DNA of 63,277 nucleotides, filler included, from Perkinsus chesapeaki ATCC PRA-425 (taxonomy: Eukaryota > Protista > Perkinsozoa): assembly GCA_013115145.1 (NCBI GenBank). It is 5 parts of 5 records of this genome, joined end to end, with 100 filler letters (N's around TTAATTAATTAA, not from the genome) between each part and the next. Parts side by side here need not be neighbours in the genome. Positions count along the whole stretch, not along the records: positions 31,929 to 46,219 come from JAAPAO010000756.1; 4 more parts are not named here. One strand, given 5' to 3'. Every line of letters starts with the position of its first letter. Position 1 is the first letter of the stretch. Shown here piece after piece: positions 1 to 63,277 of the stretch. The notes beneath the pieces were generated by a model. That model was given only the letters and a program-made list of their open reading frames with translations. It ran no database searches and was not told the origin of the DNA. A program made the translations under genes and the position numbers.

Positions 1-1753
1 AGGCTTCCCCATCAGCGTCCAGTCCTTAGTGCCAATCAATAGCACAGAACCGAAGACAATCTAAATGCCGTTGAGTAGTTTACATTGCAATCGCTGTTCT
101 AACCTGATCTCCAGCCTGCTTTCGCTTAATACGTTCGGTCTGTATAATATCCCCTATCGTCGCCTTATGCTGCAGCCACTTCCCCGAGAGAAATACCACA
201 AAGGCATTCTCGAGATCCAGCTTCATGCCAGGCGGAGGGTCCTTTGGTGGTTCAGAGCTAACAATAATAACATCTTCCCAAACTTCATTTTACTAGCAAT
301 ACGAATATATCGGCTCGAAACTTTGAGTAGTGTGTTCTAAATTCACCGGGAAGGCACTTGGCAGTGCGCTAGTCCTGCTCCTCAACACTGACCAAATCGG
401 TGGTCCTCCGCAGTATTTTTAATACCATTGTTTTATGATTGTGCCCCATATATTTGATGCCATCATTGAAGATCATCACTGAAGCACTAATGGTGCGCTA
501 TATTGTGTATAAGCAAACTGTGCGCTACATATGAACAACGAAGAGCGCCGCGTCGTCTAAGCTTTGAACATCCTAAGAAGGTTCCTCCCCCTCATGCACA
601 TCTAAAAATGCCTTCATAACGCACTCTACTTCAGAAGTGAATCAAAGCATATCTCCTATTATCCCTATTTAGTACATAAACGGCATTCTATCGTGCTGAA
701 CAAAGGCTGTAGTGACCTCCCTTTTAGGATGCCTATTGGGGAACGACTTCCACTTCCTTCGCATATTCATTCTGTTTCGTCGGACATCTCCAACGTAATT
801 CCAGCGAAGCTTCAAGTCCGCATAGGTCACGATTTCGTTCATATTTTGGTCTGTATCCAATAGAGGATGCTTCGGTACCTTGTGCGGCACCTTCATATTT
901 TCACCTAAAACACAGGGACTTATAAAATAAAGCAAGAGAAGGCTTCGTGCTGAAGTTGACCGCTAAGCTACCGACCCCTGTACGGCAAACTAGAGACTAT
1001 TACCTTCCTACAGCAGAGCGATATAACGAGCATAACAATGATGAAGAGGGATATATTTGGAAGAGAGGTTGGCGGTTGTTTAAAGACAGTAGCTAGGGAA
1101 AAAACACCGTCCAACAGGATAGTCGGTAGTTCCGAGAAGGAAGGATATTCATTGCACATCCTTTCTTCTTTCAACAACTTATATTGAATACTCCCCAGTT
1201 AGTAGTACCATCCCACTAGTTAGTACCTCCCCTATGTTTGCCGATTTGAAACTCAAGTTTATGGGCGTACGACGCTCGGCGACGATGCTTAACATCCACC
1301 TTAGCCAATCGCTGGAAGAACCGACGAAACATTCACCTAGATACTACCCGCACCATAACTCTCACAAACGCAACATTGAAACAGGTAGGCACGTAGGAGG
1401 AGGAACAGACTGGGGTAGTACTAACTGTTCAAGTGATTGCTATTAGGGGTATCAGTACGATGGCAACTATAACTACTTAAAGTGTGCTGCTTAATGACGG
1501 CACGGACTATAGGACAGATCAAAGGTACGGAATCGGACAAAACGATTCTCCTGAGAAAAGGGACAATTACACAAACGCGATGTGATAGTAGTACCAGGTC
1601 AGTAAGGGGCGTTTCGAGATCCTCGAAGGCCTCAGTGCCGCGGACAGTACTGTTGTAAATGAACTGCTGACTGATAGGCTCGGTGAGGTTACCCATAGGA
1701 TGCTCGATACCCAAGATATTCCAAATCTTAGATAGACGCCTAAAAGTACTCAT
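1..1753 (-). CDS. MRPL21: Mitochondrial ribosomal protein bL21m with long N-terminal extension (multi-exon, runs off window start; 5' end tentative)
   Basis: Spliced exons at ~1-240 read MKLDLENAFVVFLSGKWLQHKATIGDIIQTERIKRKQAGDQ|IVFGSVLLIGTKDWTLMGKP, the bL21 core (FAVV..Q.KV..GD.I / VLL.G..FTL.G.P). Upstream exons include ORF 669-935. The ATG at 1753 (MSTFRRLSKIW, transit-peptide-like) is inferred. Confidence 0.75.
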
Positions 1754-1810
1754 CCCAAACTGAAGGGCTATAATAATGCTGAGCAATAAATCCTTCCCTC
1801 GACAATGACG

Positions 1811-3841
1811 TTATTTCAAGCTTTCGAAAGAATCGAAATAAATGCGTTCTTCGGTCCAACATCTCCTACTCCCCGAGCGTGTCGATTGTTTCGAATGATG
1901 GCTTACAATTGAGGAGGAGCATATGTCCGAGTGTAGTTGACGTAGGCGTCCTTAGGGAACTCTTTCATTTCACTGATACGGCGACGAAGCTCCACAAAGG
2001 GGGTAGAGTAAGGAACGAACTCCCTGCGAAATACAGCAAGATACACTGAAAAGGAACATACGCGAGTCTACCTTGTAGGCTCATAAGGCCATCCCTTAGC
2101 AGGGGGGGTGATCCAGAACTCGCTGGAAATGTTGTATTCGTTGAGGAACCTCTTGGTCTCGCCAGTGAAGAGCTGTCCTAGGTCCACCTGGGCCCACTCG
2201 ACACTAGGGATATTGGTGCTGTGAACCTACAGATGGGCAAATATCAAAGTCGCTGTCGATATAAAGACATACAGTAACATAATCCCTCTGGTAACCGAGG
2301 AAATCAAAGTCATCGCCGAGGACCAACGAGTTGGGCTGGCCACCTTCAGTACGGAGGTTCGAGAACATCGCCAATGCAGGATAGTTACGGATACCGAGAT
2401 AGGGGCAAGCTGAAAGATACGATCACATGCGCATGCGTGCACATTGTGGTTGAATGGCCTACAGGCGAGGCAGACTATGAAGATCCAAGGGATGCATCCA
2501 AGGAAGCTACGCTTCGGGTGGACCCTCTTGACGGGCACATCGCTCTTAGGGGCTGGCCAGAAGGTAACCGATAGGAGATAGACGCATGAGCAAAGACTCC
2601 ATACAGCAGCGAATGGCCATAGACCGTAAGGGGGGTACCTAGGAGGCAGATTAGAGGGAAATGCGGTATGACTAAATGGCCTACTCGAAGGGCAGCTCGC
2701 CACCAAGATCGGAGGCCATAATGCTCGGCCAGGCAACGACAAAGCAGGTGAAGATACCGAGGAAACCTCCCCAGCGGAGAACAGGCTTGGCATTCATCCA
2801 ACTTTCAACCTTGTATGCGACAAGAGCAGCTTGCTCGGGTAATACCTGAATTGAGACCAAGTTGAGGAGGGAGCGGTATGAAGGAGACTTACGAAAGTGT
2901 ACATCGGGGCCATGGCCATAGTGAAGGGATAGACGCTCATTGGTGAGACAGTCTCAGCGAGAACACAGTGGAAAAGGGCACCCCAAAAGCACACGAAGCG
3001 GAGCCAGAAGTAGCTACCTGAAGAACGATAAAATTGCGACGGATGTATATTAGTAACAACCCACCCTTGGCAGCTCCGAGGATGAGAGCAATAGGAAGGC
3101 CTATTTCAATGATAACAGCCAAGTGCGGCATGAAGTCCCAAGGAGCCCAAGATGGCACCCAGAACTTGAACAAAGGAAGGTCAATAAAGCCAGCAAACAT
3201 GAGAATCTGAAACGGTCGAGGTCCACTAAGATACCCCCAAGGTCGCCTACGCAGCAGCTGTACTCGTGGCTTGGCCATCCTTCGTTCATCTTATCGATGC
3301 CAGTGACGAAGTACAAGGCAACGACCATGGCACGCATGGCCCATGTGGCGCGGTCCACCCACTCGGCACGGTCGCTCTTGTACGTGAGGAAAACCTAAGG
3401 CAGCCAGAGTGGTGTTCATTCCGACCTCCTATGAATCTTACGCAAGATCCCAGGGCAATATCCGCGAAGATATGGTTGCTGTAATGACCAGTGACGAAGA
3501 TAACGATGAAGCCGACCAGCAAGGACGTCATTGTGACGTAGCGGCAGCGGGGCTTCACGAGCGCGAGGAAATCCACGATGGCCAAGGAGAAGAACGGTAT
3601 GGCGTTCTCGACAGTGCGAGCATCTAAGATACGACAAGTGACGACCAGCACTGGAGGAAGATGGCTCACTCTTAAAGATAAAGAACAGTTTAACGCACTG
3701 GAGCAACATAAGTTGCGACCAGAAAAAAGTGAAGACCGAAATAGCATCAACCGAGCAGCTGCTCTGTGGCGCCTTCACGTGCTTCTTCTCTCCGACCGGC
3801 TCAACAGCCGCCGTCTTTTTAGTGTTGACCGGGCGAGACAT
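1811..3841 (-). CDS. HTTM-domain (vitamin K-dependent gamma-carboxylase-like) multi-pass membrane protein
   Basis: Exons give hydrophobic segments with HYSNHIF, LYFVTGIDKMNEGW and VPFHCVLAETVSPMSVYPFTMA, matching HTTM motifs (NH; Y..G..K.N..W; FH...F). Start MSRPVNTKK at 3841; 3' end approximate. Confidence 0.6.
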
Positions 3842-4110
3842 ACCAATAATCAACTGGAAAGGCGGGGTAGAATGCGTCAGAGACTGTGTTGCCGCTGTCC
3901 CCCCTTCGAGGCCACAGCCGTCAGCGATTCCGTATAGCTCGACGACACAAACAAATTGTCTAACACAATTCACAGGAAATCGCGCCACTCAAACGTTTCA
4001 CACTTTCCTCATTGTTGCAACCGTTTGTCTTATGCACCGAGACCACTTTCGATTAAATGAGTAATAGTAATTGCGCTCACACGACAAGGAACGGTAAGGT
4101 TATAGGAAAG

Positions 4111-5005
4111 ATGCCCCATCACCGCGAGCTTGTGACTGTCTATGGGAGGGGCACTTCCTTGGTTATTCTGAACTTCTGTATCTCAGTTATGACAAGTAGG
4201 GGTAACAGAATTGGTGATGACTGCCCACTGAAACATACACCAAATATCATGTCACAGTATAATAAAGCAAGGTCCACCAAGATGATGCGCATGCGTGCAA
4301 ATCCTTGGCATCAACATTCAAGTACAAGACATGACACGACATCCTCTAAAAGCGGTTAAATGACCGTAGTAGCTTAAGTTCACAGAAGACATGATCTCAC
4401 CAACGTCGAACATTCTTTGTGGATACTTCCCACCGAACCTCCCATCACATATTTCAGCAAGGGCAGCAGCAGTGCGAAACGAGTCCTCCTCGTGAGCATT
4501 CCAAGCCCACATGAGAGCTATGCGCATCACCCCTGCGAACTGAGGCCTCGATACACATATACAACAGGTCAGCCCCTCGAAGCTTGCGCCAAACAAGTCA
4601 TTCGTAGAGAGCTGTTCATCACAGCTGGAGCGCGTTGTAGCAGAATGCCACTAGCAGAGGGGAGCCACATGACTGCTCTACAAGGCGACCTTAAGACTTT
4701 TTCGCTGAGTGAGGGACACCTCGAACCCGCACAGTGTGCTCAACACGAACACATGTACGCCGGCAGAATACTATTTTAAAAATACCCCGGACCACATGGT
4801 AAGGGCCAAAGCTGGCCTCGCGGCAGCAAGAGGCATTACTAGCTTTCGAAACAGATATATTCCTATATTCGCACTAGGAAGCATCTGCCACCCTTCCACT
4901 CCCATCAGCTCCAATATTGAATTCAAGGCAGATTGGCCATCAATAGAAACAGTGAGGTCCTCTCCTAGGCCATCGGCGGCTGACATATCCTTCCTGTCTC
5001 TATAG
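4111..5005 (+). CDS. Hypothetical multi-exon protein
   Basis: Overlapping ORF segments 4417-4779 and 4709-5005 with plausible GT-AG introns; no family recognised; 3' end abuts or overlaps EMC5. Confidence 0.3.
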
Positions 5006-5866
5006 ACTTCTTCACAGCATCTTGCAGCAACTGACGAGCCGCAGAATCCTTCTTGTACACCACGAACGATGGACGCGCATTCGACGTGTCCCATGACCTG
5101 AAATGAGCTGATTGCATTTAACCTCCGGCTCCCCTACGTATGGGTTTTCTGGTCCGACAGTCGAATGGGCTTGAAGTCGCCAATGACAGCCATAAAGGCA
5201 ACAGCGGCCCCTATGACGCTCTCGAGGACCACCTACAACAGACTAACGACGACCGCTTTGTGGTATAGTTTACCGTTAAAAAGAATGCAGTTCCCATAGT
5301 GTCCTCTTCAACTTCTGCGGCTGGCATCTCCTGAGGAATCACACAATGCATAGTGGAAGACCAAGGCAGCAGAGGTAATACGTTGGATGCCCTCTGGCAT
5401 CAAACTCCCACCAAAAATCCATTATATCCCAGAATTTGATGGTGATATTTAGTAACATAATTGCCTCGATGTTATCATTGTTAATATTACCATGTCTTAC
5501 GATATATAGATTATAATAGCTAATGTTTATCAAGTAGTATATATAATAACTAAGATGATTATTATTTGCCTCCTTATTATTCACCATTATAAGAGAGTCG
5601 CCTCCTTATTATTCACCATTATAAGGGAGTCGCCTCCTTATTATTCACCATTACAAGAGAGTCGCCTCCTTATTATTCACCATTATAAGAGAGTCGCCTC
5701 CTTATTATTCACCATTATAATATAATTTATTTTAATTCCCCTCCCTTTCCCCTTTTATTACCGTATTTAGCTCAGCAACTGCCGTATGCTCCACTTGGGC
5801 ATTCATCCTATATGCTGCATGGAACAGCATACCCATACCCAACATCAACAACGATCGATCGACCAT
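4965..5866 (-). CDS. EMC5: ER membrane complex subunit 5 / membrane magnesium transporter (MMgT) family
   Basis: Spliced: MVDRSLLMLGMGMLFHAAY...VVLESVIGAAVAFMAVIGDFKPIR...SWDTSNARPSFVVY...*. Contains the family motifs LxHAAY, FKPI and RPSF. Confidence 0.75.
5568..5720. repeat. 32-bp intronic minisatellite (~4.8 copies)
   Basis: Unit GCCTCCTTATTATTCACCATTATAAGAGAGTC at 5568, 5600, 5632, 5664 and partially at 5696. Confidence 0.95.
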
Positions 5867-6247
5867 ACGCATTGTGAATCAAGTACTTAACAACAAGACT
5901 CCCTAAACAGTAAGGCCACCGCCACCGCCGCCCAAAGTGTCATTGACTTGGCAGCACATCACAAACATGCCTACTTCGGAACGTGCGAAAAATGACATAG
6001 AGAATCCCAGAGATAGACAACAGAACCCAACGCATGAGTATGGTCAAAACGAACAAGACAAAATAGAAGCGGACCGCCTGATGAGCAGGTGGTAGTAGCA
6101 TCTTCATCTCACTGCTCCGATATTGCCAACAGCGCTCTTACCCCGCCTATCACGCCACGATCGAACTGAACAATAACGAAGCCACTGCATTACCACTTTT
6201 ACAAGCTGGGTGGTGACCAACGCTGACGTGACTCGCAAAAATGGATG

Positions 6248-8561
6248 CTATCTCGCGATTCCAGAAAGCACTAGTGGTCGCGCCTCGACCACAATTCGTT
6301 CACGCTCCAACGACAAGGTTTCTATTAACAATGGCAAGAATAGCAAATGGCACGGCAACATCCTCACACGCGAGGGCAAGGCTAAGCAAGGCTGCAAGTC
6401 GAGTCGCTACTATTACCAGATCTGCAGTAGTCCCATAAAACGTTCGATAGGCGTCCGTTGTATGCTGACCGTGAACGGATACATGGCGGGGGAGGCTCTC
6501 ATTGAAGATGGCAAACCGGGACTTGGTGAACTCACGCCATTCTGAAACAGGAAAACACTGAATAGGCTGACAACACAGCCACAGCGGTTACTACGTACTT
6601 TATCATACTCTAGATGCTATCATACAAAGAGCAAGTATCCAAGCTCGATCAACGAATTACACAGGGAGCTTCAAGATATGCAGGATGGCCGTGTCCTCAC
6701 AATATTATATTTTTTAGAAGGCGACATAACACTTATAGCGCACACTCTTCCAAGCGACGCGAACTCGTGCCCTCCACTGCCTACTACCTCGAGTCGTATC
6801 TTCGCAATCCATTTGCACAATGCAATTGTCCCCAAATATCTTCATCAGTTGTTTCCGGTATTCAACCTCCGTACAAAGAGCTGGGCATGCCACCACATCA
6901 CGCAGAGCTACCCGATCTGTCACCACCATTATGGCCGCCTTCTACAACTCTCGCTTCCTACCTGCTTCACTAACACTGCTCTCAACGATAATTAAATCTT
7001 CAAAGTATAAATGGCAAGGGCTATCACTCGATGCCTGAAGTTCGTGTTAGGCGCCTGAAAGGGGAACCGCTTACCGGCCGCAGAATCTCCTTTAATTTAG
7101 TGAATAATGCCAGCTTGTTATCCATATGGCACTGAAAAGGGGGGATATCCATCAGAGTTGGAGGAAATATGGTATTACAAAACACAGAAGGCTGACCGCA
7201 CAATCGAAGGGGCCTCCTAGAGCGGCTTGACTAGTCGTGAAAATGTCGTCCGCAATATACCGCGTCGTACTGCCTTCCTGGTAACCTAATAAAGGACAAC
7301 GAATGCCGCTTTAAAATCCCCATATTTTTGCCCGGTATAGGCTGGATCTCACCAGGTAGTGTAAAACACCTAAATGCTTCACAGAGACTCTGGGTGTTAC
7401 CAAGGCGATAACATCCGCGCGGTTAAGACTAAATCTCATGCTTCTCGATGACTAGTAAATAATCGTTCAACACAATCGTTTGATACAGTTATCTATCATC
7501 ACAATTGAGGCCACTCCAAATGGCAAACTATAATCTGCTATAAACCACTTGCAGCAGTTCGCAACAATATATCAACACACAAACATGCTCCTTCTCACTC
7601 CACCGACAACCCAGCTTGATCTCCCCCCAGTCACTACCATTCCGTTCCTTGGCGTCTATCTCTTCAGCAAGCCTAGCAAAGCTCTCTGAGATATCTAGGC
7701 TGATGGCCTCTATATAGGGAAGATTGCTCGCCATGTAACGCACTGTACCACCAATGCCACCACCTATATCAAGTACCTGATTACGCGGAAATGCGGTATT
7801 AATTCAATCATCTCTATCCACCTTAATCGGGCTCTCCTTGGCGTCAGGCCGGATGCCTAAAGCTTGAATTGCATTACGTACCGCCGCATGTCCCAAGTAA
7901 TGCTGGGAGGTAAGACCTTCCTCATCGCTGGCGTTAATCTAAACAGAACTCTAATTATGCCCAAACAGTCGCTCAACAGCCCACCGCTTCCAGCAGCACT
8001 TCTTCGGTAGCAGAACGGTGACACAATTGGCACTGTCCCGGAGACAAGTAGCAGGAGACACTACCAGCCTTCTACCAGGCTTTACTTCGAATACAATATA
8101 CATAACGTACCAAGAGCACCGACTACAGTGTGTCCGAGTTCGTTACGCGGAATCTTGATTATCTCCGCCAAAGATGTATTCGACTAGCTAGCTATACCGT
8201 TAAAAAGACTATTTCGCGAACAAGCTACAGGGACGTAGATCTCCCTATGAAGAGACTCCATTGAAGTCCGTGCATCAAAGCCACTGAGTAATAAACTTCA
8301 CCCTCGCTAGTTTATCATATTCCCATCCACACCGCCGTTCATTCTTTCCCATTTGCTACTTCATTATTTCCTTTCTTTTGTAGCAATAACTCCACCTCCT
8401 CCTCTGCCCACTTTGCCCTGTACCAATACCTAAGCCGGCCCTTTCCTCCCCCTTGCATCCCACTAATATCGTTACATGTTGTGCAGCAACGTGGCGCGCT
8501 CGTTCCCTTCCGAGCCCACTGATACGCATGGTGTAATCTCAGCAGCAGCAGCGACTGGCAT
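6248..8561 (-). CDS. Class I SAM-dependent N-methyltransferase (sarcosine/dimethylglycine or phosphoethanolamine MTase-like); ends approximate
   Basis: Spliced exons: EGLTSQHYLGHAAVRNAIQALG...|VLDIGGGIGGTVRYMA (motif I), YDAVY, HMDNKLALFTKLKEILRP|G.HLYFED, EYRKQL...EDTTR|EWREFTKSR. Confidence 0.7.
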
Positions 8562-8777
8562 ACCTCGAGCACTTTGTCAAATTATAAAATCTCAAACGCA
8601 ACATTCGCTTAACTGAACCCTAAATATGTCACAGACTGTCGGCAGCCCATCGCCCATGAGCCTCTATAAGGAGGAGAGAGCGACGAGCAGCAGCAACAGT
8701 GTTGGATAAAAAATAAACCGCCGAGGATCGAACCCACGACCATCAGATCTCGATCATCGCTGTCACCAAAAGGGTCG

Positions 8778-9354
<577 letters not shown>

Positions 9355-9611
9355 ATTAAGTCCTCAAACACTTGCCAAGGATAGAAGAAATGAACTGAAG
9401 GAGAAAGATCCAGAATGAATATGCCCCCAACTCAACCTAAAGATACTCTCTCGCGAACGAGAAGCATCATAGGAAACAGGAATTGTAAATGGCCTTCTGA
9501 AGCGTATGCTACTGTGACAGATTATACACAGTCAATTTTGTGGCGCGCGGTTTTGGACAGTGCCGTAGCATATCAACGCAGCCATCATCTGTTATTTTCC
9601 TTCAAAGAAAC

Positions 9612-12600
9612 TTAGAACTCGCAACGGCCAGGATACCTAAAAAATAACAATCCAAAAGATATATTTCATATTGGCGAGTTCGAAGCTGATGCCAAACAAC
9701 TCTGAACAACTGGCATCTTCGTATTCTCTAACTTTTAGGTTATTAACCACCAAGATATTTTAAAAGGCGACTAGCATTCAGAGATCCGACGCAATCCGAA
9801 GAAGGTCTTGCAATCTCCATCCAAGCTTACCTCGGGTAGGGGATGACATCCCTGATGTTCTCAACACCGGTCATCATCATAATAAGGCGCTCAAAGCCAA
9901 TACCGAAACCAGCATGGGGAACGCTGCCAAAACGTCTGAGAGAAAGAGGGGATAAAAAGGGGACAGCTAGCACACAATTCATGGAGCATTCCGACCGGGA
10001 GGAAGAGCTCACCTGAGGTCGCGGTACCACCAGTAGTCCTCAACGTTCATGTCGAGATCGGCCAACTTCTTGTCCAATACGTCAAGACGCTCCTCACGAA
10101 CAGAGCCTCCGCAGACCTAAAGCGATGGATATACAACCAAACCTCACTGCATCAAGAATCAAAGCTAAGATGGTTTTTTTGTCACTACAAGATGAAGCAT
10201 GCCAGTCCTTAAACCTTGTAAAAGGCTACTAATCGCGCACCAAATTGATAAAAACTATTGCAGGTGGAACCAATCCGGATTAATACAAGCTATTGCAGGT
10301 GGAACCAATCCGGATTAATACAAGCTATTGCAGGTGGAACTAATCCGAATCGTTTCAAAATCTTCATTGATGAACTCACCTCGCCAACAAGAGGCGCCAA
10401 AATGTCCATGGCAGCTACGGTCTGTTTGCTGGGATCCTCATCGGGGTTGGCTCTCATATAGAAGGCCTTGATGGCAGCTGGGTAGTTATAAACGATAACA
10501 GGCTTCTTGTATATCTTCTCGGTAAGATATCTGCGGGCACACTCATGACCACAGCGTCTAGTTAGTAGGAGCCGTACCTCTCGTGCTCAGAATCGAGATC
10601 AAATCCCCAATAGATGTCGGTGTTCTCGAACTTAGCCTGAAGAGGGGAATAGTTTTTTAACAAACAGGCAACTGCCACTAGTTTCTGACACCTCTAGCTG
10701 GACAATCTACCTATACGATCGAACAAAGGGGAAATTCCACTACTATATCAACATCATATGGTGAAAAAGCGACCCCCGAAACTTGTGGTAAAAAGTGCAC
10801 CCCACTGAGATTCGACGCTTCTCTAACCCACCGTGCTCGCTCCAAGCTGCCCCCCTTGCCCACCCTAACACTTCAGCTCACCTTGCCGCTCTTCTGTGCC
10901 TTAAGAAGCTGTTCGATCGCTTCTGTGTAACTAACCCTAGCGAAGGGCTCGGCGATCAAGTTCTCAAGACGCTTGATGAGGCCTTTCTCCACGAACTTAT
11001 CGAAGAAGGCGATATCTTCAGTGCAATGGGCTGAAACGCAGAGTGACGCACAAATACTATTTATGAATCAGTTAGACTATATAAGGCTATATATGTATAT
11101 TCCTAACCACTACTTTTCAGCCAATAAAGCGACCAAGAAGCTAAGTAGTCTATACAAGCGCCATCAGTGGATTCCTTGGACATAACGATACGAACGAGAG
11201 GTGGTAGAGGTACTAGGCTTGATTATTACCCAGGACATGGCGAGCACAGTGCTGGATGAACTCCTCAGCGCACTTCATGTTGTCGTGGATATCAGCAAAA
11301 CACAGCTCCGGCTCGATCATCCAGAACTCAGCCAAATGGCGGGAAGTATGCTAACATGACCGAGTGAAACCGAACACCGAGCACGCTCGACCTACAGAGT
11401 TCTCGGCACGGAAGCATGGGCCGAAGGTGTACACATCCGAGAGAGCGCAGGCGTAGTTCTCGACGTTAAGTTGGCCCGAGACGGTGAGGTAGGTCGGACG
11501 GCCGAAGAAATCCTGCTTGTAGCTGAAAAAATGCGGAGCGAAGCTCATCCACGGGAAAATAGAGAAACTAGAATTACTCAAAGTGACCAGTCTTGGGATC
11601 GATCTTCACGTCCTGGCCGTCCTTCTCTCCCTTCTGTAGCAGTTGAGTGACCTAAACCCACCCGAGTTCGATCCCGGCATGTTGCATTTCTCCACCTACC
11701 TGGAACATCTCTCCAGCACCCTCGCAATCTGCGCTAGTAATGAGGGGCGTATGTACATACTTGAAGTCTCGGCTCATGAAGAAGGCATGGACAGCACCAC
11801 TTAGCGAGGATCTGATGATCAAATAATAGCAAGGAGTTTGGCAGTGGTGGTGGTCTTGAACGGTCCGAACCAGAGAGCCATGAAGGGAGTGTAAGGACGA
11901 ACAAGGAGTTAACAGCTTTTAGCCCCTATTTTGCTGATACAAGGAAAAGCAATCTCATGCTGCTCCCGTCTCTGGTCATGCAGGATCATATTATAAAACG
12001 AAATCACCGCCACATGCCCGAGCTAGAAATACTGCTCGACCCTCACATTTACGTGGGACTTGACGAATCCTTGGTCGGAATTAATAGAAGTGTTAAGTGA
12101 AGTATTAATCAATTACGGATATCCCAAACTAACAATGGCGACTTTGAGATTAATTATCGTCAGTTATACAGTACTACCACGTAGTAATGACATTACATTC
12201 TACAAATCCAACATTGCTTCAGCCAATTGCTTACCTCACACGAGCGACAGCACCAATAAGGTTGGTTCTGGGACGAAGATGCGCAATCTCACGGAGGAAC
12301 TCTCTGCTGTGTTGCTTCTTAGCAAGAGGGTAAGCAGCAGAATCCACACCACCGATAACCTGCCCCAAACTCGACCAAAATCGCTCACCACAGACTTACC
12401 TTAATCTTGCCATTCTCGCGGACGCTGACCTCGACGGCCTGGCCCTTAGCGGGGCTCGCCACCAGGACGCCGATAGCCTGTACAGAGGCACCGGTGGCGA
12501 TCTGTGCAATAGCACCTAACAAAAATTCAATAAAATCTAGCGGAGCGAAGCAGATTGCGTACCCTCGAAATCCGGGCAAGTGTTATCCATAACAAGCTGC

Positions 12601-14448
12601 AATCCCTGTAAGCAGGAGCCATCAGAGATCTCAACAAAGGCGAAGCCGCTGCCTTGGGTACGCTTTGTTCGGACCCAACCGCAGACGCTAACCTGAAAGC
12701 GAACAAGGACCTGGAAAAACTACCTTCATGGACATAATAATACGAGTCACAGACACTTGAAAAGCGTCAAGAGTAGACAGCTGATCGATAAATAGCACTC
12801 ATAGGAGTTGTACACTTCACATTGTGCCCGGTAAGTGCTAGCACAATGGGTTCATCCTTACCTGCTTGCCAATGAGGCCAGCACCACCATCCTTCCTAAG
12901 AAGGATATCCTTTACACGAGTACGACCTGATAAAGACACCTCTCATGCTCATTCCGACCTAAAGATACTCCTACCTCCCACACAGCTGGAATAGGGATGG
13001 ATCGGTGGCTCCGGACCCTCAGGGATCGGGCTCACAGTGTTGGTGGGGACAGACTCGGGAGTAGGCATCCGCAACTAACACCAGCAACACCATTACGACC
13101 GCAGCGCCACGAAATTCTTACGTCCTTGTGGCTGACCTTCTTGCTTTGACGATCAGCTGCCTTCTGCTTCTGCTCGGGCTGCTTCTTGGCCTTTTCTTCC
13201 TCTTTGGTGGCCTGAATATGATGATGACAAAAGGAAGAACAATGAAAAGGTGATAATAGAATGGAACATTTCTTAGTCTAAGGTCTATAATATCTAGTTA
13301 TAGATAATAGTATTTTACTAGATAAAGAGATACTTGACTAATATCCATTCGCTAGAGAGATTAATTGTGACAATAGAAGGAGCAGCTGGTCAGGAAGGTG
13401 ATAAAGACAACATACGGAGTACTTTACACTGTGAACTTGACAGCGAAAATGAATTAAGATGAATTGATCTCCTCAGTTTAACCACCTAAAAGTAGCTGGT
13501 GAGCAAGATGCTTCATTTCTGCAGTGCTGACTGGAAGAACTACACACATCGCCATATTAGCCTTTCAAAAAACTACTCGAGGGAATCTCACAGATGACCA
13601 AGTTAAAAGCTTACCTCCGAATCAGTGGAGTCAGTGGCAACCTCACCCTTAGCAGGAACGAAGGGAGTGGTGTCGGGGATGGGGAACTTGGATGTATATC
13701 CAGACAGGACGTCAGCTACTGCTGGGTTGGTGAGGCATGTGCGGATGTATCGGAGGACGTTGGGGTAGCCTTTACTAAAGAGGGAAAAGATAAATCGGAA
13801 ATGATTGTCAATATATAAATTTCGAAATAGTCAAATACTGACTTTAGACTTGGCACTCCAATCAACCTCCGAAGAATCTTCATGAAGATGGGAGCTTTGT
13901 AGTCAATAGAAAGTTGACAAGCCGCTATTATCAAGCCTATTAACCTCCGAAGAATCTTCCCATACTTACAGTTCAGCCTCGGATGCCAAGCCGGCTACCA
14001 ATGAGGTAACAACTGATGCATCGTCAATACTCAAATGATCGCCGGAGAGATAAGTATGAGACTTAAGGTGCTTCTCAAGCATGTCCAGAGCGCTCTCCAC
14101 AGGGCTCATCTCGAGCTCGGCAAAGTCCAACCAAGAATCTATCGATGCCGCCTGTCCGAGGGACTTCTGGTCGTAGACGCTGTTGTCCGCATGGAGTCGG
14201 CTAATGTAGCGCAAAACTGGACCAGTGTATCGGGCAGTGGGGGTAGTAGCAGTACTAGGGTTGAAGAGCTCCAAAGCCTGCAAGGAATCTTCATACCGCT
14301 CTTCACTTTGATCAAAGCTGCTGCTCACCTTGGCACTGCCGGAGTTCTCGCAAGTGAGAGGCATGTTGGCGAGCTTGGCTGCAATCTGCACTTTGAGAGT
14401 GGGGACCTCGAGGGCCTTCGATGTGATCAAACGAAGGCTGCTGGACAT
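9612..14448 (-). CDS. NARS: Asparaginyl-tRNA synthetase with N-terminal GST-like (EF1Bgamma-type) domain, many introns
   Basis: OB-fold [22 protein letters not shown]; motif 2 [19 protein letters not shown]; GSVREERLD; motif 3 [15 protein letters not shown]...RDVIPYPR|YPGRCEF*. Exons 1-2 encode the GST-like fold and splice in frame to the K/E-rich linker. Confidence 0.92.
10255..10347. repeat. 35-bp intronic tandem repeat (~2.7 copies)
   Basis: Unit CTATTGCAGGTGGAACCAATCCGGATTAATACAAG, head-to-tail with no spacers. Confidence 0.9.
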
Positions 14449-14569
14449 ATAGGGATACCAAGGAAAATAAAAGTGGCTATTAAAATAGGGCGGAGCGAAG
14501 CAGATAACAAGAACCCCAATCAACAGGGTGAAACAGCATAAATGAAACAAAAAGCAAATTTAGTCTTTC

Positions 14570-15737
14570 TCCGCGGCAGACTGGTTTTCCACCACCATCG
14601 GGGACGTGAGCTCCCACTCATCACCTAGAGTTCGTCGAACCTGCCATAACATGCATATATTCTCCACCTCCCCAGCTGCTTACCCTAACAGGCGTCCAAT
14701 GACGCTCACTCGGGCCTGTGCTGCGCAGAGTAATGACCTCCGGCCTCATACGCAGTAGCAGGTAATCTGACTTATCCTCAGCCATATACTCCCCCCACCG
14801 CTGCCTCCAATAGAAGCGTTTCATATCATCGTCATCCATCTCGGTCGCAGTCCCTTGCACCGTTAGCAGGCGACCTGTTGAGGCGTCCATGTAGATCAGG
14901 GAGATGTTGCGGCTGCCGGGCAAGTCCCCAAAGGGCAGGCTGCTTGAGGAGACCGCGAAGTGGATCATATTGAACGGCACCCGTTCCCCAGTGTATCTAG
15001 GCAAATCGATTTCCAACTGCAGGAGGCCATGGCGAGTACTCAGCCATCAAGGAGTCCGTGACTTGGTTCTTAGGTACACCCTTCACGATAGGTTCACTGG
15101 GGAGCTTTAGAGCTCGCTCCTCTGGGACATGTGGTGCCACATTAACAACCTGTCAATAGAAGCTTATGAGACTGCTGCTAGGCTGAGGCTACCTCGCCAC
15201 TAGGAGTTACTAGTAGGGCTTGTGACGCTCGCTTAGTAAGCTCTCTGGCAGCTTGTAAGGCCTGAACTCACACAGTAAATACTAAGATCCATAAAGCGAG
15301 GTTGATGCGTGAATTATAAACCTCCCAAAGATACTCACCTGCTCGTTGTTCATATAGGCCAGCCTGGCGTTGTCCGCGAGCTCCTTATACTTGTTTTCTA
15401 CAGAGTTGCGGAAGTAATACCTATTTGAGGGATATGCTATTATTATACAGCACCCTTACTACACCGCATAGCCTATCGGCAAAGCATTGAACGCTAGGAA
15501 CGCAGCAAAAGGCTTCCAACCACGGAAGCCCTTCTTCTCCTCTTGAGGCTCCGGCTGACAAATGCACGCTTCAAGCTAAGATACCCAATGCTGTATTACT
15601 CTCCTCTTAGGATAAAAGCCAGCCACCTCACTTGGCTTGGGTGTCTTTATTGCCGCTACACTGGCCGCAGCAGTGCTCTGGCTTGCTGCTGCCTCAGACA
15701 AAGCACTAGCTGCTAAACGTCGTAAACTCGGTTGCAT
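14570..15737 (-). CDS. Pyridoxamine 5'-phosphate oxidase-like FMN split-barrel protein with putative mitochondrial presequence and TM segment; 3' end approximate
   Basis: MQPSLRRLAASALSEAAA presequence-like start; TM FAAFLAFNALPIGYA; C-terminal LTVQGTATEMDDDDMKRFYWRQRW...DYLLLRMRPE resembles general-stress-protein-26/PNPOx-like domains. Confidence 0.55.
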
Positions 15738-15891
15738 AATAACAGCAAGTGTAAGGAGCACTGTACGGCAGACCAGAGAAAGATATCGATTATCAAGGCG
15801 CGCGCTAATGCCCCGAAAATCGTGGAGAAGCATTTTTTGTTAAAGTGATGATATGGATTGTACTTAGTCGGGTTAGTTTTATACTTGTTAA

Positions 15892-18033
15892 ATGCGTTCA
15901 TATACTTTTACGCGCCTGATAGGAGGGCTCGTGTCAGCTGGGTTGCTCCTTACAGCTCATGCTCGAGTGGAGATAGACCCCAGCAAACATGATGTTGTTA
16001 AGGTAAGTGACGCGTATCTTAGGTTGAACCGTGTCATTCGTAGGGGTTAAAGATACTCAGTTATTTTGTTTCAGCTCAACCCTCAATCGTTTGGCTCTGT
16101 TATTGAGCGCCATAGGGACTGGCAGATCAGCGCTGTCCTCTTCTATGATGACAGTACTTCCCTTAAAGACTTCAACACGGTCAATGAAGTTGCCAAGCAG
16201 ACCAAACGTAGCCCCTCCAGGATTCCGATTGCTACTATCTCCTTCTTTAAGGTATGGTTAAGATTGGTGCTGTCGACTGTGATGATAACAAAGCTCTCTG
16301 TGAGCAGAATAACATCAAGGAGTGCCCTAAGGTAAGCTCCCTGTGGTCGATGTCCTCCACATCTGTGTTTTTGCTGCTGCCAGTTGGTCATATACCCTCG
16401 CAACCCTATTCCGCAATTCATCTATGAGGGAAAAATGGACGCCCACGATATCAAAAAAGCTGTTTTAAGATACCTGCCAACCGAACTGGTAAAGAAGCTA
16501 GACGCCTCCAGTGAGCCCTTAAGATTTCAGCCTTGTAACGCTGTGACCTTAGTGCTTAGATATTGATAGCTTTTTGACCACAGAGGGTGCCATGCCAAAG
16601 GTGCTGTTGTTCACCGAGAAGGATACTCCCCCTCCTATGTTCAAAGCTCTGAGTAAGCTGCGGTGCTATTTAGCGGTGTGATGGTGGACTGTAGGCAACG
16701 AGTTCCGAAAGGAAATGCAGTTTGGTCTGGTTAATGTGAAGAAGCAACCTGACCTTGCCAAGCGATTCGGCGTTAAGAAAGCTCCGAAGATTCTTCTTCA
16801 GCAGGCAGTTGGCAAGAAACCTGAGGCGTAGGATAATTGCGAGGTTGAGGGGATTAAGCATTGGATGCTCAGTTACAAGGGAGAAGTATCTTACGTTCCT
16901 ATTGCCGACTGGGTCAACCTTCACAGAGAGACTTTCTCTAAGGGCGGTAAGGCTGGGTGGGATATGTTGTATCACAGCGGCTCGATGCAGGTGGATTTGA
17001 AGAGTCCGCTAAGACCGGCGCCTACTCGGAGACAGAGGCACCTTCGAGGCCTTGGCTTGTACAGGAAATACCTGAAGTCACTAAGAGGAGTGCGAAGTAT
17101 GTATGCTTCGACGGTGCTGAGGTGAGGCATGGGTGGCTTAGGTTAATGTAGCGTATCGTATTATCAGGGCCATTGTGTCATCTATCTGAAGGACGGTGGT
17201 CCGCTTACAAAGGAGGAAGAGGATGGCCTTGTTGCGCTTAAGAATCGCTTTACTTCCCATTTGGAGAACAGGTAACAGTGGCCAAGTCTGTTAGAGTAGC
17301 ATCCCTGTTTGCAGAGGAGCTAAGCTGCGTTGGGTCTGGCTGGATGTATCTAAGGAGCCAGCATGGGCTGAGATGTTTGGTATCACTAAGTACCCTAACG
17401 TTGTCGTTTTCAACCCGCATAAGCGACTTCGCTTCTGCAAGTTCGATGATGATGATGAGGAGTAAGTGATTGGGTGTCTCATATTGGTTGGGATTCTGGA
17501 AGGCAGGCGAGCTATTAGGTGGCAAGTGGCGTATTGACAATACCGTAGATCATCATACCAGTGTTGATCGACCCAGACAACACCTGGATTCAGAACACCT
17601 AGAATGTTCATGAACTTGAACTTAACCCATCCTTTGGCTCCTTCCTTGGGAACCGGATCGTATGTATAGGTTATATACGACCATTTTACTGATTGCTCTT
17701 ACCTCAATGAAAGATACATCGGAAACTATCGCCCTTGCACATTTTCTTTTCATAAAAATATCCGCACGAGAATCGATACATGAATTGGTGGAAATGTGCG
17801 AGTTACTGTGCCGCTAATGCCTTTCACTGAGAGCATGATGAGCTTTGCTGAACATACGGTATGACGTCTTTGTCAGGCATAAGGGGGATATGGAAGGTGT
17901 AGAGTACTTGGTTGAGAAGGTTTTGGGTGGCGACGGTCGTTTCAAGATCGTGAAGGGCCAGAAGCTGCCGGAGCTGTCAGATCGGGATGAGGAGACAAAC
18001 GCCAAGAAGACGACCGACAGGGACGAACTATAA
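15892..18033 (+). CDS. ER-resident multi-thioredoxin-fold (PDI-like) protein; no CxxC seen in the exons read, so probably redox-inactive
   Basis: Signal peptide MRSYTFTRLIGGLVSAGLLLTAHA; PKVLLFTEKDTPPPMFKALS..F...FG.V; PWLVQEIPEVT; C-terminal RDEL* ER-retention signal. Confidence 0.72.
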
Positions 18034-18111
18034 GCAGCGCGGCGGGTTTTGCTGGCTGTCTGAGGTTGTCGAGGAAAGACGCACATTTTTAGATGTTTTC
18101 TACAGGCCTCC

Positions 18112-19190
18112 TTGAGTGGTGTGGTGTTCATAGTAGTAATAGACAGGGGAGTCGGTGACCACTGTGTTGCTGGGCAGCGTGGGTTCCAAGGTATGGTGAA
18201 TGGCCAAGGATTCACATCTATCCGAGTAGTGGAGGTTGCATCGGTGGACGGCAACAGCAACGGCAGCAGCAGGTTTGAAGAGCACCTTAAACAAATTGGG
18301 TGCCCGTGCGCCATGGTGGGCATGTGGGCGATGATAGGTTATTTAAAGGGGAAATGATGCAGGTTCCACTTCGGCCAGAATTGCAGTCGTCGGGGTTCTC
18401 CTCGGTCGCTGTGGTGTACACCAATCAGCCTTATCGAACGCATCTAGAGCAAGTAGCATGGGATCATCGAAATGTTGTTGGTATCGAAAGGTCAGATAAG
18501 AGATGTGCCGCCCGAGGAAGGGATGCCAGCGCTGGCGATCGCCTTCGTAGATAACGCGGCGGTTTTCGGACGACTGGATGTGGGAGCGATCGAACATAGC
18601 ATGCCCGTGGCAAAGACTAGACTGGTTTTGTCGACGTCGAGGGGTACTCGAGCCTGTTCGCGGCTAAGTTAGGTCTTTCTAGGGCCGGAGAGCATGAGGG
18701 CTGAGTTGACATTGAGAGGCATAGACTGGCAGGACGACTGTGCAGATATGTCAGCTGCAGCGCTAGACGCAGTTATTGCTGTGGAGAATGCTCGTCGGAA
18801 GAAGCAAGGCATTACTGAATGGCATTCTGTCCATGTCCTGTGTGACAGGCCTCCAAGCCAATTCAAGTCTCGTGTTCATGCGCCTGTGAGCAGCTCGGTC
18901 GATGCATCCAAAGCCTCTGGGAACATAGTGTGGATTGTAGGAGATACACCGGAGCTTACTCTCCACCAGCCTACAGTGTCAGGCTATGTTGCAGCAGATA
19001 CCGGGGGTGGGGGCTGACATGGCAGCGGCGATCGCTAGCCGGTAGCGTCCCGTCTGGTTTGATGATCGCCAGTGGAGGGTTCAGATATTCCACCTTGCCG
19101 AGTTTGTTAGAGGCGCTGGCTGTTTCACCAAGTATTGTTGAGAATAATATTGCGACAATGGAACTAAAGGTAGGAGGTATGTGTATTTGA
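18112..19190 (+). CDS. Hypothetical multi-exon protein
   Basis: Chain of same-strand ORF segments (18112-18357, 18472-18672, 18694-19017, 18930-19190) separated by short intron-like gaps; no family recognised. Confidence 0.3.
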
Positions 19191-19226
19191 CTTTAAACAA
19201 GAATCATACATGACCATTTTATCCGT

Positions 19227-19299
19227 GGTCTCGTGGCCTAATGGATAAGGCGTTGGTCTTCGGAACCAAAGATTGTGGGTTCGAGTCCCACCGAGATCG
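19227..19299 (+). tRNA. trnR-TCG: tRNA-Arg(TCG)
   Basis: Cloverleaf: acceptor GGTCTCG/CGAGATC, anticodon arm TTGGT-CTTCGGA-ACCAA, T-loop TTCGAGT; followed by a T-run. Confidence 0.95.
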
Positions 19300-19952
19300 C
19301 TTTTCTCATCTTTTTCAGGTTCGGTCAAAGCAAGGAACAAGAAAGATTGGTCCTGCCGTTGCTTCTCGTATCACTCGTGTATTCACGGCAACATCCCAAC
19401 ATGATACAGTAGTTACATAAGTCTATATGATTCTACTTTATTTTAACATTGTTGTGTTTGTTCGATAATCATCTTTGCGCTTCCCGTTCCTACAGGATCG
19501 GGATCGTGGCTACTTTGTCTACTACATATTCATTGTCTTCCTAATTGAATACCATTGTTTTTTATTCTGCTTTTATCCAACGTCTCATCATTTATAGCTC
19601 TACCAGCGTTCAACTTCACACCACATTTCACTGTACTTGTCTTCTCGACACATCGATGCCTCAATTTCAAAGTCCATCATTTTGTTCATGGCCCTTAATG
19701 GTTACGTAAGGATTGCTGCTTTCTAGTGTCCCGTATGTCCTATACAGTTCTTGTACCCGTGCGGAGGGTTGCTCTTGTACCCATGACGGTTTCACTGACC
19801 TTGCGCTGTCTCGAAACGCTCATCTAGGTGTTGTCTAATTCTCGAAGACAATGTCTCTGAATAGATGCTTCCTAGGCAAAATTCAACTCCGACCTTGTCG
19901 GTTTGCTGGTGCGTTTTTAGTCATTTGGTTTTCCTGTTACCCGCTGATCACC

Positions 19953-22281
19953 ATGTCAGTCGAACTGATGAACACCCACTTGAAGGAGGCCGATCCTACA
20001 GTACTGCTCTCTTAACCTTGTTTCTGTCAACTAGTACATTGATAGGTTTTTGACATCATTGAGCACGAGAAGGAGCGTCAACGCACGAATGTCTGTTTGA
20101 TTGCCTCTGAGAACTTCACCAGCCAGGCGGTAAGGCTGCAGTCTATCGTGTATCTAGGAAGCCTGGGTACAGGTGCTGGATGCCATCGGCTCCATTATGA
20201 CCAATAAGTACTCGGAAGGATACCCTGGAGCAAGGTACGAACTACTCCATTAAATGACACCGCCAGAATCTCGCTTCATCTAGGTATTATGGTGGTAATG
20301 AGTTCATCGACCAGATGGAGAATCTTTGCATGGACCGTGCATTGGAGACCTTCCGTTTGGACCCAGCAAAGTGGGGTGTCAACGTCCAGACCCTCAGTGG
20401 TAAGTTGCCGTTACCGCCCAAATACCTTGTATTCTCCTCCAAGGCTCCCCTGCCAACTTGGCCGTCTACACCGCTTTAATCGACGTTCATGACCGCATTA
20501 TGGCTTTGGACCTCCCCCATGGTGGCCACCTCAGCCACGGCTACCAGACCGACACTAAGAAGGTCTCTATGATATCTAAGTTCTACACCTGCATGCCGTA
20601 GCATCTCTCTCCGACAGGGCGTTGTCGAGCGGAATGGCTTGGCAGGTACAGACTGGACGAGAAGACCGGTCTTATTGACTACGACGAGCTGGAGAAGTTC
20701 GCCCAGCGTTTCAGACCGAAGATTCTTATATGCGGTTACTCTGCGTAAAATATATAGTAGAAAAGGGGCTCCATTCGATGCCTAGTTACCCGAGGCACTT
20801 CGACTTCGTCCGTCTGAGAGCCATCGCTGATTCGGTCGGTGCCATCCTGCACTGTGACATGGCCCACGTAGCCGGCCTTGTCGCTGCTGGTGTGCATCCC
20901 TCCCCCTTTGTAAGTTCAGAGGTAGATGACTAGTCTGTTGATGCTCCGCCCAGGACCTATGCGATATCGTTACCACTACCAGTCACAAGACATTAAGAGG
21001 GCCGAGAGGAGCTATGATATTCTATCGCGTCGGTCAAAAAGGTGCGAACGTCAGATAGCTGTCTGAAGATGGCTTTGTCTTAGGCGTTGATAAGGCCGGC
21101 AATCCTATCATGTACGACTATAAGGATAAGATCAATGCTACTGTGTTCCCGGGGCTACAGGTGAGGTTGCTTGTGGTGGTTGGTGGGATGGGAGCATGGT
21201 CTTCTCAGGGCGGCCCGCATAACCATATTATAGCGGGCTTAGCAGTGGCATTGAAGCAGGCTCAGACCGAGGAATATAGGCAGTATCAGGAGCAGGTTGT
21301 GAAGAATTCAAAGGCATTGGCTGATGAGCTCATCAAGCTTGGATATGATCTGGTCTCCGGAGGTCAGCTGTGGAAGGGACGACAACTTGTGGACCGGTGA
21401 ACGTTGTGATTGAGCTACTATCTCTGGTGATACTAGAGTTGTTTCTGCTTTTCAATGCCGCCGCCGGCTAATGCAGATAATGCATATTCTATACAGGGCG
21501 GGGCAGCTAGGCATTACAGCTCTACCTGGACTATCTGACTTTAATAAGATGGAAGTCAAGTTGAATCTGTTTCGTTTCTATTGCCTAGGGACCCTTCTTT
21601 AGGTACCGATAATCACCTTGTTCTACTAGACTTGCGCAGTAAGGGCATCAATGGTAACAAGACCGAAAAGGTCTGCGATCATGTCGCTGTATCGCTTAAC
21701 AAGAATACGGTAAGTCGGGCAAGCTGCCACCTTGAGCAGCCTTCTCTCAGGTGCCCGGCGACAAGTCTGCCATCACCCCCTCGGGCCTTCGTATAGGCGC
21801 TCCGGCTATGACCACTCGCGGAGCCAAGGAAGATGATTTCCGGAAGATTGCCCAGTTCATTGACCGTGTCGTTAAGATCGGTCTCGAGGTACTTATTCAC
21901 TTATCAAACCTTATATATAATATTATAAAGTTAAGTAGAACACTTACTTTAGTGTAATTGGGGGAAGTAGTAAATAAATTCATATGATGGATCAGCGTAG
22001 AATGTATATGTTGAACGTTAAAATTGTATTCGGAAGGCGCCTTTGAGAATAAAACCATTTTCGCGCAGCAGGAAAATTAGATCATAGTACCTGTTACGGA
22101 AGCGACCTGTTATCATTTCATGCAGCCAAGACCTTTACATCGGTGGCAGGTTCAGAAGCAATCCGGGCCGAAGTTGAAGGACTTCCTGGCGGTCTTGGAC
22201 AACTCTCCCCCAGAAGCTTTATCTCAACTCAAAGAGGAGGTCGTGACATTCAGTCGCGGATTCACGCCCATTGGCCAGTAG
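19953..22281 (+). CDS. SHMT: Serine hydroxymethyltransferase (no evident transit peptide)
   Basis: [47 protein letters not shown] (PLP lysine), [31 protein letters not shown]. Confidence 0.97.
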
Positions 22282-22470
22282 GGCAGATTTTTTCTATTTC
22301 ATGCTCCACGGGAGAATGCATTTAAAGGTTTCCGAGAGGCGACTCTGACGAGGTTTCGTTATAGTTTTCATTTTTGCGTCATGTAGGATTCTAGGGATTC
22401 GTCCAGCTTTCTGCCAAAGTGCAAGGTAGATTTTGAGCAATGTGCTCATGGTGTATGAAATGCTCTATTT

Positions 22471-25400
22471 TTGAGCTGGAGTAAAACGAGCGGTATCGCG
22501 CAGACAACAATTGAGGAAGAACGGGTAAAATTGCAGTGTTTGTACTTGTACAATATTCATACTTACCTTCATTCCTTGCCCTACTCGGCTTTGGACTTGG
22601 GAGGGCGGCTTTGTTTCTCGTGTGTCATCGCAGGGATAATCCTTTATATTAGCGATGGCCGATATAACGTCCCCACCAGCTCATAACGGCGTGCAAGATA
22701 ATGGCAGAATTCGGGAAGGATTGGCTGAGATACTTCCTATAGAGGGAAATAAGGTGTTCTATAACCCAGTACAGGTGATACAATGGGGAAGGATAGGGAG
22801 GTACTAACAACCGTTATGAACGTGGGGAATCTGAATGCGTCAGCTAAGCGTATAGTGTTCCATACGGACCGGGGCGACGAAGCTTGTCAAGGTGATGTAT
22901 GCAGTGTGCTCACATACACCCTGCAGAGCTTTGATTGGCCTTTTGTACACTTTATACTCGACGTCTCTTGTCGGAGGAAATCATACATTTTGAATGTCTT
23001 TCTCCGAAGTAGCCATTTCGCTCGGTGTGGCAGTTCACCGGTGTAGGTCTTCAATCGGGACACATCGGTGCTGGCATTGAACGTCTTTGAGACCTGGAGG
23101 AAGGATCATGCCCCACCGGGCAGGGCTGGTAAAGCGTTGAATGAAGAGCTTAAGAAGAGCAATGAGGGGCTTACGGTAATAAGGATATTGCACAGAGAGT
23201 CATCTAGCCTCGCATAAATGTGCTCCTATGGGGAGGAGCAGGAGGAGGTAGAATGAATCTTGCTGGGATATAGTTTTCTAGACCAAAAGAGACTGCACTA
23301 CTTCAGGGATCGTTGGGTGTTCTTCTGTGACTACCTGATCAGGCAGAATACCAGCGCTGGGGCGGCGTGACTTTTATTTTATCAGTAATGGATCAAACTT
23401 GTATATCTGACGGGCAGTAGTAACTACTGAGTAGTTGATGTAGTTGGGCATTGTCATGAAAATGAAGGAGACATTTGCCCTCGTTCCTGGAGGATGCTTT
23501 GTACGGTCACTTCTACTTCTTTTCTTACCGAATTTATTGTTCTCGTTTCGCTCCGCCTCCACATGTTCCAAGTGGATCAAGGCAAGGCCTGCTGCTGCCC
23601 GGCATTGCTTTACAGGGCTGCTCTCATTTCACATCTTGCCAGAAAGTCATATGTTGTCGTGAGTTAGAAGGTTGCATTATCTATTATTATGACGGTTATA
23701 ATGTATTCAGTATTATAGTGCAAGAACCAAACCTCTCTCATGTGACGCTGTTCAGGTATTCGAGGCGATGGCAGCATCTGGTCTCCGATCGGTAAGATAC
23801 GCCAAGGAGGTTAGAAACTTGAAGCATGTTGTTGTGAACGATCTCGATGAGAAAGCTGCGGAAAATATCAAAGCTAATCTCGAGTAATGTGGACGTTTAT
23901 TGCTTGTATTTGCTAGTTGAAAATAACATGCTCGAAAAAGCCTATGGGGTTATTCTCCGCATCATGTACTCGATTCTTCGGTAGACTTTGTATGTCAAAT
24001 TTTGCAAATTTTTGGTATTACCTTTTTAGGCATAACTCCATTCCATCTGCTTTAGCCGAGGCAAGCCATTCCGATTGCATCAGACATATGCAACATAACG
24101 ACTTGGCTTATGATGTAGTTGGCCGGCGGGGAGGGTTGTTCAGTGCTCATCTGGTAGCAGGTTATTGATTTGGACCCCTACGGCAGCGCTTCACCGTTCC
24201 TGGATGGTGCATTGAACTCTGTGAAGAACGGAGGCCTGCTGTGTGTGACATGCACTGATTCAGCGGTAGGGTTGAAGTTAATATCTCTCCTGGGAGCTCT
24301 GCGCGGTTGGAGAAATCGACTGGAGAGTTGCTCGGAGCTTAGTTTGAAACTGGGGAAACATCAGGCGTTCTGGTAAAACATATGAAACTCTTTTAGTAGG
24401 GGAAATTTTTCTTGTCGAATTTCTGATACACCTCAGTGCTAGTAACACATTTCCAACGGAGGCTGGTGTGGTCGACGGCGAGCTTCCTCTAGGCCACTGT
24501 TTGACGATTAGTTATATTCACTGAACTATTCGGGGTTTTTGACTTGTCGCACTCCTGAGTGGCATATAGCCGCTGGTCACCAGAAAGATCGCGGCAGGAT
24601 CTTACTTTAGCGTCCAGATGGTGGTGTCTATTGAATATTAGATATGATAGGTATGATAGTATGATTCCTGGGGCATTTCTTATAGTAATGGAAGATGAGA
24701 ATAGAGCCGTTGGTTCAATACCAGCAATACTCTAACTGCTATGAGTATGCCTGCTGCTGTTCAGGTCCTTTGTGGTAACCACACGGATGTCTGTTACTAT
24801 CGGTATGGTGGTGTCGCCCCCAAAGCTAAGTAAGTGTCAGTTGCGGCCTTATCATCATACAATTATATTAAATATTATTTATAGAATGCACCTTAGGATG
24901 CACCTCGTTCCTCTGGATTCACTCCGCTTAGGTACTGCCATGAGCTAGCTCTCCGCCTTATGTTGCACGCCATCTCCACCGCAGCTGGCCGAAGAAAACG
25001 TGCTTTAGTGCCACTACTGTCGCTGAGTATCGACTTCTACTATAGGGTGGGAATAGTGCAGCAGACAGTGGAGCTGGTCAGAGTGGGTTGTCAGGTATTT
25101 GTTCGGGTCATCGATTCCCCCAAGGACTGTGGCAACTTGGCAGCGGATACGTCTCTGTTGCTGCAGTGTGTTAACTGTGAATGGCATCAACTATCTCCTT
25201 TAGCACAGAGGTAGGCTGGTGATGGCTTGGGGCAGCTAAGCTTCCTTATTCCATAATATCCAACAACCCCTAGTAGAGTATCTTTTTCTCCTCAGTAAAT
25301 CAGAGTCTAACCCCAACCTCAAGCCCGGGACTCTTCTCGGCCAGCACGGAGGCACTGCCCCTCCCGCAACGTGTCCGATTTGCCAAGGGCGGCTGGTAGG

Positions 25401-27518
25401 CTCCGATTCACCTCCATTCTTCCCATCATGGTCGTCTATCAGGCAATGGGAGGCCCGTGCTGGACTGGCCCTCTTCATGACGCCTCCTTCGTATCTGCTA
25501 TGTTGGCGGAGAGCTCTGATTCTCTGAGGAAAACAGAGCGGTTCCCGGGAGTAACTGCCTGGAAGAAGGTAACAGAACTCGGGCCGGGTCTAGTGCGCTC
25601 ATTAGATGCGGAAAGCTGGGCGGGTGAAGAATTTACCGTCACTGGTGGCACATGTAGGGGAGCATATGCGTCGATAGAAATAATTATACGAATATTTTGC
25701 ATCGAGCCGTCTGATTGCGCTGTATCTTCCAGCTCTGGAAGATACAAGGATACCTATTTGCACAGATGGGAAATAATAATCGTTAGAGTCGAGCGAATTA
25801 ATTACACTGCACTTCATTGGAGAACTGGAGTAAGATATAGAACTTCGGGGGAGTTAATAAAAAAGCGTCACTTTTACGGTATCTTATATCCCTGCAGACA
25901 ATTCGGTGATAAGGGTGGTATCCGGTTTTTAGGTTCATGGCCTCCTAACAGCAGTGTCGATGGAGCTGCCTGGCTCCCCTCTCTTCTACACCCTCGATGG
26001 CCTTATGTCGATATCGAGGGCACCGAACTGTCCGTTACAAAAGTTCAAGAACACCTTAGTGAATCTGGGTGGGATACACCTCAGTCTGAGTTATCGTATC
26101 GGCTATCAGGTTACAAAGTGAGTCATTTCCACCGGGAACCGATGGCAATTAAGAGCGATGCTCCGGCGGAAGTCGTCTTTGATTTGGTAAGATGGTGGGC
26201 GGTCTCACGTCATACCATACTTCTTCCTAATCCTCGGGGAGTGATGTGTGTACTAGTGGCTATTATAAGTTCCACAGTATCCCCGTGTAATCACCAGAAC
26301 TCGACACCTGGTGGATTCGTAGAACCTCAACTATTAACAATTTGGCAATTCTGGCACGCGCAAAATTTTCGCTCGCCCATATATCAGTAACTAGGCATGA
26401 AACGGTTACAATATTTTGACAAGTGGGTCTGAACTACCATATGCATAACATATCCGAAAATGAGCACTAAACTCGTTCTTCCCGTTGTGAAGTAATGATA
26501 TTATTTCAAAATATTCTAAGTTTATTTGGAGGACTGTACACATCAATGAGTACTACTAGCGCTAGGGGGAACTCGGATTGTGTACTTGCACAATCACACC
26601 CTAGTTGTAGGCAGGGAATTTTGTAGGGTGTAGAAGCACTGGTTTAGAAATCCGCTGAGATTACAACCTTACAAAACCTTGATGAGCCTTCTGTATTTTA
26701 TCTTTATCTATTACCAGTGGCTATGTGTATCATTATATATGCTATTGCTGTATGTATTGTAAATGACCAGGAAGTCGTTTCCAATGCCTCTGTATGCCTT
26801 TTCAAACCAATTGACTGCTGAGGCAGCAACGGCCGTTACCTTCAGGCTCGAGCGTGGGCATTACAGCACCAGGAGTCCTCGGGTGTGATACTGAAGCCAA
26901 AGATAGAAGGCTTCCTTGAAAAGGGGACGAATAGCCTGCCTGATGGTGGCGATTGGAGGAAGATCGACTTCGACCAAGTTCCCCCGCGGTCGGGTGGGGA
27001 GGAAGGTGAGCACCGGCTGATTCATGCACGCCTATTGCTGTGAATATTGAATATTACGTCATTTCAGATGAGCAGGAAGATGACGAAGAAAAGCATCATA
27101 AAAAGCGGACGCCGATGTGAGCGCCCATTCACGTCGCCCTCCACTGGCAGCTGTATACGATAGAGCAGCTCATTTAACACTATAGTGGTCACGAATGGCG
27201 GCTGGTATATGAAATATACTAATTGCTATACTACATTATTGCTATAGCACATGCCAGATTTTTCTTAGCCGAACTGGCTGGGTCACAAAATGAACTTATT
27301 CCATGGCGTTGTTCTGTCTGTGGTTCATTTGCGTTCATCTTCTGTACTTCGGTGCAAGAGTGAAATGGTATGTTAGGTTCCTCCCAAATCCCGAGTCGAA
27401 TTGGGGGCCTAAGAGAGCTGCAGCAGGCTGGCCTGGTGGAAAGTGCAAGAAAGCCAAGACCCATCATGAAGGCCAGGATGCTGCTTCACCGTCGACAGGA
27501 GATGATGAGGCTTGTTGA
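22471..27518 (+). CDS. TRM1: tRNA (guanine-26-N2,N2)-dimethyltransferase; start approximate
   Basis: VFYNPVQ|[73 protein letters not shown], and C-terminal [13 protein letters not shown]. Confidence 0.93.
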
Positions 27519-28036
27519 ACTGCTGTTCTTGAATCTACCAAACGTTGTTTCTACCACTGTCAACTTAGTGTGTGGGGTTGTGACATTTGCTGGCATCAGT
27601 GAAGCTATTGCTGGGGTAGACTCGTACAGTAGGTTGGGGATGCCCTTCTGTGAAGGACATAATGAGAACGTTCGTGGAACAATGACTTGCCCTTTCGTGA
27701 AACCTGTACGCATTTCCAGAGCCATTGCACATCATTTGTCGGACTCCTTCGCCTCCCCAACCGATTAGACAGAAACGGAATATTCACCTTCTGTTAAAGT
27801 TACATAACGTACTATCAGTGAAAGCTAGTATTGAGTCAACTATCTGATATAAGATGAGTAACATTTCGCTGTGTTAGTGGTCTGTTCGACACGGCTCTGA
27901 GAGACACTCTCTGCCTCACCACCAAAACATTTCGCCTTTTCGGTGGTATCATAGTGTCTCAGCAATGTCTATGGCTATCGAAACGATTGATAGTGGCAAA
28001 TCTCGGAGTTAGAATTAATTATCATTTTTCATCATT

Positions 28037-30174
28037 ATGGATGACGACTCGGATTGTGACATGGTGTCGGCGGTCTCTGATGTGAGCTCCGATTCCGAGC
28101 AAGGTAAGTTGTAGTCTACCGCCTGCAATACGGTCTTTAGTGGCTTCCATAGACATGTAAGTAGCAGCCTATACTAGCGTGTGATGCAATATTATATGTC
28201 GTATTTTTCGTCATAATATATACAAATAGCGTACAGTGAGAATTGATGACAAGATCATCACCATACGATTCACCTACTGCGAAATATCACTGATAAGTTA
28301 TTCGGGTGCTATAATAATAATTGTTGGTAATAATACTATAAGCGTTATCACTTTAACGGCGGCTTGGCCAATGAGATCAGAATATGTCACAGTATGATAT
28401 ATTACATCTCGGCTTCCTGACCCACATTCGATTGAATCACTTTTACCCTATATAACATGTCCCAGTACATCTTTTTGTATAGCCTCCCCTCGGCCCCAAT
28501 GTGGTTCACTCTAGCAGCCCCTGTGTGTCTGGATTCACAGTAGGCTTTATTGCCGAAGAGCGTCGGTCACATGTTCGCATGGAGAGACTTTGTTGAATAG
28601 TTCCTCTGTTACAAGAACTAGTCTTCCAAAAAACCGTAAAATGCAGATATTAAGTGCTTGTATCGGAAGTGAAAATTAAAACCTCAAAAGAATGTGGTTA
28701 TGTGGCAAACTTTGGTATCTCAGATGACAACCCATTGTCCAAGGTAATCCAGATGCTTGAGAAGTACAACTTCAAGGATAACCCTGAGGCGGTTGGAGTC
28801 ATCACAGAGACGATAGCCGGTGTTATCAGAGACAACGAGGTAAACGCTGCCGCCTTGGCTCTGCTAGGGATAGTTGTCATCCTGTCTATATGCTACGCGT
28901 TTCAGAGCGATACCGAGCTCATCCTTAAGAGCACGGAGATATTATCAGACATGGCTTCACCCGAGCACGGTCCGCCTCACTGGAGGTGCGCCTTGGTCTT
29001 CAGGGCCCTGCTACCCGTTATCCTAATGGACAATGTAAAGATCTGAGTATCTGCACTTACGGTAGATTCTTCCGCATTATTTAGTATCCAAAGGAGAAGA
29101 CAGTGGCGGCCCCGACGGCATCCATGCGGTCTGCTAAGGACATAATACTGAGATGGATAATCGTAAGAGCGTTGGCGGTCTTTTCGAAAGTCACTTTGGT
29201 GTGAAGCTCTCCCTCTTTGTGGGCATTCAACGCTTTTTCTCTCTTCAACTGTGGCCAAAATTATGGAGCATTTCCCTCCTAATATTTCCAAGTCTATTAT
29301 ATATATCTCAATACAACAGTAATAGCAGCACCAGCAGCATGCAACCATCTCCCTCCAGTGACCCCCTATGTAGGTAAGGAGGAGAAAGCAGTTGGATATA
29401 ATTTCCATCTTATCCCTTCCTTCTTCACAAACGCGTGTTTTGTAGCTCCTCTGTTGCTTAATCTTGTGGCATTCTCACCGCAGAGAGAGCAATAGAAAAT
29501 CCGCAGGGGGTTCTTGTCATCACGAAACCGTACTCATTTATATTTATAGGGCTGGAATATATTATATTCAATATCATAGAAATTTCGACTTGGAATAGTG
29601 TGAACGGCATATCCCTAGCAACCATGCGGACTCCAGTTGCGCTGCTTTTGGTGCCCTTCTACAAGCACATTAACAGGAATAGTGGAGCAAGCTTAGCAAT
29701 ACCAATTTTTGCTCCTGGAAGGGGTTATTAATTCAGGCCTTCGTGAAGGAGCATCCGGCTCTGTTATGTCGTCGATTGGTGGAGAAAGACGTGGAGGAGG
29801 ATGGAGGGGATGATGAGGAGGGGGAAGAGGAGACGCCAAGCGGGGTGAACAGTCATTATTGTGCCCGTTATGTTGGTGCTTCCAGCGGAGGGCCTTTGGG
29901 ACTTCGATAAAAATAAGCGGAAAACCACCGGGGAGTTTTCGACATTTCTGAAGCTGTAGCTCTAAGTATAGCATTATGACGCACTTGCTGTAGAGATTTT
30001 TTACAACTAGGAAGAGATTTGAGCGCTAGTGAGACAATACCATTGCTCTATTCAGAGTGAAGACGAGGCCGATGAAGGTAGAGGAAGCAGAGATCAGCGG
30101 CAACGCAAACGGAGACGGCAGGACGGCGAGGTGCGTCTCGATGGGGGGGGGGGGGGGGGCGGGGGGGGGGGCGG

Positions 30175-30222
<48 letters not shown>

Positions 30223-31755
30223 GAGTGGTGTGGNNNNNNNNNNTTAAAAAAACAATTGCCATATAATATTGGAAACCATGGCCCTTAACGGTTACGTACC
30301 CCATATCACCGGGAAACCAAAACGGGACGGGCCGTCCGGGGTGGGGGGGTCGCTAACCCCCCCCCCCCCCTGATTCACCTCGATGGGCCGTTGGTGGATC
30401 ATTCCGTGCTGCCAGGGTGGCAAGAGGAGACGTGGCGTTGCAGCTGCTGATGATGAGAGCAGCGATTCTGATGAGGAGCCAGGGTCTGGGGAGCCGGTGA
30501 GGAGGCGGGGGAAGAGAGGGCCAGCACAGGATGATGATGATAGTGAGAATGAGGATGGTAATCGTGGAGGAAGGAAGAAAGAGGTAGGAGGTGCTGGGGA
30601 GATGGATAGGGGAAATTGATGCTAATCCGCACTGGTCCATCGTTAAATCGTTCCTATTAATTATTGTACGTAACAATGATTTTATCAAGTATTATTATTA
30701 CACAGTATAATGAGATGACTAAAGTGACAAATTTAAAGAGAAGAATCTTGGAGACAGCAGGGGCAGAGGTGAATAGTGTGGAGGAAGGAAGACATCGGTG
30801 TTGTTGGCTCGGGGTGGTAGCCCGAGCTGCTTCACCTTCAGTCACGCGCCCTTTAATTTCTTTAATACTTCACTGCGCTACTTACCATTAATTAAAGTGC
30901 CAGCGCGTTCAATTTCGGATAAGTTAATAGACGATGCGTGGCAGGTTATGATGGATCCAGTGATGGGGCTAATCCAACGTATCTGTACACTTTGCCCAGA
31001 GAAGAAGGATTGGAGAGAAGCCGCTGCGGTGGTAGGTCTGCTGTGTGGTTCATCAGCGTTGTCTCGGCACACTACTGGTACATGGTGGTATAGATCTTTT
31101 AATGGCTGCTCTATACAGTGGGACGTTTTCAGACCATTGTTACCCTACTAGAGAGCTTCGCTGAACAGGTGGTGGAGTTGGACTTGGATGAGGGAACGCT
31201 TACCGTAAGCATTCCTCGTTGTGAGTGATATTTCCTATGCTTTACAACGAATAATAGACAGACAAACGAGCTCGATCTGAGTCAGTAGCCTGCATTTTCC
31301 TGAGGCTAATGCGTTGAATTAACATTCTCGGATTCCTTCGTTCTTCTTACTCTTTCCTGGCGTGCTCAGGTAACCTGAACCGTATTTGCCCGCATCACGT
31401 TTGCATTTTCAGAGCCGCTTCGCTTCGTTTGTCGAGCTCCTACTCACCACTAACCGAGCAGGCTTCCGAGCCTTCGCAATCGACGTCGTCAGCGTGCTGG
31501 TGATGCGTGCGGAGAAGGTGGCCTCTAGTTCTTCAGCGCAGGGTGGTACTGTGGGTGCCAGGTACAGCTGGAGAAGGAGACGGGCAGGATACTGCTTGAA
31601 GGAGTCTTGGGATGCGTGTTGGATCCTGTATGGACGAGATGACGGAAAGTCGGTATGGTCTCGTTGTAGGTATCATCGGTGCGTTCTAAGGCGATACTTG
31701 GAGTTGGGAATTTACTGAAAGCTTTGGTGATGGGGGCGGATGATATGATGGTAAG
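28037..31755 (+). CDS. HEAT-repeat (Hawk) condensin subunit, CAP-D3-like; N-terminal part only, broken at the gap
   Basis: Exons LIQRICTLCPEKKDWREAAAVV, RFASFVELL...FRAFAIDVVSVL and LYGRDDGK|VSSVRSKAILGVGNLL resemble CAP-D3 motifs (C.K..DK.E.R; R.FA.E; R..DK...VRSKA) by recall, not by search. Confidence 0.55.
30143..30221. repeat. Near-pure poly-G tract in an intron (poly-C at 30357-30370 nearby)
   Basis: ~79 nt of G with four C interruptions, next to a 10-N gap. Confidence 0.8.
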
Positions 31756-31828
31756 GGGAATGGCCATCACTTTAAAAGGGAATGGACATCACTTTAAAAG
31801 GGAATGGCCATCACTTTAAAAGGGAATG
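31756..31828. repeat. 22-bp intronic minisatellite running into a gap
   Basis: Unit GGGAATGGCCATCACTTTAAAA x3.3, starting just after a GTAAG donor. Confidence 0.9.
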
Positions 31829-33655
31829 NNNNNNNNNNNNNNNNNNNNNNNNNNNNNNNNNNNNNNNNNNNNTTAATTAATTAANNNNNNNNNNNNNNNN
31901 NNNNNNNNNNNNNNNNNNNNNNNNNNNNCAAAATATCTTCAGGAAGCTGTGTGGCCGTCCCCGCTGCCTCCAGAATAGCAAAACCGTCCAAAGCGCGTGG
32001 CGCTCGTTTGACGAATACGTGATTGAACCTTCCCTGTGACCTGATCAACTGCCCTACTCCACGCTCCGTACTATCCATTCATACCCTTGTGTCAACTTTG
32101 TTAGATTTAAAGGCTTGATGGGTAACGTAGATGCTTTATTAATTGGACTGTTTGAATTAACCGGCTGCATTTAGGCAAATATGATAAAGAATAGCTGTCC
32201 TTGGTAATAACGAAGACCCTACAACCTCGTATGTCCTTGCCACATCTCGCCCATAGAGTTAGGTTGAAGTGCGCGAGTGGCAGAGGATAGGGAAATTACC
32301 AAGCCGAGGGAGGATACTAAAAGCATATACGCCAGAGTTCATTTACATGTCACCGCCAAATTCAAACTGATGGGGATGTCTCGAAATAGAACGTACGAAA
32401 GTCTGTCCCCCCCAAACAAGCGTTTCCTATCAAATGTCATCCAACTTGTAAGGAAATGTATGTTGTCTTTGATCACGGGCAATACATGAGCTCACAGTAC
32501 ATCACGATTCTTCCGCTCAAAGGGGGTGGCCGTTATCTTCGACTTACGCTTCTCCCTAACATCTCGGGCTTTATCCTTCAGCGAGTCCTCGACTACTCTC
32601 AGCGACTTGGAGTAGCTGCAAGTTTTCGCCGTAAGGATTGTGAGATACACCTGGCGCTATCGGAGTATCTTTTTTCATCTGTCGCTCGCCTTGAAACCGT
32701 AAGATTCCCTGCTCCGTTACACTACAATATCTAGTCGCCTCGGGCCCCGATTGAAATATTTCAGCAACGGCAGCTGGTCCAAGTCCCGTCCAAGCTTTTA
32801 CCGAAGGAAGCAAAGCTAAGAGGATTAAAAGACTCAAGAGACGATATTATTGGCCGCAGCCTAAGAACAGATGGATGTGATTGTTGTGTCGTGCTGTATT
32901 ACTCGTTAATAAGAAATGTTTCAATTGTTGTCCCTCGGGATTTACCCTGATTCCCGACTCGGGAATCCCGAGTCTTCAACAGCCAAATAACTCCTAATTA
33001 AACGTATCATGGGTTTGTCCACCGGTCCATCCTGCGGCGCCCCCCATTCACTACAGTTCGACTGTCCGGTAGTTGCAGCAGTCCGCAGCAATCCGTGCTC
33101 CCCCATTGTAGGATATGCGACATGCGAGGCGTCGATTGGATACATCTCTAACCCAATCGACGTAGGTATGGAAGATGATGTATGATAATGAGTATGATGC
33201 TGACTAGTGCCCTCCAGTGTACCATGGTTCTGCGCTAATAGTTTAATAAGGTTTTCCCAAGTCCCTTGTATTTATTCCAAAGCCAGCTCTCATTTGTACT
33301 TCTTGACTGCCGACACCAATGAGCTGAACAGCCATTACATGACCATGAAAACATGTGACTGAAGCTTACTGGCCAGCCCGTTACTACATCCGTTCTGGCC
33401 CTTTTATTACCCTTGAACGCTTGGAGACGTCTCACGCTTTCTTGACATGCACTCTAATGACTGCGTTGTGATCACCTTTCAAACATTCGAAAAAACAAAT
33501 TGTTAAGACGCAGCGACTATTTTCGTGGCGCGCGGTAATTTTAATGCTAAGCCGGGATCCAAAAATTCCGTGGTCCCTCCCGAATTTACTCAAGAACTCC
33601 TTCAACGAACTTTACCCCATTCACTTATACAGCCCCTTATTTCTTTGCTTTCCTT

Positions 33656-36607
33656 ATGGGTAATCGTCCAGTATTCCCCCCATTCCCTTGTTCATATGAG
33701 GTAGGTATCCATTAATAGACAGCATCCATTATCGACATACAGGTCCCTAATTCAGCAGTGCCTGGTGTGAGCGGTCCAGTGTACCGTCATCCGGACCATG
33801 TTGAGCAGTTGCTCAGCCATTTCGAAGGAGAGGACGGTATAGTTACTAGTTTTGATGTGTTTAGGGATGTAAGCTATATAAGCAATGGTCGGGTGTTATT
33901 TAGTTCTCAGGCGGCGGAGAGATACCCTGATCGCCCCTGTCATGGTACACGTCCATTATTAGATGATGGTGGTGTTGGACCTTTTGAATGGCAAACATAT
34001 AAAGATGTTTATAATAGAATAGTTAATTTTGGTAGAGGTATTGAAGAATTAAATCTATTATCTGATGATGGTTCAATGAGATTAATTGGTTTATATATGA
34101 AAAATAGATCTGAATGGGTTATTGCTGAACAAGGTGCATTTACTAGAAGGGCAACAACAGTACCATTATATGATACTCTTGGAGAAGATGCCGTTGAATA
34201 TGTTATTAACCAGACCCTCTTGAAGACTGTGATATGTAGCTCCGAGGAGATCCCCAAGCTCCTAGCCTGCAAGCCCTGTTGTCCTTCTCTCAAATGTATA
34301 GTGTGCCTCAATACTACCGAGTCCATTCAAGCGTCCTGTGAGGCTGCTAACCTTGAACTCATTGACTTCCATCAAGTGGAAGTCTGTGGGTCTGTTGTTA
34401 CCTATGAGCCTTTGTCCGGTCAAAGCTTGGATATTGGCACTTTCTGCTACACCAGCGGCACTACTGGTGTTCCCAAAGGGGCCCTGCTTAGTCAGGGAGG
34501 GATGCTGGCCAATATCGCAGGATTGACGGAGTTCGTCACCACTAAGAGCCCGCTTATTGATTTTGGTTCCACCACCGAGACCTATCTCAGCTACTTGCCT
34601 CTGGCCCATGTAATGGAGCGTTTGATACAGGCGATGATGTACCACTTCGGGGCAGCTATTGGGTTCTCTCAAGGTGATCCAAGGAAGATAATGGATGATG
34701 TTCGAGCTCTCAGACCTACCCTGTTTGTTGGGGTGCCGAGAATTCTCAATAGGATATATGATGGTGTTGTGGCTGATGTCCGTAAAGTTGGCGGAGCGAA
34801 GCAGGCCATATGTGAAAGGGCCCTGAAGGAGAAAAAGGAAGGCCTTAGCAGAGGCTTCATAAAGCATCCTATCTGGGACTCTGTGGTTTTTAACGGTATT
34901 AAGGCCAAGTTGGGGCTAGACCGTGTCCGCTTGGTTGCATCGGGAAGTGCCCCACTGGCGTCCTATGTCCTTCTGTTCCTGAGGGCTCTATTGGGCTGCC
35001 CAGTTGTGGAAGGTTATGGTCAGACTGAGGCGACATGTGCGGTCAGCTATGGCCACATGCATGATTTTACTGTGGGCCATGTCGGACTGCCTGTTGGGTG
35101 CCTTGAGATCAAACTGGTGGACGTGCCAGAAATGGGGTATAGATCAACTGATACTGAACATGGTAAGGAGGAGGAGGGTTATGTGGGATACAGAATTCAG
35201 TGTGTAGGTGGTGATGCTGGTGGTGAGAGTATGGAGTGCAAGGGTCGAGGCGAGATATGCTATAGAGGTCCGTGCACCTTCAAAGGGTAGACAGCTCGAT
35301 ACGGTTATGGCTGTATAGAAGATGTCATTGATAGATACTACAAGATGCCAGATAAAACCGAAGATACTATCGATACCGATGGTTGGGTTCATAGTGGTGA
35401 TATTGGTATTTGGTTGAAGGATGGACAATTGAAGATTATTGATAGGAAAAAGAGTATATTTAAACTAAGTCAAGGAGGTAAGCAACATGAATATGCCGTC
35501 CTTTGCGTTACCTCTGGTTTCCCTCTAGAGTACATAGCCCCTGACAAAGTTGAGAATACAGTCGTCGAGTCGCCATTAGTCGCTCAAGCCTTCGTCTACG
35601 GTAACAGCTTCCAGTCCCGTCTAGTTGCCATAATAGTACCGGACCTAGAATACTTGTTGGAGCATTTCCCGAGTATCACGACCGGCATTAAGTAACGTTC
35701 TAGACAGTCTGGCTGCCGGTTATGGTTCTTCAGGAGCTCCGAGGAGCTGTGTAGTGATGAGGGTGTTAGAAGGCTCGTTATGAGGAGCATCAATGACGTT
35801 AGCAATGAGGGCAATAAACTTAGGGGATTTGAGAAGGTAATCAGCGGCTGCGGTGGTCGGTAGCAACGTATGGACGTCGACGACCTCGAAATATTAGTAT
35901 CAATGTCCAGGTATATTCAGTAGAACTGCAGTAGGGTGGTGATGCAGCTTTGAGGGCATAATTTCGAGCAGTAGAGCGTTGACAGCTGAAAGTTTGTGGT
36001 TGAGTGTTGGTGCTGATTTCGAATCCGTGGCCTGGGCATAATCCCAAACGACTATGAGCTATACTAGGTTCACATTTATTACATGTCATTTAGTAGTAAG
36101 GCTCATAATGCCGAATAACGTGTTATTGTTATCGATGGTAACTTACCCTCTAGTGTCCTCAACTACATACAGTAGCTACTACTAGCAATTTTTCATTGTC
36201 CAATGGTGATAACCTTCTGAGCGATCCTCAGCCTTTTGCCGTCAAACCACAGTTTGTCTAATACAGGGTTAAGTTGAGGCTCTAAGGCTTTCTATCATAG
36301 CGAGCTTGGCCGTACAGTGCCTTATAGCATTCGGTGGCTGAACTAGACCGTCTGGTCGATCTCGTTAATGTGTAAGTTTTCAGGTTAAAGCAATTCATTT
36401 GACACCAGCGCCGTTCACTATTGACAACGGCCTTTTGACGCCTTCCTTCAAGCTTAAGAGGGAAGTTGCACTTCAAACTTATCGACAGGAGATCAATGCC
36501 CTGTATGAGGAAATAGGGGATAAAGTAGTAGCCTTCGTAGCCTCCTCCAGCTGTCCAACGCCTACTGCTCTTTCAAGGTATCCAATGGCAGCCTTATTCG
36601 TCAATGA
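33656..36607 (+). CDS. ACSL: Long-chain acyl-CoA synthetase (AMP-binding), paralogue 1
   Basis: YTSGTTGVPKG, SYLPLAH, VEGYGQTE, GDIGIWLKDGQLKIIDRKKSIFKLSQG|EYIAP, LLTPSFKLKR; last exon VSNGSLIRQ* parallels paralogue 2. Confidence 0.95.
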
Positions 36608-37027
36608 GACTCAACTGTATCTCATTTTTTCTGCTGCAGTCTGTGTGCTTAGCAGCATTTTTGCCTCTGACGCCTCGGCGTTATTTCTTTTATCATCATT
36701 CGTCACGATGATGATTATTGTCTAGTATTCTTGACACCTCCTTCACCGCTTCTTGAGCCTTCAACTTGAGGGCTTCTTTGACATACTTTCACACCTTATG
36801 TTTGTCTCCATCACACCATCATTCCGCTTTGCGTTCTGTCATCATCATCGTCGTTAACAGTGAAACTAGGCGCGAAGCGACGGGAAAATGAGTTAACAGT
36901 AAAGTGTGATGCGCCGCCGCACCGTTACTCGCTCGCCTGTGTAGTGCAAGTTGCATGAAAAGGCTATTTTGGGCTGAAGTTGCGGAGACGCTTTCCAATT
37001 GAAGTTTTAGTGAATCTCTGCAGTTAA

Positions 37028-38062
37028 ATGGCTCGCAAATCATTCAGCAGCATCTTCGTTGCCGCCACTCTGTTTGTGGCTCAACTGGTAGGCGCTACTA
37101 AGTCAGTTTTAAGTTGTAATATCGTTGGTGTTTCAGATGGGCGCCGTTGAGGCCCGCAAACCCAAGGTGAGGTTGTAGACCATCGAAATGCATGTTCAGA
37201 CTTTATTAGGCCCTCGGTGTCTGCTCCCTGAATCATCGTCATTTGAGTGTTGTCAAGATCAGAGCAAACGAGGGCACAAACGTTCTTAAGAAGGCTTGGA
37301 ACCGTCTCCGCGGCAGGAAGCACATTGACAGTCGCATGCCACATGTAAGGGTCGTGAATGATAGCCACAGTATAGTGCTGATCAGGTTGAATTCGTCCTT
37401 GCTGAGGGTGAGGCACTGTTCACCTCGTATTTCTCTCGTGGTGAGCAGAAGCACTTGGAATCCGGCAAGTCTGGCGACATGATTACCCTTACTGGTGGCC
37501 CGGCAAAGCTGCCAACTCAAGACATGAAATGCCGTATCAGAAAGAGAGGTGACAGGCGTAACGTTGTAAGGAAGCTCGGAGCCTCGGTAAGTTACCGCTA
37601 AGTGTTTGTGATGATCATCTTATCGAGCAGATTGGCGCTATCGGCTACCTCGATGACGGTCAATGGCGTTTCCTCCAGCCGGACTACTCCAAGGGCGATA
37701 CTGTGTCCGTTGGATATCTCAATGTTCGCTCTGAGGAGACCGTTGGGACCGTCTACTTCCGCCGTGGTGAACCTTCAGTGCACATGGATGAGGATAAGAC
37801 GGTCATAGCCGACAGCACCGACAACACCCAGCACAAGCTCGCATTCGTCCACTCTGAGGCCGCTAAGAGATTCTATGACGCTATCCATTCCGTGACGGAG
37901 AACGACGTTTTCGGCAACACCGTCTCTCGCAGCCAGGTGGGTTTGAATCGTTTGTCAGCGTTTGAGGAGTATCTATAGGTTGGCGGTGACGGCTCAGCTG
38001 TTTCGACTGATGACAGAGATGCCTTGGAGCCTTCTGATTTCGAGGTAGATAACAGCCAGTAG
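37028..38062 (+). CDS. Hypothetical secreted protein (5-6 exons)
   Basis: In-frame splicing gives MARKSFSSIFVAATLFVAQL|MGAVEARKPK|...HKLAFVHSEAAKRFYDAI...DNSQ*; signal-peptide-like N-terminus. Confidence 0.6.
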
Positions 38063-38358
38063 TAGTTGTAGACTTTCTATCAGTAATCATTCGAAGATGT
38101 GGAGTGAAGGTTGATGAAGGAATGTTTATCAAATTGTGTAGAGCAGCATGTTAAGTGTAGATGTGGTGTATTAATCCAATGTTGCGTTTTACAAGTGAAA
38201 ACGAGGGACAAAATGAATAGCAAGTTGCTGGAATCGCGAGACGATAAAAATGAAAGTACGAGGAATAGAATGGGTAAAGAAATAATAGAACACAACAGTG
38301 CATATATTTAAAAGCTGTCTTCAGCAAACTGTCGATGAAAAAAATAAATGGTGATGCA

Positions 38359-40898
38359 TCAGTCATTTTGATGAAGGTTTTCTTTACCACCAACCTGGAA
38401 AATACATTAGTAAGGTCTGCAGCTGACGTGAAAACTAACCTTGTCGCCGATCTCTCGGTACATGGCGTCGATTTCCACCTGGAACTTGACGGCAGCGACA
38501 TTGCGCTTGAGTTTAAAAGACGGCGTTAGAATGTCATTCTCGACGGTAAAAGGTTCGGATATGAGATAAATATCTTTGACCTAAAGGGAAATAATGACGA
38601 TAGTTGAAACAACAGCTCTTCAATGGACGGCCGGGAGTTATACTGGATAACATCCCCACAGTGAATTAGGGTATTAACAGCAGAAGCACACGAGAGTCCT
38701 TACCATTTCGAAACCCCTAAGTTTTCCGGCGGTGGACTTTTCCTCGATACTGGTCATGATGGCTTTTTTGATGCTCTCCTCTTTACAAAGAGCAGCAGGA
38801 TCCCTAATGGAGATGTACGTGGATGAAAAAGGCATTATAAGCTTACATCTTAGCATCTTGCATGTTGGGAAGACTTTGAAGGTTCTCGAAGTCAGGAACT
38901 ATGATGGCCACTAAACAGGACTGGAAGCTGTTACCGTGGACGAAGGCTTGGGCAATAAGTGGGGATTGTGTTATGACATTCTCGACACGTTCGGCAGAGA
39001 CGTATTCTGAAGCAAGACAGAGATAACGCAGAGGAAGGCATACTTGTGTTGCTTACCTCCTTGACTTAGTTTAAATATACTCTTTTTCCTATCAATAATC
39101 TTCAATTGTCCATCTTTCAACCAAATACCAATATCACCAGTGTGAAGCCAACCATCGGAATCGATGGTATCTTTAGTTTTATCTGCCATCTTGTAGTATC
39201 TATAAATAACGCACAGTGTAGAATTGACAGTAGAGTAATGGCTCACCCTTGGAAAATCGAGGGCCCTTTAAGACACACTTCTCCACGGCCTTTACACTCA
39301 ATCGCATGCTCCCCCGTACCTGCCAATAAAGTGCTGATCGATGATCCTACTCACCAAGTGGTCCTACCGTGCTGGGTATCAGCTGAAAAGTACTCCAACT
39401 CTGGCACATCCTCAAGCCTAATTTCGAGACACCCTACAGGCATGCCGACATGGCCAGATGTGAAGTCATGAAGATGCGAGTAGCTCGCCAGACAGGTGTT
39501 CTCAGTTTGACCATACCCCTCGGAAACTGGGCAACCGAAGAAGACCCTCAGGAAGTCCATAACGTGAGCGGCAAGTGGAGCGCTACCACTAGCAACAAAT
39601 TGAACACGTTCGAGGCCGAGTCTAGCTTTGATCTTATTGAACACCAGCTTGTCCCAAATCGCGTGCTTCAGCACACCTTGTTCAAGCCCGGCCTTCTTCG
39701 ATGCCAATGCCTGCTCAAACAGATAGGCCTTGAGGCCCCCAGCGGCCCGAGCACCCATAGTGATCTTGTCATGAAGACGGTTGAGCAGTCTCGGAACAGA
39801 TACAAAAATTGTAGGCTTCAATGCTGCAATGTCATCCATAATCTTAAGAGGGTCTCCTTGATAAAATCCGATAGCGACGCCTAGGTGCATGAGACTGATA
39901 CTTACTAGCCTCTCCATGATATGAGGCAGGGGCAGGTAGCTAAGGTAGTATTGCCCAGAGCTGGTGATGTCAAGTAGTGGGCTCTTGGTGGTGAGGAACA
40001 TCACTATAGAGCTCATATTGGCCACCATATTTCCATGAGAGTTCATGGCACCTTTGGGGTCGCCTGTGGTACCACTGGTGTAGCAGAAAGTAGCGATATC
40101 AGTGCTCTTGCAGACCAAAGGCTCGATATCAACTTCGCTACCTTTCTTCTCGACATCACTGAAGCTGTAGAACTGCAACCCAGCATCTTTGCAGTCATTG
40201 AGGACAGTCTCTGAGCATGCATCGGGATCAACACATACAAGGGTGCTTAGAGTGGGGCATTCGGCCTTGCAAAGGATAAGTCTAGGGATTTGAGATGCTG
40301 TGCAGACCACCGTCGTCAATAGAGTCTGGTTCACGATATAGTCGACTACATCTTCCCCAAGAGTATCATATAATGGTACTGTTGTTGCCCTTCTAGTAAA
40401 TGCACCTTGTTCGGCAATAACCCATTCAGATCTATTTTTCATATATAAACCAATTAATCTCATTGAACCATCATCAGATAATAGATTTAATTCTTCAATA
40501 CCTCTACCAAAATTAACTATTCTATTATAAACATCTTTATATGTTTGCCATTCAAAAGGTCCAACACCATCATCTAATAATGGACGTGTACCATGACAGG
40601 GGCGATCAGGGTATCTCTCCGCCGCCTGAGTATTAATACAATAATCTTCCAAAACGCACTAGCATCAGACACCCTACTTTCTTGAACACGGCGGCGCTAG
40701 TAGTCAAAGTCTCGTCGCCGTCAATAAAGCTGATGAGACCATCGGCTGCTGCAGTGTTCCTATAGATGGGACCGCTCTTACCTGGTACAGCGGAGTCGGG
40801 CACCTGAACCACAAGCATAACCATTACGACCATCTTGGAAAGCAGCTCACTTCATATGTGTACGGTACTGGAGGAGAGACAGAGATGGAATTACCCAT
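38359..40898 (-). CDS. ACSL: Long-chain acyl-CoA synthetase (AMP-binding), paralogue 2
   Basis: YTSGTTGDPKG, SYLPLPH, SEGYGQTE, GDIG..IIDRKKSIFKLSQG, ILTPSFKLKR, ending VGGKENLHQND*; starts MGNSIS. Confidence 0.95.
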
Positions 40899-41279
40899 GG
40901 GGTAAACGAGGAAACTTATGAGAAGCTAGTGAGCTCAGAATCGTGTACTGAGCTGGGAGAGTTGTGCAAGAAAGGTAGTTCAGCAATTGGAGTGCAGCAC
41001 CAACTCACTCCAACATCCACAATCGTGCAAATATTATTCTGTCCGGAAGCTTTTTGTTGAGTTCCAATTGTGCGCATGCTTAATCTCGGAGGAGCGTTAT
41101 GCACGCATGCGCTCCGTGTCACAATGCGCAGAAACGGCTAGTCCAAATTTCAGCGAATCCAAAAAACAGCGAATCAAAAAACAGTGAAAGATACCCAGAG
41201 AGAACAGAAAAGAGCGAGCGCGTAGCGCTCGCCAGGAAAATCCGTCCAAGTTTCAGCGACGTGCGCATGCGTGCACGTC

Positions 41280-41340
41280 GCTACTACGCAGCTACTGCGC
41301 ATCTACACCTGGTGTAGATGCGCAGTAGCTGCGTAGTAGC
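41280..41340. repeat. Perfect 61-bp palindrome (30-bp arms, 1-nt centre)
   Basis: GCTACTACGCAGCTACTGCGCATCTACACC-T-GGTGTAGATGCGCAGTAGCTGCGTAGTAGC. Confidence 0.97.
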
Positions 41341-41589
41341 GTGTAGTACACCACCGACATGAGAGTACATGATATGAGATATGAGAGTACATCCGATGCA
41401 TTTCGTCGCAAATCAACGTCGGAATGCAACTACATGGACCGTTAGACACCTGCTGTCCATGAATCTTGAGTTCTGACGAGTTTGAGGCTACAAATTGTAA
41501 CTTCTACTCTAACCGTCAAACTTTCGCGTTACGCGACTCGCGTTTGCTGTAGTATACGTCGTGTACTTGTCACACATATCTGCTTGTAA

Positions 41590-42036
41590 CGTTATATGAG
41601 TTTCGTCGCAAGATTTGCTTTCGCTGGCATGAACTACGGCGCGTATTTCCCCCCGAACTGGACTTAACACAACAAGTTGTCAACAACGCAGAAACACAAG
41701 GACTGAAACCTAGGGAGCAAATGCGGGCCAGCTCGAGACTGTTGTTTGGACAGTCCAGGCTTCACTATTTTGAACACTCGGCTTCAGACTGTCGGAAGAA
41801 AAGACCACTAGGTGAGTATCTGACAACACACAATAGGAATAGTTACGCTCTAACCTAAAAATTACTTACTTACGATGTACCAATATCATAGCTGAGGCAA
41901 ATGCTATTCTCACAGTCTTGGTGACCAGCGATAATAAATATACTCGTTTCCCGGAGTGCCAGGCTAAGGGATGTTCCCCATATGTTATGCCGTACAACCA
42001 ACTGGCGTCGTATCAAATCATAAACGATAATATATA
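41590..42036 (+). CDS. Possible coding exons of an unknown gene, cut off by the AT-rich island
   Basis: Open frame YEFRRKICFRWHEL...RKKRPL splices (GTGAG...ATAG) in frame to AEANAILTVLVTSDNKYTRFPECQAKGCSPY; no family recognised. Confidence 0.3.
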
Positions 42037-42620
42037 ATAAATATATAATATGTAGTATTAATTAATAATACAAAAGTTATAAAATAATATAATTACCTCA
42101 TTGCACCAATTACATAATAGTAATACATTATTAATTATATATAATAAATCTATATATATTTTATATAGGCCCTGCTATAACATATAATTATAATAGACTG
42201 CAGGGCCATGATTTATATATTATTGATTGTAGTATTATATATCATTCCTTATACATTATTATATCTAGTATTATATTGAATAAATTATACTATAAGGATA
42301 TATATCTAATATTCATGGTATAAATAATATTAATTAGGGATATATAAACTAAATATAGGATAATCTATAAAAAATATTAGCAATAGAGATATTAATCTAA
42401 TTAATATCCCAACATATATGATATTAATACAGGTTATAAACTTATAATATGTTATAATATATATATTCCTAATTAGATGTAATAATAATTATAAGGTATC
42501 TATTATAGATCATAATGCTATATTTATAAATATACTAGATGATGCTATAATAGAGACTAGATACATGGTGTATGGACAATAAATAATACTCTAATATATA
42601 TAATGACTATAGATAGAAAT
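42020..42620. other. AT-rich island (~82% AT by manual count)
   Basis: About 107 G+C in 600 nt; no CpG seen between ~42027 and 42623; sharp boundaries. Confidence 0.9.
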
Positions 42621-43193
42621 AAACGGCTAGCCGTTAGTTTACACATTGATACTATCAATATGTAAATTAACCGCTACTGTTTTGTAAACCTTACGCATAT
42701 TTTGGTTTCGAATGAATACTTGCCTGGCCGCCAGGCAAGTATGCACTTGCGCCGCAGGAGTTGCGCCGCAAGTACTACTCGAGCAGCAGTTGTTGATTCC
42801 TATCACATGTAACCGGCGGGATCCGACGATCATCTACAAAAACCCGGAAACAGTAAATTGACAACTAGTAACAAAACGACAGTACATCAACTAGAAAGGA
42901 AAAATGTACGATACTGAGTACGATTGAGTAAGAAACTTAATTTCCGAAACTGATTCATCCAATTGGTCAGAAACGACTACTGTCTCTTCAGGTTCAGCGT
43001 AAAAAAGTCAAACCTTTTGACAAGCTATTCAACATCTCATGAATCAAGAACCCTCATGTGTGGCTATTATGCTGATAGTAACATTGTAGCTATAATAGCA
43101 ACACATCGGGGGGTCCCGATACCATTATAGTATTACCTTGATGCGATGCTAGGCATAAAAGACGCATATCGCTATGCAAGAAGGAAGTTCCTT

Positions 43194-44500
43194 TCATTGC
43201 CCCATTGAAAGGTCGATAGCTCTTGACCGACTGTACCACAGATTAGTAACTTGTCGCATATGATCGCTGTTGCCATGAAGTGTATGGTGGTAGTGTACGC
43301 ACCAACACATACCGGAAAGCACACCATTTCGTGGATATAACTGATCGTATGAACTTACTAGCACACAACGACGTGATACAAAATCCCACACCCTGATATC
43401 GCTGGCAGCAGTTACCAAATATCTGAGAAAAGCAGTAATAGACTCCGACAGGTACGAGCTCTCTACCCAAGGGGCCGGGAACAAATCGAACACTAGTAAC
43501 CTCGCCAGTGTGGCCTTGTAAGACATCATCGTTGCGATACTGTTTTGCCAAATGCCATGAGCGCGAAGACCAAACCTGACGAAAACGTCATACCGACAGT
43601 TTCACACACTGCGAGGAATTACTCTAATTTCCCATACAAGAGCTGAAAACGAATCCTCTTCCCTTCACTAAACTGCTTATTGCCTTTATAAGCGATTCAG
43701 TGATGGGCAGCAGACTCGCAAGAATGACGTAATACTATTACGTAAACTTTTCCATCCGAACCTCCGGTAACGAATTCCTCTGGCTCGTTGGGATTCCAAT
43801 CCGACGAAAGGTGGATCAGGAAGTCGAATGGATCATCGGTCGGAACCTGCAAATGAACAGATCTAAGCTAATGTCATCAAGTACTCAACATACAGTATAG
43901 TATACTGAGTATATGCGCAAACTGCGCCGCGTGGAACAGTATCGTGCGAAAAAAACAGCTCGATCTTTAAAGTTCGACTATTCTTTGAGCCCCCCAATGG
44001 TACCCTAAAGAATTCTTTTATCCTCCAATCGATTGCAGACCATGATTTGACGCTACCATCAAGAGAAGTGCTCAAGAGCGTTGTCATGCGACTGTTCATA
44101 GACATGCTCACGATCTCATCATTGTGGGCATCTATTGTCTAAAAAGCAGAAAATACAAGTTTTCGATTTGAACGTAGGCCATACGTTTATGATAGCACCT
44201 CTTGCGAGGTCCAAAATTTTAATGGTACCCATGAGTGATACTCCTGCTGCGAGGAAGAGCTTTTGATCGCGCTTAACGAACTTCAGATTCGATACCTGCA
44301 ATGAAGATTTAGTAATTTTCTGTTGGGGGTATTGATTGACTTACAGATAACGGAGTGGATACTTCGAAAGACTCCGGCTGGGAGATTTGCATTTGAGTTC
44401 CTTGGAACGAGTAAACGCTTACATACCCCTTGGAATTGGCCACCGCGATCTGAGAGATGGACGCGGGACGTCTATGAATATAATAATTGGATTCCAATTT
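43194..44500 (-). CDS. WD40-repeat protein (one splice or frame anomaly); ends approximate
   Basis: Spliced: GTIKILDL...IDAHNDEIVSMSMN...LLSTSLDGSVKSW; FVTGGSDGKVY|VWS; GHTGEVTSVRF...YLVTAASDIRVWD. Confidence 0.7.
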
Positions 44501-46319
44501 GCATTGAAAATGTAAGGCTCTATTTAGATGAGGGAGTAAGAATGAGAAAAAAATTTTTGATAAAGATTACTTAGGTAGAGCTTTACGTAAGGCAGAATAG
44601 AAAAGGTAAAAATAGAAGCGGACCTTATAAAAGCGCAAAGCGAGAAACTACCCCGTCCCTAATAATACCATGGTGTTGAGTCCATATTCGACTGTGTCCA
44701 AGGTTTGAACATCGTAAATGTCCTCGGTAAAGATAGCATTAAATGCAGCGCACATAATGATAACAACGAAAGTGATGTTCGAAAGGTAGTTGTCATTAGT
44801 AGTTCAAACATTAAAACTAAATTTCGCTTAATTTTGGTTGGGAGCAGAATGAAGTCGCTGAATCTGTTTTCGCTGAATCTTGGTTTGTCAGTTTTCGATT
44901 AGCGGGGCGTGCGCAAGTTGCATTTGCTGATTTTTGGATTCGCTGAATTTTGGAAATACCCGCAGAAACCACTTTGGGAGTTTATATTTTCTAATATAGT
45001 TGTGAATTGTAACACCTGAGCTTGCAATACCGAGATATTCAACACTTTATGGGACGCAGTTGATATGGTTGCAGAATAAAGGATGGATTTGATACATTGC
45101 ACAAGATATGCGATACAATGTCGCCAAAAAAAGAACACGCAAAACCCTTTACACGAGGATAGTCAAGGAACAGTGACCCATACACGGTTGCTATAAGGTA
45201 TGCGGCATAATGGAGATAATGATCAAATGAAACCTGTTCTCAGTATGGTCTCCGATCTTGCGGTATCTATCTTCGCCCGTTCATCACTGCAATGCCCGGC
45301 GGCGCGCGGCGCTAGGTACCCTGTGGCTCCGAACCAGATCCTCGTAATGACAGCTCGAACCTTCCGCATAGGTAACCCTCCAATGCTCAAGCGGGACTGA
45401 TAGTAGCGAATGAGTCAATGACTCAGAGTCATTACTAATGACCCAAGTAAGTTACTAATAGTAACCCGATTCTCATCGTGGGAACAAACTATGACAAAAA
45501 ATTCTCAAACTTAGTGGCCATAGAGACTCTGTATGCAAGCGCGATGAGTTGTTCCACTGCGCCGCGTAAAACGCGGCGCGTTTGCGAAAAGCGCTCGAAA
45601 AGCAGCGGGCGACGCGGATGCGACAAGTGAATAGCCTGAGGTTATGCCATAACCGTTATGAAGTAGTGCTCTAAACCAAGGAGTAATCAATGAACAGAGG
45701 ACAGGCTTGGGAACCTTCGGCTCGCACACCTTGTGCGGGTAATTTCCAGAATATGGTTACTAAGAATTGATACAGGGCGGCGCCGAGGCTGAGCCGGAGA
45801 AGCTTGGCCCGATAGTACAGAGAAGTAATACTTCCGACAGATAGAACTTCTATTATCTATACTGCTTCTGAAGTATAGGAGTAGACAGGGTAGCGTAAGT
45901 AGCTCAATGATCCTCAGGGCGGAGAGCCGTTGAGTTACACTGGTGGAGGTCGACCATCGATACGCGGTTGACGAGTATGAATCAGGTCGCCGCTACATGA
46001 TACGTATCAGTGAGGAAATTTGGACACTCGACCGTAGTGCTTCGACGGCTAGGCAGATTGTACATCGGAAGGTTTTTTGGCATTTCCAATGCACCCAATG
46101 AGTCAGTGAGCTGAATAGCAACGAGACTTTTGTTACGAGAGTGGTAGTGATGTCGTGTGCCCACTAGGCATGACGAGTTATGATGATAAGTTATGTAGGT
46201 TTCAGTATATCTGCCTTTTNNNNNNNNNNNNNNNNNNNNNNNNNNNNNNNNNNNNNNNNNNNNTTAATTAATTAANNNNNNNNNNNNNNNNNNNNNNNNN
46301 NNNNNNNNNNNNNNNNNNN

Positions 46320-46388
46320 GAACCGAGAATCGAACTCGGGACCTACTGCGTGTTAGGCAGTCGTCATAACCAACTAGACCATTCCAGC
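46320..46388 (-). tRNA. trnV-AAC: tRNA-Val(AAC); last ~5 nt of the 3' end lost in the gap
   Basis: GCTGGAA acceptor 5' strand, anticodon arm ACTGC-CTAACAC-GCAGT, canonical T-arm CCGAG-TTCGATT-CTCGG. Confidence 0.9.
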
Positions 46389-46459
46389 GATGGAAATTGA
46401 AAAAATCCTGGCACTACGCTCTTTCTACGCAACCGTACCACCCAAGACGAGTAACAATG

Positions 46460-46533
46460 TACTGGAACCGAGAATCGAGTTCGGGACCTACTGCGTGTTA
46501 GGCAGTCGTCATAGCCAACTAGACCATTCCAGC
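46460..46533 (-). tRNA. trnV-AAC: tRNA-Val(AAC) second copy with degenerate T-arm (possible pseudogene)
   Basis: Near-identical to the neighbouring copy but with T-arm CCGAA-CTCGATT-CTCGG (T54>C, A:C mismatch) and a G1:T72 pair. Confidence 0.75.
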
Positions 46534-46590
46534 AGCTGATCACATAATTTTTACCGAATAGCCGCCCTCAACACAATCAGACCTTATTAC

Positions 46591-47200
46591 CAGGTGGATC
46601 AGTCAACGTCTCCTTCATTTTATTGGCGTAGTTGATCGTCTGTGTATGCTGCCCTCTAAACTGATCCGGAGCATTCTGTTTCCTATTCAACAGTGCCTCG
46701 TAGTCCTCATTACTTGCTATTATCTGCACACCAAACTACTCGCTATTACGGCCATTGATCGCCCCCTACCTTATCATAGGCCTCCTTCTGGTCGATGCTA
46801 GCAGCGTTGCTGGGTAGATCCACCAAAACCATAGTCGGCGTTTCTTCCAGTAAGACTTCCAGCATCCGGTCTTCGCCGTATGTGATCTAATAAAGCCAAA
46901 CTCCAGCCTACAGAGCCAGCGCCTCCTGACAGCTGCCTACCGAGGACTTCCGCTCACTCCGACCGACAGTAGAGCTCTGCTCGCTTGTCTGTTGCATTGT
47001 GCCTCTGAACACCAGTCATTTCCCCAACCTACGTTGTCGCTGAATCTCACGACGGTCGCTGCCATTGCTCCTCGTATTTCCTAAGTTCCTCCTTAAGCTC
47101 CTCCGCAGCCTTTCGTGGCATCACCCTCAGCTCGTCCTTCTTTTGTCTTTCCAACGCCGACATCAGCGACTTCGGAGTTACGTTGCGTCTAACCAACGCC
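46591..47200 (-). CDS. Exons resembling the N-terminal region of axonemal dynein intermediate chain DNAI4/WDR78; gene incomplete at the gap
   Basis: In-frame exons 46886-46770 and 46723-46591: LEVLLEETPTMVLVDLPS...|IASNEDYEALLNRK...QTINYANKMKET, matching the recalled L.ET.T..L..P..N..Y..L..QT.N...K.K pattern. Confidence 0.5.
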
Positions 47201-47249
47201 GAGGCTAGTTCACAGGAACCCTTACAGAGGCACCCACCCGTCTAGGACA

Positions 47250-48450
47250 ACGTAAGTGTTAATTGGTCTGGTGGCCGAGGCATCAGTGGCTTCTCCGCCA
47301 GTGAGCTGGTCACTGGGGAGAGTATTCTCATTCGCACTCATCTGCCAGAGCCAGATCCCTCCCATTTCGGCAAAGCTAGGCGGCGGCGCCCACCTGCTTC
47401 CCGGCAGCTACTTGGCGCTTATGCCCTTCCTCTCGAGACTGAGGCATCGTATTGGGTCCGCGTGAGGTGGCCGTGGTCTGCATAGTAAAGCATACAACTC
47501 CAAAGGGAGTGGATTGCAGTGCCGGAGATACTCAGAGATAGCCCCTCCCCCGATTTTGGATTGACAACCCAACACACAAAGCTGTCCCCAAAAACTCTGC
47601 CATCAAGGCAGGCGATCAGATCTCGTATGGCGTGCCCTGCTCCACAAGCCCGAGCCCTCCGCATCAGCCACAGCCCACAGTGGCAGCCTATCATCCAGGT
47701 TGTCTCCCCGCCAATTTGTCAAACTGACTCTCCTCTATTTCCATTCGACCATCGCACTCATTAACGCATCGCACCAAGCTCCCCGCGTCCCGCACCGCAG
47801 AGTCCAGTGAGGTCTCCAACGTCATCACCCGACCGAGACCGGCCCGGCACGCCTCCGATATCAGCTGGTACGTCGCTATCTCCAGAGCACTCCGGCTCGA
47901 GGCCATATCTTTCAATGCCCTTTTCACGCACGTCACTAGTCCTCTAGGAATCGGCGATTTGCCCGAGCGCAGGAACGTAGATGTCAGTAACCTCCTGCAC
48001 CGATGCGACATACCATGTGTATCCTCCCAGGTAGCGATTTGGATCTCAGCTCCCAGTGGTGCTGCCTCGGACGGAATATGCAGCCCTTGGACTGCTGCCA
48101 GAGTCGCGGTCCCCTGCCACTCTAAAGCCAGAGCATCGCCGATCTCCAGGTCCGATGAGGCAACCAATGATATTCCCCGATCAGTTTCCGTGAGATGCAG
48201 AGTACCCAAATTCGCTGATGACTGCCGCACAAGTTGCGAGCCAGGGAGCAACACCCATCTGAAGATATTCGCGGCACTATCACCAGCTACTCAACTTCAA
48301 CGTACTTTCTGCGTCCGAGGCGAATGCTGTCGGTGAGAACCGCCACGTCCAGGAAGCCCCGGTCGGATGGCGAGGAAGCATTTACGATCTCCGACACCTA
48401 AGAGCGGGACCATAGACGACGTCTAGGAGATCAGAGTATGTATCATAGAA
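47250..48450 (-). CDS. Hypothetical protein (weak SET-like start: RGISLVASSDLEIGD)
   Basis: ORF 47691-48254 plus flanking exon-like segments; splicing not resolved. Confidence 0.3.
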
Positions 48451-48517
48451 AGGTTTGAGCGCGCTGCCCCAATATGCACTATCACATTATAGGGCCGCTG
48501 AGAACCTCAATGCCACA

Positions 48518-63277: not shown

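Follow-up and report, generated by a model that had tools for sequence, protein, structure and literature searches.

Putative gene-conversion tracts of acyl-CoA synthetase paralogues in Perkinsus, recoded towards A/T-ending codons in Perkinsus chesapeaki

Interlocus gene conversion and concerted evolution are known in globin genes, in the ACS genes of Plasmodium falciparum, and in other tandem families, and gene conversion is widely taken to be GC-biased, with GC-biased gene conversion (gBGC) serving as a main explanation of base-composition variation in eukaryotes. AT enrichment limited to duplicated DNA is the hallmark of fungal RIP and MIP, while clustered C-to-T changes in resected single-stranded DNA have been described in yeast during double-strand-break repair. 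A locus of Perkinsus chesapeaki, a perkinsozoan protist and clam parasite, resembles each of these systems in part. As in interlocus conversion, bounded segments of its long-chain acyl-CoA synthetase (ACSL) genes are more similar between paralogues than between orthologues, homogenisation extends to synonymous sites and to a number of intron bases, the flanks group by orthology, and the tract borders are stable across three species; unlike the known cases, the ACSL tracts of one lineage are stripped of essentially all synonymous G/C. With gBGC the locus shares a one-way composition shift at near-neutral sites of converted tracts, to which a formal fixation-bias model applies, but the sign is reversed, with GC3 going to 0 in one of three congeners, and the bias in the ACSL tracts is read from their composition. 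As in RIP and MIP, AT enrichment is confined to duplicated DNA and has fairly sharp borders, but the ACSL copies are identical and functional-looking, the changes are synonymous only, the dinucleotide indices are negative, and transversions are present; moreover, no RID homologue is known in alveolates. The yeast process could supply G/C-to-A/T changes restricted to DNA that recombines often, although it is a somatic or experimental signature and is not known to recode a whole coding tract in evolution. Literature searches turned up no account of gene conversion, RIP, or codon recoding for Perkinsus.

The window analysed here is a stretch of 63,277 nucleotides, filler included, and one of its P. 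chesapeaki contigs carries two convergent ACSL genes, which encode a fatty-acid-activating enzyme. Paralogue A (FOL47_010106; 33656-36607, + strand) has nine exons and encodes 693 amino acids, with introns of 42-50 nt apart from one of ~550 nt, and paralogue B (FOL47_010108; 38359-40898, - strand) likewise has nine exons and encodes 694 amino acids; the annotated proteins of both (P0001 and P0005) map exactly onto the window. The products match the Pfam AMP-binding family PF00501 with E-values of about 2e-69 and 7e-67, carry the P-loop motif YTSGTTGxPKG and the C-terminal GDIG...LKIIDRKK motif, and have long-chain-fatty-acid--CoA ligases as their nearest named relatives. By domain and motif, A and B thus belong to the long-chain acyl-CoA synthetases of the AMP-binding superfamily, and their enzymatic activity is predicted. 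Orthologues of A are present in P. olseni (P0003) and P. marinus (P0004), and that of B in P. marinus (P0006), where the convergent arrangement is the same. Outside the tracts described below, A and B share 65-72% of their DNA sequence and 63% of their protein sequence. A third paralogue, C, lies on another contig. The contig bearing A and B is 14.3 kb long, in a fragmented assembly, and contains AT islands of 18% GC; its remaining ORFs matched no Pfam family.

The first tract occupies the start of exon 3. Positions 33900-34231 (+) align to 40636-40308 (-) with 94% identity over 332 nt (BLASTN, MAFFT), and the near-identity of 33906-34190 (+) and 40349-40630 (-) within otherwise diverged genes, which the earlier note had pointed out, was reproduced: over the first ~283 nt of exon 3, A and B differ by one codon indel and two substitutions only. 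Tract 1 of copy A begins at the first nucleotide of exon 3 and ends with the GAT codon in ...LGED (33911-34189, +), within which the differences are the indel of a GGT codon, GCT/GCC, and GGA/GGG, and tract 1 of copy B spans 40347-40625 (-). Identity begins right at the 3' splice site (ctcag|GCG), so that the 5' border coincides with the end of intron 2 (33869-33910 in A, from exon mapping), and the intron 2 sequences of the paralogues are unrelated to one another. The intron 2 splice site of A is confirmed by RNA, since a contig of run X10 passes directly from exon-2-like sequence to 33910/33911. The tract covers residues 58-150 of the protein, away from the translation start. Whereas the earlier note described two copies, both of which are real, the copy number is at least three, as C also carries the tract (L003:10248-10530) and is identical to B throughout it and for two more codons.

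The same segment, with the same borders, is homogenised among the paralogues of P. marinus (95.9% over 315 nt) and of P. olseni (95-99%). Tract identity is 94-99% within species versus about 75% between species, and third-position identity among paralogues reaches 0.9-1.0 in all three species compared with 0.2-0.5 in the flanks, while in the N-terminal exons and further downstream A, B, and C each match their respective orthologues. Bounded identity that is greater between paralogues than between orthologues, together with neutral positions homogenised to a third-position identity of 0.96-1.00, identifies tract 1 as a product of interlocus gene conversion on the sequence comparisons made here, in agreement with the earlier description of a conversion-like tract between inverted ACSL paralogues.

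A second tract consists of exon 5 together with the 3' splice site of the preceding intron 4 and the opening 20 nt of intron 5 (35332-35497, +, in A; 39037-39202, -, in B). Here A, B, and C are 90-100% identical, an identity that runs on into the 3' end of intron 4 and over those 20 nt of intron 5, and the shared intron bases imply that copying is DNA-templated. The GC3 of exon 5 is 0.27 in all three P. chesapeaki copies, compared with 0.68-0.73 in P. olseni, where the exon has likewise been homogenised, and 0.57-0.59 in the unhomogenised exon of P. marinus.

The composition of tract 1 in P. chesapeaki is extreme. The codon counts of the earlier note for 33953-34189 were exact, with 74/75 degenerate codons A/T-ending, no CpG, Leu mostly TTA (7/9), and Arg mostly AGA (5/6), and the A/T-ending run actually begins further upstream, at 33938 (TGT). 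The resulting patch spans 84 codons (33938-34189, +, in A; 40350-40598, -, in B), with G/C endings at 1/80 degenerate codons in A and 3/79 in B, while GC3 in the rest of the coding sequence is 0.489 and 0.509, respectively (binomial P = 3.7e-22 and 3.6e-20). G/C endings persist in the nine codons that open the tract (33911-33937), GCG GCG among them, and these codons are 100% identical among copies. On the 3' side, the abrupt return of G/C-ending codons and the intact frame reported in the earlier note were both confirmed: such codons reappear one or two codons past GAA GAT, the reading frames of A and B are intact through the tract, and the translations match Pfam. In paralogue C, low GC3 (about 0.30) continues for ~45 codons past the tract. 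A periodicity scan for other patches with GC3 near 0, covering 27 kb of P. chesapeaki and 69 kb of other species, recovered only the ACSL tract copies; its P. marinus hits proved to be a (GTA)n microsatellite and an N gap.

Comparison with the sister species gives this shift a direction. At the same codons, P. chesapeaki has a GC3 of 0.00-0.07, compared with 0.45-0.52 for P. olseni and 0.31-0.57 for P. marinus. Because the tract is homogenised in P. olseni and P. marinus at normal GC3, the conversion domain is an old one, and its AT recoding is confined to the lineage of P. chesapeaki. When polarisation was restricted to synonymous sites where P. olseni and P. marinus agree, G/C had become A/T at 20/20 sites in tract 1 and A/T had become G/C at 0/28, versus 46/100 and 15/43 at comparable sites in the rest of the gene (Fisher P = 1.8e-6 for G/C sites and 2e-4 for A/T sites). 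Four of the 20 synonymous G/C losses are transversions (C>A), and A-T interchanges, found at 4/28 sites, indicate gradual turnover instead of a single event. Both A-ending and T-ending codons are used for each amino acid in the patch. Synonymous replacement of Leu CTN codons by TTA accounts for a slight drop in GC1 (0.47 versus 0.51-0.52), and GC2 has not moved, so that the bias is one of composition, with no particular codons being preferred. Amino acid divergence in the tract is 9.5% between P. chesapeaki and P. olseni and 9.3% between P. olseni and P. marinus, which fits the species tree and makes a distant donor unlikely. Third-position divergence between P. olseni and P. marinus is 0.28 in the tract versus 0.54 in the rest of the gene.

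Independent sequence data bear on whether the tract is genuine. In Logan contigs, both from the likely source run (X1) and from second-sample runs (X2 and X8), the unique flanks are joined to the tract, whose unitig has about three times the flank depth (248 versus 84 in X1 and 195 versus 60 in X2). Run X2 contains an extra tract variant at about twice flank depth, in which A/T endings extend further 5' (AAT AGA CCT where A, B, and C have GAT CGC CCC) and two codons lost from A, B, and C are retained; this variant from the second sample is still more AT-rich and has G>A changes at first and second codon positions. A spliced RNA contig from run X10, which bears another organism label, contains a version of the tract that is 93% identical. 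The tract thus exists in at least three copies, to which other samples add more variants. A collapsed or chimeric assembly, or a synthetic codon-optimised contaminant, might be suspected from a tract that looks back-translated in a fragmented assembly (14.3 kb contig), but three copies with natural differences in orthology-consistent flanks, the threefold depth, the recovery of the tract with sample-specific variants in runs of two samples, and the spliced transcript in an RNA run under another label largely refute such an artefact, to which we attach almost no credence.

Taken together, the sequence comparisons show that the first ~283 nt of exon 3 and, separately, exon 5 are old interlocus gene-conversion domains of the clustered Perkinsus ACSL genes, and that in the P. 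chesapeaki lineage only, essentially all G/C-ending degenerate codons of tract 1 and most of those of tract 2 have become A/T-ending while purifying selection has held the protein. The raised GC of converted tracts that typifies gBGC is absent: against a background of about 0.5, tract 1 has a GC3 of 0.01-0.04 and tract 2 one of 0.27, as the earlier note had anticipated in calling the A/T endings opposite to GC-biased conversion, and the tracts of P. olseni and P. marinus have no consistent GC shift. The most likely cause, with a probability of roughly one half, is an AT-favouring process coupled to conversion itself. Mismatch repair in heteroduplex DNA might be biased towards A/T, the reverse of gBGC, or, alternatively, deamination-type mutagenesis of single-stranded recombination intermediates might supply the changes, and each new A/T variant would then be spread to all copies by conversion, as a molecular drive. 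Under such a model, a population-scaled bias of about -4 would be enough for a GC3 of about 0.01. An AT-favouring process tied to conversion is consistent with the smaller AT shift in tract 2, the less homogenised of the two, and with the first- and second-position G>A changes of the more AT-rich variant. Counting against it are the 20 homogenised intron bases of tract 2, which are not AT-rich, the 5' border of the patch, which is a step with no gradient inside a fully identical region, and saturation, which masks the mutational spectrum. A lineage-specific factor must also be assumed, as P. olseni and P. marinus convert the same tract with no AT shift. Comparison between the species strengthens the core of what the earlier note envisaged, with an AT shift that is directional, confined to synonymous sites, specific to P. 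chesapeaki, and repeated in a second conversion tract; the particular mechanisms that it named stay candidates.

It is also conceivable, though we think it unlikely, that an AT3-rich ACSL paralogue of the P. chesapeaki lineage donated 33938-34189 to A, B, or C and that the patch then spread. The donor would be a functional gene, for example in an AT-rich compartment, with A/T-ending codons over a longer stretch, and such an origin would account for the step-like 5' border inside a fully identical tract, for the X2 variant with its more extended A/T endings, two extra codons, and twofold depth, and for the low GC3 of C over ~45 codons beyond the tract; the 18% GC islands on the contig are in keeping with it. 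However, the divergence of the protein encoded by the patch fits the species tree, and neither the protein database, the SRA k-mer index, nor the metagenomes yielded the AT-rich third donor that the earlier note had offered as an alternative. With the tract alone as query, the k-mer search returned only P. chesapeaki runs and the one 93% identical RNA contig, a scan of JGI metagenomes found relatives of 44% identity or less, the protein database held only three P. chesapeaki ACSLs of this clade, and a search for further P. chesapeaki paralogues in a library of proteins clustered at 50% gave no usable lead. When proteins were searched with just the tract, the one sequence recovered was a P. olseni fragment, which turned out to be a C-like copy lying at the end of a contig. 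Patch-copying would in any case merely shift the question, since a donor GC3 near 0 under protein constraint still needs explaining. Lineage-specific selection for AT-rich DNA or mRNA, acting through low RNA structure, slow decoding, melting, or chromatin, with conversion only keeping the copies alike, seems improbable to us. The almost exceptionless A/T endings with their sharp borders, the shift in predicted folding energy from -76.5 to -52.1 kcal/mol on recoding, and the halved third-position divergence between P. olseni and P. marinus, a hint of synonymous constraint, all speak for it. Yet the folding z-scores of the tract (-1.2 and -0.8) do not differ from those of shuffles and an Rfam search of the tract found no match, by which an RNA element was rejected, and there is no single preferred codon per amino acid. 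The tract is also remote from the translation start, and the need for AT-rich sequence would have to arise in two separate tracts that are exactly the conversion tracts, in one species only.

A RIP-like or methylation-deamination defence, in which repeats are sensed by homology independently of recombination, their cytosines deaminated, and non-synonymous hits purged by selection, is more doubtful again. The AT-shifted stretches are the two homogenised tracts, with an extension of ~45 codons in C, whereas unique flanks lack the shift, and the patch has no CpG. An uncharacterised deaminase of the CDD/CDA type that is encoded by Perkinsus, and that has been suggested to mutagenise DNA (PMC3239186), would suit such a defence. 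A weak hint is that the best 120 matches to a gypsy polyprotein query included several P. marinus and P. olseni proteins and none of P. chesapeaki, although an absence among annotated proteins proves little. Both RIP indices are negative, with TpA/ApT at 0.74 (threshold, above 0.89) and (CpA+TpG)/(ApC+GpT) at 1.65 (threshold, below 1.03), values to be read with the confounding effects of saturation and coding constraint in mind. Transversions make up a fifth of the synonymous G/C losses, and A-T interchanges occur besides. The copies are >98% identical with intact frames, and GC1 and GC2 are kept except where the first base of Leu codons has changed synonymously. The repeat spans no more than about 280 nt, of which the first 27 nt are untouched. 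Among the marine protists of the MMETSP, moreover, RID/DNMT4-type enzymes have been reported only from diatoms (PMC9998398). The RIP-like process named in the earlier note therefore fared poorly, on the indices, the transversions, and the identity and integrity of the copies alike.

The AT-favouring process coupled to conversion can be extended, more tentatively and at rather less than even odds, to the proposal that P. chesapeaki has a homology- or recombination-coupled, AT-directed drive that erases synonymous G/C in repeatedly converted DNA while the protein is held by selection, on evidence that covers two tracts of one gene family. If true, this would be the first process of its kind to be described beyond the RIP of fungi, and the first clear example of gene recoding through AT-biased interlocus conversion. 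One conversion domain is present in three congeners, with GC3 near 0 in just one of them, and the locus thereby constitutes a natural experiment on the bias of gene conversion. Should the cause lie in repair biased the opposite way, or in deamination coupled to recombination, close relatives can differ in the sign of their conversion bias. Such a drive would also mean that complete synonymous recoding is possible, with a bearing on codon-usage inference, on tests for selection, and on the AT-rich genomes of alveolate lineages. With three contrasting species, the matter can be tested directly by comparing their repair genes across genomes and by means of the transfection reporters already available for Perkinsus.

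The contig piece at 31929-46219 (14,291 nt, Perkinsus chesapeaki) finds its best protein matches in FOL47_010106 (P0001) and FOL47_010108 (P0005), and mapping these proteins back places gene A at 33656-36607 on the plus strand and gene B at 40898-38359 on the minus strand, in convergent orientation and each with nine exons and short introns. Judged by sequence, they encode AMP-binding enzymes of the long-chain acyl-CoA synthetase (ACSL) type. The earlier note had reported 33906-34190 and 40349-40630 as near-identical in otherwise diverged genes, set apart by one codon indel and two substitutions, and alignment bears this out: 33900-34231 (+) and 40636-40308 (-) share 94% identity over 332 nt, whereas the remainder of A and B shares 65-72%, and the differences within this tract (tract 1) are one GGT codon and two substitutions. 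Identity extends from the 3' splice site of intron 2 (ctcag/GCG) to the GAT codon of ...LGED. Elsewhere at the locus, an intergenic perfect palindrome lies at 41279-41341 (two 31-nt arms, 1-base spacer), ~400 nt upstream of the B start codon. A sharply bordered, TA-rich island of 600 nt at 42020-42620 (GC 18%, within a 45% GC contig) contains short internal inverted repeats; its TpA/ApT is 1.01 but its (CpA+TpG)/(ApC+GpT) is 1.12, so that a RIP signature is not clear. Similar islands are present in P. marinus, with none at the P. olseni loci examined.

A recount also agrees with the codon usage tallied by hand for 33953-34189, with A/T endings in 74 of 75 degenerate codons, TTA for seven of nine Leu codons, AGA for five of six Arg codons, and zero CpG. 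The run of A/T-ending codons starts at 33938, from which point the G/C fraction at third codon positions (GC3) is 1/80 in A and 3/79 in B, compared with 0.489 and 0.509 elsewhere in the respective genes (binomial P ~4e-22). Each amino acid in this patch (33938-34189) uses both A and T endings. The G/C fraction at second positions is unchanged (0.41-0.44), while that at first positions, 0.47, lies below the 0.51-0.52 of P. olseni and P. marinus, a small drop attributable to synonymous Leu CTN-to-TTA changes.

The tract is genuine rather than a collapsed or chimeric assembly. The region is found in runs of two samples with the same organism label, and in the contig graphs unique flanks lead into one shared tract unitig at ~3x flank depth (248 versus 84 in the likely source run, X1; 195 versus 60 in X2, from a second sample, S2), in agreement with three genomic copies. 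Moreover, the N-terminal exons and downstream parts of A, B and a third paralogue, C (P0007), each group with their own orthologues, so that the contig is not chimeric. The tract in C, on another contig (L003:10243-10549), is the same as B throughout. The tract is homogenised as first described, but in at least three copies instead of two. In C, GC3 stays low (~0.30) for ~45 codons downstream of tract 1 (L003:10550-10690), a stretch without homogenisation with A or B and at 0.60-0.70 in the orthologous P. olseni C. The second sample has extra versions of the tract over 33955-34126. One of them, a 200-nt contig in X2 at ~2x flank depth, carries 10 substitutions and 6 extra letters, and the changes listed are all towards A (three G>A, two T>A, one C>A). 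Its upstream end reads AAT AGA CCT in place of the GAT CGC CCC of A, B and C, making it even more AT-recoded. Sample S2 (X2 and a further run, X8) also has a G>A variant (Val to Ile) at 34118, at 28-65% of depth, and the 3' half of the tract appears to be present there in more copies than in X1's sample, a difference that summed contig depths exaggerate. An RNA run with a different organism label (X10) yielded a 213-nt contig, matching at 33910-34020, with 93% identity to the patch; its upstream part is exon-2-like and joined at 33910/33911, indicating a spliced transcript, and its source may be a related Perkinsus in a host sample.

The same ACSL cluster is present in P. marinus (L001) and P. 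olseni (L002 and L004), and in both the paralogues are homogenised over the same segment, which starts with exon 3 and ends at GED. Identity there reaches 95.9% in P. marinus (over 315 nt) and 95-99% in P. olseni (three copies), against ~65-70% in the flanks. The tract sequence differs from species to species. Sharing of the segment and its borders by three species implies that the conversion domain predates the radiation of the genus. Low GC3 in the sisters without paralogue identity would have pointed away from a link between the two; we found the opposite, identity with ordinary GC3 (0.45-0.52 in P. olseni, 0.31-0.57 in P. marinus). When P. olseni is compared with P. marinus, third positions diverge by 0.28 in tract 1 and by 0.54 in the remaining gene, so synonymous sites of the domain evolve more slowly in these species. 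In the P. marinus A gene (L001:11545-12209), an intron contains ~560 nt of (GTA)n, after which come an assembly gap and a second copy of part of the exon before the intron. The P. olseni annotation at L002:14367-21423 treats B and C as a single 1405-aa product carrying two AMP-binding domains, probably a gene-model error, and an intact 1673-codon Ty3/gypsy polyprotein ORF (RT, RNase H, integrase; L004:2501-7522) adjoins the P. olseni cluster.

Polarising the changes with these orthologues, taking as ancestral those synonymous third positions at which P. olseni and P. marinus agree, reveals a one-way shift on the P. chesapeaki branch. In tract 1, G/C became A/T at all 20 sites (C>T 9, G>A 7, C>A 4), and the reverse occurred at 0 of 28, with four exchanging A or T for the other; outside the tract, gene A shows 46/100 and 15/43, respectively (Fisher P = 1.8e-6 for G/C loss, 2e-4 for G/C gain). 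The amount of third-position change is about that of the long P. chesapeaki branch elsewhere; it is the direction that is abnormal. A second tract, homogenised among A (35332-35497), B (39202-39037) and C, takes in exon 5 together with the end of intron 4 and the opening 20 nt of intron 5. In P. chesapeaki the exonic GC3 of all three copies is 0.27; P. olseni, in which this exon is homogenised to the same degree, has 0.68-0.73, and P. marinus, in which it is not homogenised, has 0.57-0.59. P. chesapeaki therefore shows the AT shift in both conversion tracts of the family, more completely in the fully homogenised tract 1.

The explanation we favor, with a probability of about 0.5, is an AT-favoring process coupled to interlocus conversion. 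Mismatch repair might be biased towards A/T, the reverse of the usual sign, or single-stranded intermediates might be deaminated; either way, each A/T change would then spread to all copies through conversion. Against this, P. olseni and P. marinus convert without any bias, and the patch has a step-like 5' border inside a fully identical region, immediately preceded by nine G/C-ending codons that include a GCG GCG specific to P. chesapeaki. The shared intron bases of tract 2, which are not AT-rich, weaken it further. The evidence comes from one gene family and two tracts, in which saturation masks the mutation spectrum. Literature searches turned up no report on Perkinsus of gene conversion, of conversion biased towards A/T or of RIP-like processes.

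That step-like border, together with the AT-richer variant in X2, would suit copying of the patch from an AT-rich third donor, as the earlier note proposed, yet this is unlikely. Searches of SRA k-mers, metagenomes and proteins found no donor, and amino-acid divergence in the tract, at 9.5% for P. chesapeaki versus P. olseni and 9.3% for P. olseni versus P. marinus (28% and 20% in the rest of the gene), gives no sign of a distant one. Such a donor, with GC3 near 0 under protein constraint, would in turn call for the explanation sought here. Selection acting on the nucleic acid is more doubtful still, being without positive support, and a search for a structure signal or an Rfam family found neither. 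We consider a RIP-like defense, also raised in that note, the least probable of these. Confinement of the shift to repeats fits it. An uncharacterised CDD/CDA-type deaminase encoded by Perkinsus has been proposed to mutagenise DNA (PMC3239186); among marine protists, RID/DNMT4-type enzymes are reported from diatoms only (PMC9998398). However, RIP indices are negative (0.74, 1.65), transversions make up a fifth of synonymous G/C losses, and the copies are intact and identical.

Concerted evolution of gene segments is well known, whereas conversion tracts completely recoded to A/T at synonymous sites in one species out of three congeners are, to our knowledge, not. The ACSL tracts evolve in concert, by copying that is DNA-templated at least for tract 2, and the AT shift that accompanies this in P. 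chesapeaki is lineage-specific, directional, and restricted to synonymous sites within the conversion tracts.
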